Of a stretch of DNA of 64,000 bases, positions 1-64,000 are shown one piece after another. Origin of the DNA: a bacterium (GTDB lineage Bacteria; Patescibacteriota; Minisyncoccia; Minisyncoccales; RBG-13-42-11); contig JBDRGQ010000006.1 of NCBI GenBank assembly GCA_043817685.1, forward strand, positions 1,879 through 65,878, written 5' to 3'. Made by a program: the position numbers and the translations under genes. The stretch's first letter is position 1; the number at the start of each line of letters is the position of its first letter. Below the pieces are notes generated by a model. The model ran no database searches. It saw only the letters and a program-made list of their open reading frames with translations, and was not told where the DNA came from.

Positions 1-62
1 GCTCGATTAGTTATATCTTCCATATTCCCAATTGGAGTAGCAATAACGTATAAAGTTCCCAT
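1..62 (-). CDS. rsmI: 16S rRNA (cytidine1402-2'-O)-methyltransferase RsmI, N-terminal fragment running off the window
   Basis: Reverse strand from ATG at 62-60 translates to MGTLYVIATPIGNMEDITNR, matching the conserved RsmI N-terminus (LYVVATPIGNLEDIT). It is absent from the ORF track because it is truncated. Confidence 0.6.
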   Translation of the reverse strand, partial: MGTLYVIATPIGNMEDITNR

Positions 63-65
63 AGA

Positions 66-1094
66 TTATAAAACTACTGCTTTTTCTTCTTTTCTCTTTT
101 TTAAGAAATCCCTCAAAAATTCATAAAGAATGCCGGCTAAAGGAATGGCTAAAATAGCTCCCAATATTCCCAAAAGCTGAGCTCCTATTGATAAAGATAT
201 CAAAACTAAAACAGGAGGCAAGCCGACAAATTTCTTGGTTAAAATTGGTGACAAAATATTTCCCTCTATCTGTTGAATCAAAAAGAAAGCAATTAACACA
301 AAAATAGCTTTTAACCAAGAATCTAAAGCAACAAAAATAAAAATTAGAGCTCCGATAATAAGCGGGCCTATAACAGGGATGAAATCAAATATTCCAGACA
401 AAAGAGCCAATGTGGCAGCATATTTTACATCAAACAAATGTAATGTGATAAATACAGCTATGGCCACAAAAGCAGAAGTAAGTATCCTGCTTCCAAACCA
501 AGCAGCTACTTTAGTTTGTGATCTTTCCCAAAGAGAAAGAATAAATCCTTCCATTCTTTTAGGAGACAATAATCCTATGACTTTTTCCATCCCTTTTTCT
601 TCTAAAGATAAAAATAAAGCTATGGCTAAAATAAATATTGTGGAACCTATACTTCCAAAAAATAAAGCTAAAGCGCTAAGAATATCAGAAGATGCTTTTT
701 GAAGAATAGTTCCCAGAGTCAAAGTAAAGCTTTCCATACTGTCAAAGGCTTCTATTCCCAATCCTTTCAAAGAAGGAGCGAGTTTCTCAAAATACTGCGG
801 GAAGAACTGGGAAAATTGCTGTATTTCGCCAATGAACATCGGAATTGTCCAATAAATAGCAAGTCCTAATATCCCGAAGAATCCTATATAAATTAGAATA
901 ACAGCTAATACTCTGGGAATTCTGAATTTTTGTAAGAATTTAATAGCCGGATTAAACAAAACAGATATTATCAAAGCGAAAATAAACCATATAAGTATGT
1001 CTTTGATAAGGTATATTATGTAAAAAATAACTAAAGCTAAAGCAATCTTTAAAATAGTTCCCCATGAAATATCTAATACTTTTTCTCCGTTCAT
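66..1094 (-). CDS. AI-2E family transporter (PerM/UPF0118-like permease)
   Basis: 342-aa polytopic membrane protein. The N-terminal pattern and the C-terminal GILGAILAIPLAG-type segment are typical of the AI-2E family. Confidence 0.7.
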   Translation of the reverse strand: MNGEKVLDISWGTILKIALALVIFYIIYLIKDILIWFIFALIISVLFNPAIKFLQKFRIPRVLAVILIYIGFFGILGLAIYWTIPMFIGEIQQFSQFFPQYFEKLAPSLKGLGIEAFDSMESFTLTLGTILQKASSDILSALALFFGSIGSTIFILAIALFLSLEEKGMEKVIGLLSPKRMEGFILSLWERSQTKVAAWFGSRILTSAFVAIAVFITLHLFDVKYAATLALLSGIFDFIPVIGPLIIGALIFIFVALDSWLKAIFVLIAFFLIQQIEGNILSPILTKKFVGLPPVLVLISLSIGAQLLGILGAILAIPLAGILYEFLRDFLKKRKEEKAVVL

Positions 1095-2356
1095 AGTTTT
1101 AATAATTTTCTAAATCTTTCTTCTTCCTCAAACGGACCTATAATAGCTAAGTTTAAATTCTTTGGCTGAAAAATATCCTTTGCTACCTTTAGAATATCAT
1201 TTACAGAAACTTTATCAATTCTTTTGAAGATTTCTTCTGGTTTCAATATCTTCCCTTCTAGTATTTCTTGACTAGCGTAAAAGAAGGCTTTAGCATCTGA
1301 AGCTTCTAGGCCCAAAGACACTCTTCCTTTTATGTTTTCCTTGGCTTTTTTAAGTTCTGCGGCAGATATTTTCTTTTGGGTAAGTTTTTTAAATTCCTTT
1401 AAAACAGTTAGTATAGCTTTATCAACTCTTTTGTTATCTACTCCTGCTTTAGCAACTAAAAATCCTACATCTGGGTCTGCTTCATTCTCTGTTTTTATAT
1501 AATAGGCCAATCCCTGCTTTTCTCTAACCTCTGTAAATAAACGAGAACTCATCATCTCACCCAAAATAACGGAAAGCACGTCTAAAACGTATTTTTTAGG
1601 ACTAGAAAGATTATACGTTCTAACTCCTAAATGAAAATGAGTTTGATCTGTTTTTTTAAAATTGACTAAGCATTCTGGAACGGTCTGTCTTTCTATTACT
1701 TTTGCTTTTTTATTTGATTTTGAAACTGATATTTTAGAAAAATACTTTTTAATTTGCTCTACTATTTGATCTTCTTTAAAATTACCGGCTATGCAAACTA
1801 TAGTGTTTGAAGCGGTATATTGGGATTTTCTATAATTCAATATCTGCTGACGAGAAATATTTTCAATGGTTTCTTTGTTCCCAAGTATATCCCAACCCGC
1901 TGGTTGATCTCCGTAAAGAAGACTTTTCCAAACTTCTCCAATATAAGCCATTGGACTGTCTAAATACATGTTTATTTCTTCTATAATAACCATTCTTTCT
2001 TTTTCTATCTCCTTTGGCGGGAATAAAGAATTTAAATAAATATCTGAAGCCCAGTCTAAAGCCAAATCTAGTTGAGAAGCTTCAACTTTGGCATAATATC
2101 CAGTGCATTCTTCACTAGTAAATGCATTGAAGATACCTCCTACTTTATCTAAGGGTTCTATTACCTTTAAAGTTGTTGGTCTTTTCTTGGTTCCTTTAAA
2201 AAATAGGTGTTCCAAAAAATGAGAAATTCCAGATATATTCTTTTTCTCGTATTTTGAACCTGTTCCTATCAAAGTAAAAACAGTTACAGCCTGAGTGTTG
2301 GTTTGAGGAACAGTAATAATCCTCAGCCCATTTTTGAGAGTTATTTTTCTGAACAT
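1091..2356 (-). CDS. M16 (pitrilysin/insulinase) family zinc peptidase
   Basis: Inverted zinc motif HFLEHLFFKGT (HxxEH) near the N-terminus. The 421-aa length fits the two-domain M16 layout. Confidence 0.85.
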   Translation of the reverse strand: MFRKITLKNGLRIITVPQTNTQAVTVFTLIGTGSKYEKKNISGISHFLEHLFFKGTKKRPTTLKVIEPLDKVGGIFNAFTSEECTGYYAKVEASQLDLALDWASDIYLNSLFPPKEIEKERMVIIEEINMYLDSPMAYIGEVWKSLLYGDQPAGWDILGNKETIENISRQQILNYRKSQYTASNTIVCIAGNFKEDQIVEQIKKYFSKISVSKSNKKAKVIERQTVPECLVNFKKTDQTHFHLGVRTYNLSSPKKYVLDVLSVILGEMMSSRLFTEVREKQGLAYYIKTENEADPDVGFLVAKAGVDNKRVDKAILTVLKEFKKLTQKKISAAELKKAKENIKGRVSLGLEASDAKAFFYASQEILEGKILKPEEIFKRIDKVSVNDILKVAKDIFQPKNLNLAIIGPFEEEERFRKLLKL

Positions 2357-3684
2357 TACTTTTCTAGTTTTTCTCTTAAAACATTTACTAAATCATCCAC
2401 TTTCACTTTCTCTTGTTTCATAGTGTCTCTATCTCTAACTGTTACTTCGTTGTTTTCTAGGGTATTAAAATCAACAGTAATTGCAAAAACTGTTCCTATT
2501 TCATCCTGCCTGCGATATCTTCTTCCGATAGAAGCTATTGCGTCGTACTGGCAAATAAAATAAGGTTTCAAAAGAGAATAAACTTCTTTTGCTTTTTTAA
2601 CTAAATCTGGTTTGTTTTTGACTAAAGGTAAGACAGCAATCTTAATAGGGGCCAAAATTTTATTCAAAACCAACATTGTTTCTAGCTCTTTGGACGTTTC
2701 CGTCGTTTCAGTTCTTCCTCCCTTCACTTCTTTGAAAGCATCTATCAAGAAAGCTAAGAAAGATCTGTCTGCTCCTGCTGAAGTTTCTATTATATATGGG
2801 AAATACTTTTCTTTTGTTTCTTCGTCAAAATATTCCAAATTCTGACCGGAAAACTTAGAATGGTTTGATAAATCCCAATCTCCTCTATCATGTATTCCTT
2901 CTATTTCTTTCCAGCCAAAAGGAAACTTGTATTCTATATCCACCACTCTCTTGGCATAATGGGCCAAATCTTTCTTTGAAACTTCCTTAAATCTAAGATT
3001 CTTTTTATCTATTCCCAGTTTTATATACCAATCCATTCTCTGTTTTTTCCAATAATCAAAGAATTTATCAGCTTCTTTTGGTTTACAAAACCACTGAAGC
3101 TCCATCTGTTCAAATTCTCTAGTCCTGTAAGTAAAGTTCCCCGGAGTTATTTCATTCCTAAAAGCTTTTCCTACTTGGGCTATGCCAAAAGGAATTTTCT
3201 TTCTGGAAGAGTTTAAAACATTGAGAAAATTAACATATATCCCTTGGCAAGTTTCAGCTCTTAAATAACTGATAGAAGTTTTATCTTCTACGGGACCGAT
3301 ATTAGTTTTCATCATCAAGTTAAATTTTCTGGGGGCAGTAAGCTTTCCCTTACAATTAGGACAGTTTTCTGTTTCCAACAAGTCCTTTCTGAATCTGTGA
3401 TGGCATTTTTTGCACTCCACCAATTCATCCGCAAAACCGGCTGTTAAGTGTCCTGAAGCTTCCCAAATCTTAGGACTCATTAATATAGCTGCATCCAAGC
3501 CAACAATATCGTCTTGCAGCTGAATCATTTCTTTTCTCCAGGCATTCTTAATATTATTTTTCATTTCCACTCCCAAAGGACCGTAATCGTAACAAGAGCC
3601 GAATCCTCCGTATATTTCAGAAGAGAGAAATATAAATCCTCTCCTTTTGGCCAAAGATATGATTTTTTGCATTGTATTTTCCAT
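2356..3684 (-). CDS. glyQS: glycine--tRNA ligase (homodimeric class II)
   Basis: N-terminus KRRGFIFLSSEIYGGFGSCYDYGPLGVEMKNNIK is diagnostic of GlyQS-type GlyRS. Length is 442 aa. Confidence 0.95.
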   Translation of the reverse strand: MENTMQKIISLAKRRGFIFLSSEIYGGFGSCYDYGPLGVEMKNNIKNAWRKEMIQLQDDIVGLDAAILMSPKIWEASGHLTAGFADELVECKKCHHRFRKDLLETENCPNCKGKLTAPRKFNLMMKTNIGPVEDKTSISYLRAETCQGIYVNFLNVLNSSRKKIPFGIAQVGKAFRNEITPGNFTYRTREFEQMELQWFCKPKEADKFFDYWKKQRMDWYIKLGIDKKNLRFKEVSKKDLAHYAKRVVDIEYKFPFGWKEIEGIHDRGDWDLSNHSKFSGQNLEYFDEETKEKYFPYIIETSAGADRSFLAFLIDAFKEVKGGRTETTETSKELETMLVLNKILAPIKIAVLPLVKNKPDLVKKAKEVYSLLKPYFICQYDAIASIGRRYRRQDEIGTVFAITVDFNTLENNEVTVRDRDTMKQEKVKVDDLVNVLREKLEK

Positions 3685-3688
3685 ATAT

Positions 3689-5383
3689 CTATTGAACTAA
3701 TCCATCACTAACATTAATACTCGGATCATTGGGCAACAAAGTATTAATCCCGACATCCACACTTTCTAAGTTAACGTTTGTCCATTGATCTCGACCAGTG
3801 AGCCTGGCCTGACTTATTAATTCTGCGGCCTGGTTCTTTTGGGAATCGTAAGGACTTAGGGCGACCTGAAAGAATATACTCGGAGGGAGATTCAGTATTC
3901 CTTGCCCCACTAATAAGTCTCCAACATTCCAAACCAATTCTCTGGAACCTGAATCAAAAGTAAATTTATCTGCTTCTTCTTCTGGAAATATCTGCCCTGT
4001 TAATCTTACATTATAAGGAAGTATTGCTTTTGCTTTAACATCTGTCATGTCATTAAAATAATTCTTAGCCTGCCAAGAAATTGTATAAGTGGTAGTTTCT
4101 CCCACTTTGGGTGGAATAAATCCTGAATTACCGAATACTTCATCCTCATAAAAACCTTTTTGAGTTATTTCTATTTTTGAATTTACTTTATTAATAAACT
4201 CTCCCTTGACCTGGCTAAGATAAACATTTGTTTTAATCTCTGGATTTTTATCTTCTGTACTGTTTATTGACCAGCTGTTTTTAGTATTTATCCAAAATTC
4301 AACTTTTCCTTCTTCGTGCGGAGTTAGTAACTGTAAGTCTGAAACTCTTCTCCAATCCCAAAGAATAGAATTGTCTCCATCTTCGTACACTCCGTCTACT
4401 GTTCTTAAGGTATTAAAGTCTAAAGCTGAACCAGTAAGAGTGACCTGGAGAGTCATATCAGTTAAAATGTTTTCTCCTATATTTCTAAAAAATATTTCGT
4501 AATGAAGACTATCCCCGGGATCTACAACGAACTCAGGATTATTATTTATATTCTGAGTTATGTATAAAGTAGGCTTTATAATACTTATTCCTTTAATAGC
4601 TTCTTTTAATAAGACAAATTCTCCATCATACCAACTTCCTAATTGAGCCCTTAAGATCTTTTCTTCTCCTATGTCTCCCATTATTTTACCTGTAATTTCT
4701 ATCCTTCCCCCATCTGCCTTGTTCAATAATCCTATATCCCATTCTTTCTCATCTAAAGAAGACGGATTAGATTTTACGAATTCAAAATCAGAAGGATAGT
4801 CCATTAAAACTCTCAAATCAGATAGGGGATAATTTGCATTAGAAAAATAATTAAGTTTGAATTTAATTTCTTTCCCAGATTCAATGTTGGTTGGCAAATC
4901 AAACTCAAAAGTCAAAGGAACTTTTTCCAATAAAGTGGTGAATGAGGTAGAGGATTCATATCTAGCTTTTAAGTCTTTTGGTTTATAGCTTAAGGAAACT
5001 TTGGCGGTTTTAATATCTCCTTCTTTACCTAAAATCCTGCCCTTAAAAGAAATCGTTCTCTCTTCTCCAGGATAAATAGCCCCGCCTAATTCATTTTCAT
5101 CTTTAGTAACTCTAGTGGCATCTTCTCCAACTGGAATAGAATATTTTGGATATTCAAATATTAATTCTGGTTCTTCCAAACGAGCCTCTCCATTATTCTT
5201 ATATTTTACTATATACTCCACTTCTTCCAACAAACTGGTATTGCTTGGTCCCAGAATCTCCAATTTCAAAATATCTTTGGAATATATATTCTTTTGGTAA
5301 TAATAAATACCTAAAGCACCGACTAAAACGGCTGCAATTATTATAACTAAAGTAGTCTTTTTCATATTCTTTAACTTTAACAA
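3689..5383 (-). CDS. membrane-anchored hypothetical protein with about 4 repeated beta-sandwich (CARDB/DUF11-like) modules
   Basis: N-terminal TM (TTLVIIIAAVLVGALGIYYY). Recurrent modules of about 120 aa carry a pattern of the type xVxYxIxxxNxGxxxL. The family assignment is tentative. Confidence 0.4.
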   Translation of the reverse strand: MLKLKNMKKTTLVIIIAAVLVGALGIYYYQKNIYSKDILKLEILGPSNTSLLEEVEYIVKYKNNGEARLEEPELIFEYPKYSIPVGEDATRVTKDENELGGAIYPGEERTISFKGRILGKEGDIKTAKVSLSYKPKDLKARYESSTSFTTLLEKVPLTFEFDLPTNIESGKEIKFKLNYFSNANYPLSDLRVLMDYPSDFEFVKSNPSSLDEKEWDIGLLNKADGGRIEITGKIMGDIGEEKILRAQLGSWYDGEFVLLKEAIKGISIIKPTLYITQNINNNPEFVVDPGDSLHYEIFFRNIGENILTDMTLQVTLTGSALDFNTLRTVDGVYEDGDNSILWDWRRVSDLQLLTPHEEGKVEFWINTKNSWSINSTEDKNPEIKTNVYLSQVKGEFINKVNSKIEITQKGFYEDEVFGNSGFIPPKVGETTTYTISWQAKNYFNDMTDVKAKAILPYNVRLTGQIFPEEEADKFTFDSGSRELVWNVGDLLVGQGILNLPPSIFFQVALSPYDSQKNQAAELISQARLTGRDQWTNVNLESVDVGINTLLPNDPSINVSDGLVQ

Positions 5384-5384
5384 A

Positions 5385-6113
5385 TTATTGGGTTTTTTCC
5401 AAAACTCCTTTAAGATAGCGTCTGGAAATTTTATTAAGGCTTTTTATAATATTTTCTTCCAATTTCAACTTGTTTAAGGTGAGCCAATCTCTTTTTAAAA
5501 ATAACCTTAATATTTTTATTAAATCAGGTTCTATTGATTCCGGCTCTTTTACTTTTTTCTTACAGCTTTCGCAAATCAATCCTCCATCTCTTGGAACAAA
5601 GAATATTTTCCCTAGCATTATTTTCTTTTGGCAGACGAAACAATCATACAAATCAAGCTGATAACCAAGAATACAAAGAAAATTCCATAAAAAATAATAG
5701 TAAAGCAAGTTTATTTTTAATCCCTTCAGGGCCAGAGAATTTAGTTTCTCAAAAACTTCATTCAATAATCTCCATATTTCTTTATCAACCTCTTGTCCTC
5801 TTAACAATTTATCCACCAAACCTGATATTTGGTAGGCCACTTTTAATTTCTCTATATCGCTCCTTAGAATCTTAAACTTATTTATTAAAATTGCATCAGT
5901 AAGTGTTTTTTGAGCTTTTCCTTGAATAAATTCTATTTCCGAAAAATAAAAAAGCTCTAGTCCCGATCTTAGTTTTGATTTTATTTTCCTTTCAGCTCTG
6001 GCTAATAAATCCAATCTTCCAAAATCTTTAGTGTAAATAGTAAAAAGTCTGTCCGCTTCGCCCCTATCAACCTTACCCAAGATTATTCCCTGGGTTCTAT
6101 AATGGGTAAACAT
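5385..6113 (-). CDS. recO: DNA repair protein RecO
   Basis: N-terminal OB region GIILGKVDRGEADRLFTIYTKDFGRL plus a C-terminal CxxC...CxxC zinc motif (CFVCQKK...CESCKKK). Confidence 0.85.
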   Translation of the reverse strand: MFTHYRTQGIILGKVDRGEADRLFTIYTKDFGRLDLLARAERKIKSKLRSGLELFYFSEIEFIQGKAQKTLTDAILINKFKILRSDIEKLKVAYQISGLVDKLLRGQEVDKEIWRLLNEVFEKLNSLALKGLKINLLYYYFLWNFLCILGYQLDLYDCFVCQKKIMLGKIFFVPRDGGLICESCKKKVKEPESIEPDLIKILRLFLKRDWLTLNKLKLEENIIKSLNKISRRYLKGVLEKTQ

Positions 6114-6114
6114 T

Positions 6115-6393
6115 TTATTGTCCCAAAAACTGTTTTATAAGTTTTAACTTCTTCCCTATTTTAGACCTCTTTTTACCGTCCATTTCTTTTGTTATTTCCA
6201 TCTCAAGACTCTTTTTCACTCTATCTATTTCAGACGGCTCTAAATAACTACCGTAAACACTCCTCAATTCTTCTTCATATTCCAGCCTTTCTGCCTCGTT
6301 CATCCCGGTAGTATTAAACAATTCTGGCTTTCTCAACCATTGTCTAAAGTCATCTCGACTTAAATGTTTTTTGTCACCAAATCCCGATGGCAT
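6115..6393 (-). CDS. hypothetical small charged protein
   Basis: 92-aa ORF tightly packed between recO and ileS. No motif recognised. Confidence 0.35.
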   Translation of the reverse strand: MPSGFGDKKHLSRDDFRQWLRKPELFNTTGMNEAERLEYEEELRSVYGSYLEPSEIDRVKKSLEMEITKEMDGKKRSKIGKKLKLIKQFLGQ

Positions 6394-6395
6394 AA

Positions 6396-9236
6396 TTATA
6401 GTTTTTTAATTTTTATTAAAACTTCTTTGTTTTCTATTTTAGTTTCAGCTTCTTCGTCCCATTTTTCATCATTCTCGCCAATAAATAAATCTTTTATCCT
6501 AGCTTCTTTTAGAATATTATTTTTATTCTTTTCTAAAATATCGTTTAATTCTTTACCTCCCGAAAAATTAACTAATATTTCATCTTCTGGTTTCAAAGCT
6601 GCTTTCTTTCTCATCATTTGTATGTTACGAACTATCTCTCTAACTATCCCTTCTTCTTTCAATTCTACTGAAATGGTTTCATCTAATTTAATATTTTCTT
6701 TTAATGAAATGTCATATCTAAATCCTTTTACGTTTACTTCTTCTTTTATCAAATTGATTATCTCGCTATCCAAACCATTTGCTAATTCTCCAACAGCTAA
6801 TTCATTTAAAGGTTGTCTAACTTTAATTCCAGCGATGGCTCTTTCTTTTAACCCCAAATTAACTATTTCTCTAGCTCTCTTCATTTTTTCTTCCAGTTTT
6901 TCATCTACAAGTTTTTTTTCGGAACTTGGATATTCTTCCAAATGCACTGATTCTTCTTTCCCTCTAATTTCCTTATAAAGAGACTCTGCCAGAAAGGGAG
7001 TAAAAGGGGCCATAAGCTTCGATAATTTAGAAATTACATAATAAAGCGTTTGAACAGCTTCTTTCTTTTCTTTATCATCATCTGTTCTTTGGAATCTTTT
7101 TCTTGATCTCCTGACATACCAATTAGACAAATCATCAACAAAAGCCTCAAACAATCTGGCTGCTCCAACCACATCATATTTATCCAGCTTTTTAACAACT
7201 TCTGAATTAAGTTTTTCTAAGGAAGAAGCTATCCATTTGTCTAAAACATTATCAGAGTTAAATTCTTCTTTTCTTTCTTTTTTATCACTATATGTATTAA
7301 AAAATCTCTGGATATTTAACAACGTATCAAAGAATCTTCTATAAAGAACTTGAACATCGTTAAAATTAAAACTCTTTGGCTCTGCCACCGCATTTATTGT
7401 ATAAAAATAAAATCTGGCTACATCAGCCCCATAAGTTTCTATAACATCTGAAGGTTTTACTATATTTCCTTTGGATTTTGACATTTTCTGTCCTTTTTCG
7501 TCTAAAACAATACCCGTAGATAAAACATTCTTGTAAGGAGCGTCTAATTTCAAAAGTGTTGATATAACCAACAAAGTATAAAACCATCCTCTAGTTTGAT
7601 CTATTCCTTCACAAATAAAATCTGCTGGGAAGAATTTCTTTTTATCTATCAGATCCTTGTTCTCAAAAGGATAGTGTAACTGGGCAAAAGGCATGGAGCC
7701 CGAGTCAAACCAACAATCTATGACTTCTTTAACTCTCTTCATCTTCCCTCCGCAATCGCAATCAAAAGTAATTTCATCTATAGCTGGCCTATGCAAATCC
7801 TCTATTTTAAAATCTTTGCCAGCCTTTTCTCTTAATTCTTCTATGCTTCCTATACATGTCCTTTTATCACATTTTTCGCACTGCCAAATTGGAAGAGGAG
7901 TGCCCCAGTATCTTTCTCTAGATAAATTCCAATCTTTAACATCCCTTAGCCATTCTCCGAACCTTCCTTCTTTTAAATAGCTTGGCACCCAGTTTATTTT
8001 ATTATTCCTATTCAATAAATCTTTTTTTATTTCAGTAACTTTAATAAACCAAGAATCCTTTGCATAATACAAAAGGGGAGAATCGCACCTCCAGCAGAAA
8101 GGATATTCGTGCTCATACATTTCTTCTCTAAACAAAAGCTTCCTCTTTTTTAAATCTTCTACTATTAAAGGATCTGCATCTTTAACGAATTTTCCAGCAA
8201 AAGTTTTTACTTCATTTATGAATTTTCCTTCTTCATTAATATTTAAAACTACCGGCAAATTGTTTTCTTTGCCAACTTCCATATCTTCTTCTCCAAAAGC
8301 GGGAGCTATATGAACCAAACCTGTTCCTTCTTTCAAAGAAACATAATCTGCTGGAACAATAAACCATGCCTTTTTACTGGGTTCCTGAAAATTAAAAGCA
8401 GGTTCATATTCTAAGCCTTTTAGGTCTTTTCCCTTTAATTCCTCTAATATCTTGTATTCTTCCCCCAAAACAGATAATCTTTCTTTAGCTAAAATCAAAA
8501 TCTCTCCGTTGATCTCCGCTTTTACGTATTTAAAATTAGGATTCATGGCAATAGCCACGTTTCCCGGTAATGTCCATGGAGTAGTTGTCCAAACTAAAAA
8601 ACAAGTGTTCTTTTCTCCTTTAACAGGAAACTTAACAAAAACAGAATTGTCTTTTGTGTTTTTATAACCCTGGGCTACTTCGTGTGAAGAAAGAGAAGTG
8701 CCACAGCGAGGACAGAATGGAACAACTTTATAGTCTTGGTAAAGAAGATTCCTATCCCAAACTTTTTTCAATATCCACCACAGGCTTTCTATATATTCAT
8801 TACTACAAGTAACATAGGCTTTTTCCAAATCCAGCCAATACCCAATTCTTTCTGTAAATTTTTCCCAGTCTTTTTTATAATTAAAAACATTATTTCTGCA
8901 GGCACAAACAAAATTCTCAATATTGCTTTCTATGTCTTTTTTGCTTTTAATTCCTAAAGATTTTTCAGCTGAAATTTCTGTAGGCAAACCATGAGTATCC
9001 CAACCAGCTTTTCTCTCTACAAAAAATCCCTTCATTGTTTTGTAACGTAAAATAATATCCTTGAAAGATCTGGCTAATAAATGATGAATGCCAGGCAATC
9101 CATTGGCAAAGGGAGGGCCTTCGTAAAAAATGAATCTAGGTTTGTTTTTGTTTTTATCCAAAGTCCTCTTAAAGATATTATCTTTTTTCCAAAACTCTAG
9201 TATTTCTTTTTCTATTTTAGGCAAGATTACTTCCAT
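6396..9236 (-). CDS. ileS: isoleucine--tRNA ligase
   Basis: Class I signature PPFANGLPGIHHLL (HIGH-type) and KMSKSKGN. Length is 946 aa. Confidence 0.95.
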   Translation of the reverse strand: MEVILPKIEKEILEFWKKDNIFKRTLDKNKNKPRFIFYEGPPFANGLPGIHHLLARSFKDIILRYKTMKGFFVERKAGWDTHGLPTEISAEKSLGIKSKKDIESNIENFVCACRNNVFNYKKDWEKFTERIGYWLDLEKAYVTCSNEYIESLWWILKKVWDRNLLYQDYKVVPFCPRCGTSLSSHEVAQGYKNTKDNSVFVKFPVKGEKNTCFLVWTTTPWTLPGNVAIAMNPNFKYVKAEINGEILILAKERLSVLGEEYKILEELKGKDLKGLEYEPAFNFQEPSKKAWFIVPADYVSLKEGTGLVHIAPAFGEEDMEVGKENNLPVVLNINEEGKFINEVKTFAGKFVKDADPLIVEDLKKRKLLFREEMYEHEYPFCWRCDSPLLYYAKDSWFIKVTEIKKDLLNRNNKINWVPSYLKEGRFGEWLRDVKDWNLSRERYWGTPLPIWQCEKCDKRTCIGSIEELREKAGKDFKIEDLHRPAIDEITFDCDCGGKMKRVKEVIDCWFDSGSMPFAQLHYPFENKDLIDKKKFFPADFICEGIDQTRGWFYTLLVISTLLKLDAPYKNVLSTGIVLDEKGQKMSKSKGNIVKPSDVIETYGADVARFYFYTINAVAEPKSFNFNDVQVLYRRFFDTLLNIQRFFNTYSDKKERKEEFNSDNVLDKWIASSLEKLNSEVVKKLDKYDVVGAARLFEAFVDDLSNWYVRRSRKRFQRTDDDKEKKEAVQTLYYVISKLSKLMAPFTPFLAESLYKEIRGKEESVHLEEYPSSEKKLVDEKLEEKMKRAREIVNLGLKERAIAGIKVRQPLNELAVGELANGLDSEIINLIKEEVNVKGFRYDISLKENIKLDETISVELKEEGIVREIVRNIQMMRKKAALKPEDEILVNFSGGKELNDILEKNKNNILKEARIKDLFIGENDEKWDEEAETKIENKEVLIKIKKL

Positions 9237-9237
9237 A

Positions 9238-9813
9238 TTATTTTATTTTTCTTAATTCTCCAGTTTTAATCATATTTTTCTTGATGAACATTCCGTACAA
9301 AAACTCCTGATTAGTCATTCCCTTAATAAGACCTTCCAATATCCATAAGGGATCACCATGGCTGACGATTAAAATCTTTTTTTCTTTGTGCTTTCTATCA
9401 ATTTCTTTTAAGAAATCTTTCATCCTTTTTTTAAGATCGTTCCAGCTTTCTCCTTTTGGAGGTTTTTTAGAAAATTTTCTTTTTTTATAGCCGATAAACT
9501 TATAAAATGATTTCTTTTTTTCACCGTGAAAAATACCCATATTAATATCTATAAGTCGTTTGTCGAAATTAATTTCTTTAATGCCTAATTCTTTTGAAGA
9601 GATTATCGCGGTTTCCTTTGTTCTATAAAAATTAGAAGAATAAATAATATTTATCTTTTCCTTCTTTATCTTGCTTAAACTTCTTTTTACTTGATCCTTG
9701 CCTCTTTTTGTTAACCTTACTAAACTGCTGTCCTTAGGAGGATAAATAAATTCTTTCTTTTTAATTTGATAGACATTTTCTCCGTGTCTTAATAAGTAAT
9801 AAGTGTTTTCCAT
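9238..9813 (-). CDS. histidine phosphatase (phosphoglycerate mutase-like) family protein
   Basis: RHG motif (YLLRHGEN) at the N-terminus and IVSHGDPL near the C-terminus. Confidence 0.75.
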   Translation of the reverse strand: MENTYYLLRHGENVYQIKKKEFIYPPKDSSLVRLTKRGKDQVKRSLSKIKKEKINIIYSSNFYRTKETAIISSKELGIKEINFDKRLIDINMGIFHGEKKKSFYKFIGYKKRKFSKKPPKGESWNDLKKRMKDFLKEIDRKHKEKKILIVSHGDPLWILEGLIKGMTNQEFLYGMFIKKNMIKTGELRKIK

Positions 9814-9814
9814 A

Positions 9815-11392
9815 TTACATTTTTTCCGGAGTGGATATTCCCATTAGATCTAAAGTTTTTTTCAAAACTATTTTTGTCGCCAAAACTAAAGAAAGTCTTT
9901 TGCCGGTTAATCCCTTGTCTTCTGATATGACCTGGCACTTTTGATAAAAACGATGGAAACTTTCGGCTAGTTCCATTGCATACTTCGGAAGTCTTTGGAT
10001 TTGATAGTCCAAAGCTGTATCTTCTATAACTTCCGGCAATCTTATTAATTGCTTGGCCAATTCTTTTTCTGATTCTTCTACTAAAGAAATATTTTTATCC
10101 TTACTAGGGTTAGATTTTCTTAAAATGCTGCAAATTCTGGCGTAGGCGTATTGAACATAATAAACCGGGTTTTTACTGGATTGTTCTTTAGCCAAGTCCG
10201 TATCAAAATCCATATGCGTATCAAGGGATTTCATGAGATAAAAAAACCTTACGGCGTCCAATCCCACTTCCCTAATAAGCCAGTCTAATGTTATGGTTTT
10301 TCCTTTTCTTTTCGACATTTTCTCTCCTTTCAACCTAACCACTTGAGATATCAAGAAAATCATTTCTCCTTTGTATCCCAACATTTTGGCAACTGCCTTT
10401 ATTTTTTGAATATGACCCTGATGATCCGCTCCCCAGATATCTATAATTTTATTATATTTTTTATCAAATCTGGTTTTATGGTAAACAATATCAGGCATTA
10501 AATAAGTGAAAGCACCTGTTTCTCTAACTAAAACCCAGTCTTTTGTGTCTTCGTATTTTGATGTTTTTAACCACTTAGCCCCGTCTTTTTCATATATTAA
10601 ATCATTCTTTTGGAGCCAATCGTAAACTTTATCTATTTCCCCAGTTTTATACAAATCGTCTTCTTCAGAAACCCATTTATCGAATTTAATGTTAAGCTTC
10701 TTTCTAATAAAATTTTTAATATCTTTTTGGACCTCTTTAGCCAGTAGAGATCCAGCATCTCTCTCGTTTTTGCAATTCTTAAGTTTAGATTTTAAAGAGT
10801 TAATCTTTTCTTCCAAATAAGGATTTAAGTAAGTTGTTCCTTCTCCTAGGGCTGTTTCACCCAAAGCTTTAATTTGAGAACTGGCTTTTGAGTCATTGGC
10901 GTAGTGGATTCGCGAAACCTTAAATCCCGCTTTTTCAAAAACATTGGCAAGTGTTTCTCCGAAAAAAGCTCCTCTACCATGTCCTATGTGCAGTTCCCCG
11001 GTTGGATTGGCACAAATAAACTCAATGCTAATTGATTTTTTATTTTCATTTAATTTCCCAAAATCCTTTTGCTTTTTTAATATTTTACCTATTTCTTTTT
11101 CTAAAAACTCTTTGGAAATAAAAAAATTAAGGAATCCAGGGCCAGCTGTCTCTATTTTCTTTATAAATTTACTGTTTTGGCATTTATTTTTTATCAATTC
11201 CGCTATTTCCCTAGGAGACTTTTGAGACTCTTTGGCCAAAATCATAGCTATATTGGTGGAATAGTCCCCATTGAAACTGTTTTCTGGCGTTTCTATATTT
11301 ACACTCTTAATATCAAAAACAGGAAGAGCCTTCTCTTTTTGAAGCTCTTTTAGGGAAATCTCTATTATATTTTGAAGTTCTTTTCTTATCAT
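9815..11392 (-). CDS. argS: arginine--tRNA ligase
   Basis: ANPTGELHIGHGRGA (HIGH) and the MSKRKGK variant of KMSK. Length is 525 aa. Confidence 0.95.
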   Translation of the reverse strand: MIRKELQNIIEISLKELQKEKALPVFDIKSVNIETPENSFNGDYSTNIAMILAKESQKSPREIAELIKNKCQNSKFIKKIETAGPGFLNFFISKEFLEKEIGKILKKQKDFGKLNENKKSISIEFICANPTGELHIGHGRGAFFGETLANVFEKAGFKVSRIHYANDSKASSQIKALGETALGEGTTYLNPYLEEKINSLKSKLKNCKNERDAGSLLAKEVQKDIKNFIRKKLNIKFDKWVSEEDDLYKTGEIDKVYDWLQKNDLIYEKDGAKWLKTSKYEDTKDWVLVRETGAFTYLMPDIVYHKTRFDKKYNKIIDIWGADHQGHIQKIKAVAKMLGYKGEMIFLISQVVRLKGEKMSKRKGKTITLDWLIREVGLDAVRFFYLMKSLDTHMDFDTDLAKEQSSKNPVYYVQYAYARICSILRKSNPSKDKNISLVEESEKELAKQLIRLPEVIEDTALDYQIQRLPKYAMELAESFHRFYQKCQVISEDKGLTGKRLSLVLATKIVLKKTLDLMGISTPEKM

Positions 11393-11432
11393 TATGCTTC
11401 ATTTTATCTTAAAATTTGCTAAAATGGAAGGG

Positions 11433-11882
11433 ATGAAGCCCTTAGCTGATAACAAAAAAGCATATTTCGATTATGAAATTCTAGAAAAGTATGAAGCAGG
11501 AATTTCTTTGATTGGACAAGAAGTAAAGTCAATAAAACAAGGCCATATGAGTTTAAGCGGTTCTTATGTGGTGATAAGGGGGAATGAAGCTTTTTTACTA
11601 GGAGTTCATGTTCCTCCTTATCAGCCTAAAAATGCCCCCAAAGAATATGACCCCCAAAGGACAAGAAAACTTCTTTTAAGGAAGCAGGAAATAAACTATT
11701 TAATCGGAAAAACTAAAGAGAAAGGGTTGACTTTAGTGCCATTAAGGGTGTATACTCTGAAAGGTAATATCAAATTAGAATTTGGAGTGGCTAGAGGGAA
11801 AAAACAGAAAGATAAGAGAGAAACGATAAAGAAACGAGAAACGGAAAGAGATATGAAAAGAGAGTTAAACCTGAGGGGGTGA
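11433..11882 (+). CDS. smpB: SsrA-binding protein SmpB
   Basis: NKKAYFDYEILEKYEAGISLIGQEVKSIK is the conserved SmpB core. The ORF track starts at 11394. I prefer ATG 11433 (or 11424) because TAAAAT at 11420-11425 lies just upstream. The stop TGA is at 11880-11882. Confidence 0.9.
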   Translation: MKPLADNKKAYFDYEILEKYEAGISLIGQEVKSIKQGHMSLSGSYVVIRGNEAFLLGVHVPPYQPKNAPKEYDPQRTRKLLLRKQEINYLIGKTKEKGLTLVPLRVYTLKGNIKLEFGVARGKKQKDKRETIKKRETERDMKRELNLRG

Positions 11883-12217
11883 AAGGCTTCGACAGAAAAT
11901 CTAATTAAAATATGCAAGCCGAGTTATTAGATCTTGTAAAACTAATAAAGAAATAAGTGCCAACTTATTCAAACAACCAGCATTAGCAATAGCTTAATGC
12001 CATCTCGTCTGTTGATTCTCGCTAGGCAGAGTCGAGGTGTCATATTAGCGAGATAGATAGTTTTTTTGATTCGGGAAAACTATTAAAGATGGTTCTGGGT
12101 CAATGGTATAGATTTTTTGCCCGGTTTAAACTCTATATCTTAGATGAAACCGGTCTACGCTTGTAGAAATATTTTAAAGAAATTTTTTGGACAGGGGTTC
12201 AATTCTCCTCACCTCCA
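11875..12217 (+). ncRNA. ssrA: tmRNA (ssrA)
   Basis: 5' GGGGGUG (11875-11881) pairs with 3' CACCUCC (12210-12216) and includes a G3:U wobble, followed by discriminator A. T-arm is AGGGG-UUCAAUU-CUCCU. An in-frame tag ORF GCC AAC ... GCT TAA (11959-11997) encodes ANLFKQPALAIA. It lies directly after smpB. Confidence 0.9.
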
Positions 12218-12233
12218 CTAACAATATAAAAAA

Positions 12234-12743
12234 TTGCCTAAAAGAATTTTTATAAACAATCAAATAAGGGCTGAAGAAGTAAGGTTGATAGATGAAACCG
12301 GAAAACAACTAGGCGTTGTTTCTCTTCAAGAGGCTCAAAATCTGGCCAAAGAAAAAAATATGGACCTTATCCAGGTAACAGAAAAAGTTGACCCTCCTGT
12401 TTGTAAAATAGGAGATTATGGAAAATACTTATACCAAGAAGAAAAGAAAGAAAGACACAGTCATAAAAATAAAGGTGGAGAATTAAAAGCGATAAGGCTT
12501 ACTTACAACATTTCCCAGCACGATATGGAAACAAGGGCCAAATTAGCCGAAAAGTTTCTAAAAAAGGGAGACACAGTAAGAATAGATTTACCCCTAAGAG
12601 GAAGACAAAAAGCTTTGGGAGACTTTGCCAAAGAAAAAATGGCTAAATTTCTTGAAGAACTAAATGAAATGATAGGAATAAAAACAGAAAAGGAATTAAA
12701 AAGAGAACCAAGAGGATTCACAATGATAATTTCCAAAAAATAA
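12234..12743 (+). CDS. infC: translation initiation factor IF-3
   Basis: INNQIRAEEVRLIDETGKQLGVVSLQEAQNLAKEKNMDLIQV. It uses a non-ATG (TTG) start, as is usual for infC, and is followed by rpmI-rplT. Confidence 0.95.
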   Translation: MPKRIFINNQIRAEEVRLIDETGKQLGVVSLQEAQNLAKEKNMDLIQVTEKVDPPVCKIGDYGKYLYQEEKKERHSHKNKGGELKAIRLTYNISQHDMETRAKLAEKFLKKGDTVRIDLPLRGRQKALGDFAKEKMAKFLEELNEMIGIKTEKELKREPRGFTMIISKK

Positions 12744-12744
12744 C

Positions 12745-12939
12745 ATGCCAAAATTAAAAACAAGAAAATCAGTAACAAAAAGATTTAAAATAACAAGAAC
12801 TGGTAAAATCTTAAGAAGAGCTACCGGTCTTGATCATGCTAGAGCTAAAAAATCAGGGAAAAAGATAAGGAAATCTAGAAAATGGGTTCCTTTATCTAAA
12901 CCCGAGAGTAGAAGAATAAGAAAAATAATAAGAAAATAA
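12745..12939 (+). CDS. rpmI: 50S ribosomal protein L35
   Basis: MPKLKTRKSVTKRFKITRTGKILRR sits in the canonical infC-rpmI-rplT operon. Confidence 0.95.
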   Translation: MPKLKTRKSVTKRFKITRTGKILRRATGLDHARAKKSGKKIRKSRKWVPLSKPESRRIRKIIRK

Positions 12940-13286
12940 TGCCTAGAGTTAAAAGAGGAAAAACAGCGAATAAAAGAAGAAAAAACGTATTAAAACACGC
13001 AAAAGGTTTTAAATGGGGAAGAAAATCAAAATATAAGTTAGCCAAGGATGCTTTAAGGCACGCTTGGGAATATTCATATAGAGACAGAAAAACAAAAAAG
13101 AGAACCAGAAGAAGTCTCTGGCAAAGCCAAATAAACTCAGCTTGCAAAACAGAAGGAATAGCTTATAGCAGATTTATAGCAGCCCTTAAAAAGAATAAGA
13201 TAGAAATAGATAGAAAAATACTTTCTGAATTAATAGAAAAAAATCCACAAGTATTCAAGAAAATAGTAGAGAAAGTAAAATCTTAA
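12939..13286 (+). CDS. rplT: 50S ribosomal protein L20
   Basis: MPRVKRGKTANKRRKNVLKHAKGF...YRDRK. Confidence 0.95.
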   Translation: MPRVKRGKTANKRRKNVLKHAKGFKWGRKSKYKLAKDALRHAWEYSYRDRKTKKRTRRSLWQSQINSACKTEGIAYSRFIAALKKNKIEIDRKILSELIEKNPQVFKKIVEKVKS

Positions 13287-13293
13287 TTATTCT

Positions 13294-13335
13294 AAAAAAA
13301 CGACCGCCTCTAAAGACTAGGCGGTCTTTTGTTTT
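13294..13335. terminator. bidirectional intrinsic terminator (rplT on the plus strand, small ORF on the minus strand)
   Basis: Stem GACCGCCT (13302-13309) / AGGCGGTC (13319-13326) with a 9-nt loop. It is flanked by an A-run (13294-13300) and a T-run (13327-13335). Confidence 0.75.
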
Positions 13336-13546
13336 GTATACTTTCTATCTGGGGATGAGCGTGGTTTGAGGCAATAAATAATCCTTTATTAATTAACTTT
13401 TCTAAATCTTCGGTAGAAATTTTAATTTTCTTAAGTTTATGCGGAATGTTATTAAAAGTTAATGCCATAGGACATTCTGTTTGGTGCGCATCTGTTACTA
13501 CTCCGCATAAGCAAACCTTCCAACGCCATCTTCCATCATTGCTCAT
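13310..13546 (-). CDS. hypothetical small Cys/His protein
   Basis: 78-aa ORF preceded by a strong SD (AAAGGAGGAcc-ATG, 13547-13560). It carries C-x-C-x6-H-x3-C near the N-terminus. Composition is GC-richer than the neighbours (the 60-nt line at 13501 counts 29/60 GC). Confidence 0.45.
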   Translation of the reverse strand: MSNDGRWRWKVCLCGVVTDAHQTECPMALTFNNIPHKLKKIKISTEDLEKLINKGLFIASNHAHPQIESIQNKRPPSL

Positions 13547-13581
13547 ACATGGTCCTCCTTTAATCCTAAAGTATTTTTAAA

Positions 13582-13848
13582 TTACCAACTATTAATTATC
13601 ACTCTTTCTGATTTTAGTAAAGCTCTTTTCTTACAAGCTCCTCTGTTATATCCTCCAATCTTCTTATCGGATCTAATTACTCTATGACAAGGAATATCAG
13701 GGTTTTTGTTTTTGTTTAAAATATTTCCTACAGCCCTGAATGCGTTTCTTTTCCCAGAGATAACAGCTACTCCTTTGTAGGTCATAACTTTCCCTTTTGG
13801 TATCTTTCTAACCGTTGTTAAAACTTTATCTTTAAACTCCTGCTTCAT
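13582..13848 (-). CDS. MGMT-family protein (methylated-DNA--protein-cysteine methyltransferase DNA-binding/active-site domain only)
   Basis: IPCHRVI active-site motif with the preceding helix-turn-wing region. It is only 88 aa, so it lacks the N-terminal domain. Confidence 0.8.
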   Translation of the reverse strand: MKQEFKDKVLTTVRKIPKGKVMTYKGVAVISGKRNAFRAVGNILNKNKNPDIPCHRVIRSDKKIGGYNRGACKKRALLKSERVIINSW

Positions 13849-15092
13849 TTTCTAAGCTCTTTAAAAAGTTTAAGATAATCTCTTAAAAGTCTAGGCATTA
13901 AAAACTTTTCTTTTATGGTTTTTTTAGCTTCTTTCCCAAGTTTTTTCGCCAAGGCTGGATTTTCTATTAATTGAACTATTCTTTTAGCAGTTTCTTTTGA
14001 GCTTGAAACTAAAAATCCATTCTTCCCGTTTTTTATTTGAAGTTTTATTCCTCCAACTTTTCCTGCGATAACGGCTTTTTCTTTCCACATGGCTTCTGCC
14101 ACCGTCATTCCAAAACCCTCTCTAATAGATTTTTGAATAATTATATCTGAAGAAACCTGAAAAGCATTAACAAAAGTACTTACTTTTAAACTTCCCAACT
14201 TTGAAGTATCGGCAAAAAGAAATATGTCTGGATCACTTTCTGCTTTCTTTTTTGTTTCTGCATAAATTTTCTCCGCTTCAGGATCGTCTTTAGCTAAAAT
14301 TAAACCTACCATAGCCAATTGTAGATCGGGTATTTTTTTCTTAGCTATTTTATAAGCTTCTATAACACCCAAAGGATCCTTCCATGGGTCAAATCTGGAA
14401 ACTTGAGTGATTAAGGGTTTATCTGGATTAACTCCGAAGGTTCTAATGATATCATTAGCTTTATCAATGGGTAATGGTTTGTTCTTTGGATTAAGTATAT
14501 CTATTGCTGGCTGAATAATTTTTGCTTTATTTTTAATTTCACCATGTACAAAATCATTAGAACTAAAAATTACTTTATCGTAACATTCCAAAAAACTAGC
14601 TACGAACTTCCATACTTCCATATTCGGAGAAGTTAAATCAATATGTATTCTAGAAATAGCAGGATAAAAATCAGGTAAAAACATAATAACTCCGGCTGGC
14701 TGAGGATCATGTATAACCCAAACATCTGGCTTCATATCTCCCATTAATTCTGCAGTCTTAGCCATATGAAGAATATATTTCTTCCTATCTGCAAAAGAGA
14801 ATTTATAGCTTTTGCCTTGAAGGGCATTGTGTATTTCTTTAGTTATCTTAAAGAAACTGTTTCTAGCAGGAATAGTATACCATTCAGCATTCAAACCTAC
14901 CCCCCTCATTAAAGGAACCAAACTTTTTAATATTTCAGCTACACCTCCACCTCTCGGAGTAGCATTAACATGAAATACTTTCAGCCCCTTGAGTTGTTTA
15001 CTTAAAATCCTTATTTCTTTTAATATTTTTAAAGAAACTAAATTTTTATATTTATCAAGCTTTTCGCTATTTGTTTCTACTAAAGGTAGCAT
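13845..15092 (-). CDS. GT4-family glycosyltransferase, trehalose synthase (TreT)-like
   Basis: HVNATPRGGGVAEILKSLVPLMRGVGLNAEWYTI N-terminal motif and a C-terminal EGFGMTVAEAMWK (E-x7-E region) typical of GT-B group 1 enzymes. The TreT assignment is tentative. Confidence 0.6.
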   Translation of the reverse strand: MLPLVETNSEKLDKYKNLVSLKILKEIRILSKQLKGLKVFHVNATPRGGGVAEILKSLVPLMRGVGLNAEWYTIPARNSFFKITKEIHNALQGKSYKFSFADRKKYILHMAKTAELMGDMKPDVWVIHDPQPAGVIMFLPDFYPAISRIHIDLTSPNMEVWKFVASFLECYDKVIFSSNDFVHGEIKNKAKIIQPAIDILNPKNKPLPIDKANDIIRTFGVNPDKPLITQVSRFDPWKDPLGVIEAYKIAKKKIPDLQLAMVGLILAKDDPEAEKIYAETKKKAESDPDIFLFADTSKLGSLKVSTFVNAFQVSSDIIIQKSIREGFGMTVAEAMWKEKAVIAGKVGGIKLQIKNGKNGFLVSSSKETAKRIVQLIENPALAKKLGKEAKKTIKEKFLMPRLLRDYLKLFKELRK

Positions 15093-15525
15093 ATTGTTTA
15101 TTCAAATAATTATTAGCTTTTTGAAGAATATCCTTACCGTTCTGGAAAGTCAATAATTCCAGCGCTTCCTTAAACGGCAACCACTTAAATCCTTTGTGTT
15201 CAAAAGAAAGAGTAATCTTTTTAGTCTTTGTTTCCGCTAAAAAGAAAACTACTGTTTTAAAAATTGTCTGACCTTTAAATTTAAAGAAATATTTTATTTC
15301 TTCTTTGAACCCTTCCAAAATACTTATATCATCCAATCCTGTTTCTTCTTTTGCTTCTCTTTTAGCGGCAATAATTTCATTCTCTCCTTTTTCAATATGA
15401 CCTTTAGAAAAATCCCAAAAAGGATTTTTTCTTCTGAGTCCTGATTGATAATGTAAAAGGAGATATTGAATTCCTCTCTCCTTTTTCCTAAAAATTACTG
15501 CTCCAGCTGATTTTTCTGTCGGCAT
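15067..15525 (-). CDS. NUDIX hydrolase
   Basis: Nudix box GHIEKGENEIIAAKREAKEETGL (Gx5Ex7REUxEExGU). Confidence 0.85.
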   Translation of the reverse strand: MPTEKSAGAVIFRKKERGIQYLLLHYQSGLRRKNPFWDFSKGHIEKGENEIIAAKREAKEETGLDDISILEGFKEEIKYFFKFKGQTIFKTVVFFLAETKTKKITLSFEHKGFKWLPFKEALELLTFQNGKDILQKANNYLNKQYATFSRNK

Positions 15526-15528
15526 ATT

Positions 15529-17241
15529 TTAACGGAAATAAGTTAATAGTTTTTTAAGTGGATTTGTATTAATAATATCTTTCTTTTCCGCCCATCCTCT
15601 TCTAGCTTGAGATATTCCTAATTCCATATATTTTAAATTTTCTTTTTGATGAGCATCTGTATTTATTATCATTTTAACCCTAGCTTCTTTTGCCTTTTTT
15701 ATATTTTGGTCATTTAAGTCCATTCTTTCCATGGAAGCGTTTATCTCTAGAGCAACATCGTACTCTTTGGCTACTTTAAGTATTTTATCAAAATCGCATT
15801 GATATTCATCCCTTCTTTTCAATATCCTGCCTGTCGGATGGGAAAGTATATCAACATTAGGATTTTTCATCGCTCTAGTTATCCTTTCTGTCATCTCTTT
15901 TTGAGGCATTTTAAGATTAGAATGGACTCCGGCTATAACATAATCTAATCTCTTCAGACTCTCGTCTTTTATATCAACTGATCCATTGTTCAAAATATTA
16001 ACTTCTGCTCCTTTTAAAATTTTAAAGTTTTTTTGTTTTTTGTTTAATTTATCAATCTCTTTATTCCTCTTTTCTAATTGCTTTTCGTCCAACCCATTCT
16101 CTATTCTTAAAAACTTTGTATGGTCTGAAATACCTATATATTCATACCCCATACTTTTTGCAGCCTTAACCATTTCTACTATTGAATCTTCTCCTCCATC
16201 CCAATTGGAGTGACAGTGTAAATCTCCCTTTATGTCGTTATATCCTATTAATTTGGGCAACTTCTTTTTACCAGCTGCTTCTATCTCGCCCCTGTCTTCT
16301 CTTAACTCAGGTTCTATCCAATCTAATCCCAAAGCTTTGTATATCCCAGATTCTGACCAACCAGCTATCATTTTAGACCCTTTGAACAATCCATATTCTG
16401 AAAGCTTTAACCCTTTTTGAATGGCTATTCTTCTGGTAGCTATATTATGTTCTTTTGAGCCTGTAAAATACTGGAGAGCCGAACCATAGCTTTTTTTTCT
16501 CAAAACCCTTAAATCAACATCAAACCCCTGTTTAACCCTAATAGAAGATTTGGTTTGTCCTTTCCCCCAAACCTTTACTATTTCTGGGAAAGAAAGGAAA
16601 AATTCCATAATCTTTTTGGGATTCTTTGTAGTTACTAAAATATCAACATCTCCTATAGTATCTTTTCTTCTCCTAACAGATCCTGCCGGACTAATTTGTT
16701 CTATTTCTTTTAACGATTCCAATTTTTTAATTATACGATTCACTTCTGGCAATATTTCTCCCAAAAGAAACCTACCCTTGCTTCTTTTTAAAAATTCTAT
16801 TCCTTCTAAGATATTCTTTTCTGTTTTTTCTCCAAAACCAAATAGGGGAGCAATTTTGTGGGCCTTTGCTGCCTTTTCTAAAGTTTTTAAATCTCTAACT
16901 CTCAACTCACGAAAAAGGATTTTAGCTTTTTTAGAACCCATTCCTTCAACGCTAATCAGTTCTCCTAAATTTAAAGGAAGTCTTTTTTTAAACTCTTGAT
17001 AATATTTTATCTTCCCGGTTTTTAAATATTCTTCTATCAATTCAGCAATATTTTTTCCAATGCCTTCAAGCGCTATTAAGCCTTTTATTCCGTTTCTATC
17101 ATAAACATCTTGAATATCCTCTTCTGACCCTTCCAAAGCCATAGCCGCCTTTTGATAAGCATAAGGCTTAAATAGTACTTCATCCATTTTCAGATATTCT
17201 GCAATCTCATAAAATATTTTAGCTAATACCTGATTATTCAT
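15529..17241 (-). CDS. polX: family X DNA polymerase with C-terminal PHP domain (PolX)
   Basis: N-terminal HhH region (NQVLAKIFYEIAEYLKMDE...FKPYAYQKAA), GDVDILV catalytic aspartates, and a PHP motif GDLHCHSNWDGG. Confidence 0.9.
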   Translation of the reverse strand: MNNQVLAKIFYEIAEYLKMDEVLFKPYAYQKAAMALEGSEEDIQDVYDRNGIKGLIALEGIGKNIAELIEEYLKTGKIKYYQEFKKRLPLNLGELISVEGMGSKKAKILFRELRVRDLKTLEKAAKAHKIAPLFGFGEKTEKNILEGIEFLKRSKGRFLLGEILPEVNRIIKKLESLKEIEQISPAGSVRRRKDTIGDVDILVTTKNPKKIMEFFLSFPEIVKVWGKGQTKSSIRVKQGFDVDLRVLRKKSYGSALQYFTGSKEHNIATRRIAIQKGLKLSEYGLFKGSKMIAGWSESGIYKALGLDWIEPELREDRGEIEAAGKKKLPKLIGYNDIKGDLHCHSNWDGGEDSIVEMVKAAKSMGYEYIGISDHTKFLRIENGLDEKQLEKRNKEIDKLNKKQKNFKILKGAEVNILNNGSVDIKDESLKRLDYVIAGVHSNLKMPQKEMTERITRAMKNPNVDILSHPTGRILKRRDEYQCDFDKILKVAKEYDVALEINASMERMDLNDQNIKKAKEARVKMIINTDAHQKENLKYMELGISQARRGWAEKKDIINTNPLKKLLTYFR

Positions 17242-17242
17242 A

Positions 17243-17902
17243 TTAACCCTTTGGTAAATGTGGCTCTTGCAAGGCTTTTGCTTCAGGGGCTCTAGCAGTC
17301 TTTTTATCTCTTGGAGATATTTCCCAAAGAATTATAAACAATAGCAAAGAAGAAAGTAGAATAAATATACCCATCACAATAAATAATGGGCCAAAACCAA
17401 ACTTTGATACAAACAACCCACCAAGGGCTCCGGATATTCCAGCTCCTAAACCAATTGCAGTACTTCTTGCTGCCCACTCAAAAGCTTCTTTCCCCTTATC
17501 AATATGTCTAGTGAATATTGCTGTCCAAGCAGGTATGTTCATTGCCATGCCAATAGAATAGAAAGCTTGAATTAAATAAATATGCCAAGGCAAAGAACTA
17601 AATATATAAGCAAAAACTGACAAAGCAGCTATTATATTTCCTAATATAACAAATATTATATCATCTCTCTCTCCGTGGTTCTTATCTAAATAATTACCTA
17701 TGGGTATTTGTAGCAAAGACTTAACGCCCCAATAAATAGCCATAGCGAAACCGGCTACTTTGGCTGCTTCTGCTGGATCGCCAAGAGTTATTCTTTCATT
17801 AATAAAAATAGCGAATATTGGAGCAATAAATCCAAAACCGGTTAACAAAAGAACGTCTGAAAGAGTTAATACCTTTATTATTTTATTAATAGATTTAAAC
17901 AT
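17243..17902 (-). CDS. six-TM MFS-like membrane protein (half-size)
   Basis: Six predicted TM segments with a motif-A-like loop NYLDKNHGERDD between TM2 and TM3. At 219 aa it is half the length of a normal MFS protein. Confidence 0.45.
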   Translation of the reverse strand: MFKSINKIIKVLTLSDVLLLTGFGFIAPIFAIFINERITLGDPAEAAKVAGFAMAIYWGVKSLLQIPIGNYLDKNHGERDDIIFVILGNIIAALSVFAYIFSSLPWHIYLIQAFYSIGMAMNIPAWTAIFTRHIDKGKEAFEWAARSTAIGLGAGISGALGGLFVSKFGFGPLFIVMGIFILLSSLLLFIILWEISPRDKKTARAPEAKALQEPHLPKG

Positions 17903-17906
17903 TTAT

Positions 17907-18899
17907 TTAGTCTTCATCAGATAAACTTTCTATTTTGTTTAAAAGCTTATCTTTTATCAATATTATCCCGAATCTAAATAATAAGACTACCCCTATTAAA
18001 GAAACTACAAGTTCTACTACTCTTATTATCATAGTAAAGGCTGTTGCCGTAGAAATGCCCAACCCCAAAGAATTAAATGCGAATGATTGAATAGCTTCAT
18101 GCGTCCCCAAAGCGGTAGGAATAGGAATCATAACGGCTAAATAGGAAAATCCTAAAACCGATAAAGCAGATAAAGCGGCAACGCTTTTCCCTAGGAAGGT
18201 TATCAAGAACCAAACTCTTATATACATAACACTAACTCTTAAAAAAGAAAGGGCCATGGACTTCCACATAGCTAGTTTGTTTCTTTTGAAAAAGTTAAAT
18301 ATTTCTTTTTCTATGTCTAATAAATTATTTTTCCTTTTTCTCAAAAAGATAGCTGCTATACTTTCTCTCTTATAGCACTTAACAAAGAAATATATCAGCA
18401 AAATAACAAAAAATACAAACAACCCACTAAAAATTATTACTAAATTATTAATAGGAAAATTATTAAAAAACAAAAAGATTATTCCCCCAAAAAAAATAAC
18501 CACTAAATTAGCGGTCCATTCCAAAATTCTATCAATTATTACAGAAGCCATACCTTTTGACCAAGGAACATCATTTCTCTGTTTTAAGATATAAGTTCTA
18601 AGAACTTCTCCTCCCCAAACTAATATTGGAGCTAAGAACATAATGGAAAAACCCGCTAAAAAGGGACTTATCATCTTCTTTATAGAAAGATTAATCCCAA
18701 CACCTTTTAGTATTTCCCTCCACCTCCATATTCCTACAGCCATTGTCATAAGAGTAAGACCAAGAATTATCAAACCATCTGTTCCTTGGAAAAGACTGAA
18801 GTCCCTCTTTAATTCTTCCCAACCGACCATTTTTATCACCCAAACAAATAGACCTATTCCTACTAAAAGAGATAAAATAAAAAGTAATAATTTTTTCAT
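17907..18899 (-). CDS. UPF0104 / lysylphosphatidylglycerol-synthase-TM-domain (flippase-like) family membrane protein
   Basis: 330 aa with about 8 TM segments. The N-terminal pattern VWVIKMVGWEELKRDF is typical of this family. Confidence 0.5.
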   Translation of the reverse strand: MKKLLLFILSLLVGIGLFVWVIKMVGWEELKRDFSLFQGTDGLIILGLTLMTMAVGIWRWREILKGVGINLSIKKMISPFLAGFSIMFLAPILVWGGEVLRTYILKQRNDVPWSKGMASVIIDRILEWTANLVVIFFGGIIFLFFNNFPINNLVIIFSGLFVFFVILLIYFFVKCYKRESIAAIFLRKRKNNLLDIEKEIFNFFKRNKLAMWKSMALSFLRVSVMYIRVWFLITFLGKSVAALSALSVLGFSYLAVMIPIPTALGTHEAIQSFAFNSLGLGISTATAFTMIIRVVELVVSLIGVVLLFRFGIILIKDKLLNKIESLSDED

Positions 18900-18945
18900 G
18901 ATTTATTGATTATACTCAACTTTAATAAAAAACAAAATCCCACAC

Positions 18946-19698
18946 TTAACGCACCTTTTCTTCAAGAAAAATCACTATTTCTGAATTAACTTCTGGAGAA
19001 TCCCAAGAATAATCATGCCCCTTAGCTTTAAAAGCTTTAGCTATTGAGATATTATCTCCTTTAATATTAGAAATTAACCAATCAAATGGTGCTTTTACGG
19101 CTGCAAAGAATAAGGAGCCAATTTCTCCATTGGACAATGTATCTCTTCCATTGTTATCTAACTGTAAAATATTTTTATCTTCTACTTTCTTTGCCCAAAA
19201 CGGAGTTCCAACAGCTATTGCATACAAAGAATCTTTTATATTTTCTGAAATTCTTTTATATGTTTCATTCACAAAAGCGGCTCCATTAGAAAGACCAGTA
19301 AGTATTATTTTCTTATCAGGAAACTGTTTAACTAATTCTTCTAACTCTGCTGCAAATTTCTCTGAGGAAAAAGCATATCTAGAAAAAAAATCTTTTGTTC
19401 CAGATAATTTGCCCGACAAACCCTCTTCGGTCCTCATGTAGGGGATAATAACGGTTTTATATCCCCGTTCATTTAAATTATTCTGGATTCCCTGAACTAT
19501 AGGAAGAAAATCATCCGCCTCTGACATCGGAACATCTCCCCACCCTCCTGGATTAAAAATAATAATAAAATCATTCTCAGAAACATCTTTTAGAACCTCC
19601 TGAGATTGAAGATTGGATGGAATTGTTATCGGAACGACCACTAAAAGAAATCCTATAAGGATAATTGTAAAAATAAAAAGTTTTTTTATTTTTTGCAT
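18946..19698 (-). CDS. membrane-anchored alpha/beta-hydrolase-like protein
   Basis: N-terminal TM/signal anchor and a nucleophile-elbow-like GLSNG (GxSxG). Confidence 0.4.
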   Translation of the reverse strand: MQKIKKLFIFTIILIGFLLVVVPITIPSNLQSQEVLKDVSENDFIIIFNPGGWGDVPMSEADDFLPIVQGIQNNLNERGYKTVIIPYMRTEEGLSGKLSGTKDFFSRYAFSSEKFAAELEELVKQFPDKKIILTGLSNGAAFVNETYKRISENIKDSLYAIAVGTPFWAKKVEDKNILQLDNNGRDTLSNGEIGSLFFAAVKAPFDWLISNIKGDNISIAKAFKAKGHDYSWDSPEVNSEIVIFLEEKVR

Positions 19699-20351
19699 TT
19701 CTTACAAAATTCTTTTTCTAGTATTTGCATAAATTCAATTAAAACCGGGTCGTCTAAAACTTCTTTAGCTCTTCTTATCCATAAATCATGCTGAATTTTC
19801 CCGTGTTTTTTCCAATAAACTAGCCCTTGAAAAAGATTTATGGTTTTATCGGCTTGCTTAACAAATCTTCCTTCTCTGCTATGTCCATTTTCATAATCCA
19901 TCCAAAGATTTTTTATTTCTTTTTTGAGATCTATGGGTAATTTTGCGGTAAGTTTTTCAATTGCGTTTTTCTCTAATTTTTGTTTTAGTTTCTCCAATCT
20001 TTTTCTTTGTGCATTAGTAGGACGGGCCGGCTTAGGAATAGAATTCATTATTTCTTTAAGGGAAATCCTTCCTTTTTCTTTTAAATTAGCGGCGTCATAA
20101 GAAGTAAAATCAGGAGAATATATTTCGCATAGATCATGAATAAGAGCCATTTTAAGAGCCTTTTCCATGTTAAGTCTTTTCTTTCTCCCTAATATCCAAA
20201 CCAACATAGTAAGATGCAAAATGTGTTCTGCAGTTGTTTCTGCATTTTTTATCTTATGTATAACCCAACCTCTCCTTTTTTTACCTTTTAATTTTTCTAT
20301 TTCTAATAAGAAATTAAGTAAACTTTTCATGCCTTTATTTAAATTTAACAC
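19686..20351 (-). CDS. HD-domain phosphohydrolase (YfbR-like 5'-deoxynucleotidase family)
   Basis: RRGW...ETTAEHILH...LIHDLCE contains the H...HD...D metal-binding residues. Confidence 0.75.
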   Translation of the reverse strand: MLNLNKGMKSLLNFLLEIEKLKGKKRRGWVIHKIKNAETTAEHILHLTMLVWILGRKKRLNMEKALKMALIHDLCEIYSPDFTSYDAANLKEKGRISLKEIMNSIPKPARPTNAQRKRLEKLKQKLEKNAIEKLTAKLPIDLKKEIKNLWMDYENGHSREGRFVKQADKTINLFQGLVYWKKHGKIQHDLWIRRAKEVLDDPVLIEFMQILEKEFCKKCKK

Positions 20352-20364
20352 ATTGTTTCTAACT

Positions 20365-20388
20365 TAAAAAGAGGAGTTTCCTCCTCTT
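20365..20388 (-). terminator. intrinsic terminator after greA
   Basis: The minus strand reads AGAGGAG-GAAA-CUCCUCU followed by UUUUU (stem 20370-20376 / 20381-20387). Confidence 0.75.
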
Positions 20389-20408
20389 CTTAGGTTTTAT
20401 TAAAATTT

Positions 20409-20888
20409 TTAGGAAAGATTATATTTTATCTTTTTAATCTTATAAGTTGTCTTTATGGGTGAAGAAACGATTACTGCCTCTCCTGCCTGATGTCCCAATA
20501 AAGCTTTACCGACAGGAGATTCGTCAGAAATTTTACCTACAGCGGGATTAGCCTCTAAAGATCCCACTAAAGTAAATTCATCCTTTTGGCCATGTACATC
20601 TACTAATATTGTAGCCCCCAAGCCAATCTTTTTCTTTTCTTCTCCTTTGGGTGATTTAATCAATGTTGCATTCTTAAGTATATTGTCTATCTCAGATATT
20701 CTTGATTCTAAAAAGCTTATATCTTCCTGAAAGGCGAGGTATTCCGGGTTTGGGTCTTCAGACTCCAAAACCTTTGGAGATTCTTCTCCTTTTATCTTGG
20801 CTAATTTCAACTCAACTAAATCTTTACATTCTCTTTCCAATTTCTTAAGTCCTTCTTTAGTTAGATAAAACTTTTTTTCTTCTATCAT
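20409..20888 (-). CDS. greA: transcription elongation factor GreA
   Basis: MIEEKKFYLTKEGLKKLERECKDLV... and the C-terminal ISDESPVGKALLGHQAGE motif. The ORF track extends to a TTG at 20975. I prefer ATG 20888, which gives 159 aa, the normal GreA size. Confidence 0.85.
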   Translation of the reverse strand: MIEEKKFYLTKEGLKKLERECKDLVELKLAKIKGEESPKVLESEDPNPEYLAFQEDISFLESRISEIDNILKNATLIKSPKGEEKKKIGLGATILVDVHGQKDEFTLVGSLEANPAVGKISDESPVGKALLGHQAGEAVIVSSPIKTTYKIKKIKYNLS

Positions 20889-21080
20889 GCTTTTTAAAGC
20901 CCCCTTTTTAGGTAGGGGGCTAAATAATTTCTTATAGATTTTATTTAACTCCCTTTTAGCCAAACATTTTGCCAAAACCTAAAACAATAATTGAATAAGT
21001 CAATTTTGCTGTTAAGGATTGTCTGTTTAATTCTTGTATGTTTAGCTTTTCCATGACTATAGGTTCTATCACCATAGTCC

Positions 21081-21108
21081 ATTATAAGTCTCCAAAAAAT
21101 CCTGTCAA
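21081..21108 (-). promoter_or_regulatory. sigma70-type promoter for the greA leader
   Basis: On the minus strand: TTGACA (21108-21103), a 16-nt spacer, then TATAAT (21086-21081). Confidence 0.6.
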
Positions 21109-21122
21109 CTCCAAAAGCAACG

Positions 21123-21151
21123 TTGATAAAAAGTCTATTTTTTTGTATAGT
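21123..21151 (+). promoter_or_regulatory. sigma70-type promoter for tRNA-His
   Basis: TTGATA (21123-21128), a 17-nt spacer, then TATAGT (21146-21151). It sits 20 nt upstream of the tRNA. Confidence 0.55.
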
Positions 21152-21170
21152 ATAGCTGTTTAAGTATTAC

Positions 21171-21246
21171 GGTGAGCGTAGTGTAGTGGCCCAGCACAAG
21201 AGTTTGTGGAACTCTTAGGGGGAGTTCGAATCTCCTCGCTCACCCA
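21171..21246 (+). tRNA. tRNA-His (anticodon GTG)
   Basis: Cloverleaf with anticodon stem AGAGT/ACTCT and loop TTGTGGA. The extra 5' G(-1) pairs with C73 (GGTGAGCG...CGCTCACC). T-arm is GGAGTTCGAATCTCC. Confidence 0.92.
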
Positions 21247-21362
21247 TTTAAAAAGGTAAAGTTTTCCGTCTTAAAGCCAGTAATTTGTCGACGAGGACAA
21301 TGCGGGTTTTTGAGTTCCTTCCTGATATCCACATAGCCTCTCTAAATTCCCTTCCAGTAATT

Positions 21363-21410
21363 AAAAAGGCTTCTTCTGGCACTAATTAATTTGAAAGAAG
21401 CCTCTTTTTT
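21363..21410. terminator. bidirectional intrinsic terminator (tRNA-His unit / EndoQ gene)
   Basis: Stem AGGCTTCTTC (21367-21376) / GAAAGAAGCCT (21393-21403), flanked by an A-run (21363-21367) and a T-run (21405-21410). Confidence 0.65.
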
Positions 21411-22656
21411 AGAATAATGTTTTCTGGTTTGTAGAAGTTTTCTTTTCTCCCTCTGAAAAAACGCTTATTTTCCCGTAAACACCGTCGTACCCGGGAGATT
21501 TTACAACCTTACCTTCTCTAACCTTAATTATTCCTTCTGCTATTTCCGGACTGGTAATTGATTTTAAAACGCTTTCTTGGGATTCTAACAAAACTTCAAA
21601 TTCTGAACCAATACTGCTAATTAAATTATCGTATTCTTTTCCTACTTCTTTTGAAGCTGTCCCAACCCCTATGACATCTGCTATTATTTCATTCAAAGGC
21701 ACTAAACTTTTGAATGGAATACGATCTGGAGGGATAAAACCTTCCTCTCTATCAGCCAATTCTTCCACTCTGTTTAAAACTCCTATTGTCAAGGGTTTCC
21801 CGCAAACTGGACAAAGCCCTCCATATTTTTTAGTTTCTTTAGGGGACAATCTGACTTCACAATTCCTGTGTCCGTCAAAATGATACTTTCCTTCTTCCGG
21901 ATAAAATTCTATAGTGTATAGAAACTTTTTAGAATCTTTTGTTTTTAAAGCTTCTGTGATGGCTTGGTAGCTTAATTCTGTATTAAAAACATTTGCTTCC
22001 CTGCCTATTTTTTGAGGGGAGTGACTATCGCTGTTTGAAATAAGGGTTATTCTGTCCAAAAAAGATAATCTCCAATTCATGGCCGGATCGCTGGACAACC
22101 CGGTTTCCATAGCATAAATATCTTTAGAATATTCTTCAAAACATTCTTTTATAGAGTCAAACCCTGATTTAGACCCAAAGAGAGCAAACCAAGGGGTCCA
22201 AATATGGGCAGGAATAACCATGCAACTTGGGTCAGACTCAAGAACAATCTTGGCTAATTCTTTTGCGTCCAATCCCAAGATAGGCCTGCCGTCTGATTTT
22301 AAATTGCCAATCCAACCTAATTGAACATTTATTTTTTCTACTGCCTCAAAAGAAGGAGCAAAAACTATTATATGTATTTTTCTAACTTTATTATTCTTAG
22401 AATAAATGCAACTTATTTCAGCAGTTAAAAGGAAACGTGTTTCTTGATCGTCCTTTTTTAATTTAAACAATCCAGATTCCGCTGGTTCTAGCTTATCTTT
22501 TAAATTAGCTAACCATTCAGGATGAGTAAAATCTCCGGTTCCCATAACCTTTATTCCTTTTATTTTTGCCCATTTGTCCAAGTTTTCTAAGTCCATGTCT
22601 TTGGACGTGGCTCTGGAATATTTAGAATGTATATGAAAATCTGCTACAAACTTCAT
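21409..22656 (-). CDS. endonuclease Q (EndoQ) family protein with PHP-like N-domain and C-terminal zinc finger
   Basis: MKFVADFHIHSKYSRATS is the EndoQ/TIGR00375 signature N-terminus. A CxxC zinc motif follows (GLCPVCGKPLT). The ATG at 22656 overlaps the upstream stop in an ATGA arrangement, so the 15-codon extension in the ORF track is unlikely. Confidence 0.75.
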   Translation of the reverse strand: MKFVADFHIHSKYSRATSKDMDLENLDKWAKIKGIKVMGTGDFTHPEWLANLKDKLEPAESGLFKLKKDDQETRFLLTAEISCIYSKNNKVRKIHIIVFAPSFEAVEKINVQLGWIGNLKSDGRPILGLDAKELAKIVLESDPSCMVIPAHIWTPWFALFGSKSGFDSIKECFEEYSKDIYAMETGLSSDPAMNWRLSFLDRITLISNSDSHSPQKIGREANVFNTELSYQAITEALKTKDSKKFLYTIEFYPEEGKYHFDGHRNCEVRLSPKETKKYGGLCPVCGKPLTIGVLNRVEELADREEGFIPPDRIPFKSLVPLNEIIADVIGVGTASKEVGKEYDNLISSIGSEFEVLLESQESVLKSITSPEIAEGIIKVREGKVVKSPGYDGVYGKISVFSEGEKKTSTNQKTLF

Positions 22657-23795
22657 AAAATAAATTGAAGGGCTGCTCCCAAGATTAAGAATACCGCACA
22701 CAAGAAAAGTACTATTTTAGGAACGGTTATCGCATACTCCGGCTGATGATTTCCCAGCTCTTTTGCTTTTTTAAATAATAAAATAATTATTACACCCTCT
22801 ACGACACCGATTAGTGTCCCCAAAAACCCTATAACTTCAATAAATCCTCTCAGCCCTATTAAAAACAAGGCTATTGGCAAAAATGTTACTAGTGAATTGG
22901 CTAATAATTTTGGCATTTTCTGATCGTAAACCAAATTATTCTTCAGACAAAGGGCAATTATTAAAAAAGAATCTGCCAAGGTGATAAAAGCGGCTAAAGA
23001 ACCAATAAAAATTATCTCTGGACCCAAGAAAGGAATTAGTCCCTGAAAAACATCTACGGAAGTATCACTTCCGCTTATGCCCACAACAACAAAGGCGAAA
23101 AGAGCGTATAAAGAAATTATTATTGCAAAAGATAAAATAATAATTTTTTTGAGATTCTTTTTTTCTTCTGGCGTTTTTAAAACTGCTTCCGCTTCTGGAA
23201 TCGCCGCAAATCCAGCCAAAGAAAACAATATTACCCCATAGGGAAGTAAAATATTGGGAATTTCAACTAAAGAAAAATTATGAAGCTGTATTTTAGGAAA
23301 TCCTAAAATAAAGATAACGAAAATAATAATAAAAAAAACTACATTTGTAAAAATTTCTACCGGAGCTATTATCTTTACCCCTCTAAAAATAAAAGGGATT
23401 AATATCAAACCGAAGAATAAGCTGCAATAAAAAGGATCAACCGATATTTTAAAAGACAGCAGGATGCTTAAGAATTTTCCTCCCAAAATAATATAAGCCA
23501 ATAGAGCTCCTGTCAACCCTACAAAAACAGAAAAAGTAGTAAGTCTCCCATAATTTTTCCCTAAATATTTTCTGGCTAAGCCTGCCAATCTGCAATTTTC
23601 TTTCGTTCTTAAAAATATTTCTCCAAAAAATAAATTAAGAAGAAGCATTACCCCTCCCAAAACTAAAAAATAAAAAATAGCGAGGGCAGCTCCGCTTTTA
23701 GAAACAACATAAGGAATGCCAAAAATTCCCGCTCCTACTGTGCTTCCTATAAAAATAAATAAAGCGAAAACACTGTTTTTATTAAACCCTAACAT
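22653..23795 (-). CDS. amino acid permease (Trp/Tyr-permease-like family)
   Basis: 380 aa with about 11 TM segments. The N-terminal GSTVGAGIFGIPYVVSKSG motif is typical of amino-acid transporters. Confidence 0.55.
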   Translation of the reverse strand: MLGFNKNSVFALFIFIGSTVGAGIFGIPYVVSKSGAALAIFYFLVLGGVMLLLNLFFGEIFLRTKENCRLAGLARKYLGKNYGRLTTFSVFVGLTGALLAYIILGGKFLSILLSFKISVDPFYCSLFFGLILIPFIFRGVKIIAPVEIFTNVVFFIIIFVIFILGFPKIQLHNFSLVEIPNILLPYGVILFSLAGFAAIPEAEAVLKTPEEKKNLKKIIILSFAIIISLYALFAFVVVGISGSDTSVDVFQGLIPFLGPEIIFIGSLAAFITLADSFLIIALCLKNNLVYDQKMPKLLANSLVTFLPIALFLIGLRGFIEVIGFLGTLIGVVEGVIIILLFKKAKELGNHQPEYAITVPKIVLFLCAVFLILGAALQFIL

Positions 23796-23821
23796 TTTTC
23801 TAGTTCAGTATTTTAAATTAT

Positions 23822-24082
23822 TTACTCTAAATATACTTTGTATCCATCTCTAACCTTTTCTTTCACTTTCATTCCAACCTCGTCTCCTTTTTTGGCTTGT
23901 TCTATCTTCTTATGATCCACTTCCATGGAATCTACTTTTTGATCAAAGTCGGTGTTTTCCCCGCCTATTATCCTTATAGTCTCCCCGATTTTCAGCTTAT
24001 CAGACAGAGAAATAACAGCCACTCCGATATGATCAAAATAATGAATAATTTTTCCTATTTCTTTTAATTTTTTATCTGCCAT
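23822..24082 (-). CDS. translation elongation factor-like small beta-barrel protein (EF-Tu domain 2-like)
   Basis: The 86-aa sequence GKIIHYFDHIGVAVISLSDKLKIGETIRIIG...KKGDEVGMKV resembles stand-alone EF-Tu domain-II-like proteins. Confidence 0.55.
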   Translation of the reverse strand: MADKKLKEIGKIIHYFDHIGVAVISLSDKLKIGETIRIIGGENTDFDQKVDSMEVDHKKIEQAKKGDEVGMKVKEKVRDGYKVYLE

Positions 24083-24097
24083 ATTAAAAGCTTTGTT

Positions 24098-24658
24098 TTA
24101 AAGACGACCTTTTTCTTTTTTTATTAATTTTATTAATTGTTTAACCAATTCCTTAGGCTCTGTGGAAAAAACCATATTCATTTTCCCTCTGAAAGGACGC
24201 TTAACTATCTGTTTTATTTCATCTGCTATTCCGCCAGATCCAAGCATAATACCTATCGGTTTTTCATCTTCAAAAGCAATGGTAAATTCGTTCAAAGTTC
24301 CCATTCTTCCGCATATAATTATTACTCCGTCTGCCGCTCTGGTCATTAATAAGTTTCTACCAGCATATCCAAATCCAGTATAAATTATAACGTCAAAGGC
24401 ATCATGAGGAAGCCTGTATTTTTTTACATGAGCTATTTCTGTTGCCGCAGGAGAAAATCCTATAGATATTCCTTTAGCTGCTTTAACCCCAATAGCTGCA
24501 TAATGAGGTATGCCAGTAGTAGCTCCCGTAATCAAGATGCATCCCTGACGGACTATCTCTTTTCCAATTTCTTTAGCTAACTTTATTGCTGTCTTTGAAC
24601 AAACATGAGCTTCTGCCGCTCCGGCTACTGCTATTTTGAATTTATTTTTATATGCCAT
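24098..24658 (-). CDS. TIGR00725/LOG-like Rossmann-fold nucleotide-binding protein
   Basis: KIAVAGAAEA...ILITGATTGIPHYAAIG...GRMGTLNEF. I prefer the ATG at 24658 over the ORF-track start at 24676. Confidence 0.65.
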   Translation of the reverse strand: MAYKNKFKIAVAGAAEAHVCSKTAIKLAKEIGKEIVRQGCILITGATTGIPHYAAIGVKAAKGISIGFSPAATEIAHVKKYRLPHDAFDVIIYTGFGYAGRNLLMTRAADGVIIICGRMGTLNEFTIAFEDEKPIGIMLGSGGIADEIKQIVKRPFRGKMNMVFSTEPKELVKQLIKLIKKEKGRL

Positions 24659-24686
24659 ATATCTTAATTTTAACACATATTTCCAA

Positions 24687-24848
24687 CTAAAAAAGAGGCT
24701 TTTGGCCTCTGCTTTAGTGAGGAGGAAATAATTCCCAAAAAACTCGACTAAGTACCTAAGTCCAGTTGGACATTAACTAGGCGGCCGCTGTGGTCTCCTT
24801 TTTTAAAAATTATCTGTCCATTGGGTATAAAACCCGCACCTCCTCGCT
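24687..24848 (-). ncRNA. unidentified structured small RNA with its own promoter and intrinsic terminator
   Basis: Minus-strand promoter: TTGACA (24881-24876), 17 nt, TAAAAT (24858-24853). The 5' AGCGAGGAGG (24848-24839) pairs with CCUCCUCACU (24725-24716). Internal hairpins are present. The terminator stem is at 24694-24710 followed by a U-run (24693-24689). No ORF is present. Confidence 0.55.
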
Positions 24849-24852
24849 TAGT

Positions 24853-24881
24853 ATTTTAGCCAGAAAAAAATCTCCTGTCAA
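24853..24881 (-). promoter_or_regulatory. sigma70-type promoter of the candidate sRNA
   Basis: TTGACA, a 17-nt spacer, then TAAAAT on the minus strand. It begins 3 nt downstream of the methyltransferase stop codon (24884-24886), in the intergenic gap. Confidence 0.55.
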
Positions 24882-24883
24882 TC

Positions 24884-25579
24884 CTACAAAGAGTCTTCGG
24901 CAATGACTAAAATATTACTTTCCTTGCTCTTCAGCCGACCTACCATTTTCACATCCATAATTTTAAATCCAGCTTCCTTAATAAGCTTTATTAATTCTTT
25001 CTTTGAAAAATTATGAACATATCTTAATAATTTCTTTCCCCAAGGAATAAATGTATCTCCTTTATCAATCTTTTTGCCGCAAAATATTTTTAGAAATAAG
25101 AATCTAAAAAAAAGTTTAATGTTTTTGAAAATATTAAAATTCCATACACTTAGAATCAATATTCCTTCTGGCTTTAAAACCCTTCTGATTTCTTTTAAAA
25201 ACTTTAATCTTAACTCTTTTGAAGGAATATGGTGCAATACGGCTATGCTAAAAACCTTATCGAAAAAATCGGCAGGAAATGGTAAGTTTAAAGCATCCGC
25301 CACTTGGAATTTGAATTGAGGATATCTTTTTTTGGCTATTTCTATAAGTTTTTCTGAAAAATCAACTCCATAGTAATCTAAGGTTTTATCCTGGAATAGT
25401 TCATATAGTCTGCCGTTACCGCATCCTAAATCTAAAACTTTCTCGTTATCATTCACATATTTAGAAATAAATCCCATTTCCTTCCAAAACTTATTTCTGG
25501 TTCTGGAAAAGTCCTGGGAAATAAGATTGTAATTTTCCTTAGTTTCCTCTAATATTTTTTTAGCGTATTCTATATCCAT
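24884..25579 (-). CDS. class I SAM-dependent methyltransferase, Trm9/ALKBH8-MTase-like
   Basis: Shared motifs are FSRTRNKFW, VLDLGCGNGR (motif I), FSIAVLHHIPSKELRLKFLKEIRRVLKPEGILILSVW and DTFIPW. These match the characteristic Trm9 blocks (FSxTR..W, SIAVIHH...R..A..E..RVL.PGG...I.VWA, D.FVPW). True start is MDIEYAKK at 25579. The ORF-track extension to 25768 runs antisense through the Elp3 gene. Confidence 0.7.
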   Translation of the reverse strand: MDIEYAKKILEETKENYNLISQDFSRTRNKFWKEMGFISKYVNDNEKVLDLGCGNGRLYELFQDKTLDYYGVDFSEKLIEIAKKRYPQFKFQVADALNLPFPADFFDKVFSIAVLHHIPSKELRLKFLKEIRRVLKPEGILILSVWNFNIFKNIKLFFRFLFLKIFCGKKIDKGDTFIPWGKKLLRYVHNFSKKELIKLIKEAGFKIMDVKMVGRLKSKESNILVIAEDSL

Positions 25580-27124
25580 ATGAATATATCTGAAGCGATA
25601 ATTAAAGAATTGACTGAAAGGAGTTCTAAAAACCCAGAAGATTTGAATAAGGTAAAGAGATTTATATCTAAAAAATATAAAGCTCCTTGTCCTACAAATA
25701 TGTCTCTTCTTAAGAATTACCATGAATTGGTAAAAAAAAGAAAGATTAAAAAAAACTTCAGAATACAATTACTATTAAGAACCAGGCCAATCAGATCTTT
25801 ATCTGGTATTGTTAATATTTCTGTGTTAACCAAATCATATGATTGCCCTGGGAAATGCATCTTCTGTCCAACGGAAAAAAACTTACCTAAAAGCTATCTT
25901 TCTGGAGAACCGGCGGTAGAAAGAGCTAAAAAACTAAATTTTGATCCATATTTACAAGTCGAAAAAAGAATAGAGATGTTAAAGAACGAAGGGCACCCGA
26001 CCGACAAGATAGAATTAAGAACAATTGGAGGAACATGGAGCTATTATCCTAAAACATACAGAAATTGGTTTATAAAAAGATGTTTTGAAGCCTGCAACGA
26101 AAAGAAAAGCAAAAATTTAAAAGAAGCTCAGAAAGTAAATGAAACAGCAAAACACAGAATAGTGGGGTTCTCCATTGAAACCAGACCAGATTTTATAAAC
26201 AAAAAAGAGCTAAATCATTTAAGAGAGTTGGGGATAACAATGGTGGAATTGGGGATCCAATCAATATACGACGATGTTTTAGAACTAAACTTGAGAAGAC
26301 ACAATAGAAAAACAATAATTTCAGCGACTAAACTGTTAAAAGATTATGGATTTAAAATTCTTTATCAAATAATGCCAAACTTAGCTGGTTCTGTTTTGAA
26401 AAGGGACAAAGAAATGTTCAAAGAATTATTTGCCAATCAAGACTTTCAGCCAGATTTCCTGAAAATATATCCTTGCGCTCTAATTAAAGGAACTGCTTTG
26501 TATAAGTTATGGAAAAATAAAAAATACAGACCTTATGGGAAAAAACAATTAATATCTCTGGTAAAAGATATCAAGAAAATAATTCCTCCATACGTAAGGA
26601 TACAAAGGATAGCCAGAGATATTCCTGCTCATAGTATCGTTTCAGGCCCTGCCAGAATAACAAATCTGAGACAAATTCTGACAAACAGCATGAAAAAAGA
26701 AAATTGGAAGTGCGAATGTATAAGATGCAGAGAGGTAAGGGAAAAATATAATCCAAAAGAAAAACTTTATCTTTTTAGAAGTAACTATAAAGCCTCGAAG
26801 GGCAATGAAATCTTTTTAACTTTTGAGAATAAAGAAAAAGATAAATTATACAGTCTTTTGAGGCTAAGAATGACTGATAAAAATGAAGCTCTTATAAGGG
26901 AAGTGCATACATTTGGCCAACTCCAATCGATAGCTTTTAAAAAAGAAAATTCCCCTCAACACAAAGGATTAGGTAAAAAATTGATAAAAGAAGCTGAAAA
27001 AATAGCCAAGAAAGAATATAAGGCAAGAAAAATAACCGTTATCTCTGGAGTGGGAGTAAGAGGATATTATAAAAAACTAGGATATAGATTAAAAGATACC
27101 TATATGGTAAAAAATCTATCCTAA
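25580..27124 (+). CDS. elp3: Elp3-family radical SAM / GNAT enzyme (tRNA U34 cm5-type modification)
   Basis: RPIRSLSGIVNISVLTKSYDCPGKCIFCP cysteine cluster, SYLSGEPAVERAKKLNFDPYLQV, DKIELRTIGGTW, and a C-terminal GNAT region with HKGLGKKLIKEAE. Length is 514 aa. Confidence 0.85.
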   Translation: MNISEAIIKELTERSSKNPEDLNKVKRFISKKYKAPCPTNMSLLKNYHELVKKRKIKKNFRIQLLLRTRPIRSLSGIVNISVLTKSYDCPGKCIFCPTEKNLPKSYLSGEPAVERAKKLNFDPYLQVEKRIEMLKNEGHPTDKIELRTIGGTWSYYPKTYRNWFIKRCFEACNEKKSKNLKEAQKVNETAKHRIVGFSIETRPDFINKKELNHLRELGITMVELGIQSIYDDVLELNLRRHNRKTIISATKLLKDYGFKILYQIMPNLAGSVLKRDKEMFKELFANQDFQPDFLKIYPCALIKGTALYKLWKNKKYRPYGKKQLISLVKDIKKIIPPYVRIQRIARDIPAHSIVSGPARITNLRQILTNSMKKENWKCECIRCREVREKYNPKEKLYLFRSNYKASKGNEIFLTFENKEKDKLYSLLRLRMTDKNEALIREVHTFGQLQSIAFKKENSPQHKGLGKKLIKEAEKIAKKEYKARKITVISGVGVRGYYKKLGYRLKDTYMVKNLS

Positions 27125-28222
27125 TTTAGCTTTCAACCTCTGCCTAGCTAAAACCTTCTCTTTGTTGGTAGCTTTGCTCATCTCAATTCCTTTTTCTAGA
27201 ATATCTATAGTTTTATCCAACTCTTCTTGTTTCGGGAAGAAAGGAGTTCCATCTTTTCCTCCATGGGCGAATGAATATCTAGCCGGATCATTATAAGAAG
27301 GTTTAGCTCCATAGATTAATTCTGAAACCAGAGACAATGCTCTTATTGTTCTGGGGCCTATCCTTTTTAAAGACACTAGCTGTTCAAAGTTTTGGGGATT
27401 TTGGTCTTTGGCAAATAAAATTGTTTTTTCTAATCTTTTTAAATTAAATTTCTCATTCACTACAGGATGCCAATAAAACTCTCTATTATGCAACTTCATT
27501 TCAGTAAGATTTTTTGATTTCTTCGTTTGAATTAAACCAATATCTCTTATGAACTTGTTTGGTTCTTCCTTAACCAATTTTGTAGATATATCTCTATTTT
27601 CTCCACTAACTTTATCTGTTAAGTTCAAGGGTTTAACTTTTAACCCAGAAATAATACCAGCATGTGGTTCTTCTACAAAATTCTTTACTCCAGAAGATAG
27701 CCAGTGATAACGACGGGCAGTCTGGTTATTGGTATTCATCCCTTGTTGGATAACTGCCCATTCTCCTGATTTTGTAAATAGAAAATTGTGCTGGTATATT
27801 TGGTAATTATCTTGGATCAGGGAAGAGTCTGTTTTGGCAGCCATTTTGGAGGCATAGATAAGTTGTGGAGCAAAAGAAAAACCCCGGGAAATGCCATAAG
27901 CTTCTATTTCTTTTGGAGTATTTCTAGAAACTCTTTTCCCGCCACAAACATACACGCCCAAATGATCTTGAATTTCAAAAATACCTTCTTTCAAAGCTCC
28001 GAGGGTAACCACGGTTAAACCAGAACTATTCCAATCAAATCCTAAAACACATCCCAAACTTTGGAACCAAATAGGATCAGAAAGCCTTTTTAAGAACTCT
28101 TCTGGCCCATATTCTTCTACAATAGCCATAGCAATGCCTCTGCCCAATCTCTTCATCCTTTCAAATAGCCAGCTAGGACAACGGCCATAATCTAATGGTA
28201 CTGTTGCTACACCTGTTTTCAT
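27116..28222 (-). CDS. DUF763 domain-containing protein
   Basis: N-terminus MKTGVATVPLDYGRCPSWLFERMKRLG...LSDPIWFQSLGCVLGFDWNSSGLT matches my recollection of the DUF763 family pattern. It overlaps the 3' end of elp3 convergently by 9 nt. Confidence 0.6.
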   Translation of the reverse strand: MKTGVATVPLDYGRCPSWLFERMKRLGRGIAMAIVEEYGPEEFLKRLSDPIWFQSLGCVLGFDWNSSGLTVVTLGALKEGIFEIQDHLGVYVCGGKRVSRNTPKEIEAYGISRGFSFAPQLIYASKMAAKTDSSLIQDNYQIYQHNFLFTKSGEWAVIQQGMNTNNQTARRYHWLSSGVKNFVEEPHAGIISGLKVKPLNLTDKVSGENRDISTKLVKEEPNKFIRDIGLIQTKKSKNLTEMKLHNREFYWHPVVNEKFNLKRLEKTILFAKDQNPQNFEQLVSLKRIGPRTIRALSLVSELIYGAKPSYNDPARYSFAHGGKDGTPFFPKQEELDKTIDILEKGIEMSKATNKEKVLARQRLKAKLG

Positions 28223-28237
28223 ACTTTAATTTTAACA

Positions 28238-28266
28238 AAAACAGCCGCCTTGAGCGACTGTTTGAA
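28238..28266 (-). terminator. intrinsic terminator after pepA
   Basis: The minus strand reads AAACAGUCGC-UCAAG-GCGGCUGUUUUUGUU. Confidence 0.55.
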
Positions 28267-28280
28267 ATTATTGAATAAAT

Positions 28281-29765
28281 CTATTTAATTTTCCTAAATA
28301 ACTCTGCCAATCTTATAAGATATCTGACTCCAGTTCCGGTAGCTCCTTTGGACAATCCTTGACCTTCTATTGATGTCATTGTTGGAGCAATATCTAAATG
28401 GACCCAAGGAATATTATCAACAAAATTCTTAAGAAACATTGCTGCTGTTATTGCCCCTCCGTATTTAGTCTTGCTAGAGTTTGATATGTCACCAACTGTT
28501 CCCTTAATATCTTCTTCGTACTCTTCCCAACAAGGTAATGGCCAGGCGTAATCTCCAGATTCTTCTCCAATTTGACGAAATGTATTTTCCATTTTTTCTG
28601 AATTAGTTACTAAACAAATAGCTCTTTGTCCTAAAGCGGCCATAGCGGACCCCGTAAGAGTAGCTATGTCTACCATCATTTTTGGTTTAAAATTCTTTTC
28701 GGCATAAGCTAAAGCGTCAGCCATAATAACTCTCCCTTCCGCATCTGTATGAGAAATTTCTATTGTCTTTCCATTATAAGATTTAATAATATCGCCCGGT
28801 CTGAGAGCGCGGTCAGAAGGCATATTCTCTACCGCCGGAATTAAAGAAATAATATTCAGTGGTAATTTAAGTTTACCGATAGCCATTATTGCCCCCAGAA
28901 CAGCAGCCCCTCCAGACATGTCTAAATACATTTCCTGCATTAAGGCATCAGGAGGCTTAATATTTAGCCCTCCTGTATCAAAAGTTACTCCTTTGCCGAT
29001 AAAGGCTAAGTCTATTTTTTTATTATTTTTATTCCCAAAATATTTTAGAATAATAAGTCTTGGTTTTTGAAAGCTTCCTTGGGAAATTCCTAAAATGCCT
29101 TCCATTTTTAATTTTTTCATTTTATTTTCGTCAAAAACTTCTGTCTTTATGCCCTTAATCTTTCTAACCATGCTAACAGATATCTCTGCTAGTTTTTTAG
29201 GTGTCATTTCCCCTCCAGGAATATTAGATATATCCCTAACAAAGTTTATTATTCTTCCAGTCATTTCTCCTTTTAAAAATTCTTTTTGATATTTTCTTTT
29301 ATCTACCCAAACTATTTCAATTAATTTTATCTTTGGCCACCCATTTTTAGGGGTTGATTTATACTTATTAAATTCATAATCTGCCATTAAACTATTTTCT
29401 ACCACTTGTCTGGAAATTAAAGATATGTCTGATTTTTGAGGAATAATTTTATCTAATAATAAAACTGCTTTTTCAATTTTGTTTTCTTTTAAATATCTGA
29501 CAATTTTTCTTATTGTTAAAAAGAATTTTCTTTGATTCCATTTTTTCTTGTCTCCAAGATTTAAAAATATAAATTCTCCTTTTTCAAAATTAAAAAATCT
29601 GAACTCTCCTTCTTGGATAGACTTAATATATTGAGAAAATTTCTTTATTTCCGTGGCTATTTGGTTATTTCCAACCTCAATTTCCCCTGTAGAAAAAAAG
29701 GGGATTACTAAAGAATTATTCTTTTTAATCTTTAGTTTTTGTATTTCCGCTAACTTTATTATCAT
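28281..29765 (-). CDS. pepA: leucyl aminopeptidase (M17 family)
   Basis: GKGVTFDTGGLNIKP, and HTDAEGRVIMADAL as a variant of the NTDAEGRL motif. Length is 494 aa. Confidence 0.9.
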   Translation of the reverse strand: MIIKLAEIQKLKIKKNNSLVIPFFSTGEIEVGNNQIATEIKKFSQYIKSIQEGEFRFFNFEKGEFIFLNLGDKKKWNQRKFFLTIRKIVRYLKENKIEKAVLLLDKIIPQKSDISLISRQVVENSLMADYEFNKYKSTPKNGWPKIKLIEIVWVDKRKYQKEFLKGEMTGRIINFVRDISNIPGGEMTPKKLAEISVSMVRKIKGIKTEVFDENKMKKLKMEGILGISQGSFQKPRLIILKYFGNKNNKKIDLAFIGKGVTFDTGGLNIKPPDALMQEMYLDMSGGAAVLGAIMAIGKLKLPLNIISLIPAVENMPSDRALRPGDIIKSYNGKTIEISHTDAEGRVIMADALAYAEKNFKPKMMVDIATLTGSAMAALGQRAICLVTNSEKMENTFRQIGEESGDYAWPLPCWEEYEEDIKGTVGDISNSSKTKYGGAITAAMFLKNFVDNIPWVHLDIAPTMTSIEGQGLSKGATGTGVRYLIRLAELFRKIK

Positions 29766-29898
29766 CTTGATTTAAAACCTTAATATACAGTTTATTTATT
29801 TTATCTTTTTGTTCTTTAATATTAAAGACATCTCGGCGAATGCGAGCTTTTTCCGTGCGTATATGTTTTCTGATTGAATTAGGCATTTTGGTCTTCAT
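29725..29898 (-). CDS. hypothetical small basic protein (weakly supported)
   Basis: MKTKMPNSIRKHIRTEKARIRRD... lies downstream of a TGGACA-17-TATAAT promoter (29957-29929). It overlaps the pepA start by 41 nt, so it may instead be pepA leader sequence. Confidence 0.25.
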   Translation of the reverse strand: MKTKMPNSIRKHIRTEKARIRRDVFNIKEQKDKINKLYIKVLNQDDNKVSGNTKTKD

Positions 29899-29928
29899 CT
29901 CTATGTTTATTCTTAACAATATCTTATA

Positions 29929-29957
29929 ATTATAGCGGAAAAAATAGGTTTTGTCCA
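29929..29957 (-). promoter_or_regulatory. sigma70-type promoter upstream of pepA / the small ORF
   Basis: On the minus strand: TGGACA (29957-29952), a 17-nt spacer, then TATAAT (29934-29929). Confidence 0.5.
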
Positions 29958-29997
29958 GAGGTTTTTATAATTTATCGAAATAAAAAAGAGTCGCTTT

Positions 29998-30342
29998 TTA
30001 CGTGCGACTCATCGACGAGCGTCTCGCCCTTTTTCTTTCTCTTCTGAGAAGCCACCAATGCTTATTACGTTTTGATTCTCTCTGTGCCTCCGATTCCTTT
30101 TCTTTTTCCTTTTTTTCAAACTCTTCAAACCAATTAAGTGGTTTTTCCGTTTTCTCCTCTTTGATGGCAAAAACGACTGGAAAAATAATCTCCTCCGGCG
30201 GTTTCCAGCATGGAGCACCGCAGTCCAAACAGATACCATCTGGTTGGGGTTTCTTTAGATCTAGAAAGATTCTGATACAAGATTTTGTTTTCTCAATAGA
30301 GTTTGAACCGCATCTCAGACACTTTAACTCATCTTTTGCCAT
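29998..30342 (-). CDS. hypothetical zinc-ribbon protein with Glu/Lys-rich and Arg-rich tail
   Basis: MAKDELKCLRCGS...CLDCGAPC contains CxxC...CxxC. The SD AGGGAG lies 7 nt upstream of ATG 30342. A minus-strand terminator GAGUCGC...GCGACUC+U6 sits at about 29985-30012. The mirror ORF 30002-30406(+) is rejected. Confidence 0.5.
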   Translation of the reverse strand: MAKDELKCLRCGSNSIEKTKSCIRIFLDLKKPQPDGICLDCGAPCWKPPEEIIFPVVFAIKEEKTEKPLNWFEEFEKKEKEKESEAQRESKRNKHWWLLRRERKRARRSSMSRT

Positions 30343-30406
30343 AGTAGACTCCCTTTTTTTATTATCAGTTATAAAAGAAACTAATTCCCCTTTTCGCAAT
30401 TTATAA

Positions 30407-31609
30407 TTACAGATTATTTAACTTAGCATATTCTTCTCTAGCCACTTGTCTATCATCCCAAGGAATTTTCTTTCCTTTGGCCTCCATAATCCATGGCTCA
30501 CACCCTTTGCCAGTAATAATAACTATATCCCCTTGTTTGGCTATTTGCAAGGCTTCTTTTATAGCCTTTCTCCTGTCTAGTATTTTTTTTGCTTTTCTTT
30601 CCATTCCCTTAGCCACCTGATTTATTATTTCCATTGGATCTTCATCATAGGGATCTTCATTAGTAATTATTATCTCTTGGCAATGTTTAGAAGCTATTTC
30701 GCCAAGTATGGGTCTTCTCCACTTATCCCTTCCACCTCCGCAAGAACCAAAGACAGCAATTATCTTAGAAGGGGAGAAAGTTTCTTTGATGGTTTTATAA
30801 AGCTGTTCTAGGGCATCTGGTGTTACGGCATAATCAACAATAACCTTGAAAGGAGAGGAAATAACTTCTTCCATCCTTCCAGGGATTCCTTTAGATTTTT
30901 CTAAAGCTTTCTGGCAAACTTCTAAGCTTATCCCTTGGGACAATCCCACACATATTGCAGATAGGGCATTATAAATATTGAACCTTCCGATTAAGGGAAG
31001 TTTAAAATTAGTATTTTTAGTATTGATATCTCCTTTTTCCCATCCATATGTATATTTTTTATTCGCATTAAAACTTAAGAAATAATCTGAATTCTTGTCG
31101 TCAATATTAACAATATGGACTTTCTTTGTAGAAGAAAATAGTTTCCCTTTGGCTTTTTTATAGTTTTCGAACCCACCGTGAGATTCAATGTGTTCTGGGC
31201 TTAAATTGGTGATAACGGCTACTTCAAAATTAATAAATTTGTGGCGATATTGTTTTATTCCTTCAGAAGAAATCTCCAAAACTGCATATTTACACCCTGT
31301 TTTTATTCCGTCTTTTAAGAATTTTTGGATTTTAAATCTGCCTGGCATTGTCATTTTTAAAGTATTTTCTTTTTCCTTATCTCCTATTTTAAATCTGACT
31401 GAAGACAAAGAAGCTACTTTAAACCCTGCTTCTTCCAAAATATTAGCAGTTAAATTAACAACGGTGGTTTTTCCGTTGGTCCCAGTTACTCCGATAACTT
31501 TAAGTTGTCTGGAAGGAAAGCGATAGAAAAACGCTCCCAAAAAAGCCAAACCGAAATGATACCAGCTTAACAGAAACAGAGGAATAATTTTCTTAATTAA
31601 TTCTTTCAT
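30407..31609 (-). CDS. Mur ligase family protein, MurE-like, with N-terminal hydrophobic helix
   Basis: VIGVTGTNGKTT P-loop, a central Mur ligase domain, and a C-terminal ITNEDPYDEDP (DNPR-like region). Substrate specificity cannot be determined. Confidence 0.65.
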   Translation of the reverse strand: MKELIKKIIPLFLLSWYHFGLAFLGAFFYRFPSRQLKVIGVTGTNGKTTVVNLTANILEEAGFKVASLSSVRFKIGDKEKENTLKMTMPGRFKIQKFLKDGIKTGCKYAVLEISSEGIKQYRHKFINFEVAVITNLSPEHIESHGGFENYKKAKGKLFSSTKKVHIVNIDDKNSDYFLSFNANKKYTYGWEKGDINTKNTNFKLPLIGRFNIYNALSAICVGLSQGISLEVCQKALEKSKGIPGRMEEVISSPFKVIVDYAVTPDALEQLYKTIKETFSPSKIIAVFGSCGGGRDKWRRPILGEIASKHCQEIIITNEDPYDEDPMEIINQVAKGMERKAKKILDRRKAIKEALQIAKQGDIVIITGKGCEPWIMEAKGKKIPWDDRQVAREEYAKLNNL

Positions 31610-31712
31610 CCTTTTTTAATATTATATTATTTTAAAAGAAAAAAAAAGTGCGGTGATAATCATTAATATAAACACCTTGAAAAAAGACGTAGTTTAAGCC
31701 AAAATTAACTGT

Positions 31713-33641
31713 ATGTTTAAATTAAAATCTTCCTACAAAGCTACAGGAGATCAACCTAAAGCCATAAAAAAATTAAGCAAAAATATTAAGTCTGGAGCTA
31801 AAAATCAGGTGCTTTTGGGAGTTACTGGATCTGGAAAAACCTTTACCATGGCAAAAGTTATAGAAAAAACCCAGAAACCAGTATTAATAATATCTCACAA
31901 TAAAACTCTGGCCGCCCAGCTCTATCAAGAGTTTAAAGAATTCTTCCCTAAAAATGGAGTCCATTATTTTGTTTCCTATTATGATTATTACCAACCAGAA
32001 GCCTATGTCCCCCAAACAGATACTTATATTGAAAAAGATGCAAAAATAAACGAAGAAATAGACAAATTAAGACATGCCACTACCCAAGATTTATTAAGCA
32101 GGAAAGACGTTATTGTTGTTGCTTCTGTTTCTTGTATTTACAACATTGGCTCCCCGAATAACTATCAAAAGGTTTCTTTTGAAATATCTCCAAATAAGAA
32201 AATAAAAAGGAATGAATTCTTAAAAAGGTTAACCTCTCTCCAATACCAAAGAAACGACATAGATTTCAAACCAGGAACATACAGAGTAAGGGGAAATAAT
32301 ATTGATATCTTTTTAGTCACAGGAAAAGAAATAGTGAAAGTTGAATTTTCCGGAGACAAAATAACATCTATTTCTATTTCCAAAGACAGCTTAAACCCAA
32401 AATACAATCTCTGGAACCAAAAATACCATATTTATCCTGCCCATTTTTGGGTAGCCCCGGAAGAAAAATTAGATATTTCTATTGAAAATATAAAAACAGA
32501 ACTCCAGGCCCAATTAAAAAAGCTTAAAAAAGACAACAAATTAGTAGAAGCTCAAAGATTAGAAAGAAAAACTAATTATGATTTAGAAATGATAAAAGAA
32601 ACAGGATATTGCCATGGAATAGAAAACTATTCTAGACACATAGAATTCAGAAAGCCAGGTCAAGCTCCCTATACTTTGTTGGAATATTTTTCAAAGAACT
32701 TTCTTGTTTTTATAGACGAATCCCACATAACTCTTTCTCAAATAAGAGCTATGTCTAATCAAGATAAAGCCAGAAAAAAAAGTTTAATAGAATACGGATT
32801 CAGACTTCCTTCTGCCATAGACAACAGACCTTTAACCTTTGAAGAGTTTGAAGAAAGAACACCGCAAACAATATATGTTTCTGCTACCCCCAATGAATAT
32901 GAAAAAGAAAAATCAGGTAAAAACAATATTGCAGAACAGATAATAAGACCTACTGGATTAATAGAACCGTCCATTGAGATAAGGTCAACAAAAAACCAAG
33001 TGGAAGATTTAATAAAAGAGATTAAAGAAAGAGTAAAGAAAAAACAAAAGATACTAGCCCTAACTCTAACTAAAAGATTGGCCGAAGCTTTATCAGATTA
33101 TCTCACAGAAAACGGAATAAAAACTAAATGGCTGCACTCAGAAGTAAAAACCATGGAGAGACCAATTATTCTCCAGGACTTAAGAGAAGGAAAATACGAT
33201 GTTTTAGTCGGAATAAATCTTTTAAGAGAAGGGTTGGACTTGCCAGAAGTAGCTCTTGTGGCTATTCTAGACGCTGACAAAGAAGGTTTTTTAAGGTCTG
33301 AAACCACTTTAATACAAACAATGGGGCGAGCTTCTAGACACATAGAAGGACACGTAATTCTCTATGCGGACAAGATAACCAACTCCATGAAATCAGCCTT
33401 AAAAGAAATCAAAAGAAGAAGAACTTCCCAGGAAAAATATAATAAAGAACATAAAATAACCCCAAAAGCTATAATGAAGGCCATAAGGAAATGGCCGTTT
33501 GCTAAAAAAGAAGAAGTGTCTTCTGAATTTTCTGAAATACACGATAAAAAATTTTTAGAAAAAGAGATGAAGAAAGCTGCTGCAGATTTAAATTTTGAAA
33601 GGGCAGTGGAAATCAGGGACTTGATAAAAAGACTAAAATAA
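31713..33641 (+). CDS. uvrB: excinuclease ABC subunit B
   Basis: GDQPKAIKKL, GVTGSGKTFTMA, YYDYYQPEAY, a helicase C-domain, and a C-terminal UVR motif (NFERAVEIRDLIKRL). Confidence 0.97.
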   Translation: MFKLKSSYKATGDQPKAIKKLSKNIKSGAKNQVLLGVTGSGKTFTMAKVIEKTQKPVLIISHNKTLAAQLYQEFKEFFPKNGVHYFVSYYDYYQPEAYVPQTDTYIEKDAKINEEIDKLRHATTQDLLSRKDVIVVASVSCIYNIGSPNNYQKVSFEISPNKKIKRNEFLKRLTSLQYQRNDIDFKPGTYRVRGNNIDIFLVTGKEIVKVEFSGDKITSISISKDSLNPKYNLWNQKYHIYPAHFWVAPEEKLDISIENIKTELQAQLKKLKKDNKLVEAQRLERKTNYDLEMIKETGYCHGIENYSRHIEFRKPGQAPYTLLEYFSKNFLVFIDESHITLSQIRAMSNQDKARKKSLIEYGFRLPSAIDNRPLTFEEFEERTPQTIYVSATPNEYEKEKSGKNNIAEQIIRPTGLIEPSIEIRSTKNQVEDLIKEIKERVKKKQKILALTLTKRLAEALSDYLTENGIKTKWLHSEVKTMERPIILQDLREGKYDVLVGINLLREGLDLPEVALVAILDADKEGFLRSETTLIQTMGRASRHIEGHVILYADKITNSMKSALKEIKRRRTSQEKYNKEHKITPKAIMKAIRKWPFAKKEEVSSEFSEIHDKKFLEKEMKKAAADLNFERAVEIRDLIKRLK

Positions 33642-33656
33642 GCTATATATTAAGAT

Positions 33657-33929
33657 ATGCCGATAACAAGCTCAGCAAAAAAAGCTCTCAGGCAGAGCTT
33701 AAAAAGAAGAAAAAGAAATATCAAAAGAAAGGACAGTTTAAAAGATATCTTAAAAGAGATCAATGATTTGATCTCCGAGAAGAAGATAGACGAAGCTAAA
33801 AAAATACTTCCTAATATTTATAAGATTCTAGATAAAACAGCTAAAGTGGGAATTATTAAAAAGGGAAAAGTAGACAGAAAGAAATCTAGGATATCAAAAG
33901 CTATAGAAAGGGCTAAATCTCAGCGATAA
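33657..33929 (+). CDS. rpsT: 30S ribosomal protein S20
   Basis: MPITSSAKKALRQSLKRRKRN... is small, basic and helical. Confidence 0.9.
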   Translation: MPITSSAKKALRQSLKRRKRNIKRKDSLKDILKEINDLISEKKIDEAKKILPNIYKILDKTAKVGIIKKGKVDRKKSRISKAIERAKSQR

Positions 33930-34848
33930 GAATATCTAAAGCTGTTTCTGGCTTTAATTTACCTGTTTTAATAGACAAATCTACCTGGAATATTTTTTGG
34001 TAGATTTTTTTTAATTCTTGATAGGTAAATTTTTGGGCCGATTGATAACTCTTTTTGACAACGAATGGGTGAATCTTGGTTAATTTGGGAATAGAGTAAT
34101 AGGGCTTTCCCTTTTCTATTAAATCTTTCACCAGCAAAAGATTTCTAAACTGAAAATTAATCATAGACAAAAGATAAAGAGGGGAATCCCCTTTATCCAG
34201 ATGCTTATGGAGCAATATCAAAGCTGCTTTCCTATTTTTAGAGGCTATAGCATCTATAGTTTTAAAAATATCTGTTTCTATTTTTGGTTTTATCAATAGT
34301 TCGATATCTTTTACTTCTATTATTTTCTCTCTTTTAAAAGCAGCTAATTTTTTAATTTCATTGCTTAAGCTCCACAAATTCTCTTCGCAGTATTCCAAAA
34401 GCTTATCTAAAGCGTCTGGAGAAATAACTGCTTTAAACTTATTAAGTTCATCCTTAATCCATCTTTTCATTTTTTCTACAGACAAAATAGGAAATTCCTG
34501 GCATTTTGCATGTTTCTTCAAAAGTTTTAAAAGAGAGTCGTTCGCAGTCACTTTATCTTCTTCTAAAAATACGACTATATTTGAACTATCAATAAGTTTT
34601 TTATAATTCTTTGAAAACTTCTCTTTAAACTCTTTATTAGAAATAACATTTGTCACGACAATAAGTTTTTTCTCATTAAAAATAGAATTCTGCTGATCTT
34701 CGTTAGCTAAATCATTAAAATCTAAGTTATTACCATCCAGATATTTAAAATCTAAACCACTTTTGTGGCTTTTTTTATAACGTTCTATCATTTCTTTCAC
34801 TTTTTCCCTAGAGCTATAGTTATCTGGCCCGTAAAGTAAAAAAATCAT
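33913..34848 (-). CDS. holA: DNA polymerase III subunit delta
   Basis: MIFLLYGPDNYSSREK N-terminus. The 311-aa length and layout are typical of HolA. Confidence 0.75.
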   Translation of the reverse strand: MIFLLYGPDNYSSREKVKEMIERYKKSHKSGLDFKYLDGNNLDFNDLANEDQQNSIFNEKKLIVVTNVISNKEFKEKFSKNYKKLIDSSNIVVFLEEDKVTANDSLLKLLKKHAKCQEFPILSVEKMKRWIKDELNKFKAVISPDALDKLLEYCEENLWSLSNEIKKLAAFKREKIIEVKDIELLIKPKIETDIFKTIDAIASKNRKAALILLHKHLDKGDSPLYLLSMINFQFRNLLLVKDLIEKGKPYYSIPKLTKIHPFVVKKSYQSAQKFTYQELKKIYQKIFQVDLSIKTGKLKPETALDILIAEI

Positions 34849-34851
34849 AGC

Positions 34852-35736
34852 TTATTTTTGGCATTTAGGACAAAAATGGGCGGATCTTCCTCCTATCTTT
34901 ATTTTTTGTATTTTTTCTCCGCAAACGGGACACTCTTCTCCTTCTTTACGATAAACCTTTCTTGCTTTGTCGTAAAATCCTTTTTCTCCAGTAATTCTTC
35001 TAAAATCTGAAAAAGATTCTCCCCGAAGCTTTACTGCCAGAGAAAGAATTTTCTTAATTCCTAAATAAATATTTTTCTTTTCTTTTTCTGACAAATCTGG
35101 AATATTCTTTGTGGGTTTAATTTTTGCGGTAAAGAGTATTTCGTCTGAATATATATTACCTATACCAGCTATTACAGTTTGATCCAAAAGAACTTGTTTT
35201 ATCTTTCCTTTTTTTCTTTCTAAGGCTTTTTTAAAGCTATTATAATTAAAGCTCTTTTCTAATGGTTCTGGTCCTAAGGATTTAAAATAAGCTGACTCTT
35301 TTAATTCTTTTTCATCCCAAAACTCTGCTTTAGCAAATTTTCTAAGATCAGACAAAGCTAACATTTTTCCATTATCCAACCAAAAAACTAAATGCAAGAA
35401 TCTATTCATTGGATCTTCTGAAAAGGGTCCTTTTGCAACAGCTATCCATTTATTATTTCCTCTTTTCCATTTACTAAAAAGAAAGTGCCCAGTCATTTTT
35501 TGATGAACCAATAATACTTTTCCATCAGACAAATAAAAAAGAATATTTTTAGCTCTCCTTATTATGTTCTTTATTTTCTTTCCTTTTATTTCTTGCTTAA
35601 AAACATTAAAATCCTTTGGTTTTTTTACCATATTCTTATTGTCGGTCCATACATCAAGAAAACGAGCACCTATAATGCGTGCTCGTTTGTCTCTTAACTC
35701 TCTAACTATTGTTTCTACTTCTGGTAGTTCTGGCAT
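34852..35736 (-). CDS. mutM: formamidopyrimidine-DNA glycosylase
   Basis: MPELPEVETI N-terminus, an H2TH region, and a C-terminal zinc finger CPVCGEKIQKIKIGGRSAHFCPKCQ. Confidence 0.93.
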   Translation of the reverse strand: MPELPEVETIVRELRDKRARIIGARFLDVWTDNKNMVKKPKDFNVFKQEIKGKKIKNIIRRAKNILFYLSDGKVLLVHQKMTGHFLFSKWKRGNNKWIAVAKGPFSEDPMNRFLHLVFWLDNGKMLALSDLRKFAKAEFWDEKELKESAYFKSLGPEPLEKSFNYNSFKKALERKKGKIKQVLLDQTVIAGIGNIYSDEILFTAKIKPTKNIPDLSEKEKKNIYLGIKKILSLAVKLRGESFSDFRRITGEKGFYDKARKVYRKEGEECPVCGEKIQKIKIGGRSAHFCPKCQK

Positions 35737-35766
35737 TCTTTAATAATTTATTTACCTTCTTAAATT

Positions 35767-36702
35767 TTACCATAATTTTAAGTTCTCCCCAATCAACCCA
35801 TTTTTCTCTTCTATCATATCAACAAATCTTTTTTTTAGAGTAAAGAATTCATATTTATCCAACATTTCCATAACCTTATTCTTATCATAAACTCCCCATT
35901 TGCACTCGTTAATATCAATATTTATTGGAGTTTTTACATTTATTTCGGCCAACTCTTTGGACAAAAATGCCATTTCTTTATTGTCTATCAATAATTGTTT
36001 TGTTCTGTCTGGAATTTTTTTTGTTTTATCAAGATTTTTATAAATATTTTCTAAAGTTCCAAAATCCAACAATAAATTAATGGCCATCTTCTCTCCTATC
36101 CCAGTGACTCCTGGGATATTATCAGATGGGTCTCCCCTTAAGCCCTTATAATCTATCAATTGTGCTGGCTTTAGCCCTCCAAATCTTTCTTTTACCAGTT
36201 TTTCATTATAAAGAACTATATCTTTTACTCCTTTTTTCAAAGCAAAAACTTTTGTTTTTTCGTTAACCAATTGTAAAGCATCCAAATCCCCACTAAGAAT
36301 TATTGTTTCTATTTTAGAATCTTTTTTAGGAATAATTCTGGAAACAGTTCCGATAATATCGTCTGCCTCAAACCCCTCTTTTTCTACTATCGGAACTTTA
36401 AACAGTTCTAAGAATTCTTTTACTTTTGGTATTTGAGAATAAAGCTCTTCTGGGGCCGGCAGTCTTTTCCCCTTATATTCTTTATACTTTTTATGTCTAA
36501 AGGTTGGCTTGGGCAAATCAAAGGTGGCAACAATATAGTTTGGCTTAAAATCTTTAATAGCTTTTATAAAAACCAATAAAAATCCGTAGACAGCGTTCAC
36601 TATCTCTCCATTTTTCTTTTTTAAAGGAGGTAGGGCATGAAAAGCTCTATGGATAATAGAATTTGAATCTATAATGACTAAATGTTTCTTTTTATCAGAC
36701 AT
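35767..36702 (-). CDS. 5'-3' exonuclease (stand-alone Pol I N-terminal / FEN-like domain)
   Basis: LVIIDSNSIIHRAFHALP, GFEADDIIGT and GDPSDNIPGVTGIGEK are the 5'-nuclease and H3TH motifs. Confidence 0.88.
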   Translation of the reverse strand: MSDKKKHLVIIDSNSIIHRAFHALPPLKKKNGEIVNAVYGFLLVFIKAIKDFKPNYIVATFDLPKPTFRHKKYKEYKGKRLPAPEELYSQIPKVKEFLELFKVPIVEKEGFEADDIIGTVSRIIPKKDSKIETIILSGDLDALQLVNEKTKVFALKKGVKDIVLYNEKLVKERFGGLKPAQLIDYKGLRGDPSDNIPGVTGIGEKMAINLLLDFGTLENIYKNLDKTKKIPDRTKQLLIDNKEMAFLSKELAEINVKTPINIDINECKWGVYDKNKVMEMLDKYEFFTLKKRFVDMIEEKNGLIGENLKLW

Positions 36703-37159
36703 GGTATTTTAAAGTAATCTTTCTTTTATCTTTTTTTATAAAATCAAATTGTAAGACTATTGCTTCTTTGGGTAATATGTTTTTTATCCTTTCCGCCCAT
36801 TCTATAGCAACTATATTTTTAGGATCTTTTAAAATATCCTTAACCTCCAAAAGCAGCATTTCTTTTGACCCTTGTATTCTATAACAGTCTATGTGGTAAA
36901 AATTGTTATAGTTTTTTTCCTTCACTAATTTAAATCTTTTTAGAATAACAAAAGTTGGACTTAATATTTTTTCTTTGATCCCTAGCCCTTTTGCAAACCC
37001 CTGCAAAAAAGTAGTTTTCCCTCCTCCCAAACATCCATTAAGGCTAAAGACTAAAGCTTTCTTTTCAGCTTTGCTCAAAACAATCTCTCTCGCCAGAAAT
37101 TCTCCTAATTTTTTAGTTTGATTTGCGTTTTTGGTTATGAATATCTTTTTCTTCTCCAT
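36695..37159 (-). CDS. tsaE: tRNA t6A37 biosynthesis ATPase TsaE
   Basis: LNGCLGGGKTTFLQGFAKGLGI...SPTFVI...HIDCYR. Confidence 0.88.
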   Translation of the reverse strand: MEKKKIFITKNANQTKKLGEFLAREIVLSKAEKKALVFSLNGCLGGGKTTFLQGFAKGLGIKEKILSPTFVILKRFKLVKEKNYNNFYHIDCYRIQGSKEMLLLEVKDILKDPKNIVAIEWAERIKNILPKEAIVLQFDFIKKDKRKITLKYHV

Positions 37160-37217
37160 GTTGACTTTTAGCTCGTTTTAAGCTATTTTTAATCAAGTAA
37201 TTTGATTTTACCTCTTT

Positions 37218-38531
37218 ATGCAAGAGAATTCAAAACAATCGGGTAAGGGAATGTTTTTTTCTCCAGAAAAGACTTCTTCGGTTGAAAAGATAAAAAGTGT
37301 TTCTGCTTTGCAAGAAGAGATAAAAAAAGCTGTTTCTAAAACCACTAGCGAATTACTGGAAACAATAATCGGAGGAACCATACAAATAAATGCTTCTGAC
37401 GTTCATATAGAACCCATGAAAGAAGCTGCCAAGATAAGAGTTAGAGTAGATGGAATACTGCGGGATGTTATAGACATAGCTAAAGAAGATTACGAAGAAA
37501 TACTCTCTAGAATAAAACTTTTATCTGGCATTAAATTAAACATAAATGATCGACCTCAAGACGGCCGATTTAGTATTTTTATGGAGAAGGAAAAAGAAAC
37601 TCTTCCCATAGAATTAAGAATTTCTACCCTGCCGGCAGAACATGGAGAAGCTATTGTGATTAGAATACTAAATCCAAAATCTTTAATAAGTTTAGAGGAT
37701 TTGGGTTTAAGAGATGATCTATTAGAAATATTCAAAAAAGAAATTAAAAAACCCAATGGGATGATTATCATTACCGGCCCTACCGGATCTGGCAAGACTA
37801 CTACTCTTTACGCTTTTTTAAAAGAAATACAAAGGCCTGAAATAAAAATAATAACAATAGAAGACCCTATTGAATATCATTTGAAAGGAATTTCTCAAAC
37901 CCAAGTAAACCCTGAAAAAGGATATGATTTTGCTTCTGGACTTCAGTCTATTATGAGACAAGATCCTGATGTAATACTTGTCGGAGAAATAAGAGATCCG
38001 AAAACAAGTAAAATAGCGATACAGGCTGCTTTAACTGGGCACCTAGTATTTTCCACTCTGCACGCTAACGACGCCTCAGGAACAGTTTCCAGAATGACTA
38101 GCTTAGAAGGAGATATAAAAAATATAGGACCAGCCATTAATATAGCTGTAGCCCAAAGATTAGTCAGAAAGGTATGTAAAAAATGTCTTACCTTAAAAAC
38201 TGTTTCAAAAGAGGAAGCGGCTAAAATAAAAAAAGGGTTGCCAGAAAGCTTTCTCAAAAAATATAAGTTCTCTGCGAAAAGTAAAATTGCGGTTTCTAAA
38301 GGATGTAAAGAATGTAATTCTACTGGTTTTGAGGGAAGGGTAGGAATTTTTGAAATTATTTTAGTGGACGAAGAAATGGAAAGATTTATTTTAAAGACCC
38401 CATCTATAGCAGATTTAAGAGAAAAGGCTATCGAAAGGGGGATGATTACTATGAAACAAGATGGTTTTGTTAAGATATTGGAAAATGTGACCACCATAGA
38501 GGAAGTGGAGAGAGTTGCGGGAGAAGAATAA
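37218..38531 (+). CDS. pilB: GspE/PilB-family type II/IV secretion (type IV pilus assembly) ATPase
   Basis: ASDVHIEP, Walker A GPTGSGKTTTLYA, RQDPDVILVGEIRD, and a tetracysteine CKKC...CKEC motif. Confidence 0.88.
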   Translation: MQENSKQSGKGMFFSPEKTSSVEKIKSVSALQEEIKKAVSKTTSELLETIIGGTIQINASDVHIEPMKEAAKIRVRVDGILRDVIDIAKEDYEEILSRIKLLSGIKLNINDRPQDGRFSIFMEKEKETLPIELRISTLPAEHGEAIVIRILNPKSLISLEDLGLRDDLLEIFKKEIKKPNGMIIITGPTGSGKTTTLYAFLKEIQRPEIKIITIEDPIEYHLKGISQTQVNPEKGYDFASGLQSIMRQDPDVILVGEIRDPKTSKIAIQAALTGHLVFSTLHANDASGTVSRMTSLEGDIKNIGPAINIAVAQRLVRKVCKKCLTLKTVSKEEAAKIKKGLPESFLKKYKFSAKSKIAVSKGCKECNSTGFEGRVGIFEIILVDEEMERFILKTPSIADLREKAIERGMITMKQDGFVKILENVTTIEEVERVAGEE

Positions 38532-38535
38532 AAAA

Positions 38536-38661
38536 TTAGCCACAAAACTGGGGGCACTTAGGTATTAGGAACACAAAGTTTAAAGACTTTTTCGAGGAGT
38601 AGGTCAGTCGGAACCAAACTATCCGTCTAAAAAAGCTCCAAGCCCCCAGTTTTAAGGCTAA
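38536..38661 (+). repeat. 126-nt element bounded by 20-nt imperfect inverted repeats (candidate structured RNA or MITE-like element)
   Basis: TTAGCCACAAAACTGGGGGC (38536-38555) versus GCCCCCAGTTTTAAGGCTAA (38642-38661): 18 of 20 positions pair. The arms enclose 86 nt with internal hairpins. Confidence 0.5.
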
Positions 38662-38680
38662 TTAACTATTGTAATACAAT

Positions 38681-39562
38681 ATGTCTGTTTTGTCAAGAGT
38701 AATAGCTTTTTGTTTTATTTTCGTTTGGATAGCGATGCCTACGGTCATTTTCTCTTCCGAAGCAGAAAAAATAGATATTAATACTGCTCCCCTTGAAGAT
38801 TTGATTAAAATTATTCATTTGGGAGAAATAAGAGCGACAGAATTAATTTCTTTAAGGCCCTTCTCTTCTTTGGATGAACTATCTAGAATAAATGGTATTA
38901 GCGAATCAAGGGTTGAAGAGATAAAAGACCAAGGAATAGCTTTTGTTCAAGTAGAAGAACAAGAAAAAGAAAATCTGACCGAAGAAATTTTTCAAGGATA
39001 CCCAAAAAATATTGTATTCAACGAATTATTGCCATCCCCCGAAGGACCAGATACAGAAAACGAATGGATTGAGTTGTTTAATAAGAATGATTTTGAAGTT
39101 GATTTGTCTAACTGGCAGATTATTGATGTCGAAGGGACTACAAAAATATTTACTTTCCCTCTAGGAAAAATTATTGATGCAAAGGGGTATATTGTGCTTT
39201 ATAGAAGAGAAACGCAAATAACCTTAAACAATAGCAAGGATGGATTAAAATTATTGAACCCTTTGGGAGAAACGATTGATTCCGTAATTTATGAAAATGC
39301 TGAAAATAAAAAATCCCTAAGCCTGATTAAAGATTACTGGATATGGAATACGAAGCTAACTCCGGGGGACAAAAACATATATAATGAAGAAAAAAAGATC
39401 GTTTTGGAAAACGAAGGGAGCCAAATTAAAAATGTTGAAGATATCAAGACAGTAACGACTAACGTCAAACAATCAAACAATTATACTTTTGTGGCCATGT
39501 TGATAGCGTTAATATCTGCCATATCAATATTATTACTTAAAAAGAATGTTAGAATAAATTAG
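38681..39562 (+). CDS. ComEA-like helix-hairpin-helix DNA-binding protein fused to a lamin-tail domain, with N-terminal signal/TM and C-terminal TM
   Basis: The HhH region is DINTAPLEDLIKIIHLGEIRATELISLRPFSSLDEL. The LTD-like region is IVFNELLPSPEGPDTENEWIELFNKNDFEVDLSNWQI. The C-terminal anchor is FVAMLIALISAISILLL. Confidence 0.7.
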   Translation: MSVLSRVIAFCFIFVWIAMPTVIFSSEAEKIDINTAPLEDLIKIIHLGEIRATELISLRPFSSLDELSRINGISESRVEEIKDQGIAFVQVEEQEKENLTEEIFQGYPKNIVFNELLPSPEGPDTENEWIELFNKNDFEVDLSNWQIIDVEGTTKIFTFPLGKIIDAKGYIVLYRRETQITLNNSKDGLKLLNPLGETIDSVIYENAENKKSLSLIKDYWIWNTKLTPGDKNIYNEEKKIVLENEGSQIKNVEDIKTVTTNVKQSNNYTFVAMLIALISAISILLLKKNVRIN

Positions 39563-40291
39563 ATGTCAGGTCATTCTCATTTTTCAACAATTAAACATAA
39601 GAAGGCAGCGACTGATGCGAAGAGAAGTAAAATCTTTTCTAAGGTTTCACGTCTTATTACGATAGCCGCTAGAGAAAAGGGAGTAAATATCGAAACAAAC
39701 TCAAAATTAAAATTAGCTATAGGACAGGCAAAAGAAGCTAATATGCCATCTGACAACATAGAAAGAGCCATAAAGAAAGGAACGGGAGAAATGGAAGGAG
39801 AAAAACTGGAAGAAGTGACCTTTGAAGCTTATGGCCCTGGGGGAACAGCTGTTATCATCGAAGGAATAACCGATAACAAAAATAGAACTCTGGGAGATAT
39901 AAAACAAATTCTTAGCCAAAAAGGAGGAAAATTGGTGGCAGAAGGAGCTGTAAAATGGATGTTTGAAAGAAAAGGAATCTTGACAATAGATTCTTCTTCT
40001 ATCTCTGAAGAGAAAGAGGAAACAGAACTCAAAGTTATTGAGGCCGGAGCGGATGATCTGTATTGGAAAGAAGAGTTTTTGGAAGTGAATACAAAACCAG
40101 AAAATTTAGAAAAAGTGAAAAAGAGTCTGGAAGACAAAAACATCCCTGTAAGCTCTGCTTTTTTAGGATGGGTGGCTAAAAAAGAGGTTTCTATTGGAGA
40201 AAAAGAAAAAGAAGACAACCAAAAGCTTTTTGAAGCTCTGGACGAAAACGATTCTATTCAAGAAATTTATTCTAATGTCGAACTTCCGTAA
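39563..40291 (+). CDS. YebC/PmpR family DNA-binding transcriptional regulator
   Basis: MSGHSHFSTIKHKKAATDAKRSKIFSK is the family-defining N-terminus. Confidence 0.92.
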   Translation: MSGHSHFSTIKHKKAATDAKRSKIFSKVSRLITIAAREKGVNIETNSKLKLAIGQAKEANMPSDNIERAIKKGTGEMEGEKLEEVTFEAYGPGGTAVIIEGITDNKNRTLGDIKQILSQKGGKLVAEGAVKWMFERKGILTIDSSSISEEKEETELKVIEAGADDLYWKEEFLEVNTKPENLEKVKKSLEDKNIPVSSAFLGWVAKKEVSIGEKEKEDNQKLFEALDENDSIQEIYSNVELP

Positions 40292-40311
40292 GGTGGGAAG
40301 AAAATAAAAAT

Positions 40312-40623
40312 ATGCCCAAAGAATCAGAAATTCGAAAAAAGGCTGTAGAGATATTGGAAAAGAAAGGTTTTGTTTATTGGTATCCAGCTAAGGTTAGATT
40401 TAAACAGAATGACATCTTCGGTGTGTTTGACTTAGTTTGCTGGAGAAAAAGAACTACTAAAATCAAATTTTTGCAGTTAACCACTTTAGCTAATCTTTCT
40501 ACCAGAAGAAAAAAAATAGAGGGATTTATGAAAGAAAACAGACTTCCCCGTAAAGTTTCTGTTGGCATAGAGATCTGGGGCTGGAACCAGCGAAAGAAAG
40601 AATTCAAGATAGAGGAGATATAG
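40312..40623 (+). CDS. hypothetical protein (possible degenerate PD-(D/E)XK / Hjc-like fold)
   Basis: 103 aa. It has an E...KKGF...NDIFGVFDLVCW...IKFLQLT layout loosely like Hjc/YraN nucleases, but Q-L-T replaces the E-x-K triad. Confidence 0.3.
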   Translation: MPKESEIRKKAVEILEKKGFVYWYPAKVRFKQNDIFGVFDLVCWRKRTTKIKFLQLTTLANLSTRRKKIEGFMKENRLPRKVSVGIEIWGWNQRKKEFKIEEI

Positions 40624-40689
40624 GCTCAATGGGCGACGAGAACTTCATTCTCATCTTCACCTTCGTCCCGCTGATGAGAAGCTTGGCGC

Positions 40690-40717
40690 TTGACAGGAAT
40701 CAAAAAATGAATATAAT
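40690..40717 (+). promoter_or_regulatory. consensus sigma70-type promoter
   Basis: TTGACA (40690-40695), a 16-nt spacer, then TATAAT (40712-40717). Confidence 0.6.
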
Positions 40718-40829
40718 AGGGATAGAACCAATCGAATAGACACCCATTAATATCGTCTGTTCGAAAAAGGTCGATATCCAGCAGCTCCGCTTAAGGCGGA
40801 GCGACGCAGTTAAGAAAGCTAATATAAAT

Positions 40830-41039
40830 ATGATTGAAGACAAAGTTTTAAATCCTTTCGTCAGCGATGACGAAGAAGAAACTACAGAAGAGACTCCTGA
40901 GAAGGAAACTGAGCCTACGGATCAGGCTGAAGAAGAAACTCCTTCAGAAGACGCTCCTTCGACAGAAGACGCTCCTTCAACAGAAGAGACTCCTTCAGAA
41001 GACGCTCCTTCAACAGAAGAGACTCCAACTGAGGAATAA
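40830..41039 (+). CDS. hypothetical highly acidic tandem-repeat protein
   Basis: 69 aa, MIEDKVLNPFVSDDEEE... followed by EETPS/EDAPST repeats. It has its own promoter, a leader of about 110 nt and a terminator. Confidence 0.45.
   Translation: MIEDKVLNPFVSDDEEETTEETPEKETEPTDQAEEETPSEDAPSTEDAPSTEETPSEDAPSTEETPTEE
40932..41036 (+). repeat. in-frame 15/18-nt tandem repeats (33-nt super-unit)
   Basis: Units are gaagaaactccttca / gaagacgctccttc(g/a)aca / gaagagactcc(ttca/aact). The string gaagacgctccttcaacagaagagactcc occurs twice. Confidence 0.85.
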
Positions 41040-41058
41040 ATGTAACTAGCAAAAGAAA

Positions 41059-41086
41059 GTCCTCTCGAAAGAGGGGTTTTCTTTTA
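41059..41086. terminator. bidirectional intrinsic terminator (acidic ORF / tyrS)
   Basis: CCTCT-CGAA-AGAGG hairpin (41061-41074) with T-rich tracts on both strands. Confidence 0.65.
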
Positions 41087-41097
41087 TTCGGGGCTTT

Positions 41098-42291
41098 TTA
41101 TTTTATCTTTACGAATTTTCTTTTACCCACATTTATCACCATCCCCTTTTTTGTCTCTACGTCTTTATCCCAATCATCCCAGACCATTTTATCAACCCTT
41201 ACTCCTTTTTGGAGAATTAATTTTTTGGCTTTTGATTTGGAAGAGGCTAAATTTATTTTTACTAATAAATCTAAGATATTTATTCTCCCGGTTATAACAA
41301 ATTCTTGAATCTCGGAAGGAAGCTTCTTTTCTTCAAACACTTTTTCAAATTCTTTTTTAGCTTTTTCAGCTTCTTTTAAAGAATTGTAAGTTTTGACTAT
41401 TTCAAAAGCTAATTCTTTTTTAATATTTTTTGGATTAGATTTTCCAGATTGTAAATCCTTTTTATATTGTTTTACTTTTTCTGGAGTTATCTTTGTTAAT
41501 GTCTCAAAATATGGAATTATTAATTCGTCTGATATGGACATTACTTTCCCAAACTTCTCTTTAGAAGAATCGTCTATCCATATACAGTTTCCTGAACTTT
41601 TACTCATTGTCTTTCCGTCTGTGCCTAATATCATAGGACCAATCAAAACAAATTTTTCTTTTTTTCTCATTTTTTGCTGAAGCTCTCTTCCTATCAACAT
41701 ATTGAAGACTTGATCGCTGCCTCCAATTTCCAAATCAACATCCATAAAAACAGAATCGTATCCTTGTAAAATAGGGTACAAGACCTCGTGCATCCAAACA
41801 ACATTTCCCGATCCCAGTCTTTTTTGAAACATATCTCTTTGAAAAAGTCTGGCCGCAGATATGTTTGAAGATATATTTATAATCTCTTTTAAACCAAGCT
41901 TTAACAACCATTCTCCGTTATATTTAATCTTTACATCGGAAAGGTTCAAAACATTCTTAAGCTGCTTTTTCCAATTTTTAATATTCTCTTTTATTTCTTT
42001 TCCCAGTTTTTTAGGTCTTGCGGATTCTCTTTGAGATGGGTCTCCAGCCAAAACAGTACCCGTGCCAACCAATAAGATAGCTTCATGCCCCAAATCAGCA
42101 AACTCCTGCAGTTTTCTTAAAGGGATTACGTGTCCTAAATGAAGTTTTTTACCAGTGGGATCTACCCCCAAATAAACTCTTATCTTTTTTTTCTGCATCA
42201 GGGCCTTTAGCCCTGCTTTGCTAGGTAAAATCTGCTCTACTCTTTGAGTTAAAACTTTGTCTATTTTTGCCGAATTGTCGTTTTTTGTCAT
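41098..42291 (-). CDS. tyrS: tyrosine--tRNA ligase
   Basis: GVDPTGKKLHLGHVIPL (HIGH), GKTMSKSSGN (KMSKS), and a C-terminal S4-like domain. Confidence 0.93.
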   Translation of the reverse strand: MTKNDNSAKIDKVLTQRVEQILPSKAGLKALMQKKKIRVYLGVDPTGKKLHLGHVIPLRKLQEFADLGHEAILLVGTGTVLAGDPSQRESARPKKLGKEIKENIKNWKKQLKNVLNLSDVKIKYNGEWLLKLGLKEIINISSNISAARLFQRDMFQKRLGSGNVVWMHEVLYPILQGYDSVFMDVDLEIGGSDQVFNMLIGRELQQKMRKKEKFVLIGPMILGTDGKTMSKSSGNCIWIDDSSKEKFGKVMSISDELIIPYFETLTKITPEKVKQYKKDLQSGKSNPKNIKKELAFEIVKTYNSLKEAEKAKKEFEKVFEEKKLPSEIQEFVITGRINILDLLVKINLASSKSKAKKLILQKGVRVDKMVWDDWDKDVETKKGMVINVGKRKFVKIK

Positions 42292-42369
42292 GTATTTTAG
42301 GTTAATTAAGTTATTTTATCAGAAACTTTTTAAATTGCCAACTAGCCTATTTTTTAGTAAACTTAATAT

Positions 42370-44319
42370 ATGCCTCAAAGAAAAAACTATCTCAAAATAT
42401 TTCAAAGAGACAGAAAAAAAAGTGTCTTCTTTTTTATTGCGAAACTCACAGGCTTGGGAGTTTTAGTTTGTTTATTTTTAGGAACTATTATTTTTATCAT
42501 AGTTGCCAGAGATCTTCCTAGGCCGGAAAAATTCACAGAAAAACAATTCATTCAATCTACTAAAATATACGACAGAACTGGAGAGGTTCTACTTTATGAA
42601 ATATATGGAGAAGAAAAAAGAACTATCATCCCTCTGTCTGAAATGTCAGATCATCTGAAGAATGCAATTATAGCGACAGAAGATTCAGGGTTTTACAATC
42701 ATTTCGGAATAGATGTTAAGGGAATGCTCAGGTCTCTTTTGATAAACCTTCGGATTAAAAGCCCTACCTACGGAGGATCGACTTTAGACCAACAATTAAT
42801 AAGGTCTACTTTCTTTTCTTTGGAAAAAACGTTTGAAAGAAAGTTTAAAGAAATACTTTTAGCTTTAGAATTAGATAGAAGATATTCTAAAGACCAAATA
42901 TTGGAATGGTATTTAAACCAAGTCCCCTTTGGCTCTAATTCTTACGGAGTAGAAGCTGCATCTCAAAGTTATTTCCAAAAAAGATCTGCTGATTTATCTA
43001 TAGAAGAATCCGCTGTTTTAGCCGCCTTGATCCAAGGACCAAGCCGCCTTTCTCCTTATGGAGAGCATAAAGATCTTTTATTAAAAAGGAAAGATTACGT
43101 TTTAGACAGAATGGTGGATGAAGGATATTTAGACGAAGAAGAAGCTAAAGAAGCTAAGAATAGGGAAATCGTTTTTAACGAAAAGGCCATCCAAATAAAA
43201 GCCCCTTACTTTACTTTGTGGGCTAAACAACAATTGGAAGAAAAATACAGTGAAGACTTTTTAAAAAGAAATGGATTAAAAGTTTATACAACATTAGATT
43301 GGGCATTTCAAGAATATGCAGAAACAGCGGCTAAGGAGGGGTTTGAAAGGAATAAAGCTTATCATGCTTATAATGAAGGACTAGTGGCTTTAAACCCGAA
43401 AACAGGAGAGGTTTTAGCCATGGTGGTTGGCAACGGAGATTATTATGCAGACTCTTATCCTAAAGATTGTATTTCTGGCGTTGATTGTCTGTTCGATCCT
43501 AAATTCAATGTTGTGACAGGAACCAAACAAAATCCGGGGAGACAGCCGGGGTCATCTTTTAAACCGTTTGTTTACGCCACTGCTTTCAAAAATGGCTTTA
43601 GCGATGAAACAACAGTGATAGATGAAGAAACTAATTTCGGCATTTGGGGAGAAGAAGAATACATCCCCAAAAACTATGATGACTTATTCAGAGGAGAGGT
43701 AACGTTAAGAGAGGCTTTGTCCCAATCTTTAAATGTCCCCTCTGTAAAAGTTTTGCTTGATTTGGCTGGAATAGAAGCTTCTGTAAAGACTGCCCAAGAT
43801 TTAGGCATATCAACTTTAACCCCTCCTTACGGGCCATCTATTGTTTTGGGAGGATGGGAAGTAAAATTAATAGAAATGGTTTCAGCTTACGGAGTATTCG
43901 CCACAGATGGAACAAAAATACAACCATCTGCAATCTTAAAAATAGAAGATAGCTCAGGAAATATTATTGAAGAAAACAAAAAAACACCTAAAAGAGTTTT
44001 ATCTAGCGATGTAACTAAATTATTGAACGATATTCTTTCGGATAATAATGCCAGAGCCCCAATGTTTGGGTATAATTCCACTCTATATTTCCCCGGGTAT
44101 CAAGTAGCCGCTAAAACGGGAACCACTCAGGATTATAGAGATACTTGGGCAATAGGATATACTCCCTCTATAGTGGCTGGGGTATGGGTTGGTAATAACA
44201 ATAACGAATCTATGTCAAAAAAACCCTCCGTGGTAGTGGCCGGGTCAATTTTCCATAGATTTATGGAACAAGCCTTATTAGATCTCCCAATAGAAGAGTT
44301 TGAAAAGCCTGTTAAATAA
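42370..44319 (+). CDS. bifunctional class A penicillin-binding protein (PBP1A: glycosyltransferase + transpeptidase)
   Basis: GT51 motifs AIIATEDSGFYNHFGID and RKFKEILLALELDRRYSKDQILEWYLN. Transpeptidase motifs SSFKP (SxxK) and KTGTT. Confidence 0.93.
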   Translation: MPQRKNYLKIFQRDRKKSVFFFIAKLTGLGVLVCLFLGTIIFIIVARDLPRPEKFTEKQFIQSTKIYDRTGEVLLYEIYGEEKRTIIPLSEMSDHLKNAIIATEDSGFYNHFGIDVKGMLRSLLINLRIKSPTYGGSTLDQQLIRSTFFSLEKTFERKFKEILLALELDRRYSKDQILEWYLNQVPFGSNSYGVEAASQSYFQKRSADLSIEESAVLAALIQGPSRLSPYGEHKDLLLKRKDYVLDRMVDEGYLDEEEAKEAKNREIVFNEKAIQIKAPYFTLWAKQQLEEKYSEDFLKRNGLKVYTTLDWAFQEYAETAAKEGFERNKAYHAYNEGLVALNPKTGEVLAMVVGNGDYYADSYPKDCISGVDCLFDPKFNVVTGTKQNPGRQPGSSFKPFVYATAFKNGFSDETTVIDEETNFGIWGEEEYIPKNYDDLFRGEVTLREALSQSLNVPSVKVLLDLAGIEASVKTAQDLGISTLTPPYGPSIVLGGWEVKLIEMVSAYGVFATDGTKIQPSAILKIEDSSGNIIEENKKTPKRVLSSDVTKLLNDILSDNNARAPMFGYNSTLYFPGYQVAAKTGTTQDYRDTWAIGYTPSIVAGVWVGNNNNESMSKKPSVVVAGSIFHRFMEQALLDLPIEEFEKPVK

Positions 44320-44325
44320 GATTTT

Positions 44326-45471
44326 TTAACTAGTCTTTATCGGCATTATTAGATAAAGATAACTATCATCTTTTTTAGATCTTAATACCCCAGGTTTTTC
44401 TGAGCCACTTAATTCCAGAGTTATTTCTGGATTTTTTTCTTCTCCGAAAACAACGCTTAAAATGCCGTCTAATAAAAATCTGTGGTTGAAGGAAGCTTCG
44501 CAACTTTTCCCTTCGGCCTTAACTCTGATTGATCCTTGGTGTTCTCCGATATCAGGATTTTGACTAGAAACACTTAATTCTCCTTTCTTAGGATCAACTT
44601 TTATCTTAACCTCATTCACTTTGCTACTAAAAAGGGAGGCTAGTTTAATCTGGCTTATTAATTCTTCCGCTTTAAAAGATACTTTAGTTTCGTGAGATTT
44701 TGGGATTATCTCCTGATAATTAGGGTATTCTCCCTCAATAAGCCTGGATATTATCTGGATGTGAGGGTGGTCTGTTTCAGAAAGCAAGCTTTCAAACATT
44801 ATCTGGTTTGGTGAAAAATAAATAGTTAAGTTATCGTCCCTTTCTCCAAAAATATTAATAATCTCTTTAGCCGTTCTTTGAGGAAGGATCAAAGAATAGG
44901 CTTCAGAAAGATCAGAAGTTTGGCCTAAATATAATTTCTTTTCCCCCAGTCTAAAACTATCTGTAGCTGTCATCGTAATCATATCTTTTTGGAAAAGGAA
45001 ATATACTCCGGAAATTTCCACTTTTGTAGAGGAATAACCAGCGATATCAACAACTTTAGATAAATTTTTACAGAATAATTTTCCGTCTATGGTTAATTTT
45101 TCATTTTTGGATATTTGGGGGATAATTGGGAATTCTTCTGCGTCGACACCTTTAATTGTAGTTTGTCTATCTTCACACTCAACTTGGAGATCAGCTTCTT
45201 TAACTTTCAAACTAATTTGTTTATTGGGGAGAAAATTTACAAAACTTGATAATAGTTTAGCTGGAACCGTTATTTTTCCTTCTTTTTCAGTTTTTACTAA
45301 AGACCACCATTGTATCCCAATTTCCAAGTCAGTAGAAGATAAATTTAAAAAATTCTTTTCGGTTTTAATAAGAATATTATTCAAAATCGGCAAAGTCAAA
45401 GATTTATTAGAAATTCTTTCTACAACACTAATACCGTATTTTAATTTATCTTTTAATATTGTTGTTATCAT
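44326..45471 (-). CDS. dnaN: DNA polymerase III subunit beta (sliding clamp)
   Basis: 381 aa in a three-domain clamp layout, positioned directly downstream of dnaA. Confidence 0.9.
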   Translation of the reverse strand: MITTILKDKLKYGISVVERISNKSLTLPILNNILIKTEKNFLNLSSTDLEIGIQWWSLVKTEKEGKITVPAKLLSSFVNFLPNKQISLKVKEADLQVECEDRQTTIKGVDAEEFPIIPQISKNEKLTIDGKLFCKNLSKVVDIAGYSSTKVEISGVYFLFQKDMITMTATDSFRLGEKKLYLGQTSDLSEAYSLILPQRTAKEIINIFGERDDNLTIYFSPNQIMFESLLSETDHPHIQIISRLIEGEYPNYQEIIPKSHETKVSFKAEELISQIKLASLFSSKVNEVKIKVDPKKGELSVSSQNPDIGEHQGSIRVKAEGKSCEASFNHRFLLDGILSVVFGEEKNPEITLELSGSEKPGVLRSKKDDSYLYLIMPIKTS

Positions 45472-45572
45472 AGTGGATAAGTTATTTTTAAGCTTATTTT
45501 CCTTTTAAATTTATAGTGTTAAAAACATCTTATAATCTGTGGGTTTAAAATGTCTCCTGTTTTGGCCACAGG

Positions 45573-46922
45573 TTATCCAGCGTAAATGCGCTGCTTTATT
45601 AACGTTATTTCATTGTTAAGATTCTCGTTATTTTCCAACTCTTTCACTATTTTCCCACAGGCATGTATGACTGTTGTATGGTCTTTTCCTCCGAATTTTC
45701 TACCTATAAAAGGATATGAACTTTTTAATTCTTCCCTTAATAAATACATGGCTATTTGTCTTGGTCTTACTATTTCTTTCTTTCTAGAAAAAGATAAAAT
45801 CTCCTTTTCTTTTAAGTCATAAAATGTAGCCACTGACTCTATTATTTTCCTTGGATTAGCTATTTTACTAGGGGACAACAAAAGGCTTTTTAGTAATAAT
45901 TTGGCAGCTTCCAAATCAGGATTTTTATTATTTATCCTTTGGTAGGCAACTAGCCTATTAAGGGCTCCTTCAAGCTCTCTAACGTTTCTTTGGATGTTAG
46001 AGGCCAGATATTCTAAAACATCATCAGCAAAGCCCAATCCTTTCTCTTGGGATTTAGTTTTTAAAATAGCCATTCTGGTTTCATAGTCTGGATATCCTAT
46101 GTCTCCAATCATCCCTCCTTCAAATCTGGAACGAAGTCTTTCTTCCAAGGCTGGAATAGCTTTTGGAGGCTTGTCAGAAGACAAGATTATCTGTTTATTA
46201 TTTTCATAAAGAGTATTAAAAGTATGGAAAAATTCTTCTTGAGTTTTTTCCTTTCCAGCCAAAAACTGGACATCATCTAAAATCAGAACATCTATCGATC
46301 TGTATTTTGTTTTAAAAGTCTCAACGTCATGATTTTTAATAGAAGAGACTATACCGGCAGTGAATTTTTCGGCAGGGATATATCTTACTTTTTTCTGTGG
46401 GAAATTTTTTATTATTATATTCCCAATAGCTTGAAGTAAATGGGTTTTCCCAAGGCCAACTCCTCCGTAAATAAAAAGAGGATTATATACTAGCCCCGGT
46501 TTTTTTCCTACTGCCCAAGCGGCTGCATGAGCTAATTCGTTGGATGGGCCGACAACAAAGCTTTCAAAAGTATATCTAGGGTTGAGATTAGTTTCTTTAT
46601 CTATTTTAAATTCCTCTATCTCAAGCTGACCAACAGATGATAAAATAGCAGAGCTTTTTTTAGCAATTTTTAATTCTGATTTTCCCAAGATATATTTCAC
46701 GTCTTTTACTTCCTTATCCAAATTAAATATGATTTTCGCAATAGTTTTTCCGTACTTATTTTCCAGCCATTCTTTAGCGAAAGAGTTGGGGACAGACACT
46801 AAAACCTGCCCCTCTTTACAAGAGAGAATTCCAGTGTCTTTAAACCAGGTGGAAAAATTAGCTTGCGAAATATTTAATTGAATTTGAGCAAGTACAGCTT
46901 GCCAGAGTTCTTCTTTAGTCAT
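45573..46922 (-). CDS. dnaA: chromosomal replication initiator protein DnaA
   Basis: YNPLFIYGGVGLGKTHLLQAIGN (Walker A), VLILDDVQFL, and a domain IV motif GGKDHTTVIHA. Confidence 0.97.
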   Translation of the reverse strand: MTKEELWQAVLAQIQLNISQANFSTWFKDTGILSCKEGQVLVSVPNSFAKEWLENKYGKTIAKIIFNLDKEVKDVKYILGKSELKIAKKSSAILSSVGQLEIEEFKIDKETNLNPRYTFESFVVGPSNELAHAAAWAVGKKPGLVYNPLFIYGGVGLGKTHLLQAIGNIIIKNFPQKKVRYIPAEKFTAGIVSSIKNHDVETFKTKYRSIDVLILDDVQFLAGKEKTQEEFFHTFNTLYENNKQIILSSDKPPKAIPALEERLRSRFEGGMIGDIGYPDYETRMAILKTKSQEKGLGFADDVLEYLASNIQRNVRELEGALNRLVAYQRINNKNPDLEAAKLLLKSLLLSPSKIANPRKIIESVATFYDLKEKEILSFSRKKEIVRPRQIAMYLLREELKSSYPFIGRKFGGKDHTTVIHACGKIVKELENNENLNNEITLIKQRIYAG

Positions 46923-47154
46923 GGGTTAACGACCAAAATTAATGTATCTAATATAATAGCATAAAGTCAAAATAAAGAAAATAAAGCTAAAAGACAATGG
47001 TTTGTTGATAAGATGAGGATAATTTGTGGAAAAACTTCAACTCAATGAGCTTCGTTCGTTTCGATTTTGGCTGAGCACATAAAATTTATATATTCAACTC
47101 AGTAATTGACGATGGTTATTTTTTTTGATAAGATAATAAAGTGTTATAAAATAT
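46923..47154. other. probable oriC (dnaA-rpmH intergenic region, AT-rich with DnaA boxes)
   Basis: An AT-rich 232-nt spacer lies between the divergent dnaA and rpmH genes. It contains three 8/9 DnaA boxes and a further 7/9 box (TTTTGATAA, 47123-47131). Confidence 0.65.
47003..47033 (+). promoter_or_regulatory. array of three same-orientation DnaA boxes at 11-bp spacing
   Basis: TGTTGATAA (47003-47011), TGAGGATAA (47014-47022) and TGTGGAAAA (47025-47033). Each matches TGTGGATAA at 8/9 positions. Confidence 0.6.
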
Positions 47155-47289
47155 ATGTCTATAACTTACAACGCAAAAAAGAAAAAAAGAAAAAGAAAGC
47201 ATGGTTTTCTTAAAAGAATGAGAACAAAGTCGGGGCAAAGCGTTCTTTCTAGAAGGAGAAGCAAAAAAAGAGCAAAGAAAACAGTTTAA
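47155..47289 (+). CDS. rpmH: 50S ribosomal protein L34
   Basis: Manual translation gives [44 protein letters not shown] (44 aa). It falls below the ORF-track size cutoff and sits upstream of rnpA. Confidence 0.92.
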
Positions 47290-47290
47290 A

Positions 47291-47632
47291 ATGGCTTTAC
47301 AAAACAACCGTCTTCAAAAAAGAAAAGACATTGATTTAGTTTTCAAAAAAGGAAAAACCTTTAAAGAGGAATTATTACTTTTAAAGATTCTTAAGACTAA
47401 TTTAGACGCTTCCCGATTTGCTTTCGTTATTTCTCAAAAGGTTTCCAAAAAGGCAAACATAAGAAACAAACTTAGAAGAAGATTAAAAGCCATAATCCAA
47501 AACCTATTGGAGGAAAAGAAAAACAGATCTAGAGATATTTTAATAATAGCTTTGCCTGGGGCAGAAAAGAAAGAATATAAAGAATTAGAAAGCATGGTTA
47601 AAAAAATATTTGGAAAACTCAAACTCATATAA
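47291..47632 (+). CDS. rnpA: ribonuclease P protein component
   Basis: Basic 113-aa protein (VSKKANIRNKLRRRLK) in the rpmH-rnpA-yidD-yidC order. Confidence 0.88.
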   Translation: MALQNNRLQKRKDIDLVFKKGKTFKEELLLLKILKTNLDASRFAFVISQKVSKKANIRNKLRRRLKAIIQNLLEEKKNRSRDILIIALPGAEKKEYKELESMVKKIFGKLKLI

Positions 47633-47841
47633 TGGTTGAGAAAATTATTTTAAAAATAATAAAATTTTATCAAAAATACGTTTCTGTTAATTTAAGAAAG
47701 AATTGCAGGTTTTACCCAAGCTGTTCTGAATACACAGTTTTATCCATAGAAAAACGCGGAGCATTAATGGGAGGGATAAAAGGAATAATTAGAATATTAA
47801 AATGCCATCCTTTTAATAAAGGAGGCGTAGATTTGCCATAA
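47632..47841 (+). CDS. yidD: membrane protein insertion efficiency factor YidD
   Basis: CRFYPSCSEYTVLSIEKRGALMGGIKGIIRILKCHPF. Confidence 0.92.
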   Translation: MVEKIILKIIKFYQKYVSVNLRKNCRFYPSCSEYTVLSIEKRGALMGGIKGIIRILKCHPFNKGGVDLP

Positions 47842-47843
47842 AC

Positions 47844-48587
47844 ATGGATTTTTTTATACTCGCTTTCAATACGGTTTTATATAAGCCACTTTTCAACGCA
47901 TTAGTTCTGCTCTACGAGTACATTCCTGGTAAGGATTTCGGAGTAGCTGTTATAATTTTAACCTTGATAATAAGGTTTTTATTATATCCTTTAATGATGA
48001 AGTCTATAAAGTCCCAGAAGATAATGTCAGAACTTCAGCCGAAATTAAAGGAAATACAGAACAAATATAAAGACGATAAGGAAAAACAAACTAGGGAAAT
48101 GATGGATCTTTATAAAAGGGAAAAGTTCAATCCTTTTGGAGGATGTCTTCCTTTGTTGCTTCAATTACCGATATTAATTGCTCTTTATAGGGTTTTTTGG
48201 AAGGGATTAAGCGAAGGATCAATGGATAAATTATATTCTTTTGTCCCCAATCCAGGAATTATAGATCCAATGTTTTTAGGAGTAATAAATTTATCAGAAT
48301 CTAATTTTGTTCTAGCTATAATTGCAGGAATAGCTCAGTTTTTCCAAACAAAAACAATGACGGGGCAAAGTAAAAAAGATGATGGCAAGGGACAGTTTGC
48401 TAATATGATGCAAAAACAAATGCTTTATTTCTTTCCGATAATTACTGTAATAATTCTTTTAAGAATGCCAGCAGCCATAGGTCTTTATTGGATAGTAACG
48501 GCTTTATTCTCTGTCTGGCAGCAACACATAGTGTTTAAAAAGAAGGGCGAAGAGAATAAGCCATCTTCTTCCCCCTCGCTTCCATAA
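47844..48587 (+). CDS. yidC: membrane protein insertase YidC
   Basis: Short YidC/Oxa1 core: LLYPLMMKSIKSQKIMSELQPKLKEIQNKYKDD...NPFGGCLPLLLQLPILIALY. Confidence 0.92.
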   Translation: MDFFILAFNTVLYKPLFNALVLLYEYIPGKDFGVAVIILTLIIRFLLYPLMMKSIKSQKIMSELQPKLKEIQNKYKDDKEKQTREMMDLYKREKFNPFGGCLPLLLQLPILIALYRVFWKGLSEGSMDKLYSFVPNPGIIDPMFLGVINLSESNFVLAIIAGIAQFFQTKTMTGQSKKDDGKGQFANMMQKQMLYFFPIITVIILLRMPAAIGLYWIVTALFSVWQQHIVFKKKGEENKPSSSPSLP

Positions 48588-49061
48588 ATGGAAACTCGGC
48601 ATATGAACTCAAAACAGCTTAATACAATTAAAGAAACAGTAAAGGAGTTTTTTGAGAAAACCACTTTTGAAACAGAAGTAGAGGTTTTGCCGGAAAAAGA
48701 AAAAACTGTTCCTATTAGATTAAAAGTCCAAGAGCCCCAAATCCTTATTGGAGAAGGCGGTCAAACTTTAGCGGAAATACAACATTTGTTAAAAGCTATA
48801 TTAAAAAGAAAGATAGAGGAAGATTTCTATATTAATTTAGATATAAATGGATACAAAGAAAGGAAAGAAGATTATTTAAGAGAAATGACTCGTTCCATTG
48901 CCGATGAAGTGATTTTGACCAAACAAGAAAAAGAACTGGCGCCTATGCCAGCCTACGAAAGAAGGATAATACATATGGAACTTTCTACTAGAGAAGGGGT
49001 TGAGGCAGAGAGCATCGGGCGAGAGCCGGAAAGAAGGATTATTATAAAGCCAAAAGCTTAA
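48588..49061 (+). CDS. jag: Jag/KhpB-like RNA-binding protein (KH + R3H domains)
   Basis: LIGEGGQTLAEIQHLLK (KH-like) and ELAPMPAYERRIIHMEL (R3H). It follows yidC. Confidence 0.85.
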   Translation: METRHMNSKQLNTIKETVKEFFEKTTFETEVEVLPEKEKTVPIRLKVQEPQILIGEGGQTLAEIQHLLKAILKRKIEEDFYINLDINGYKERKEDYLREMTRSIADEVILTKQEKELAPMPAYERRIIHMELSTREGVEAESIGREPERRIIIKPKA

Positions 49062-49075
49062 GCCTTAAAAAGAGT

Positions 49076-50869
49076 TTATCCTGCCAGATTTTCCCTGGCT
49101 TTTTTTATTTTCAAAATCTCTTCAGGAGAAGTTGTAATGAATTGGTCTTCGGCGTAAGAAGCCATTACTTTAATAACTACATGTTTTTGCCCTGCAAAAA
49201 AGATTCCCTCTCCAACTTCAGCTTGCAGTAATGTCATTTTTTCTCCATCAGTCAGATTAAATGTTTTTTGAACGGTTTCAATAGTTGCCGAACTTTGTTT
49301 CATTAATAATTGCAAAGAAGAGTTAGTTATAATCGGTTTTCCGTAGTCTGACTTCATAAAATCATTAACGTCCTGGGTGATAGTCGTGACTCCCAGCCAG
49401 TATTTCCTAGCCCTTTTGCATATTCCGTACAAGAAGGATGCGCCGTCATTAGATTGCATAATCCACCAGGCTTCGTCAACAACCAAAATTCTTTTCTTTA
49501 ATTCTGATCTAACCTTATTCCAGATATATCTCATAATAATGAACATCGCCATGGGCCTTAATTCGTCTTCCATGTCCCTTATTCCGAAAACGACAAAAGA
49601 GCTGTCCATTGAGATGTTTGTGTTTTGGTTAAAAAAATTAGAGAAAGTTCCTTTTGTAAATTTCCTAACCCTTTTTACCAGAGAGTCCGCTCCTTCCATA
49701 CCTTTTAATACTTCTTCAAAATCAGACATTAAGGGAGTTTTTTCTTTCCAAGTAGAAGAATCTGATTCTGGGGTTATGTCTTTGGAAGCATAGGTTTCCG
49801 TAAGAGCCCTATCTATAATAGCATCTTCTTCTGGGCTTAATCCTCCAAACATTATCCTCAAAAGTCCTACAAGGTTTATTATGTTTGAACGAAGGATGTC
49901 TCCCGGCTTTTCATCTTCTCTCGGCTCTGGTAGATCAAAAGGATTTATATGGTTTTCCGAAGACAAAGACATGCTTAAAAATGATCCCCCAATAGCGTTA
50001 GAAAGATTCTGGTATTCGTTTTCAGGGTCTAAAATAATAATATCAACGCCTAGCATCAAAGACCTGAGAATTTCAAGCTTTATTGCGTATGATTTTCCCG
50101 AACCGGACTTGGCAAAAACTATAGAATTTGCATTTTCTAAGCTGAATCTATCAAATAAAATAAGGGAGTTATTATGCATATTTATTCCATAAAGAATCCC
50201 TTCATTAGAACTTAAGTCAGAAGAAACAAAAGGAAAGGTGCTGGATAAGGCCCCTGTGTCCATGGAGGTGTGAACCATTAATTGATCTAACCCGTAAGGA
50301 GAAGTTGAATTAAATCCCTCTTTTTGCTGATATAGGGCAGGTTTAATATATATTAGTCTGGATTCTAGGATTGACCGTAAAGTAACCTCTATATCTTTTA
50401 GGTCTTTTTCTTCTTTTCCGTAAGCTGTAAGATATAATCCGAATTTAAACATTCTCTCTTGAGCTGTCTGCAGTCTGTCTCTTAGGCTTTCAATATCTTG
50501 GTAGGCTGTTTCCAAAGCAGGATCTCTTACAAGTCCTTTTTCTTCTCTGTCCATTATTTCTGCCTGGACCTCAGTAACTCTTTTTCTTAATTGTCTTAGA
50601 ACGTTTCCAGTCTCAATAGGATGGATATGAAAGCTAATATCCATTGGAGTGTCCAAATTAATTATCGGAGAGAACCAGGCGGTGCTTAGATATCTGGGGT
50701 AAGAAAAAATAAAGAATGACTTAGTGATTCTTTTGCCCAAATTCAAAGATCCTGGTTTTACCATTATTGAAGAGGGGGCAATGATGTCCTTGGCGTCCAT
50801 TGCCTTTACTTCAAACAGTTTTTCCGGCTCTTCAGCTTTCTTTTTTTTATTTAAAAAAGGTAGTTGCAT
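49076..50869 (-). CDS. virB4: VirB4/TrbE-family type IV secretion ATPase (C-terminal two-thirds of a split VirB4)
   Basis: Walker A FAKSGSGKSYA and Walker B RILVVDEAWWIM. The N-region IIAPSSIMVKPGSLNLGKRITKSFFIFSYPRYLSTAWFSPIINL is typical of Gram-positive-type VirB4. Confidence 0.85.
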   Translation of the reverse strand: MQLPFLNKKKKAEEPEKLFEVKAMDAKDIIAPSSIMVKPGSLNLGKRITKSFFIFSYPRYLSTAWFSPIINLDTPMDISFHIHPIETGNVLRQLRKRVTEVQAEIMDREEKGLVRDPALETAYQDIESLRDRLQTAQERMFKFGLYLTAYGKEEKDLKDIEVTLRSILESRLIYIKPALYQQKEGFNSTSPYGLDQLMVHTSMDTGALSSTFPFVSSDLSSNEGILYGINMHNNSLILFDRFSLENANSIVFAKSGSGKSYAIKLEILRSLMLGVDIIILDPENEYQNLSNAIGGSFLSMSLSSENHINPFDLPEPREDEKPGDILRSNIINLVGLLRIMFGGLSPEEDAIIDRALTETYASKDITPESDSSTWKEKTPLMSDFEEVLKGMEGADSLVKRVRKFTKGTFSNFFNQNTNISMDSSFVVFGIRDMEDELRPMAMFIIMRYIWNKVRSELKKRILVVDEAWWIMQSNDGASFLYGICKRARKYWLGVTTITQDVNDFMKSDYGKPIITNSSLQLLMKQSSATIETVQKTFNLTDGEKMTLLQAEVGEGIFFAGQKHVVIKVMASYAEDQFITTSPEEILKIKKARENLAG

Positions 50870-50877
50870 GTGTTAAG

Positions 50878-51501
50878 CTATTTAATTATTTCGGGGGGTA
50901 TTTCTGGATAATAGCCGACTTCCGCTTCTTCTGGATGATGTAAACTCCAGAACAGTTCAATTAATTCAGGTGTGTTTAAGGAGGTGCATTGCAATCCGCA
51001 TCTCCTTAACCCCAAAACAACAAATTCCACTCTTTGCCAAAGCTGCGATTTTGCTCTCTGGAACTGGTCTTCTGTCGGGGACTGTGTTGTTTTTTCTTTT
51101 TTAAAACCAGGAATTTCAATAAGAGTGAAAGGGACAACGGCAAAAAAGGTTTTTGAAAGAATTTGACCTCCGGCAATTAGTTCTTTTATGAATTTTTGGT
51201 ATTCAACAGTTTGGACTTTTAGCAATTCATTCTTTTGTTTTTTGGCTATTTCGGAAAGCTTGTCTAGATATCCTGTAATATTAAGCTTTCTGGACTGTAT
51301 TACGATTTCTAAAGAAAAGTCCAAGGAGTTTAAAAAATTTTGAAATTGATAAATAGTTGCTTCTTGTTCTTCTATAGATTTAAGGGCAAAGTTAAGAGAA
51401 GAAACCATAATAACCCCTCTTAGGGATTTATTTTTTAAAAGCACTACTCCTTCTCGAACTTCATCTATTTCTAGAAATTGTTGGGTTGATGCTTGAGGCA
51501 T
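50878..51501 (-). CDS. VirB4 N-terminal-domain-like protein (separate ORF)
   Basis: STQQFLEIDEVREGVVLLKNKSLRGVIMVSSLNFALKSIEEQEATIYQFQNFLNSLDFSLEIVIQSR resembles the extreme N-terminus of Tn916 Orf16/ConE-type VirB4 proteins. Confidence 0.55.
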   Translation of the reverse strand: MPQASTQQFLEIDEVREGVVLLKNKSLRGVIMVSSLNFALKSIEEQEATIYQFQNFLNSLDFSLEIVIQSRKLNITGYLDKLSEIAKKQKNELLKVQTVEYQKFIKELIAGGQILSKTFFAVVPFTLIEIPGFKKEKTTQSPTEDQFQRAKSQLWQRVEFVVLGLRRCGLQCTSLNTPELIELFWSLHHPEEAEVGYYPEIPPEIIK

Positions 51502-51911
51502 TATTTTGTATTGCTTTCTATATGATCTTTAATTTTCTTTAATCGGCTTCCTTCAGTTATTTTCAAAGGCAATTCCTCTTCTTCTTGTTTTTGGACTTTT
51601 TTAACTGGTTTTTGGACCCTCATAACAGGGGCTTCTTTCTTTTTCCAAATATACATTTTAGGCATGAGATTAAATTTTAAGAAGCTACTTAAAGTAGAAG
51701 GAAGACTTCTTCCATTAACTTTTAAAAAAGACATAGCCAAAGCTCCTCCAAGCAATATAATACAGGCGGCTATAAAAAAGAGGAAGGGGAGCATAAAATA
51801 AAGGATAAAACATGCTCCACCAGCCATTCCTATATAGATAAACTGACCAAAAGTAAATGGTCCAATAACCTTAGCTTCGTGTTCTATGAATTGAGGAACT
51901 ATAAATCTCAT
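51501..51911 (-). CDS. PrgI/VirB3-like small membrane protein
   Basis: MRFIVPQFIEHEAKVIGPFTFGQFIYI followed by two TM helices matches the PrgI-family pattern (VP..I..E.K..G.LT.RQ). It lies immediately upstream of the VirB4 genes. Confidence 0.65.
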   Translation of the reverse strand: MRFIVPQFIEHEAKVIGPFTFGQFIYIGMAGGACFILYFMLPFLFFIAACIILLGGALAMSFLKVNGRSLPSTLSSFLKFNLMPKMYIWKKKEAPVMRVQKPVKKVQKQEEEELPLKITEGSRLKKIKDHIESNTK

Positions 51912-51912
51912 A

Positions 51913-52356
51913 TTATTCTATTTGTTCCCTATAAGAATCAGGCCCAGAATCAGTTGTTTTTTCTTTCTCGGGCTTTTCGGAAGATACTTCTTCATTCTCC
52001 TTTACCTCTCTTTTTTCCACCCCTTGAGCAGATATTTTATTTATACTATTTATTAATTCTTTTACCGGGTAAAATACAAATCTATTTATTTTTCTGGTTA
52101 TTCTTTTGGCGACTTCCTTTTTTATCTTTACTTCTTTTTCAATCGTTTCTTGAAAGTCTTCAGGGAGAATTAATCCCATCAAAACTCTACCCGCATAACG
52201 AGCCACCTCTGGTATTTGTTCATATTCTAAATCTTCATCAGCACAAATGTTGAAGATGTTCTCGGCCGTTTCTTCCGAAATAGCGGTTTCCTTCAGTTCT
52301 TCCGGAAGTTTGTTAAATATTTCTCTAAATTGTTCTTTGGTGTATTCTTTTGGCAT
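51913..52356 (-). CDS. hypothetical acidic cytoplasmic protein
   Basis: 147 aa counted from ATG 52356; the ORF track uses a TTG at 52368. No motif recognised. Confidence 0.4.
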   Translation of the reverse strand: MPKEYTKEQFREIFNKLPEELKETAISEETAENIFNICADEDLEYEQIPEVARYAGRVLMGLILPEDFQETIEKEVKIKKEVAKRITRKINRFVFYPVKELINSINKISAQGVEKREVKENEEVSSEKPEKEKTTDSGPDSYREQIE

Positions 52357-52361
52357 ATATC

Positions 52362-52390
52362 TTGACAAAATATAATTTATATGTTATGAT
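52362..52390 (+). promoter_or_regulatory. sigma70-type promoter of the embedded plus-strand small gene
   Basis: TTGACA (52362-52367), a 17-nt spacer, then TATGAT (52385-52390). Confidence 0.6.
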
Positions 52391-52392
52391 TT

Positions 52393-52419
52393 GTTTATCA
52401 AAACGTGTTTATCAAAACG
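52393..52419 (+). promoter_or_regulatory. tandem direct repeat, operator-like (2 x GTTTATCAAAACG at 14-nt period)
   Basis: Exact 13-mers at 52393-52405 and 52407-52419, between the -10 element and the SD of the small gene. On the minus strand each copy contains TTGATA. Confidence 0.6.
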
Positions 52420-52438
52420 ATAGAAAGGAGATGCGGAA

Positions 52439-52681
52439 ATGTTGTTCTTTAAACCATCTAATGCAAGGAAGAGAGGCGACAAAGTTGCTGTTATCGGCAG
52501 GAGAGCCAAGGAAGAAAGCTTTTATCTTGAGAGAGAGAAAGCTTTACAAGTTGACCTTAAGACAACGGCCGAGGCAGTTACCAGGCTGCGTAAAGAGGTA
52601 GAGGCCTGGTATGCTGGCGATGGCAAAGATCTTATCTCTTCCCCATTCCATGTCAAATATCCGGTTAATCCTGACAAGTAG
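52439..52681 (+). CDS. hypothetical 80-aa protein (candidate regulator; possible ribbon-helix-helix-like layout)
   Basis: SD AGGAG 8 nt before the ATG. It has its own promoter and terminator, and GC-rich codons (the 60-nt line at 52561 counts 36/60 GC). It is the only plus-strand gene inside the minus-strand T4SS-like block. Confidence 0.6.
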   Translation: MLFFKPSNARKRGDKVAVIGRRAKEESFYLEREKALQVDLKTTAEAVTRLRKEVEAWYAGDGKDLISSPFHVKYPVNPDK

Positions 52682-52709
52682 TTACCCTTTTCTCATAAGT
52701 CATCCCCTT

Positions 52710-52739
52710 AGGGCAGACATAGCGCTGCCCTTTTTCTTT
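52710..52739 (+). terminator. intrinsic terminator of the small plus-strand gene
   Basis: AGGGCAG (52710-52716) / CTGCCCT (52725-52731) with an 8-nt loop, followed by TTTTTCTTT. Confidence 0.75.
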
Positions 52740-52748
52740 AAAGCAGGA

Positions 52749-55499
52749 CTATTTTTTCAATCTTTTTTGTTTTTGTATGTACTTAAGATTGTCTTTGATA
52801 TCAGATATTCCCTTCTTATATCCTTCAGCCCTCTTTTCAAAATCAGGCGGTTTGGCTTTCCCCAAAACCTTATATTCGTTTTCTAATTTTTCTAAGTTGA
52901 TTCTTTGGCTTCTTTCCATTCTTTCCAACTCTTCACGAGGCAGAGTCTCTTTCTCTCGGGCCATTATGTTAGCCAGTTCTGATTCCGCAATAGTGTCTAA
53001 ATCACCTCCTAATTCTTTTTCTAAGTCTGTCATCCTAAGATCTCCTCCAATTTCCTTGATCTGTCTGCGTTTATCTCTCATTTTTTCCAATATTTTAATA
53101 TATTCAAGTTGCTCTTCAGCTGTCCTCGCTGGGTTTTCTTTTAACTGTTTATATCTTTCGCTGTACTTTCTTAAATCCTCGATATGTTTGTCTTTTTCTC
53201 TTTGTGATTCTTCTGGAGATCTTCTAATGGTTTCCCTCGTTTGCCCGCCCGAGGTTGTAAATTCTTTTTGTTCTTCCGCCGTTCTTCTAAATCCTCTGTT
53301 TTTTAAATATGTCCGTCTGCCTTTCTCATATTCGGGCGAGGTCGGAACAATAGGTCTTTCAGCAGATCTTTCTCTTTGAGTCGCTGTTCTGTAAGCAGCA
53401 TATTGTTCTGGAGCCATTTCTTCAATTCTTTGCCTCTCTCTTTGTCTCTCTCTATTATCCCTGATTTGTAGAAGTAGCCTCTTTCTATCTTCTCCTCCCG
53501 CAAGAGGTCTCAATCCTAGATCCTGGGCCGCATTTCCTGTAACATATACTGCTGCCTTCGGGTTATTGTCTTTAAACCATGCTAGCCCTTTTCGCCCAGC
53601 CGTTTTATTGAAGTCGTCGGAAAAACTATCGAACTCAATAGCCAATTTCCCAATTTGAGCGCCATCGATATTCTTAAGGATTGATTCTTCTATTAATCCC
53701 TGTTTGTCTAACCAAGTCCCTTCTTTAAATTGTTTTAGATCGTCTCCTTTGCTTTTTGCAAAAAGCATTCCTTTAATGTTCCCGTATTTTTCTTTGTCTT
53801 TTTCGCTCAATTTAAAGCCCATTGCGGACAGATCATTGTCATCCATTTCATGCATATATCCTCTGGCCAATGTTTCGGCTTGTTTTATTGCTCCGCTGGC
53901 ATTGGCCTGGGAAGCTAAAGAGGTTATTCTTAATTTATCAATACTTCCATCTTCCTGAAGTAGCTTCTTCCACCCTTTTCCTTTAGAAATTCCACCAGTC
54001 AATAACCCCATTTCTTTGCTTGTGTCGCCGCTCCTACGAGCGTTTTTAATCTTTGATAACAAAAGGTTCGGATCATTTATCTTATTTGCTTCTGCCTCAG
54101 CTACCGTCATTCCCTTCATATTTTCCTCCGTTAGTGTTGTCCCAGCCACTTTATACCCCAATTCAACTCCTTGACGAGCCCATTTGCCCAGCGTCATCCC
54201 CATTTTTTGTCTTCTATTCATTTGTATCGGATTACCGGCCTCTTGGGCTAATTCCATTTTTCTTTCATTCGCTAATTGTTTATTAGCAGCATTTTTCATT
54301 TCTCCAATCGTCCCCCTGCCCATGGGCATAAGCCCTCTCGTAGCAACCGTACCTGCAATGCCTTTTCCGAAATCAATCAAAGCTTGAGCTCCTTTTGGCA
54401 TAAAGCTTTTCCCAACAAATAAAAGTACTGCCATATAAATAAAAATGGCAAAGTAATAAACAAGTTGATCTTGTATGTTTGCTAAAGCAAGACCAGGAAT
54501 GTTTAGAGCTGCTATTCCTTGTGGGGCTAAAAATCTTATTGCTCCAAAGCCCAATGTTAAAAAGAACAAAAAGAAAACCCCCAAGAGAAGCCATTCTAAC
54601 AATGTTTTATACCATTGAGTCCAAAAGCTTTTTGTTTGGGGAAGAATTAATGCCAAGAAAGCTAATGGAGATAGGATGATTAGTATTTGAATAACAAAAA
54701 CTCTTGCTGCGAATAAAAATGCAAAAGCAAGAAAGGCTACTGCTAAAAGGAAGAAGAAAATAGCTTGGAGAGCCCAAATAATTATGTTTGGAAGTATAAT
54801 TGTCGTAAATAAGATTGAGAAAAGGATTTGGAAAAAAGAGGAAGCCATAGGTATGCTCCATGCCGCTCCTAGCGCAGCTATCCAGGCGATTATGCTAACT
54901 ACGACAGATCCTGCTGATTGGAAGAATACTCCCATAACTGTTGTAAAAAGAGATTCATTTGGTAGGACCGTATTGTAAAGAATTTGAGATATATCAACCA
55001 GCATTTTTACAAAGACCCAGCTAAAATTAAGCAAGACTGCCACTCCAAGTAATCTGGGCAAAGCCTTCTTAGCTTGAATATTTTCAATTTTTAAAATAAA
55101 ACCAAAAGCAATAACCAAGAGTATCAATATTAAAAACATATTAGACAAGCCAACGGTAAAATTCCAACCAGCTTGAGTCATTGGTTCAAGATTTGTCATC
55201 CATTGTCCTTGTTGAGAAATAAAGCTTTCTAAAAAATTAGTAGAAAGAGCCAAAAGTCCTAGCCCAACCAAGTAAAAGGATAAAACACTTATTACCGCAG
55301 CAAACATCGGTCCAGTTCTTTCGGAAATTCCTTGCAACAGATTATCAAAAATATCAAAAAGACCGACGTCTCCAACTCCAAAAACAGCAGAAACTGGTTC
55401 TGGCAATAAAATAGAGAAAACAGCAAAAACTAAAATTAAATATTTGAATTTATTAAGGATATTTTTAAATAGTTTTTTATCTATACAGAATTTTTTCAT
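52749..55499 (-). CDS. VirB6/TrbL-like polytopic membrane protein with a long charged C-terminal extension
   Basis: Signal/TM followed by about 10 TM helices in the first 430 aa or so, then about 490 aa rich in R/E/K/Q (RERQRERQRIEEM...). I prefer ATG 55499 (MKKFCIDKK). Position relative to the pilin and VirB4 genes fits VirB6. Confidence 0.55.
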   Translation of the reverse strand: MKKFCIDKKLFKNILNKFKYLILVFAVFSILLPEPVSAVFGVGDVGLFDIFDNLLQGISERTGPMFAAVISVLSFYLVGLGLLALSTNFLESFISQQGQWMTNLEPMTQAGWNFTVGLSNMFLILILLVIAFGFILKIENIQAKKALPRLLGVAVLLNFSWVFVKMLVDISQILYNTVLPNESLFTTVMGVFFQSAGSVVVSIIAWIAALGAAWSIPMASSFFQILFSILFTTIILPNIIIWALQAIFFFLLAVAFLAFAFLFAARVFVIQILIILSPLAFLALILPQTKSFWTQWYKTLLEWLLLGVFFLFFLTLGFGAIRFLAPQGIAALNIPGLALANIQDQLVYYFAIFIYMAVLLFVGKSFMPKGAQALIDFGKGIAGTVATRGLMPMGRGTIGEMKNAANKQLANERKMELAQEAGNPIQMNRRQKMGMTLGKWARQGVELGYKVAGTTLTEENMKGMTVAEAEANKINDPNLLLSKIKNARRSGDTSKEMGLLTGGISKGKGWKKLLQEDGSIDKLRITSLASQANASGAIKQAETLARGYMHEMDDNDLSAMGFKLSEKDKEKYGNIKGMLFAKSKGDDLKQFKEGTWLDKQGLIEESILKNIDGAQIGKLAIEFDSFSDDFNKTAGRKGLAWFKDNNPKAAVYVTGNAAQDLGLRPLAGGEDRKRLLLQIRDNRERQRERQRIEEMAPEQYAAYRTATQRERSAERPIVPTSPEYEKGRRTYLKNRGFRRTAEEQKEFTTSGGQTRETIRRSPEESQREKDKHIEDLRKYSERYKQLKENPARTAEEQLEYIKILEKMRDKRRQIKEIGGDLRMTDLEKELGGDLDTIAESELANIMAREKETLPREELERMERSQRINLEKLENEYKVLGKAKPPDFEKRAEGYKKGISDIKDNLKYIQKQKRLKK

Positions 55500-55501
55500 A
55501 T

Positions 55502-56284
55502 TTAAAATGTTTCTATTTCCTTCAGCCTTATGCATCTAATAGGATCTCCTACTTCGTCTGTGGCGGTTCCTCCCCTAAGTATTATTTGTTGTTTGTCTCC
55601 TCCGCAACCTCCCCAGAAACCCGTACGAGGATATAACTCTAGATATCCCATACAGCCATCAGGAAGAGCAGGAAGAGACGTAAAAGTAATTGAGCTTCCA
55701 CCTGCGATATAGATCTCTGCAGAATCTCCAGCCTCAATGGTATATCCTTTAATCAAAACTCTTTCGCACGGAATTATTTCAAAGATAGAGGCAAAGTCTT
55801 GTGCGCAGAAGCCATGAAAACATTTATAGTTTTTCCCATATTTTGCTATGCATTCATCGTCAGTATCACAAGCTCCCAATGTTTCTCCGGGAGGTTCAGT
55901 GGTTAATGCTTGGAAAGTAGTTAAGTCTGGGTTGATTGTGTTTAAAATGAGCCAAGAAGATAATAAAAGGATTAATCCGAAAAAAGCTGATTTTATTCTT
56001 TCCATAGCATTTTTCATAGAAAGAGGATCTCCAAAAGATGTTAGGTATTGGATGCCGGAAATTATCAAAGAAATAAAAACAGCCAGTCCCCCTAGGGAGA
56101 TTCCCCATTCGTAGAGATATTTTATTAAGTCAGGCAGGGAACTTTTGTCGTTCAGGGGTGTCCCCACAGGTGAATTAGGCCATTCTACCTGTAAAGCTAA
56201 AGCCGTGGAATTAATTATAAAAAATCCGAATATCAATAATAGGAATAAGATAATTTTCTTGTTGTTTTTTGTAAGCCCTACCAT
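55502..56284 (-). CDS. VirB2/TrbC-like T4SS pilin module fused to a C-terminal cysteine-containing domain
   Basis: Signal peptide (…NSTALA), then a two-TM pilin-like core (YLYEWGISLGGLAVFISLIISGIQYL...AFFGLILLLSSWLILN), then a domain of about 130 aa with 8 Cys. Confidence 0.55.
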   Translation of the reverse strand: MVGLTKNNKKIILFLLLIFGFFIINSTALALQVEWPNSPVGTPLNDKSSLPDLIKYLYEWGISLGGLAVFISLIISGIQYLTSFGDPLSMKNAMERIKSAFFGLILLLSSWLILNTINPDLTTFQALTTEPPGETLGACDTDDECIAKYGKNYKCFHGFCAQDFASIFEIIPCERVLIKGYTIEAGDSAEIYIAGGSSITFTSLPALPDGCMGYLELYPRTGFWGGCGGDKQQIILRGGTATDEVGDPIRCIRLKEIETF

Positions 56285-56293
56285 ATTTGAATA

Positions 56294-56323
56294 ATTATAC
56301 CATTGATTAATTTATTATAGCAA
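56294..56323 (-). promoter_or_regulatory. candidate promoter for the pilin gene (near-leaderless geometry)
   Basis: On the minus strand: TTGCTA (56323-56318), an 18-nt spacer, then TATAAT (56299-56294). The ATG follows 9 nt later with no SD. Confidence 0.4.
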
Positions 56324-56351
56324 GAAAAAGAGCCTCTAGGGAAGAGGCTCT
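56324..56351 (-). terminator. intrinsic terminator after the lipoprotein gene
   Basis: AGAGCCTCT (56329-56337) / AGAGGCTCT (56343-56351) stem with a 5-nt loop. On the minus strand it is followed by UUUUUC. Confidence 0.75.
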
Positions 56352-56381
56352 TGGAGTTGCAAAAGAGAGACAGATAGATGG

Positions 56382-56921
56382 CTACTGGATGACCGAAGCA
56401 TCTAATAGAATTATAGTATGCAAGTCATTGTATGAACCATCGTAGCCGTAGCTCGCTCTAATAACAACCGTATCTCCTTTTTCTGCTTTCGTCATCGACA
56501 TGAAACTTTCATATCCTTCTTCAAGATTGGTTTCAGCACGAACACCTTCGCTGCTGATGGTAACCGTGTATCCGTCAGTTCCCGGTCCCAGGATGATGAC
56601 GTTAACCATTCTTCCTGTCCATGGGTTGACGTTGCGAGGGTTACGTATGTCTGCATCAGCGATTATTCCGGAAATAGTAATTATATCGCCTTGTTCGTAT
56701 TTATTTTTCAGCGATTTCTTGATGAATTCCGCAACGGTGACAGGTTTTTCTTTTGGCTGCTCGGTCGTCTTCTCAGTTGGCTGCTCTGCTGGGATCTTCG
56801 TTGTAGGCGTATTTTCCGGAGCTATCGCCTTGGCGTTATCCGCGGATGGTTTAGAGCAGGCGGAGAATGGTATGACGAGTAAAGAGATTGCTAGAAAGAT
56901 CAGTATTAATTTTTTAAACAT
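56382..56921 (-). CDS. hypothetical lipoprotein
   Basis: Signal peptide with the lipobox-like PFSAC, followed by a Pro/Thr/Glu linker. Strong SD GGAGGT with a TTGACA promoter (56995-56990). GC-rich (the 60-nt line at 56521 counts 29/60 GC). Confidence 0.6.
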   Translation of the reverse strand: MFKKLILIFLAISLLVIPFSACSKPSADNAKAIAPENTPTTKIPAEQPTEKTTEQPKEKPVTVAEFIKKSLKNKYEQGDIITISGIIADADIRNPRNVNPWTGRMVNVIILGPGTDGYTVTISSEGVRAETNLEEGYESFMSMTKAEKGDTVVIRASYGYDGSYNDLHTIILLDASVIQ

Positions 56922-56999
56922 TTTACCTCCTTTAAACTTTGAAAGCAGAAAAGGATAACTATTATATAAATAACATTTTTTCTTATTTTTGTCAATACC

Positions 57000-57644
57000 T
57001 TAAAAAACGATTGAGTTTAGTATCTCTTCTGCTTCGTTTTTAAACATTTCCCAGTTTGTTTGTGGAGTAGAGAAAATAATCATATAAGTTTTATTCTCAG
57101 TAAAAACAATTTTACTTTTTGAATAAAAATTAGGCTCCCCAGTTTTTTCAGATATCATTTCTAAAGAAGTGAAATAGTCTGTTGTTTCTAAAATTTTAAT
57201 TTCTGTTTTTCCTTCTTGGCTGGCAATATCTTGTTCTATTTCTTTTATAATCTCCTCTAGTTTTTTTTCAGAATCAAATTGTGCCACTGTCAAAAAAGCC
57301 AAGCTTTGTGTCTTGGGATCTATCCGTTGGGCAAGAAATAATATTTCAGACTTTGTCAAATCTGCCTTGGCCTGGTCTGGAACAATTGAGAGAATATCAC
57401 TTACTTCTGTCCAGTCGGCAGGGTATTGCATTTCTAAGAGTCCATCTGAAGATGTCCACTCTAAAAGCCCTTCTTTTTTCGATGTCAAATAGTCATCTAA
57501 GTTTGTTTCTGGCATTTCAATCTTTGGCAAATTAATTTCACTTAGAGACTGATTAAAATCTTTGAATCTTTGAAGGCTTAAAAAACTAAGGGATAAGATT
57601 GCGATAAATAATATAAAAAAATAAGTTTTGTTGGATATTTTCAT
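57000..57644 (-). CDS. bitopic membrane protein (N-terminal TM plus ectodomain of about 180 aa; VirB8-like architecture only)
   Basis: MKISNKTYFFILFIAILSLSFLSL forms the TM, followed by a soluble alpha/beta-looking domain. There is no sequence motif tying it to VirB8; the architecture and context are the only evidence. Confidence 0.35.
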   Translation of the reverse strand: MKISNKTYFFILFIAILSLSFLSLQRFKDFNQSLSEINLPKIEMPETNLDDYLTSKKEGLLEWTSSDGLLEMQYPADWTEVSDILSIVPDQAKADLTKSEILFLAQRIDPKTQSLAFLTVAQFDSEKKLEEIIKEIEQDIASQEGKTEIKILETTDYFTSLEMISEKTGEPNFYSKSKIVFTENKTYMIIFSTPQTNWEMFKNEAEEILNSIVF

Positions 57645-57645
57645 A

Positions 57646-60231
57646 TTAAAATTGCCACCATTGTCCAAATATTCCTATTTGGAAACCGACAATCCTTAAG
57701 AATAAATTTAATATTGTCCAAGAAAGAAACAATATTCCATACCCGATGCCAGCCGCTTTCCAGATAAGTTTTATTCTAGTTAAAAATAGAGAATCTTGGA
57801 ATTTAATAGAGAAATAAAACATTAATCCTGTCCCGAGAACAAGTACCCCCAATGCCAATGGACCAAATGTCCATAGAATAAAATCAACAATATTCCTTAT
57901 TAAAAGAAAAATATGTTTGAATTGACAAGTTTCTCTTTCGTTCCATGACGTTTCTGGGTTGTCTTCATTCCTGCCGCAGGGAACTAATCCTATTGCTTGA
58001 GAGGACGCTTCTCCTTTGACAAAAGAGAAATTAATTAATTCACTCCAGTTTCCAGTATCTTGGCAGTTTATATCCATGCAAGGTCTTATTCTCCATTGGT
58101 ATTTACCCAAGCAAATTAAATTTAACAAATCACTATTAGCTTGTTCGGTTATCGTTTCTGGAATTATGGTTTTGGCGGCACATGCTTGGCTTGTCTCTTC
58201 AGAAGATGGTTCTGTAAAGAGTACTTCGTATTGATAGAAGTTTGCCCCCTCTACTCTTTCCCAAGTAATAAATTGTGTTTTCTGGTTAGTAAAGAAGCTT
58301 CCATTCTTCTCTGGAGAAAAATGTTCAGGAGGGTTCAGTCTAAAAGTGGTGAAAGACTGAGGAGTGCTGTAATTTCCACATACTCTTCCCTGTTCTCTGG
58401 CACAAGTTTTTACTTTCCAGCTATAATCGGTTTCTTGTTTCAGCTCAGGGTAAGCCAATGAAGCAGATGTATTCGTGGTAATAATATCTTTATTTAATCC
58501 TTCTCCTTGGGCATTTAAAACATAAGATTTGGCTCCAGGTACTGCCTTCCAATTGAAATTAACAGGGATAGGCACACCAGTTTGGGGCAATGAAGTGAGT
58601 TGGGGGGATCCCCCAGTTGTTCTAAAAGACCAAGGCCCTCCCCACGAATCTTCGCATTGCTCTGAATTATAATCAGAACATGGTTGTACTGACCACTCAT
58701 ACACAGTGTTAAGAGAGAGCTGAGGGGAGTCTAACGCTATATTCGCTTCTTTAGTCTTTCCCGAAGGTAGATTTTCTATCTTATAGTTAAAAGAATTGGC
58801 TCCGGGGCTACTCCATCTGAGAGATAAGGGCAATCCCACTGGGATTGTCGTATTGTTAGGAGGATTTACTAATATTGTTTCTAGATCCCAATCACCGGTA
58901 TTGAATCTCCATAACTGGCTATAGTCACTACATTCTTGTCCATCGTCATCTTTGCAGGCGGCCACTTTCCAGGCATAAGTAGTTTGCTTAGTAAAAAAAG
59001 ACCCGTCATCTAAAAATTCTTCTGGAGGCAAAGACTCTCTCGGAACCGGTATGATTTCTGGATCCAATATTATTGGAAGACATTGTCCACTAGCTTCTAA
59101 TTGCTCATGGCACAAATCGTTTTCTGAATAATAAATTAAAACTTTATAGGATAATGGTTTATAGTAGATTTCTTCATCAAATACTCTTTCTTCATATATA
59201 TTAGGATCTTCTATCTCGCACCATTTCAAGCTTTCAATTTCTTCCTGGTTAAGAATATTAGCCATTCCTAGCCCTTCCCAGTCCAAATCATAAGGATTAA
59301 ACGGTTCTGGGGCTGGATTAGTGGTAAAAGACCAAGTGCTTTCCGGCCCACAACTTTCCCCTTTGGTATCGCAGCAGGCCTTAACATGCCATGTATAAGT
59401 TTGATTGGATTTGAAAAAGCAGGAATTGGGGGGCAAAAATTCCGACTTATCTAAAACCGCAGTATGGCTGCTTGTCGTCGCTCCGTTTTCGTCTAATAGT
59501 TCGCCTTCAATTTTTAAGACGTATGAACGGACGCATTCTGATTTTTCATAGCATTCTGCGGGAGCATAACAGTTTTGAGGGCAAGTGTCTGAACATCCTT
59601 CATGGCAGGTATTGCCTTCTTTCCATCCGCCGATCCATCCTCTGGCATCGTCCCAGTCAAGCTTTACCGGTAATAGGACATTGTCTGGATTTTCGCTTTC
59701 TTCCGGGTTACAGAAATCTGTAGGATAATTGGAATTGTTGTAATATCTCGGATTCACAGGTTCATCAATATAGCTGGCATTGCATTTGCATTGAGGCATA
59801 TTCAATCCCCAGTGGGTGACCGTACACGATCTTACAGCTTCTTGCCAGCTTCCGCATTCTTTGCAGATTTCGGGATTTGTACATTGCGCTCGGCAGGAAC
59901 CGCAGGAACAGCATGAAGAAGCTGGTCCGCACACGCTTTGGCACTTTTTTATTTGAATGTCTGGTTCTTTGCCGTTTGTACTAGCATTGAACTCTTCCCA
60001 GCTACCACTACAACTAAAATTTGTACATCTATCTACACAACAATGGCTTGTACATCCTCCTAATTCATCCCAAGAGCAACACTCCCGTTCACAACAAACT
60101 GACCAGCTGCTACCTATGGAAAAACCTTCACCGCAGCCCGTAGTATGGGAAACAGCTTTAGCAGAAGAGGGGAATAAAAAAAACAATCCGAAAAGAAATA
60201 CGGTAAAAATAAATAGTACCTTGAATTTCAT
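57646..60231 (-). CDS. giant secreted chimeric protein: Cys-rich N-domain, five repeated beta-domains, and a C-terminal VirB2-like pilin membrane module
   Basis: Signal peptide (…PSSAKA) and 29 Cys in residues 33-233. Five recurrences of Y-x-W-x-[VI]-x-x-C...C...[WF]-[SRN]-F-x-[TF] occur at about residues 279, 419, 511, 603 and 711. The C-terminus LVPCGRNED...CQFKHIFLLIRNIVDFILW plus two TM helices resembles T4SS pilin domains. Confidence 0.6.
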   Translation of the reverse strand: MKFKVLFIFTVFLFGLFFLFPSSAKAVSHTTGCGEGFSIGSSWSVCCERECCSWDELGGCTSHCCVDRCTNFSCSGSWEEFNASTNGKEPDIQIKKCQSVCGPASSCCSCGSCRAQCTNPEICKECGSWQEAVRSCTVTHWGLNMPQCKCNASYIDEPVNPRYYNNSNYPTDFCNPEESENPDNVLLPVKLDWDDARGWIGGWKEGNTCHEGCSDTCPQNCYAPAECYEKSECVRSYVLKIEGELLDENGATTSSHTAVLDKSEFLPPNSCFFKSNQTYTWHVKACCDTKGESCGPESTWSFTTNPAPEPFNPYDLDWEGLGMANILNQEEIESLKWCEIEDPNIYEERVFDEEIYYKPLSYKVLIYYSENDLCHEQLEASGQCLPIILDPEIIPVPRESLPPEEFLDDGSFFTKQTTYAWKVAACKDDDGQECSDYSQLWRFNTGDWDLETILVNPPNNTTIPVGLPLSLRWSSPGANSFNYKIENLPSGKTKEANIALDSPQLSLNTVYEWSVQPCSDYNSEQCEDSWGGPWSFRTTGGSPQLTSLPQTGVPIPVNFNWKAVPGAKSYVLNAQGEGLNKDIITTNTSASLAYPELKQETDYSWKVKTCAREQGRVCGNYSTPQSFTTFRLNPPEHFSPEKNGSFFTNQKTQFITWERVEGANFYQYEVLFTEPSSEETSQACAAKTIIPETITEQANSDLLNLICLGKYQWRIRPCMDINCQDTGNWSELINFSFVKGEASSQAIGLVPCGRNEDNPETSWNERETCQFKHIFLLIRNIVDFILWTFGPLALGVLVLGTGLMFYFSIKFQDSLFLTRIKLIWKAAGIGYGILFLSWTILNLFLRIVGFQIGIFGQWWQF

Positions 60232-60232
60232 A

Positions 60233-61048
60233 TTAATTCATTCTAAAACTTTTTGTCAGATTTATCCAATTTTCCACCGTTAATGTTTCAGCTCTTCTTT
60301 CAGAGTTAACCCCATTTTCCGTTAGCCATCTCTGCACCTTAACTCGGTTAAGTTCCAGTTTTTTGGACAGATTATTCAGCAATTGTTTTCTTGGTTGAGT
60401 AAATCCAGCTTTTACTATTTTAAAAAATAAATCCGTATCAATATTTAAATTTTCTTTCTTGGGCATTATTCTTATTATGGCAGAATCTATTTTAGGTTTA
60501 GGCCAGAAAGAATCTTTTTTAATGTAAGAAATTATTTTAGCTTCTGCATATAATTGTACGGAAACTGCCAAAAGGCTCATTTTTGGGGGTTTAGCACATA
60601 TTCTTTGAGCTACCTCTTTTTGTATTATAAATACTATTTGTTTGGGTTTATGTTTAAATTCTAAGAATTTTCTTATAACAGGAGCGGTTAAATAAAAAGG
60701 GATATTTCCTACTAAGCTATAATTGATATCTTTGGGATCCCACTTTAAAATGTCTGAATTAATAATCTTTAGATTATCAAACGAAAAACATTCTTTTCCC
60801 AATAAATTCACCATATTAGGATCTTTTTCAATGGCTAATACCTTTTTAGCTTTTTTTACTAACTTTCTTGTTAAAATGCCAAAACCAGGACCAACCTCTA
60901 CAACCGTATCTGTCAATTTAAGCTCCATAGCAGATAAAACCTTATTTATAGCAACGCCATCCACTAAAAAATTCTGACCCAGTCCTTTGGATGGTCGAAG
61001 CCCGTGTTTTTGAAGAAATAATTTAACGTTATCTTTTAAGGAAGTCAT
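60233..61048 (-). CDS. rsmA: 16S rRNA (adenine1518/1519-N6)-dimethyltransferase RsmA/KsgA
   Basis: LGQNFLVD, VVEVGPGFGILT and NIPFYLTAP motifs. Confidence 0.92.
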   Translation of the reverse strand: MTSLKDNVKLFLQKHGLRPSKGLGQNFLVDGVAINKVLSAMELKLTDTVVEVGPGFGILTRKLVKKAKKVLAIEKDPNMVNLLGKECFSFDNLKIINSDILKWDPKDINYSLVGNIPFYLTAPVIRKFLEFKHKPKQIVFIIQKEVAQRICAKPPKMSLLAVSVQLYAEAKIISYIKKDSFWPKPKIDSAIIRIMPKKENLNIDTDLFFKIVKAGFTQPRKQLLNNLSKKLELNRVKVQRWLTENGVNSERRAETLTVENWINLTKSFRMN

Positions 61049-61132
61049 TATTTTATCATTCTATCATGAATTTCAGCTTGTGGATAAGGGGCTTGACTCC
61101 AGTTATGAATAAGATATCCTTAATTAATACAA

Positions 61133-62260
61133 ATGGATAGTTATTTAAAACCCCTTTTTGGGTTGAAGTCTTATTTCCATAAAAACAGGAAGAAAATCAG
61201 AGGATCCTTTAAAGATCCCTTTGTTTGTTTTGGGTCCATTGCAATATTAATGTTTATTTTGGTTTCTTTAATTTCCGGACCAATGTCAAATTCCCTGTAT
61301 AACAAAGGGGATTTTTCTTTAGCTTCTTTAGCTAAAGCAGTGGGAGAAGCAACGGACGAAGATTCTTTCGCTGGATTATTAAAAAGCTCTTGGCCCGATT
61401 CCCCGGAATTTTTGGTGCTAGAGGAGAATACCCTTAAAGCATCCACTCCTCCCAGCTCTTTCTCTCCTCAGGTTTTAGGAGCTTTGATTGAGGGGTATGA
61501 TTACGCAGACACTAAAAAGATAATTACAGAATACGCGATAGAATCAGGAGATAGCCTTTCTTCCATAGCGGCAAAATTCAATATTTCTTTAAACACTCTT
61601 TTGTGGGCTAACGAATTAGATAGTAGATCTTTGATCCAGCCAGGACAAAAGATAGTCATTCTTCCCGTTACGGGAGTCTTGCATTATGTTAAGTCAGGAG
61701 ATACTGTGTCTGCAATAATAGAGAAATACAAAGCGAAAACAGAGGATGTAGTAATTTTTAATAATCTATCTAACGAAGGAGATATATATGCAGGAGATAT
61801 TTTAATAATTCCAAATGGGACAAAGCCAAAAAATACATACCAATATGCTCCTTCAAACGCTCCTTTGGCAGACAGTTACTTTATTTATCCCATAGCCGCT
61901 CCCTATACAATTACCCAAGGATTACATTTTTACAACGCTATTGATTTCAGCCATGGAAAATGCGGAGAAGTTATTTTTGCTGCCGCTGCCGGGGAGGTCT
62001 TAAAAGTAAAGATGACTAATTCTACTTCTAAATATGCTCTTAACGGATATGGAAATCACATGACTATAGAGCACCCGAATGGAGTGGTAACCTATTATGG
62101 ACACATTTCAGCAAGTTTAGTAAGTGTCGGAGATAGGGTCTCTCAAGGACAGCCCATTGCCTTAATGGGAGGAAAACCAGGAACCCCTGGGGCAGGAAGC
62201 TCTACAGGATGTCATTTGCATTTCGGAGTGTCCGGAGCCAGAAACCCTTTTGCTAGATAA
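61133..62260 (+). CDS. LysM-domain M23 family metallopeptidase (peptidoglycan hydrolase)
   Basis: N-terminal TM and two LysM repeats (YAIESGDSLSSIAAKFNISLNTLLWAN; HYVKSGDTVSAIIEKY). M23 motifs are HFYNAIDF, GNHMTIEH and GCHLHFGV. Confidence 0.88.
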   Translation: MDSYLKPLFGLKSYFHKNRKKIRGSFKDPFVCFGSIAILMFILVSLISGPMSNSLYNKGDFSLASLAKAVGEATDEDSFAGLLKSSWPDSPEFLVLEENTLKASTPPSSFSPQVLGALIEGYDYADTKKIITEYAIESGDSLSSIAAKFNISLNTLLWANELDSRSLIQPGQKIVILPVTGVLHYVKSGDTVSAIIEKYKAKTEDVVIFNNLSNEGDIYAGDILIIPNGTKPKNTYQYAPSNAPLADSYFIYPIAAPYTITQGLHFYNAIDFSHGKCGEVIFAAAAGEVLKVKMTNSTSKYALNGYGNHMTIEHPNGVVTYYGHISASLVSVGDRVSQGQPIALMGGKPGTPGAGSSTGCHLHFGVSGARNPFAR

Positions 62261-62276
62261 AAGCCTTTAACTAAAA

Positions 62277-62302
62277 ACCACTTGAGATTAAGTGGCTTTT
62301 TA
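62277..62302. terminator. weak bidirectional terminator hairpin
   Basis: CCACTT (62278-62283) / AAGTGG (62290-62295), flanked by an A-run and a T-run. Confidence 0.4.
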
Positions 62303-62314
62303 ATTGGTAAAAAA

Positions 62315-62686
62315 TTACTTATTTTCGCATTTCATACATAATTTCGCCGAAGGGAACACTTTAAGTCTTTCTTCCGGGACGTCTCCTTCACAGTTTTCAC
62401 ATTTCCCGTAGGTTCCTTTTTCTATTTTTTCTAGAGCCTGGTTTATATCCCTTAACTGGGTTTCTAGGCTGTATTCCACTCCCAGCATGTTTCCGTATTG
62501 TTCTACCTGGTCTGCTCCTTTTTCTAAAGCAGCTCCTCCCGTTTCTCCTTCCCAGTTAGGGAATTTGGTATCCCAGTCGTCTTTAAGGTTTTCATCCTTT
62601 GTGGCAAAACTTTTTAAATTGTTTTCTATTTCTTTTTTCTCTGTTTCTAATTTTATCTTTAATTCTTCTATAAGTTTCTTGTCCAT
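62315..62686 (-). CDS. TraR/DksA family C4-type zinc-finger protein
   Basis: Coiled-coil N-part and a C-terminal CENCEGDVPEERLKVFPSAKLCMKCE (CxxC-x17-CxxC). Confidence 0.8.
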   Translation of the reverse strand: MDKKLIEELKIKLETEKKEIENNLKSFATKDENLKDDWDTKFPNWEGETGGAALEKGADQVEQYGNMLGVEYSLETQLRDINQALEKIEKGTYGKCENCEGDVPEERLKVFPSAKLCMKCENK

Positions 62687-62702
62687 AGATTAAAATTAAT
62701 AA

Positions 62703-63989
62703 TTATTTTAATAAACTTATAAAGTCTTCTCTTTCAAAATTCCAAGGATCGTTTTTGCCGCTCAGAGAAACATCTTTATGCTCTAAGATGTTTTCAGTTG
62801 GTACATTGTATTCTTTTCTCAAATAAGAAACCAAATCGACCAATTTTTCCAATTGAATTTCGTTTGGAGTTTCTGTGTCAAAATATACCATTTCAATCCC
62901 TAAAGAGAAATTATTTATTATGTTTTTTCTGCTTCCGTCTGGCATTTCTCCTCTTCCGGCGTGATAAGCAATGGCATTATCTGGGGCCAATTGATATATA
63001 GTTCCGTTCTTATCAATTAAATAATGCGGAGTTACTTTATATAACTTAAATTCTTCAATAATTTTTTCAATACTATAAATATCTCCACCTAAAGCGTTGT
63101 AAGCTGAATGAAGAATAATAGTATCTATTATTCTGGGAGTTTGTGGTATATAAAACCCCCAAGTCACCATGTTTTCCAATATTTCTGGTTTGCTTATTGC
63201 TTTTGGTTCAATCGTTTCTTCTGTAACTTCTTCTGTGCTTTCTTCTATCGGTTCTGTTGTTTCTTGCGTTTCTTCTGTTTCTGTTGTTTCTTCCATCTCT
63301 GTTTGCTCTGCTGGAGTTGTTTCCGGTTTTTGATTTAGTTTAATATTTAAAAACCAATAAAAGAAAAAGATAGCAAGAATTAAAAATAAAACAGATATTA
63401 CTCTTATCGCTATTTTTTGGAAAGAAGAAGGTTTTTTTAACGGTTTCGGTATTAATTTACCAGTTTCTTCTTGCCCTTCTTTTTTTATTTCATGAATTGG
63501 AGGCGGCTGTGAAATTATTGTAGGTTTTGGAACATTTTGTTCTGTCTTTAAATTAGCAAGCTTTTCTCTTTCTTTTTCTGCCTCCCCTTCTCTTAATTTT
63601 GAAACATCTTTAGCCATTGTTCTAACTTCTATTCTAGAAAGAAGTTCTTTCTTTTCTTGTACAGGCATTTCCGGAGGTTGTGGCCTTTCTGGCTTAGGAA
63701 TCACTGGTTCTTGGGGTTGATTTTGAGGCTCTGATTTTATTTCAGGCTTTATCTCCGGTTCTGGCTCTGACTGTGGTTCAGTTTCTGGTTTAATATTTAA
63801 CCTTTGTTCAGGTCTGGGCCTTGGTTGTGGAGGAACGTTCAAAAGCTCCTCCTCCTCCTTTTTGGGCTCTTCTGCGGGCGATGAGAATGAGCCCTCATCT
63901 TTGTTTTCAGTAGGCGATGAATGTTCCGGACTCATCTTCTTCTTTGCTTCCTCTGGAAGCTCAGTTTTTGGTTTTTCATTTTCCTCCAT
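62703..63989 (-). CDS. N-acetylmuramoyl-L-alanine amidase (amidase_2/PGRP-like) with a long Pro/Glu-rich N-terminal region and one TM
   Basis: About 190 aa of low-complexity P/E/K sequence, a TM (IAIRVISVLFLILAIFFFYWFL), an acidic T/E linker, then IIDTIILHSAY...VTPHYLIDKNGTIYQL...AYHAG...SLGIEM, typical of amidase_2. Confidence 0.75.
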   Translation of the reverse strand: MEENEKPKTELPEEAKKKMSPEHSSPTENKDEGSFSSPAEEPKKEEEELLNVPPQPRPRPEQRLNIKPETEPQSEPEPEIKPEIKSEPQNQPQEPVIPKPERPQPPEMPVQEKKELLSRIEVRTMAKDVSKLREGEAEKEREKLANLKTEQNVPKPTIISQPPPIHEIKKEGQEETGKLIPKPLKKPSSFQKIAIRVISVLFLILAIFFFYWFLNIKLNQKPETTPAEQTEMEETTETEETQETTEPIEESTEEVTEETIEPKAISKPEILENMVTWGFYIPQTPRIIDTIILHSAYNALGGDIYSIEKIIEEFKLYKVTPHYLIDKNGTIYQLAPDNAIAYHAGRGEMPDGSRKNIINNFSLGIEMVYFDTETPNEIQLEKLVDLVSYLRKEYNVPTENILEHKDVSLSGKNDPWNFEREDFISLLK

Positions 63990-64000
63990 AATAGTTTTTA

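Follow-up and report, generated by a model that had tools for sequence, protein, structure and literature searches.

The window, by which we mean the whole 64,000-nt stretch of DNA that was analysed, has a G+C content of 33%. The relatives of its SLOG protein were labelled Nealsonbacteria, Pacebacteria and Tagabacteria, which places the host in the Parcubacteria/Paceibacteria part of the CPR. Between the genes for a class-11 methyltransferase and this SLOG protein lies the stretch studied here (Table 1), which had been predicted to hold an orphan small RNA gene, complete with a promoter, a closing helix and an intrinsic terminator of its own. This prediction was supported by the retention of promoter, fold and terminator in 32 distinct homologous sequences. 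Judging from these signals, the RNA gene is predicted to be transcribed separately, from its own promoter to its own terminator, and we regard the stretch as probably an independent gene whose product is a structured non-coding RNA of approximately 160 nt, belonging to a family absent from Rfam. The gene occurred as a single copy in the window and once per locus in the homologues. Among the downstream products, the SLOG protein matched a Moco-carrier-like fold in the PDB and resembles carriers of small molecules or cofactors, and the EF-Tu-domain-2-like protein showed weak similarity to an eIF5B domain; none of the PDB matches of these two proteins was linked to RNA.

Table 1. Genes and sequence or structural elements at the RNA locus, in order along the minus strand (positions are those of the window)
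Feature	Position	Strand	Remarks
Elp3-like radical-SAM/GNAT gene		opposite to RNA	first in neighbourhood order
Class-11 methyltransferase gene	25579-24884	minus	precedes the RNA
Sigma-70-type promoter of the RNA	24881-24853	minus	TTGACA 24881-24876, 17 nt, TAAAAT 24858-24853
P1, 5' strand (GAGGAGG)	24845-24839	minus	pairs with 24725-24719
P2 hairpin	24835-24823	minus	GGGU, loop UUUAU, ACCC
GGACA in P2/P3 junction	24819-24815	minus	candidate 5' strand of pseudoknot; partner UGUCC 24772-24768
P3, 5' strand (AUAAUUUUUAAAAAA)	24813-24799	minus	pairs with 24742-24728
3x3 internal loop, 5' side (invariant GGA)	24798-24796	minus	opposite R-A-K (GAG here), 24745-24743
P3b	24795-24793 and 24748-24746	minus	GAC with GUC, 3 bp
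Self-complementary 8-mer (GCGGCCGC)	24788-24781	minus	directly 5' of P4
P4 hairpin	24780-24762	minus	CUAG 24780-24777, 11-nt loop, CUGG 24765-24762
Variable segment	24761-24749	minus	links P4 to the 3' strand of P3b; possible small hairpin
3' strands of P3b, internal loop and P3	24748-24728	minus	P3 part 24742-24728
P1, 3' strand (CCUCCUC)	24725-24719	minus	pairs with 24845-24839
Intrinsic terminator	24718-24686	minus	G+C stem 24710-24694, then T6
Extended -10 box of SLOG gene (TGTTAAAAT)	24675-24667	minus	outside the RNA
ATG of SLOG gene	24658-24656	minus	outside the RNA
SLOG cluster-4 protein gene (PF18306)	24658-24098	minus	next gene after the RNA
Small EF-Tu-domain-2-like protein gene			after the SLOG gene
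Trp/Tyr-type permease gene			after the EF-Tu-domain-2-like gene
PHP/MJ0043-like protein gene			after the permease gene; last in the listed order

The homologues were collected from contigs encoding relatives of the SLOG protein and by two DNA-pattern scans, giving 32 distinct RNA sequences from Parcubacteria/Paceibacteria genomes and metagenomes, and the family is so far seen only in this part of the CPR. The scan of the GTDB species representatives returned eight matches, six of which were from the CPR, and that of the JGI metagenomes returned 36, approximately 25 of them real. The pattern matches of high G+C content were due to chance, and the covariance model did not recover any of them. 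A phage origin was likewise discarded, since all seven pattern matches in IMG/VR were chance matches and the model found none there. Two loci (L060 and L070) represent a divergent subtype, matched only when the search filters were switched off (26.8 and 20.6 bits), that has the same architecture as the other members but lacks the P2 hairpin.

In all 32 loci the RNA was located on the same strand as the SLOG gene and just upstream of it, with 0-90 nt between the U-run of the terminator and the ATG, and this adjacency persisted at four loci with different upstream neighbours (L013, L032, L036 and L057). An obligatory partnership of the RNA and the SLOG gene was weakened by two loci that retain tRNA-Arg and SLOG without the RNA, the order being tRNA-Arg, 88 nt and SLOG in L059, and tRNA-Arg, a DUF7411 gene and SLOG in L068. 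Most relatives had a gene for tRNA-Arg(CCG) between the methyltransferase gene and the RNA, with the perfect -35 box following the tRNA. The stretch is therefore not merely the 3' untranslated region of the methyltransferase mRNA, a reading that we rejected.

The promoter TTGACA-17-TAAAAT, originally described as near-consensus, was confirmed with a score of 11/12, the highest of any promoter-like site in the region 23500-26000. The -35 box was a perfect TTGACA in 32 of the 32 distinct homologues. The -10 box had the form TAnnnT after 16-17 nt in 31 of them, where it ended 6-8 nt before P1, and the spacer was 15 nt in the remaining one. The ends of the RNA were taken from the positions of the promoter and the terminator. 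Transcription would accordingly start at around 24848-24846, as deduced from the promoter, whose conserved position places the start 1-3 nt upstream of the 7-bp closing helix P1, and the structured core comprises approximately 135 nt (24848-24712, minus strand). The strong terminator proposed directly after the closing helix was found as predicted, and its stem proved to be longer, as ACUAAAG (24718-24712) pairs with the U-run and the following AGU (24693-24686). The extended stem folded in most homologues and its outer pairs covaried (ACU..AGU, AUU..AAU and AUC..GAU); this pairing with the U-run and the next three bases accounts for the conserved 3' tail CAYUAAAR. The predicted 164-nt transcript had a folding energy of -51.5 kcal/mol (z = -3.3), and none of 200 shuffled sequences was as stable. 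In agreement with the earlier view that the stretch holds no plausible ORF, no ATG-started ORF of at least 20 aa was present on either strand of the RNA stretch. The non-ATG ORFs on both strands started with TTG or GTG and were 22-38 aa long, and a coding function was rejected, as there were only two on the RNA strand, 22 and 23 aa long and both started by TTG.

The secondary structure was evaluated on two alignments, A4, built with MAFFT from 28 sequences independently of the model, and A5, in which 30 sequences were fitted to the model structure. In A5, 99.1% of the cells were paired and 20 of the 42 pairs changed on both sides. In A4, 95.2% of the cells were paired and 18 pairs changed on both sides. 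None of 500 shuffles reached the observed values, although such shuffle controls overstate independence because all homologues belong to a narrow clade. Sliding the partners by one column dropped the pairing to about 50%. Conservation and covariation among homologues, whose absence the original prediction had named as counting against it, were thus both present and strong.

The consensus fold consists of three arms meeting at a junction, namely P1, the small P2 hairpin and the long, A/U-rich P3. P1 (7 bp) was paired in 100% of the 30 sequences, its fifth pair being G-C in 22 and A-U in 8. The closing helix had been drawn longer, between AGCGAGGAGG (24848-24839, beginning four bases after TAAAAT) and CCUCCUCACU (24725-24716) with 113 nt enclosed; these segments exist as described, but only the inner 7 bp are conserved and covarying. 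In P2, all four pairs changed on both sides, giving GGGU/ACCC, GAGC/GCUC, GAGA/UCUC (L057) and CAGA/UCUG. P3 (15 bp) was 97.8% paired, with changes on both sides at eight pairs. These two arms also account for a second long-range helix proposed between AUACCCAA and UUGGGAAU, which turned out to be wrong because both halves pair and covary elsewhere, ACCC locally with GGGU in P2 and UUGGGAAUUAU with AUAAUUUUUAA in P3.

Beyond P3 follow a symmetric 3x3 internal loop of purines with an invariant G.A and the 3-bp extension P3b, and a conserved linker, the P4 hairpin and the variable segment together cap the arm. The invariant AAGGAGA comprises the two preceding A residues, the GGA of the internal loop and the start of P3b. 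The third pair of P3b (GAY/RUC) was C-G in 13, U-A in 12 and U-G in 5 sequences. P4 was 100% paired with both-sided changes at all four pairs, and its loop contains UGUCC within the nearly invariant motif AUGUCCA. The variable segment differed in both length and sequence. An internal hairpin GACUUAG-GUA-CUUAGUC had been suggested here, of which the inner pairs formed in only 56% of the cells and the outer pairs failed in 10 of 28 sequences. Both helices claim the GUC of P3b; P3b was unpaired in one of the 28 sequences and the third pair of the suggested hairpin in ten, and the full hairpin was rejected, as it loses GUC to the GAC of P3b. Altogether, the fold with its junction and candidate pseudoknot contains approximately 42 invariant nucleotides.

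The complementarity of UGGACA and UGUCCA, once drawn as an internal hairpin, was real, but it crosses P3 and would therefore represent a pseudoknot rather than a hairpin. In the proposed structure, the UGUCC of the P4 loop and the GGACA of the P2/P3 junction would pair and thereby lock the fold. Both motifs were invariant in the 30 well-aligned members, so that this pairing is uninformative among them. The complementarity was kept in three versions, two of which came from the divergent sequences aligned by eye: L070 has GGACAA facing the loop UUGUUC, with one G.U pair, and in L060 GGAU(U)AC faces the loop GUAUCC, so that both sides have changed. These two sequences lend modest support to a pseudoknot between the P4 loop and the junction. 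By a rough geometric estimate, an intramolecular pseudoknot would be sterically awkward, as the P4 loop must span approximately 21 stacked layers of P3 and would hardly get to the junction of its own molecule without a rigidly held linker.

The palindrome noted in the original prediction was confirmed as GCGGCCGC, whose single copy in the 64 kb compares with 0.01 expected by chance. A self-complementary 8-mer was present at the same position in 32 of the 32 homologues and occurred in five versions. GCAGCUGC was found in 25 sequences, GCGGCCGC in four, which form the clade of the window, and GCAAUUGC (L071), GCGUACGC (L070) and GUAUGUAC (L060) in one each. Four of the versions were perfect Watson-Crick palindromes, differing at positions 3/6 and 4/5 and always on both sides, and the version in L060 was self-complementary via two G.U pairs. 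The predicted energies of the 8-mer duplexes ranged from -5.4 to -17.5 kcal/mol. When two copies of the RNA were folded together, the 8-mer duplex was used (-113.9 kcal/mol vs 2 x -48.5 kcal/mol) and breaking the palindrome halved the gain, which includes a domain-swap artefact of the method. An 8-nt palindrome is unable to fold on itself, and pairing between two molecules is thus the simplest reading; the five versions point to RNA-RNA dimerisation, as far as can be judged from sequence and folding calculations.

We therefore propose, tentatively but as a serious candidate, that the RNA represents a previously undescribed class of small RNA, with a core of approximately 135 nt, working as a symmetric homodimer. 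In its working form, the 8-mer would pair with its counterpart in a second molecule, so that P4, the 8-mer duplex and the second P4 would make up a central helix of approximately 16-17 bp. The long P3 arms would pack along this helix, and each P4 loop would meet a GGACA junction. If so, changing GCGGCCGC to GCGGAAGC would leave a monomer.

In HIV-1, the dimerisation initiation site (DIS) of the viral genome presents a 6-nt palindrome within a hairpin loop; its variants stay palindromic, which implies pairing of two copies. The Parcubacterial RNA shares with it a short palindrome with variants that remain palindromic, but it is a small bacterial RNA, and its palindrome spans 8 nt and forms part of a junction strand. 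Natural RNA homodimers formed by palindromic pairing and swapped pseudoknots have been documented (PMC12990946). The HYER1/5 group IIC ribozymes, ARRPOF and OLE described there resemble the Parcubacterial RNA in having a conserved self-complementary stretch in an exposed linker and pseudoknots that organise the fold; the pseudoknots of ARRPOF are formed within or between protomers, and GGACA/UGUCC may behave likewise. In contrast, these RNAs are several times larger, belong to other phyla and have no similarity in sequence or by covariance model to the Parcubacterial RNA, and their dimers were seen by cryo-EM (PMC12990946), whereas here the dimer is deduced from five co-varying palindromes.

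The position of the RNA directly upstream of the SLOG gene raises the alternative that it is a leader acting in cis, as a riboswitch or by binding a protein, on the operon for SLOG, the EF-Tu-domain-2-like protein and the permease; the core would then sense a ligand and set the passage through the terminator. The constant same-strand position in 32 of 32 loci, despite differing upstream neighbours, agrees with such a role and is not explained by a purely trans-acting RNA. Like terminating riboswitches and orphan riboswitch candidates, the RNA has a multi-helix junction, a candidate pseudoknot, many invariant junction nucleotides and a terminator immediately after P1, and its place upstream of a single gene family is fixed; riboswitches are usually laid out in this way, as a compact fold, here with approximately 42 invariant nucleotides, that leads straight into a terminator. 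The likeness of the SLOG protein to carriers of small molecules or cofactors would fit as well, and read-through transcripts could be translated, as most genes are translated without a Shine-Dalgarno (SD) sequence. However, most homologues have a TGnTAnAAT box downstream of the terminator, located 6-10 nt upstream of the SLOG ATG. Of the 53 genes of the window, only 5 had an SD-like motif and 12 had a -10 box located 4-12 nt upstream of the ATG, so that leaderless starts from extended -10 promoters are normal in the window, where this arrangement recurs at other first genes. The SLOG gene is, by its start region, probably leaderless, and with its own promoter after the terminator the RNA appears as a separate unit and a riboswitch becomes less likely. 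The terminator is a long and stable A-tract/U-tract stem, and no consistent antiterminator pairing between the 3' part of the core and either terminator arm was found in approximately 20 homologues read by eye; no conserved pairing competes with the terminator, and its G-rich arm swaps sides among homologues. In a further contrast to terminating riboswitches, every homologue of the RNA has a perfectly conserved -35 box of its own, close SLOG orthologues (L059 and L068) lack the RNA, and a conserved palindrome is not usual in aptamers. Together, these features made a cis-acting leader unlikely in our judgement. Trans action appears most likely, and the RNA would act as a scaffold or as a protein- or ligand-binding particle; antisense regulation or a role as an mRNA leader appears less likely.

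A monomeric base-pairing small RNA, with the palindromic linker and the P4 loop as seeds for mRNAs and the palindromy either incidental or a protein site at the DNA level, would be compatible with an independent gene having a promoter and a terminator, with conserved single-stranded segments and with a 3' end formed by an A/U-rich stem-loop as in many small RNAs. Such an RNA is nevertheless distinctly unlikely, as three separate double changes kept the 8-mer self-complementary, which neither a seed nor an operator would need. In addition, approximately 90% of the core lies in covarying helices, which is unusual for small RNAs of this type, and the 64 kb held no second copy of the palindrome as a target. 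The RNA could otherwise be a highly divergent form of a housekeeping RNA (6S, SRP/4.5S, an RNase P fragment or a tRNA-like molecule) missed by covariance models in the CPR, whose RNAs are often atypical. The gene layout with a strong promoter of its own, a terminator and a closing helix, as well as the adjoining tRNA gene, would suit this, and both 6S RNA (RF00013) and bacterial SRP RNA (RF00169) are stand-alone genes of 100-200 nt whose ends form a closing helix. The original prediction had found no match by eye to the hallmarks of tmRNA, SRP, 6S or RNase P, and the Rfam 15 search (4227 models) bore this out, giving no match at the RNA when the whole window was searched at the gathering score. 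At E<=10, the region 24600-24950 gave two chance-level matches, neither covering the structured core, and at E<=5 none was obtained at the RNA in ten homologue loci, so that no model matched across 11 homologues, while the tmRNA and the tRNAs of the contigs concerned scored normally. In the window, ARAGORN detected two genes, the tmRNA (11875-12218) and tRNA-His (21172-21245), and nothing at the RNA. The three-way junction with a candidate pseudoknot is not the rod with a central bubble of 6S RNA, the domain IV hairpin of SRP RNA with its GNAR tetraloop does not occur in the consensus, and RF00013 and related models, RF00169 and RF01854 gave no match. Unlike 6S and SRP RNA, moreover, the Parcubacterial RNA has been lost in some related lineages, which is unexpected for an essential RNA. 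A divergent housekeeping RNA is thus scarcely credible. A small ribozyme or other catalytic RNA is very improbable, even though the fold is compact and pseudoknotted with many invariant junction nucleotides and some dimeric ribozymes, such as HYER1/5, pair by palindromes (PMC12990946); no Rfam ribozyme family matched, the gene is a single copy with no mobile element or repeat context, and no candidate cleavage site could be named.

What is new about the Parcubacterial RNA is the family and its fold, orphan structured bacterial RNAs being a known kind, and no description of it was found in the literature on structured RNAs or motifs of CPR/Parcubacteria. The CPR/Patescibacteria have very small genomes, and to our knowledge, apart from the universal non-coding RNAs, only a few have been described in them. 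The RNA showed a mean column identity of 78% where the identity of the SLOG protein fell to as low as 53%, and its promoter was perfectly conserved; the RNA is therefore likely, by this comparison of sequences, to be abundant and to do something that the cells need. If it were a riboswitch instead, it would point to a ligand and to a role of the widespread SLOG cluster-4 (TIGR00725) proteins. We know of only a handful of natural RNA homodimers, mostly of much larger RNAs. Its small size makes the fold amenable to direct structural work, and the co-varying palindrome offers a clear and cheap test for a natural RNA homodimer. Should the dimer be confirmed, the RNA would rank above an ordinary orphan structured RNA: it would be among the smallest natural non-viral RNAs with a quaternary structure maintained by evolution, and a homodimer specific to genome-reduced CPR bacteria, kept beside a tRNA-Arg gene and a SLOG operon.

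The covariance model built from the homologues of the structured small RNA matched a divergent subtype, lacking the small hairpin P2 and bearing a shorter long arm P3, in two of the compared loci (L060 and L070). As these matches were obtained only with the filters off, the RNA family is wider than pattern scans show.

At the 3' end of the RNA, the pairing that extends the terminator covaried for three bases past the U-run (ACU..AGU, AUU..AAU and AUC..GAU in the window and homologues). This covariation may mean either that the transcripts end later than is usual for an intrinsic terminator or that the extension has another importance. Some homologous loci (L014, L035 and L045; L049, L056 and L018) had additional sequence inserted between the RNA and the promoter of the downstream gene for the SLOG cluster-4 protein, the distance from the RNA terminator to SLOG being about 70 nt in the first three. 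This insert contained a second terminator-like hairpin, and its CGGGG could pair with the CCCCG of the first terminator. The loci L057/L058 harbored two SLOG cluster-4 paralogues separated by an alpha/beta hydrolase gene, and the RNA preceded only the second.

The Elp3-like radical-SAM/GNAT gene and the class-11 (Trm9-like) methyltransferase gene formed a divergent pair kept clade-wide (loci L001-L071). In most relatives the next gene was that for tRNA-Arg(CCG), which the clade of the window itself lacks at this place. This arrangement looks like a tRNA-modification module. The mechanically called methyltransferase ORF of 294 aa started with TTG and overlapped the start of the Elp3 gene; the homologues were called at 231 aa, which placed the true start at 25579. 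The surrounding cluster (21409-28222) contained DUF763, Elp3, SLOG TIGR00725, a small EF-Tu-domain-2 protein and an MJ0043-type PHP protein, whose Pfam families have archaeal names or associations, here in a bacterial genome.

Features located in the window and in the compared loci
Feature	Position	Strand	Remark
tmRNA gene	11875-12220	+	Rfam 160 bits; tag peptide ANLFKQPALAIA
tRNA-His(GTG)	21172-21245	+	window
Terminator extension	24686-24718	-	window
Elp3-like/methyltransferase pair	24884-27124		window
Mechanically called methyltransferase ORF	24884-25768	-	window
Example gene start	24656-24675	-	window
Further example gene starts	28222, 39563, 56284, 61048		window
SLOG cluster-4 paralogues	933-1493, 2501-3046		L057/L058
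Divergent RNA subtype	2230-2420		L060
Divergent RNA subtype	1290-1470		L070

Shine-Dalgarno motifs were nearly absent from the genome (5 of the 53 window genes), and 12 of the 53 had a -10 box, often TGnTAnAAT, placed 4-12 nt 5' of the ATG. First genes therefore seem, as a rule, to be transcribed from extended -10 promoters as leaderless mRNAs.

Follow-up and report, generated by a model that had tools for sequence, protein, structure and literature searches.

The segment between positions 40690 and 41086 of the 64-kb window, the whole stretch of DNA that was analysed, is the monocistronic gene of an acidic micro-protein, the family of which is confined to Paceibacteria (Parcubacteria, CPR) and carries no annotation. 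That the unit is genuine and protein-coding, and that it is conserved together with its leader, can be stated with high confidence. As a whole, the observations are best explained, with a probability of about 0.6, by a highly expressed micro-protein that would dock on a partner through its N-terminus and act through a polyanionic tail, its expression being controlled through a short invariant box in the leader. The initial annotation had recognized one independent transcription unit composed of a promoter, a structured leader, a hyper-acidic small ORF and a terminator, and all of these components were recovered where it had placed them (Table 1); the AAAAGGUCG box between the two leader hairpins and the conserved N-terminal peptide motif had been overlooked.

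Table 1. Features of the micro-protein unit and its upstream flank, in window coordinates
Feature	Position	Strand	Basis
GC-rich (55%) pre-promoter insert with 8-bp inverted repeat	40629..40689	.	absence from relatives; fold
Sigma-70-type promoter TTGACA-16-TATAAT	40690..40717	+	12/12 consensus match; kept in relatives
TAGAACC, predicted transcript 5' end	40723..40729	+	recurrence in relatives; putative start site
5'-proximal hairpin 1 (10-bp stem, 13-nt loop)	40732..40764	+	MFE fold
AAAAGGUCG box	40765..40773	+	invariant in family leaders
Hairpin 2, GCUCCGC(U)-UAA-(G)GCGGAGC	40784..40802	+	fold; unique in window; covariation
Micro-protein gene, 69 aa, net charge about -26	40830..41039	+	ORF; 59 homologues; codon-position pattern
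N-terminal motif MIEDKVLNPFVSDD, codons 1-14	40830-40871	+	conserved in homologues
Tandem repeats, 15/18/33 nt, encoding (E/D)(E/D/A)(T/A)PS(T) units	40931..41029	+	TRF
Intrinsic terminator CCUCUC-GAAA-GAGGGG + U-run	41060..41086	+	terminator-like sites, both strands

As judged from its sequence, the segment has the make-up of a simple bacterial transcription unit, with sigma-70 hexamers, a spacer in the 16-18-nt range and a hairpin with U-run after the stop codon. The promoter proposed in the initial annotation is indeed a perfect consensus match, while sites with at most one mismatch number two in the 64-kb window against 0.64 expected. Among 58 distinct related leaders, the -35 element is TTGACA in 55, the -10 element TATAAT in 56 and the spacer 16 nt long in 55, and the perfect TTGACA-16-TATAAT is found in about 95% of the relatives. 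Transcription would start 6-8 nt past the -10 element; in the relatives, TAGAACC or TAGA recurs 5-7 nt past this element. Within the window TAGAACC occurs 13 times against 7.4 expected, and one copy follows the sole other perfect promoter. At the other end, the terminator predicted at 41059-41086 was found as a stem at 41060-41076 followed by a T-run, and a strict hairpin with T-run lies downstream of the ORF in 47 of the 58 distinct relatives. As the convergent tyrS gene runs into this terminator and ends at 41098, the terminator is probably bidirectional and common to both genes. The predicted transcript is short (about 360 nt), and the micro-protein gene is probably very highly expressed.

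More than 90 related Paceibacteria/Nealsonbacteria contigs have the unit at the identical syntenic position, in the gene order yebC, a Holliday-junction resolvase gene (Hjc-like p103 or RuvC), the micro-protein unit and convergent tyrS, with dnaN-dnaA at a distance of 3-6 kb. As a whole unit, it was recovered in L002-L008, in 72 loci retrieved via the neighbouring gene and also in loci retrieved via the micro-protein itself. A neighbouring protein is 50-86% identical across the more than 90 loci, and the neighbourhood from pilB to dnaA is syntenic as a whole, so that the linkage to the resolvase gene may reflect inheritance rather than function. From two loci, L065 and L074, the micro-protein gene is absent at the syntenic position, and it may therefore be dispensable there or relocated.

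This gene order suggests as an alternative that the micro-protein is a resolvase-linked inhibitor, a DNA mimic or antitoxin-like partner regulating the Holliday-junction resolvase encoded upstream. The upstream protein p103, the structure of which was predicted with an alignment of database homologues, has a PD-(D/E)xK fold with archaeal Hjc resolvases as the best PDB matches. It occupies the ruvC slot after yebC, an Hjc-like protein thus being found in the place of RuvC, and in L095 and L100 a RuvC gene takes the p103 slot with the micro-protein gene still downstream. That the micro-protein gene follows two unrelated resolvases in every locus seen, and that its polyanionic product is compatible with DNA mimicry, would fit an inhibitor. 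However, with the entire pilB-dnaA region syntenic, adjacency is expected by descent alone; the micro-protein gene has its own perfect promoter and no translational coupling to the resolvase gene, the stoichiometry of a very strongly expressed inhibitor and a low-abundance resolvase would be odd, and L065 and L074 possess p103 without the micro-protein. Nor is the arrangement that of a type II toxin-antitoxin pair, as p103 stands in the ruvC slot and is replaced by RuvC in two loci, and the micro-protein gene has a separate promoter. We consider an inhibitor of the resolvase unlikely.

The leader that precedes the ORF is modular, consisting of a variable 5'-proximal hairpin, the invariant box, extra hairpins and an A/U-rich start region. 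In the window, the leader (40724-40832) folds with an MFE of -29.8 kcal/mol (z = -3.9), and none of 200 shuffled sequences folds as well. The first hairpin is present where it had been annotated, but its stem, in which 40732-40741 pairs with 40755-40764, comprises 10 bp and not 9 bp. In the relatives, the 5'-proximal segments form stable folds although their sequences are unalignable: in the 41 relatives where this segment reaches 15 nt or more, the median z is -3.6, with 83% at z < -2. The 7-bp GC hairpin recognized earlier stands as hairpin 2, and the window contains a single instance of the pattern CTCCGC-N3-9-GCGGAG, against 0.00 expected. Across 18 distinct relatives, 98.4% of the alignment cells of hairpin 2 are paired, a value reached by none of 500 shuffles but biased upward by the loose pattern with which both arms were searched when the alignment was collected, and two-sided changes are seen at five of the seven pairs. 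The extra hairpins thus keep pairing through compensatory changes, while the number of helices varies from none to three after the box and from none to two before it, with L084 and L088 having no helix at all. Since the hairpin modules differ in length, the box became misaligned when whole leaders were aligned with MAFFT, and modules were analysed individually instead.

Among these modules, the box AAGGUCG (usually AAAAGGUCG), placed between the leader hairpins, shows no variation in any leader examined. All 71 of 71 family leaders contain exact AAGGTCG, and the box is found in L090, L095 and L100 as well; elsewhere, 30 copies were counted in 308 kb on both strands, about 20 of which are unrelated chance matches, and no further copy lies in any UTR of the window. 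The box is predicted to be single-stranded in most relatives; in the MFE fold of the window itself, its GGU (40769-40771) is paired with ACC at 40727-40729. In minimal leaders the distance from the box to the AUG is a constant 33-35 nt, and RNAalifold predicts no pairs between the two. The start region itself, the last module, is A/U-rich and devoid of a Shine-Dalgarno (SD) sequence, as is typical for this genome: the earlier remark that there is no obvious SD is true but does not set the gene apart, since an SD is equally missing from the majority of the window's 52 long ORFs, with a few genes having a canonical GGAGG upstream.

With an SD sequence, the box has only AAGG in common, while its UCG is invariant. 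On paper, AAGG/AAAGG of the box alone could pair with the canonical CCUCCUUU tail, which may not be that of the clade, and UCG could not; 16S rRNA is absent from the window according to the Rfam scan, and a literature search on the anti-SD of CPR bacteria gave nothing specific. By eye, several other roles were considered and rejected: there is no conserved start codon downstream of the box for which it could act as the SD of an upstream mini-ORF, a pairing of the box with the 5' end (GA(A)CC/GGUC) is possible in some leaders and not conserved across the set, and pairing with the TPFV codons (CCUUUU), the terminator or tmRNA would be possible in some leaders only and is not conserved. A full-text literature search for the box sequence returned primers and unrelated text only, and neither an Rfam match nor a published description of the box was found. 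The odds that the box is a site of post-transcriptional control or ribosome recruitment are, in our estimate, about even.

Known 5' UTR stabilizers and leaders that dock ribosomes or proteins include the 5'-terminal hairpins of ompA and aprE, the STAB-SD of Bacillus thuringiensis cryIIIA and the T4 gene 32 operator, where an unstructured A/U-rich stretch follows a structured element and extends to the AUG. Similarly, the present leader has a hairpin at its predicted 5' end, a short purine-rich single-stranded box far upstream of the start codon and about 34 nt of unstructured A/U-rich RNA between box and AUG. The AAAAGGUCG box agrees with the SD consensus in no more than AAGG, and the genome barely uses SD sequences.

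Alternatively, the ORF could be under the control of a leader that is a ligand-sensing riboswitch or belongs to some other known class of cis-regulatory RNA, as the invariant box, the flanking helices backed by covariation and the significant fold energy might suggest. This is decidedly unlikely, as the sole invariant element comprises 7-9 nt, which most predicted folds leave unpaired, the helices differ in sequence, size and number up to their absence in L084 and L088, and minimal leaders show no consensus structure between box and AUG. Neither the multi-helix aptamer nor the expression platform common to riboswitches is apparent, there being no terminator and no SD-hiding hairpin beside the start codon. 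With Rfam 15 at gathering thresholds, only tmRNA and tRNA-His were detected in the window, both outside the unit; with E-values up to 10, the region 40550-41150 gave chance-level matches only (best E = 0.26, to a miRNA model), and no match fell within the leader of 20 related loci. An isrJ match in L048 (37.1 bits; gathering score 37), situated just 3' of the micro-ORF at about the terminator and the end of tyrS, was taken as chance.

The ORF itself was confirmed with its 69 codons, and its N-terminal peptide reads MIYEDKILTPFVSQEE. All 59 distinct homologues are located at the syntenic position and have in common the 14-residue motif M-I-Y-E-D-K-x-L-T-P-F-V-S-Q. Conservation of the frame in relatives, which had been set beforehand as a test of the ORF, held in 59 distinct relatives, and the entropy of codon positions is highest at position 3 (1.32), followed by position 1 (1.03) and position 2 (0.63). 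As acidic low-complexity, GAA-rich sequence stays open in other frames as well, the coding assignment rests on the N-terminal motif together with this codon-position pattern. The same evidence bears on the reading of the transcript as a non-coding sRNA, in which GAA-rich repeats would have produced the acidic ORF as a by-product and the box would be the seed. A very strong promoter, a transcript of about 360 nt with a terminator, an invariant single-stranded motif and GAA-rich sequence open in several frames are compatible with an sRNA, which nevertheless is very improbable, since 59 distinct sequences retain the start codon, the frame, the 14-residue motif and a stop codon immediately ahead of the terminator, variability peaks at the third codon position and changes in repeat length are always in frame. 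The transcript may still be a dual-function RNA, coding and acting as an sRNA.

Behind the motif extends a hypervariable, polyanionic tail with 30-65% Glu/Asp across the family, which is predicted to be disordered. Glu, Asp, Thr, Pro and Ser make up 80% of the window protein (55/69 residues; Glu and Asp 41%), far more than the half previously estimated, and AlphaFold assigned no secondary structure to it (pLDDT 63, pTM 0.14). With two Lys and not a single Arg, it would escape detection by tryptic digestion. The in-frame tandem repeats reported for the ORF were verified with periods of 15, 18 and 33 nt, the 33-nt unit being 100% identical over 1.9 copies (TRF). The suspected length variation among relatives was likewise seen (L022/L024, L004/L010, L061/L062 and L047/L050): between close relatives tail length and repeat number vary, always in frame, and the tail grows and shrinks by in-frame repeat slippage. 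The only contig with neighbouring genes found by exact look-up, the Logan assembly contig L001, ends within the repeat array.

An exact look-up of the 69-aa protein returned no record, and a homology search with this single sequence scored 575 candidates, none of which was significant. Only a profile built from the syntenic homologues succeeded, detecting 43 database proteins, none of which has a Pfam domain or a name beyond "hypothetical protein". At 50% identity, the family is represented by 77 cluster representatives of 29-79 aa, with an overall range of 27-80 aa; all 77 matches are stand-alone proteins, and no fusion (Rosetta-stone) protein was found among 1.84 billion representatives. Pfam and NCBIfam gave no family for the window micro-protein and, for ten diverse members, matches only at E > 0.5; a literature search on small acidic proteins of CPR bacteria gave nothing specific. 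Gene callers often overlook the gene.

A conserved N-terminus followed by a hypervariable C-terminus, in which D/E/P-rich runs start at about residue 14 and most members end in Glu, resembles the leader-and-core layout of a RiPP precursor and could also suit a sensor of ribosome destabilization such as MgtL or a Pup-like tag. That the ORF encodes such a regulatory or precursor peptide is highly improbable: no gene follows in the transcription unit, but a terminator and then convergent tyrS; the neighbours are housekeeping genes in every locus checked, with no modifying enzyme, ligase or proteasome gene; and the tails, devoid of Cys, do not resemble a core. Specifically, in no locus do the flanking 3.5 kb on each side encode a RiPP-modifying enzyme. 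Pup and UBact are small disordered prokaryotic protein tags which end in GGQ/GGE and R[T/S]G[E/Q] respectively and are linked to genes of the PafA/Dop ligase and the proteasome. The micro-proteins, 30-80 aa in length, acidic, disordered and mostly ending in Glu, are similar to these tags, but their C-termini are variable (...TEE, ...ASE, ...VEE, ...IE) with neither Gly-Gly-Gln/Glu nor R-T/S-G-E/Q, the conserved part is N-terminal, and neither a ligase nor a proteasome gene is found nearby, all neighbours being housekeeping genes.

The initial annotation had further regarded the region as a GC-rich islet of possibly foreign origin. Its GC counts for two 60-nt lines are exact (30/60 and 29/60; window mean 20.4, sd 4.5), and with 43.5% GC against 34.0% for the window the unit region lies at the 98th percentile, although not at the maximum. 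Horizontal acquisition has nonetheless a negligible chance of being correct, since the GC3 of the ORF (0.27) is host-like (neighbours 0.28-0.38), the excess stems from amino-acid composition, being located in codon positions 1 and 2 (0.54) besides the hairpins, the unit is syntenic in more than 90 loci with a neighbouring protein 50-86% identical, and in 66 relatives the GC of the unit minus that of its flanks averages -0.005. The C- and G-ending codons noted at 40629-40690 belong to a 36-aa ORF missing from the closest relatives; this stretch is a lineage-specific non-coding insert outside the conserved unit. It is missing from L002, L003 and L010, L012 retains only AGCCTCAATGGGG of it, and L004 and L017 carry a longer, multi-hairpin insert of 165-185 nt that likewise begins with GGCTCAATG.

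For the proposed highly expressed micro-protein with docking N-terminus and polyanionic tail, several known proteins offer comparisons. DNA-mimic proteins include phage T7 Ocr, Gp5.9, ArdA and Neisseria DMP12/DMP19, and the classical bacterial and phage representatives are folded, with charges spaced as in B-form DNA; prothymosin-alpha and DSS1/Sem1 are polyanionic disordered proteins of eukaryotes. Prothymosin-alpha is referred to as small and acidic (PMC4910978). With these proteins, the micro-protein shares a very high negative charge density (41% D+E, net charge -26) and electrostatic competition as a plausible mode of action, and its gene adjoins DNA-transaction genes (the resolvase gene, with dnaN and dnaA near). 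Unlike the classical mimics, it is predicted to form an unfolded chain, with a tail that shows no sequence conservation; as its model is disordered, there is no charge geometry to compare with theirs.

The Bacillus RNA polymerase delta subunit bears an acidic C-terminal tail. SutA of Pseudomonas aeruginosa is presented in a preprint as a small acidic disordered regulator of the transcription/nucleoid machinery (bioRxiv 10.1101/423384). Like SutA and the delta tail, it is a small, strongly acidic protein of predicted disorder with a short putative docking segment, and its promoter predicts abundant expression. It differs from both by the absence of sequence similarity, by its much shorter length of 27-80 aa and by a conserved part that is a 14-residue N-terminal peptide and not a helix or domain.

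Mechanistically, the 5'-terminal hairpin would shield the mRNA from decay starting at its 5' end, and a trans-acting factor, a protein or the 30S subunit, would read the box and thereby set translation or stability; in minimal leaders, the position of the box would roughly coincide with the upstream limit of what a 30S subunit covers. The N-terminal peptide may dock on a conserved partner, and a basic DNA- or RNA-binding protein may be the target on which the tail acts by mimicking nucleic acid or by electrostatic competition. This mode of action, a docking motif plus a polyanionic mimic, is tentative and, in our estimate, less likely than not. The gene has a dosage and expression context with dnaN and dnaA nearby and one of only two perfect promoters in 64 kb. 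More speculative and rather doubtful is the combined proposal that AAAAGGUCG is a new SD-independent operator of Paceibacteria, for ribosome recruitment or autoregulation, in front of an abundant nucleic-acid-mimic micro-protein docking via MIYEDKxLTPFV, candidate targets of which may be the adjacent Holliday-junction resolvase, a nucleoid protein, RNA polymerase or the ribosome.

CPR/Patescibacteria have tiny genomes in which a large share of the genes is without known function. For the micro-protein family as for the box, there is no earlier description or assigned function, and the gene is probably among the most highly expressed of the cell. The perfect promoter, the invariant box and the peptide motif are kept while neighbouring proteins are only about 50% identical, which indicates strong selection. 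The Hjc-like protein filling the RuvC slot is of separate interest for recombination in CPR bacteria. The N-terminal motif, as a short synthetic peptide, could serve to fish for the partner, and the repeat array provides a strain-variable, testable handle on uncultivated bacteria. A reader of the box could reveal a control of translation or mRNA stability in organisms largely without SD-led initiation, and, if the operator and mimic proposal is true, the box would govern a gene with one of the strongest promoters in these reduced genomes.

The unit between p103, a 103-aa gene following yebC, and tyrS is a conserved monocistronic gene, consisting of a perfect promoter, a modular structured 5' UTR with an invariant box, a coding micro-ORF and a terminator. 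The anatomy proposed in the initial annotation was right, as reading of positions 40000-41700 together with mechanical scans confirmed each element: the TTGACA-16-TATAAT promoter matches at 12 of 12 positions, and the 69-aa ORF and the terminator are present. Sites with at most one mismatch to this promoter occur twice in the 64-kb window versus 0.64 expected.

Coordinates of the unit, its elements and other features in the window
Feature	Position	Strand	Remark
tmRNA gene	11875-12220	+	160 bits, tag peptide ANLFKQPALAIA
greA	20888-20409	-	Pfam GreA
greA promoter and leader	21108-20889	-	the other perfect promoter with its ~190-nt leader
tRNA-His(GTG) gene	21172-21244	+	Rfam/ARAGORN
p103	40312-40623	+	103-aa gene after yebC
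Pre-promoter insert	40629-40689		between p103 stop codon and promoter; 61 nt, 55% GC, richest piece
Promoter	40690-40717	+	TTGACA-16-TATAAT
Leader	40724-40832	+	-29.8 kcal/mol, z = -3.9
Hairpin 1	40732-40741/40755-40764	+	10-bp stem
Box	40765-40773	+	AAGGTCG element
Hairpin 2	40784-40802	+	GCUCCGC(U)/(G)GCGGAGC
Micro-ORF	40830-41039	+	69 aa
Tandem repeats	40931-41029	+	in frame; periods 15, 18, 33 nt
Terminator	41060-41086	+
dnaN	44326-45471	-	3-6 kb downstream of unit
dnaA	45573-46922	-	3-6 kb downstream of unit

Queries with p103 against species-representative genomes and JGI metagenomes recovered 88 loci, 72 of which carry a small acidic ORF after p103, encoding 59 distinct proteins; the other loci are mostly contigs that stop short or are interrupted by N-runs. 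The relatives of p103 derive from metagenome-assembled genomes labelled Candidatus Nealsonbacteria, Paceibacterota, Jorgensenbacteria and Wildermuthbacteria, all Parcubacteria/Paceibacteria of the CPR, and the gene order is pilB-like ATPase, ComEA/LTD protein, yebC, p103, the unit, convergent tyrS, PBP1, dnaN and dnaA. The same neighbourhood was found in loci fetched via the micro-protein itself, and the module is kept in five related loci where tyrS is missing (L022, L024, L082, L088 and L090). It is absent in loci L065 and L074, so these lineages either can do without the gene or carry it at another place; there, p103 is directly followed by a single hairpin AAAGACC...GGTCTTT (~2091-2165 and ~2091-2160 respectively) with the appearance of a bidirectional terminator, beyond which lies tyrS. 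The distance to dnaN and dnaA, whose arrangement is the same in L090, L092 and L095, places the unit near the presumed replication origin. The upstream-most gene of the block in contigs L092-L094 (1-1515) is a large serine recombinase gene with Resolvase/Recombinase Pfam domains, in the place of the pilB-like ATPase gene of other loci, which hints at a mobile-element insertion beside the locus in this lineage.

Among 58 distinct leaders, the -35 element is TTGACA in 55, the -10 element TATAAT in 56 and the spacer 16 nt in 55, and under a strict criterion 47 of the 58 relatives possess a hairpin with T-run 3' of the stop codon. Predicted transcripts start with TAGA(ACC), 5-7 nt past the -10 element. 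Promoter quality, promoter conservation and the near-origin position suggest that expression of the micro-protein gene is probably very high. The window has one further perfect TTGACA-16-TATAAT. It lies ahead of greA, with TAGAACC 12 nt past the -10 element, and a CCCCC/GGGGG hairpin, not called as a terminator by the scan, stands immediately 5' of the ATG; this layout recalls the E. coli greA leader with its GraL RNA.

The most stringently conserved part of the leader is the box, found as exact AAGGTCG in 71 of 71 family leaders, usually in the form AAAAGGTCG followed by A or G. Thirty further copies occur on both strands in the rest of the 308 kb, about 20 of them unrelated and the others lying within truncated copies of the family leader, and none was found in other 5' UTRs of the window. 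The box is unpaired in most predicted folds, and the architecture around it is modular. Most leaders place a 5'-proximal stem-loop after the predicted start, which is not alignable in sequence across lineages, varies in size between 7 bp and ~100 nt and folds with a median z of -3.6 (41 leaders). Other lineages lack it, and their box follows the predicted 5' end at a distance of just 10-13 nt. In the window this hairpin 1 exists as annotated initially, with a stem of 10 rather than 9 bp. Between box and AUG, one layout consists of 33-35 nt of A/U-rich unstructured RNA, for which RNAalifold predicted no pairs in 17 leaders; in the other layout one to three hairpins are inserted, and the foremost is the counterpart of hairpin 2 in the window, a pattern with a chance expectation of 0.00. 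Across 18 distinct relatives, hairpin 2 shows changes on both sides with pairing kept at 5 of 7 positions (CUCCGC/GCGGAG, CUCCAC/GUGGAG, UCCCGC/GCGGGA, UUCCGC/GCGGAA); 98.4% of cells pair and none of 500 shuffles was as good, figures biased toward pairing by the loose pattern on both arms with which the set was gathered. The leader has no Rfam match; the tmRNA and tRNA-His(GTG) genes are the only Rfam and ARAGORN matches in the window.

The Shine-Dalgarno sequence is indeed absent, but this is the norm in this genome, as the majority of the window's 52 long ORFs likewise lack one and have A/T-rich upstream sequence such as ...AATTATG. Canonical GGAGG precedes only a few, e.g. the genes starting at 56921 (-) and 47844 (+). 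The organism thus appears, from these upstream sequences, to rely largely on SD-independent initiation.

All members of the micro-protein family begin with a variant of M-I-Y-E-D-K-x-L-T-P-F-V-S-Q, MIEDKVLNPFVSDD in the lineage of the window. In 28 distinct N-terminal coding sequences the positional entropy is 1.32, 1.03 and 0.63 for codon positions 3, 1 and 2, with frequent synonymous changes (TAC/TAT, GAA/GAG, GAC/GAT); the conserved ORF, judged by this pattern, encodes a protein. The tail after the motif is hypervariable, always with 30-65% Asp+Glu and few basic residues. In most cases its last residue is Glu, at times Glu-Glu, preceded by Ser or a hydrophobic residue. The acidic composition of the 69-aa protein (net charge ~ -26) was correctly recognized in kind, although E+D+T+P+S amount to 80% and not to about half. 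The in-frame tandem repeats are present, and the length variation predicted from them is borne out by L022/L024, L004/L010, L047/L050 and L061/L062, pairs which differ by whole repeat units or single Glu residues; members span 27-80 aa, and the independent assembly L001 breaks within the array. An AlphaFold model from a 38-sequence alignment contains no secondary structure (pLDDT 63, pTM 0.14). Profile searches matched 43 proteins in a 5.8-billion-protein set and, exhaustively, 77 representatives of 29-79 aa in a 1.84-billion-protein set, the latter unnamed or "hypothetical" and without Pfam domains or fusions.

A foreign origin of the GC-rich islet had been considered. The counts behind it are correct, two 60-nt lines having 30 and 29 G+C versus a window mean of 20.4, and the islet has 43.5% GC versus 34.0% for the window (98th percentile). 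The idea is nevertheless wrong: GC3 of the ORF is 0.27 versus 0.28-0.38 in neighbouring genes, and the excess, 0.54 versus 0.34-0.41 in codon positions 1+2, is due to the GC-rich hairpins and to the protein's Glu/Asp/Pro/Thr/Ala/Ser composition. Averaged over 66 relatives, the unit does not exceed its flanks in GC. Nor is the stretch before the promoter codon-like, as its 36-aa ORF is not conserved. This insert is a remnant with an 8-bp inverted repeat in the window, is missing in the closest relatives L002, L003 and L010 and is reduced to AGCCTCAATGGGG in L012. In L004 (~4310-4480), L015, L016 and L017 (~2110-2290) it has the same start GGCTCAATG but extends over 165-185 nt and forms about four hairpins. 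Candidate identities are a small structured RNA in decay, an insert of MITE type and an operon terminator region.

The upstream p103 has no Pfam or NCBIfam match, and its AlphaFold model (pLDDT 85) adopts a PD-(D/E)xK fold with archaeal Hjc Holliday-junction resolvases as best PDB matches (Foldseek probability 1.0, TM 0.54-0.60). In the related loci L095 (2757-3269) and L100 (1082-1576), Pfam RuvC replaces p103 after yebC, with promoter, box and micro-ORF still 3' of it; given this and the modelled fold, p103 seems to fill the yebC-ruvC position as a non-orthologous substitute for RuvC. Its activity is uncertain, as Q55-L-T57 stands in place of the usual E-x-K catalytic motif. That the micro-protein gene persistently follows two unrelated Holliday-junction resolvase genes hints at its partner, a hint confounded by general synteny.

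In the ompA, aprE and ermC leaders a 5'-terminal hairpin stabilises the mRNA, and by analogy the 5'-terminal hairpin of the unit may act as mRNA stabiliser. Since the box is invariant while its surroundings drift, and since it keeps a fixed distance of ~41 nt to the AUG in minimal leaders, about the upstream limit of mRNA under the initiating 30S subunit, a trans-acting factor (protein, rRNA segment or RNase) would recognise it sequence-specifically; its likeness to an SD is limited to AAGG. As a short conserved hydrophobic/charged peptide precedes a free polyanionic tail, the former would dock on a conserved partner and the latter act electrostatically or as nucleic-acid mimic.

The closest parallels of the micro-protein are polyanionic mimics and regulators that are small, acidic and disordered, among them SutA, the delta-subunit tail, prothymosin-alpha, DSS1 and phage DNA mimics; those of the leader are 5' stabiliser/operator leaders, including 5'-terminal hairpins, STAB-SD and the T4 gene 32 operator. 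That the unit belongs to any of these families is unsupported, with neither a sequence or profile match nor a fold for comparison, and it lacks the motifs that define Pup/UBact, RiPP precursors, toxin-antitoxin pairs and riboswitches. The unit is real, and a promoter, a UTR, a small ORF and a terminator are ordinary components; strongly conserved and clearly testable, it represents a micro-protein family that spans the clade, lacks annotation and has an invariant box in its leader.

Follow-up and report, generated by a model that had tools for sequence, protein, structure and literature searches.

The 64-kb stretch of DNA analysed here (the window) carries a chromosomal T4SS locus adjoining dnaA, whose genes follow one another in the order 861-aa protein, 222-aa protein, lipoprotein, 260-aa pilin, VirB6-like protein, 151-aa protein, PrgI/VirB3, TrsD-like protein and VirB4 (Table 1). 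The same order is found in the four related loci fetched from Nealsonbacteria-like relatives (L001 to L004), with yidC, rnpA and dnaA as neighbours in L001, L002 and L004, and it agrees with published Patescibacteria T4SS loci (PMC12102498). The VirB4, TrsD-like, PrgI and VirB6-like genes all lie less than 7 kb from the pilin gene and on the same strand. Neither a relaxase nor a coupling protein was found among the locus genes scanned. The remainder of the window, as scanned, consists of housekeeping genes.

Table 1. Genes and sequence features of the T4SS locus, in coordinates of the window.
Feature	Coordinates	Strand	Basis or remarks
VirB4-like T4SS ATPase	49076..50869	-	NF045971 conju_CD1110, 375 bits (cut-off 325); PF19044, AAA_10
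TrsD/TraC-like protein	50878..51501	-	NCBIfam VirB4_plasma over residues 103-214, E 7e-11; weak TrsD match
PrgI family (VirB3-like) protein	51501..51911	-	PF12666, 31.6 bits (cut-off 27)
VirB6-like polytopic membrane protein (putative)	52749..55499	-	Long charged C-terminal tail
260-aa pilin ORF (260 aa + stop)	55502..56284	-	
C-terminal all-beta ectodomain (predicted), residues 171-260	55505..55774	-	C173, C211, C227, C251
INPxLTTF cap, Pro/Thr linker and small 4-Cys knot	55775..55933	-	C139, C145, C155, C160
VirB2-like pilin hairpin, residues 50-117	55934..56137	-	Two helices; positively charged loop MKNAMERIKS
Mature N-terminal segment (predicted), residues 31-49	56138..56194	-	Invariant motif W35-P36-x-S38-P39-x-G41
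Signal peptide (predicted), residues 1-30	56195..56284	-	Sequence; Ala30 invariant; AF2 helix 6-30
Conserved 30-nt promoter motif (predicted), TTGCTATAATAAATTAATCAATGGTATAAT	56294..56323	-	Unique in window
Intrinsic terminator of the upstream 179-aa lipoprotein gene	56328..56352	-	10-bp stem, then T-run
179-aa predicted lipoprotein	56382..56921	-	Lipobox FSAC; syntenic, 175-177 aa in relatives
222-aa membrane-anchored protein	57000..57668	-	Weak PsbP-like similarity; syntenic, 212-215 aa in relatives
861-aa secreted Cys-rich Ig-repeat protein, pilin-like hairpin at end	57646..60231	-	
Pilin-like module of the 861-aa protein, residues 774-844	57700..57912	-	Family alignment, hhalign

Two of the neighbouring genes call for comment. 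The VirB6-like gene most likely starts at the ATG at 55499, 2 nt past the pilin stop, rather than at 55535, where the ORF caller placed it, and it occupies the equivalent position in L001, L003 and L004. In the Pfam and NCBIfam scans of the locus genes its product had no direct match, and its homologues gave no Pfam match; the distant homologue P0201 weakly matches TrbL/VirB6 (E 0.004), so that the putative identity is drawn from position and from this one weak, transitive match. The TrsD/TraC-like protein, whose orthologue is annotated as TraC-like (PF26593), corresponds to the N-terminal part of VirB4, encoded here as a separate gene.

A database search returned the identical 260-aa protein together with 137 homologues, which, with a promoter motif that is unique in the window, places the features of this locus beyond chance. 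The protein had originally been described as a signal peptide followed by a two-transmembrane, VirB2-like core, and both elements are recovered. The predicted signal peptide consists of an n-region KNNKK, an h-region IILFLLLIFGFFII and a c-region TALA|LQ; cleavage would take place at ALA|LQ, after Ala30, the -1 residue, which is identical throughout 37 homologues. In the segment that follows, WPxSP is present in 107 of the 120 homologues listed. Residues 50-117 match the Pfam family T4SS_pilin (PF18895) with 38.2 bits against a cut-off of 26.6, with AF2 helices at residues 50-82 and 87-116 and Kyte-Doolittle peaks at 61-84 and 96-114. Among relatives the hairpin is constant in length, with a mean pairwise identity of 70% and invariant positions Y56, Y58, E59, W60, G66 and G77. 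A predicted topology with both termini outside the cell is consistent with the signal peptide, the pair of helices and the K91/R96/K98 loop. From its sequence, the protein belongs to PF18895, in which "pilin" is a family name and the pilin function a prediction. The TrbC/VirB2 profile (PF04956) does not match it, and reaches sub-threshold, weak matches in four of the 37 relatives (best E 0.0053); a profile search of the PDB with the core found no relative of solved structure and no pilin.

Short hydrophobic-hairpin families are known to draw compositional matches, and members of this family also weakly match unrelated transmembrane families, so that the protein might be thought a generic secreted or membrane Cys-rich protein unrelated to any T4SS. 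This is very improbable, and largely refuted by the synteny and profile results: the curated PF18895 cut-off is exceeded in all 37 aligned relatives, invariant polar and aromatic positions run through the hairpin, VirB4, PrgI and TrsD are strictly syntenic in all four loci fetched, and the core has profile-profile homology to the second pilin-like module of the locus.

That second module lies at the C-terminus of the 861-aa protein, whose orthologues, at the equivalent position, measure 877 aa in L001 and 869 aa in L003. Within this family it is preceded by an invariant GLVPCGR...C motif. The 861-aa C-terminus scores below the PF18895 threshold (16.7 bits) and aligns to the 260-aa core by pairwise BLASTP with E 0.004, while the comparison of the two family profiles by hhalign gives E 8e-8 and a probability of 94.5%; additionally, the 861-aa homologue P0122 carries PF18895 in its precomputed annotation. 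By these profile comparisons the C-terminal module of the 861-aa protein is homologous to the 260-aa core, and the opposite fusion orders that had been proposed, pilin first in one protein and pilin last in the other, are thus real. Similarity between the two cores, and of the cores to a known pilin family, had been named as the decisive check on that proposal, and both were found. Decoration at either end does occur, since in the relative P0140 the core is preceded by a TIG domain and followed by the C-terminal domain of the 260-aa protein. In both proteins of the locus, the predicted topology would place the added domains outside the cell.

The C-terminal region of the 260-aa protein (residues 125-260, 136 aa) contains Cys at positions 139, 145, 155, 160, 173, 211, 227 and 251. 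The count of eight in the original prediction holds: seven lie within the strings it quoted, and the eighth is C173 in IIPCERV. The first part of this region, comprising cap, linker and knot, spans 30 to 88 aa among relatives, with the INPxLTTF cap conserved, and its 4-Cys knot yields nothing stronger than weak Nodulin_late, defensin-like and EB matches. The beta domain that follows is modelled by AF2 with a pLDDT of 87 and eight strands. Among the 120 homologues listed, a Cys-rich C-terminal extension is present in all, this beta domain forms the extreme C-terminus in 90, and the number of Cys in the extension is even in 112. A profile of the ectodomain run against 1.84 billion proteins found only 37 matching representatives, confined almost wholly to such pilins, and about one quarter of close pilin cores bear other C-terminal domains. 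The idea of a "cargo" fused to a pilin therefore stands as far as the order of pilin and C-terminal domain is concerned, but not in the sense of a free-floating module, as the domain is essentially confined to this pilin family.

Mean pairwise identity is 0.25 in the beta domain against 0.70 in the hairpin, and in the two closest pairs dN/dS is 0.12-0.34 in the C-terminal region against 0.01-0.03 in the core; the ectodomain evolves about ten times faster than the core. The even Cys count, the low identity and the dN/dS higher than that of the core argue that the C-terminal region is exposed outside the cell. Positive or diversifying selection on the ectodomain is not demonstrated, as the region-wide average dN/dS is raised yet below 1. 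Diversification by a DGR, which calls for a template repeat resembling the variable C-terminal coding region and for a reverse transcriptase close by, was also considered and rejected, since no repeat within the window touches 55502-55900, and hence the window has no template repeat.

Regarding the fold of the ectodomain, no significant match was obtained by sequence profile in Pfam or the PDB, or by structure in the PDB or BFVD. A kinship with SRCR repeats (PIT54, P0130, P0138) was discarded: the match covers only about 30 profile positions, a C-x-G-x-L-E-L-Y...G-C hairpin, and is put down to a short shared motif whose score adds up over the repeats, not to homology. A relationship to beta-gamma-crystallins (PF00030), which are recognised by a pair of Greek-key motifs that both combine [YFW]x4[FY]xG with a Ser further downstream, was examined by inspecting this signature and by Pfam, hhalign and phmmer searches that included relatives. 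The ectodomain shows the Y-x4-F-x-G hairpin signature in its second half, at Y218, F223 and G225, with C251 at the Ser position, where several relatives do have Ser; the first motif, canonical in the relatives P0044, P0049, P0084 and P0096, is degenerate here, and the sister pilin P0090 has bona fide crystallin domains. The Pfam scan for PF00030 gave no match for the 260-aa protein, the top 50 Foldseek results for the ectodomain included no crystallin, and hhalign against crystallins was weak (E 2.7e-4 to 1.8e-3, probability 15-41%). Taken from these alignments, a beta-gamma-crystallin-like ectodomain is suggestive and unproven.

The C-terminal region might alternatively be a pro-domain or released product, cut off after INPxLTTF so that a short pilin polymerises while the Cys-rich domain is shed or acts as a soluble factor. 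P- and H-type pilins such as RP4 TrbC and TrhA are known to be processed at the C-terminus (PMC12037004), and the segment after helix 2 (I117, T122, NPxLTTF) is nearly invariant and then gives way to the variable Pro/Thr linker. However, known trimmings take off 4-27 residues, whereas here a folded domain some 140 aa long would have to go. The Pfam and NCBIfam scans of the locus showed no TraF/TrhF-like peptidase, and the domain is retained at the extreme C-terminus in most relatives listed. There is also an N-terminally decorated paralogue, which fits permanent display better. We regard this cleavage as unlikely.

Upstream of the pilin ATG, the promoter that had been predicted, TTGCTA-18-TATAAT ending 9 nt before the ATG in the absence of an SD, is indeed there. 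The 30-nt motif that contains it can be read in two ways, as these two hexamers with a TG extension or as tandem extended -10 boxes, TGCTATAAT and TGGTATAAT, of which the latter ends 9 nt before the ATG. The motif occurs once in the window, with none expected from shuffles, and beyond it at 11 distinct loci (one GTDB genome and 10 metagenome stretches); every one of these outside matches lies upstream of an orthologous pilin ATG. Its distance from the ATG is 9 nt here, 8 nt in most orthologous loci and 12 nt in two. The terminator of the lipoprotein gene directly precedes the promoter, and its hairpin is kept in position in orthologous loci, with base changes on both arms (L001, L003 and L004 aligned); both terminator and motif persist across loci whose pilins are just 40-57% identical. 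The motif predicts a strong promoter. In archaea-parasitising Paceibacteria, proteins with a T4SS-pilin domain are among the five highest-expressed signal-peptide genes (PMC10936435), and this, together with the conserved terminator and motif, points to high expression of the pilin gene.

A near-leaderless mRNA had been proposed as well, and this part of the original prediction is only partly upheld. By the criterion applied, a leaderless transcript has a -10 element about 6-9 nt upstream of the AUG and no SD. The spacing of the TGGTATAAT box fits, but the lack of an SD is uninformative, because almost all of the roughly 50 genes in the window are without one, and the argument that no SD implies a leaderless mRNA was rejected as SD-less genes are the norm here. 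Moreover, the TGCTATAAT box, 20 nt upstream of TGGTATAAT, is equally conserved, so that the mRNA could just as well carry a leader of about 22 nt as be leaderless.

Compared with known systems, the protein shares its Pfam family with the Patescibacteria pilins described by Wang et al. 2023 (PMC10633639) and Quinonero-Coronel et al. 2025 (PMC12102498), whose T4SS loci are likewise chromosomal, close to dnaA, equipped with VirB4, TrsD, PrgI/VirB3 and VirB6-like genes, and endowed with more than one pilin-module gene. Those loci hold arrays of short divergent pilins, essential in a cultivated Patescibacterium (PMC10633639), and globular extensions are not mentioned in the two papers, whereas here a single stand-alone pilin with a 140-aa disulfide-rich ectodomain (neither the family HMM nor a screen of unannotated gaps for two-transmembrane ORFs found a second short pilin gene in the window) stands beside a giant, C-terminally pilin-tagged protein. 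TrbC, VirB2, TraA and TrhA (PF04956; F-, T- and H-pilus) resemble it in their signal peptide, hairpin, positive inter-helix loop, termini on the same side and placement in an operon with VirB3-, VirB4- and VirB6-type genes. They differ in their mature length (about 70-80 aa, against about 230 aa predicted here) and in being often C-terminally trimmed or cyclised, cyclisation being impossible here while the ectodomain is attached; additionally, the organism that encodes the 260-aa pilin is presumed to be monoderm. The pilin-like Mbov_0395 family of Mycoplasma ICEs (NF045849) is also a small hairpin protein of a monoderm MPF-FATA-type T4SS and aligns weakly to residues 53-117 (E 4e-5, 23 bits, cut-off 40), but its members are about 80 aa long and bear no ectodomain. 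Finally, type IV (T2SS-like) pilins, minor pilins with large C-terminal domains and the hypervariable domains of flagellins offer an analogy and no more, as they combine a conserved polymerisation core, buried in the fibre, with a variable, disulfide-stabilised outer domain facing the environment or host; all of them are unrelated in fold and assembly machine, and type IV pilins have one N-terminal helix and a prepilin peptidase site.

Altogether, we consider that the 260-aa protein is probably the major VirB2-like pilin in the oriC-proximal T4SS of an ultrasmall, Nealsonbacteria-like Patescibacterium, and the only one recognisable there as a stand-alone protein, and we infer that it polymerises. 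Canonical VirB2 pilins have about 70 aa when mature and are tightly packed, and, to our knowledge, a 140-aa appendage on each subunit of a VirB2-type pilin is unprecedented. Such an appendage might prevent polymerisation. With the helical parameters of PMC12037004, an area of about 690 A^2 per subunit is estimated at a radius of 45 A, which leaves room for the ectodomain only at some distance from the shaft.

A considerably weaker candidate, though one to be taken seriously, is that the protein does not polymerise: the hairpin would only anchor it in the membrane, or act as a T4SS channel subunit embedded there, and the Cys-rich ectodomain would be kept at the cell surface. The possible hindrance of helical packing by so bulky a domain is in line with it, as is the homologous hairpin that anchors the 861-aa ectodomain protein. 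The monoderm MPF-FATA systems from which the VirB4 of Patescibacteria derives are normally pilus-free (PMC12102498, PMC12857230), VirB2 is required even in pilus-less T4SSs (PMC12857230), and pilus formation has so far been seen for no Patescibacteria T4SS or PF18895 member (PMC12857230). Against it, the identity of the hairpin, its freedom from indels and its invariant residues suggest many protein-protein contacts; a structural polymer accords with a promoter that is strong and conserved and with the high expression level of genes of this kind; and the pilin gene is translationally adjacent to the VirB6-like gene.

According to the pilin reading, which we prefer, the 260-aa protein would be exported by Sec, cut by signal peptidase after Ala30 and inserted as a hairpin of helices whose termini both lie outside and whose K/R loop lies inside. 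The Cys knot and the beta domain would then fold oxidatively outside the cell, with four disulfides, and a VirB4/VirB3/VirB6-like machine would extract the subunits and polymerise them into a pilus or a short conduit. Structures of conjugative pili show the loop between the helices pointing into the lumen, with the termini next to each other at the opposite end (PMC12037004); here, too, the loop would line the lumen, and the outside would be covered by the N-terminal WPxSPxGT segment and the ectodomain, both of which would touch the host cell. The 861-aa protein, with its much larger, adhesin-like ectodomain, may join this assembly through its homologous hairpin, in low copy, at the tip or the base. 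A fuller picture can be drawn only tentatively: in Patescibacteria of the Nealsonbacteria type, a VirB2-type pilus in which every subunit bears a hypervariable ectodomain locked by disulfides and possibly folded as a crystallin-like double Greek key, and in which the 861-aa adhesin sits at the tip or base, would fix the choice of host cell, for this lineage possibly a methanogenic archaeon, for attachment and feeding, and would be driven by a dedicated, near-leaderless and very strong promoter.

The invariant 30-nt motif provides a simple DNA marker for such genes in metagenomes, and lends itself to testing how translation is initiated in CPR genomes that are poor in SD sequences. For binding and structural work, the outer domain could be produced alone. 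In the one Patescibacterium that is amenable to genetics, T4SS genes, including pilin arrays, are essential for growth as an epibiont (PMC10633639), and the 260-aa pilin, with its conserved core and its fast-evolving, lineage-restricted outer domain, is a candidate host-contact surface of the Patescibacteria T4SS. It would also widen the design range of VirB2-type proteins, from tiny lipid-packed subunits to subunits that carry domains at either terminus.

The original prediction described the 260-aa protein as a signal peptide followed by a two-helix, VirB2-like core and a C-terminal domain with eight cysteines, and this description is correct, the cysteine count included. The identical protein is deposited in NCBI as the MAG 'hypothetical protein ABIA08_01120 [bacterium]', with 137 further homologues at E <= 1e-3, of which the few named ones belong to Candidatus Nealsonbacteria or the 'Patescibacteria group'. 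Among 37 aligned homologues Ala30, the last residue of the signal peptide, is invariant, as is the W35-P36-x-S38-P39-x-G41 segment of the mature N-terminus; WPxSP recurs in 107 of the 120 homologues listed. The full AF2 model (mean pLDDT 86) contains two long helices, at residues 50-82 and 87-116, joined by the loop GDPLSMKNAMERIKS, and helix 2 is followed by a near-invariant INPxLTTF and a Pro/Thr linker. With 38.2 bits, the hairpin (residues 50-117) clears the gathering cut-off of PF18895 (T4SS_pilin), which is 26.6 bits. All 37 aligned relatives match this family, and four of them also give weak matches to TrbC/VirB2 (PF04956; best E 0.005). A sub-threshold match links the protein to NF045849, the Mycoplasma ICE 'pilin-like conjugal transfer protein' family, and no solved structure for any relative of the core is detectable by sequence.

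From 49076 to 60231 every gene is encoded on the minus strand, and the VirB4 gene is followed by jag, yidC and a 449-aa ORF taken by synteny to be dnaA. The gene order is kept in related loci (L001/L002, L003 and L004) whose pilins are only 45-51% identical, with ksgA at one flank and jag-yidC-yidD-rnpA-dnaA-dnaN at the other. The locus is the T4SS already described in Patescibacteria, which lies near oriC, lacks a relaxase, derives from MPF-FATA and has VirB2-like pilins (PMC12102498); this system is essential in Southlakia epibionticum (PMC10633639; reviewed in PMC12857230). Pfam and NCBIfam gave no match for the polytopic neighbour; among its 57 homologues, one distant member matches TrbL/VirB6 weakly (E 0.004) and a precomputed PF19590 label is attached to three, and its designation as VirB6-like therefore reflects its position together with the weak TrbL/VirB6 link. 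With the start chosen by the ORF caller (55535), the VirB6-like gene would share 34 nt with the pilin gene, and an in-frame ATG at 55499, 2 nt past the pilin stop, fits the orthologues better and is the likely start. The protein carries a Lys/Glu/Arg-rich C-terminal tail of ~500 aa and exceeds most relatives (620-760 aa) by 200-300 aa; the L003 orthologue has 981 aa. Between its gene and that of the 151-aa protein lie 380 nt with several promoter-like sites and no convincing ORF or Rfam match, and the L001 counterparts are separated by just 5 nt. VirB4 appears to be split over two genes. The 207-aa product aligns to positions ~103-214 of the full-length Mycoplasma-type protein, in its N-terminal part, and has a weak alignment to TrsD; the remainder is covered by the 597-aa product. 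The VirB4 of L003 seems to be interrupted by intein(s), because intein-splicing and LAGLIDADG homing-endonuclease domains occur there. The genes of the 179-aa lipoprotein and the 222-aa protein sit between the two pilin-module genes and are syntenic in relatives, which makes their products candidates for further components of the T4SS or the cell surface. The search for other pilin-like ORFs in the 64-kb window found none, and the rest of the window, as far as scanned, is housekeeping; Rfam and ARAGORN recover only two RNA genes, and a tandem repeat lies within a 69-aa ORF.

Features of the pilin locus and of the surrounding window (coordinates are those of the window unless a locus or residues are named)
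Feature	Position	Strand	Description
861-aa protein (gene 1 in transcription order)	57646..60231	minus	
222-aa membrane-anchored protein (gene 2)	57000-57668	minus	weak PsbP-like similarity
179-aa predicted lipoprotein (gene 3)	56382-56921	minus	lipobox FSAC; followed by terminator
Terminator of gene 3	56352..56328	minus	strong
30-nt promoter motif	56294-56323; L001 9963-9992; L003-L015	minus (window)	
Pilin ORF (gene 4)	55502..56284	minus	260 aa + stop; the predicted interval is exactly one ORF; preceded by promoter
Signal peptide	residues 1-30		KNNKK n-region, hydrophobic core, TALA/LQ
Small 4-Cys knot			C139, C145, C155, C160
All-beta domain	~90 aa		C173, C211, C227, C251; domain model pLDDT 87
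SRCR-like hairpin	residues 201-229 (55600-55680)	minus	P-x-x-C-M-G-x-L-E-L-Y...G-C-G-D
VirB6-like polytopic protein (gene 5)	52749-55499 (likely)	minus	~916 aa
Gap between genes 5 and 6	52369-52748		
151-aa protein (gene 6)		minus	
PrgI/VirB3 (gene 7)		minus	PF12666, above cut-off
TrsD/TraC-like protein (gene 8)	50878-51501	minus	207 aa; equivalent of separate N-terminal VirB4 piece
VirB4 ATPase (gene 9)	49076-50869	minus	597 aa; NCBIfam conju_CD1110, 375 bits vs cut-off 325
Motif ahead of the 861-aa-family pilin module	57700-58000	minus	G-L-V-P-C-G-R ... T..E...C ... F
VirB4 region of L003	L003 13410-16882		intein-splicing and LAGLIDADG domains
tmRNA gene	11875-12220	+	tag peptide ANLFKQPALAIA
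tRNA-His(GTG)	21172-21245	+	
Tandem 15/18-nt repeat	40830-41041	+	acidic E/T/P/S-rich low-complexity peptide (EDAPSTEETPS...)

With regard to the kinship of the two pilin-like modules, residues 774-844 of the 861-aa protein reach 16.7 bits on PF18895, below its cut-off, and when the two cores are compared directly by BLASTP the E-value is 0.004. A profile (A3) was built from homologues of the 861-aa C-terminus, one of which has a precomputed PF18895 annotation, and from the syntenic 877-aa orthologue; hhalign aligned it with the family profile of the 260-aa protein (A1) at E 8e-8 and a probability of 94.5% over 51 columns, which run from the end of helix 1 through the loop and helix 2. Similarity is therefore detectable, contrary to the outcome that the original prediction named as its refutation, and by this profile comparison the two modules are homologous. 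Both proteins are predicted to share the topology signal peptide, outside, helix, K,R-rich loop, helix, outside, and the added domains would thus be extracytoplasmic in either fusion order. The proposed opposite fusion orders of one pilin module are supported by this homology and common topology, and one homologue (P0140) combines a TIG domain, a pilin core and the C-domain of the 260-aa protein in a single chain. In the 861-aa family, an invariant motif precedes the module and differs from the WPxSPxGT of the 260-aa family; some homologues are far shorter (179-252 aa).

In all 120 homologues listed, the chain extends at least 48 aa past helix 2 (median 162 aa), and 112 of them have an even number of cysteines in this extension. 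The terminal beta domain is common to 90, always at the extreme C-terminus, while the other 30 carry different extensions, among them P0090 with bona fide beta-gamma-crystallin / I36 domains. Individual chains include P0090 (452 aa), in which several beta-gamma-crystallin-like motifs follow the core and Pfam Crystall and Inhibitor_I36 match one region, P0140 (487 aa), with TIG ahead of the core and the C-domain behind it, and P0096 (421 aa), in which the C-domain is followed by a further domain (precomputed PF18998). The beta domain is without Pfam match, and Foldseek against PDB and BFVD returned nothing significant (best E 0.07-0.1). Its profile (91 positions), searched against 1.84 billion representative proteins, gave only 37 matches at E <= 1e-3; nearly all are pilins of 230-350 aa matched at the C-terminus, the exceptions being SRCR and HYR repeat proteins that match just 30-55 of the 91 positions. 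The domain, called cargo in the original prediction, is thus a hallmark of this pilin lineage and not a widely shared module. Cysteine covariation suggests C211-C227 and C173-C251 disulfides, and relatives with Ser at 251 gain a Cys in another strand. The hairpin of residues 201-229 partially and repeatedly matches SRCR (scavenger receptor Cys-rich) repeats, including PIT54 (PDB 9h0m) and two long SRCR proteins, and is probably a short convergent motif. A beta-gamma-crystallin-type signature can be read from the alignment in Y218-x4-F223-x-G225 followed by IRCIRL, whose counterpart in relatives is I-K/Q-S-I-K-L; relatives also show a canonical first crystallin motif, e.g. ILYSEENFKGKE...SAKSV. 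hhalign gave E 0.0018 and a probability of 15% against the P0090 crystallin domain, and E 2.7e-4 and 41% against a small profile; a phmmer search of PDB with two relatives retrieved no crystallin.

Mean pairwise identity falls from 0.70 in the hairpin, whose length does not vary, to 0.32 in the linker and knot and to 0.25 in the beta domain. For the core, dN/dS amounts to 0.01 and 0.03 in the two closest orthologue pairs, and for the C-terminal region to 0.12 and 0.34; the outer part of the pilin thus evolves ~10x faster than the core and is, on average, still under purifying selection. No DGR-type template repeat occurs in the window.

The predicted TTGCTA-18-TATAAT promoter is real and follows directly on the terminator of the upstream gene. 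Its 30-nt string, TTGCTATAATAAATNAANNANTGGTATAAT, occurs just once in the window, and shuffles give an expectation of 0. When one genome per GTDB species and the JGI metagenome collection were scanned, the motif turned up in one Nealsonbacteria genome and in 10 metagenome stretches. It stands there exclusively upstream of orthologous pilin genes, at a distance of 8 nt (most loci), 9 nt or 12 nt from the ATG, and always directly after a terminator hairpin with arms that vary between loci. Non-coding DNA is thus better conserved here than the pilin coding sequence, a pattern that fits a strongly expressed structural gene; independent metatranscriptomes of related Paceibacteria place T4SS-pilin-domain proteins in the top five signal-peptide genes by expression (PMC10936435). 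As for the proposed near-leaderless mRNA, almost none of ~50 window genes has an SD, and a -10-like hexamer lies 6-12 nt before the start in 9 of them, including ksgA and the 861-aa gene (TAGAAT 8 nt ahead of the ATG at 60231); a short leader, or none, may therefore be usual throughout the genome and not special to the pilin gene. The motif holds two tandem TGn-TATAAT boxes, TGCTATAAT and TGGTATAAT, and a ~22-nt leader from the first is an equally valid reading of these bases.

In the proposed assembly, the 260-aa protein would be exported by Sec and cleaved after Ala30, its hairpin inserted in the membrane with both termini outside and its ectodomain folded oxidatively, after which a VirB4/VirB3/VirB6-like machine would extract and polymerise it. 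Solved structures of conjugative pili place the positively charged loop between the helices along the lumen and both termini side by side at the opposite end of the subunit, where TrhA is cyclised; the pilus has a width of ~90 A, a rise of 12.1 A and C5 symmetry (PMC12037004). The end with the termini is taken to be the exterior, and by analogy the outside would be coated by the ectodomain and the WPxSPxGT segment. The same parameters leave a calculated surface of ~690 A^2 per subunit at radius 45 A and ~990 A^2 at 65 A, so that there would be room for a 90-aa beta domain only with the Cys-knot linker keeping it away from the shaft. In the main rival explanation the hairpin would be a mere membrane anchor or channel subunit and no fibre would form; in a minor one the C-terminal region would be cleaved off.

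The original observation is confirmed, and its interpretation as modular decoration of a pilus or anchor is supported with qualifications regarding cargo restriction, SD and leader. No description of such an architecture, pairing and promoter was found in the literature searched. The pilin gene belongs to a known family, and the system is of a known kind; in it a VirB2-type core carries a lineage-specific, disulfide-rich and fast-evolving ectodomain, and this decorated pilin, expressed from an invariant promoter, is accompanied by a giant protein bearing a pilin module at the opposite end.
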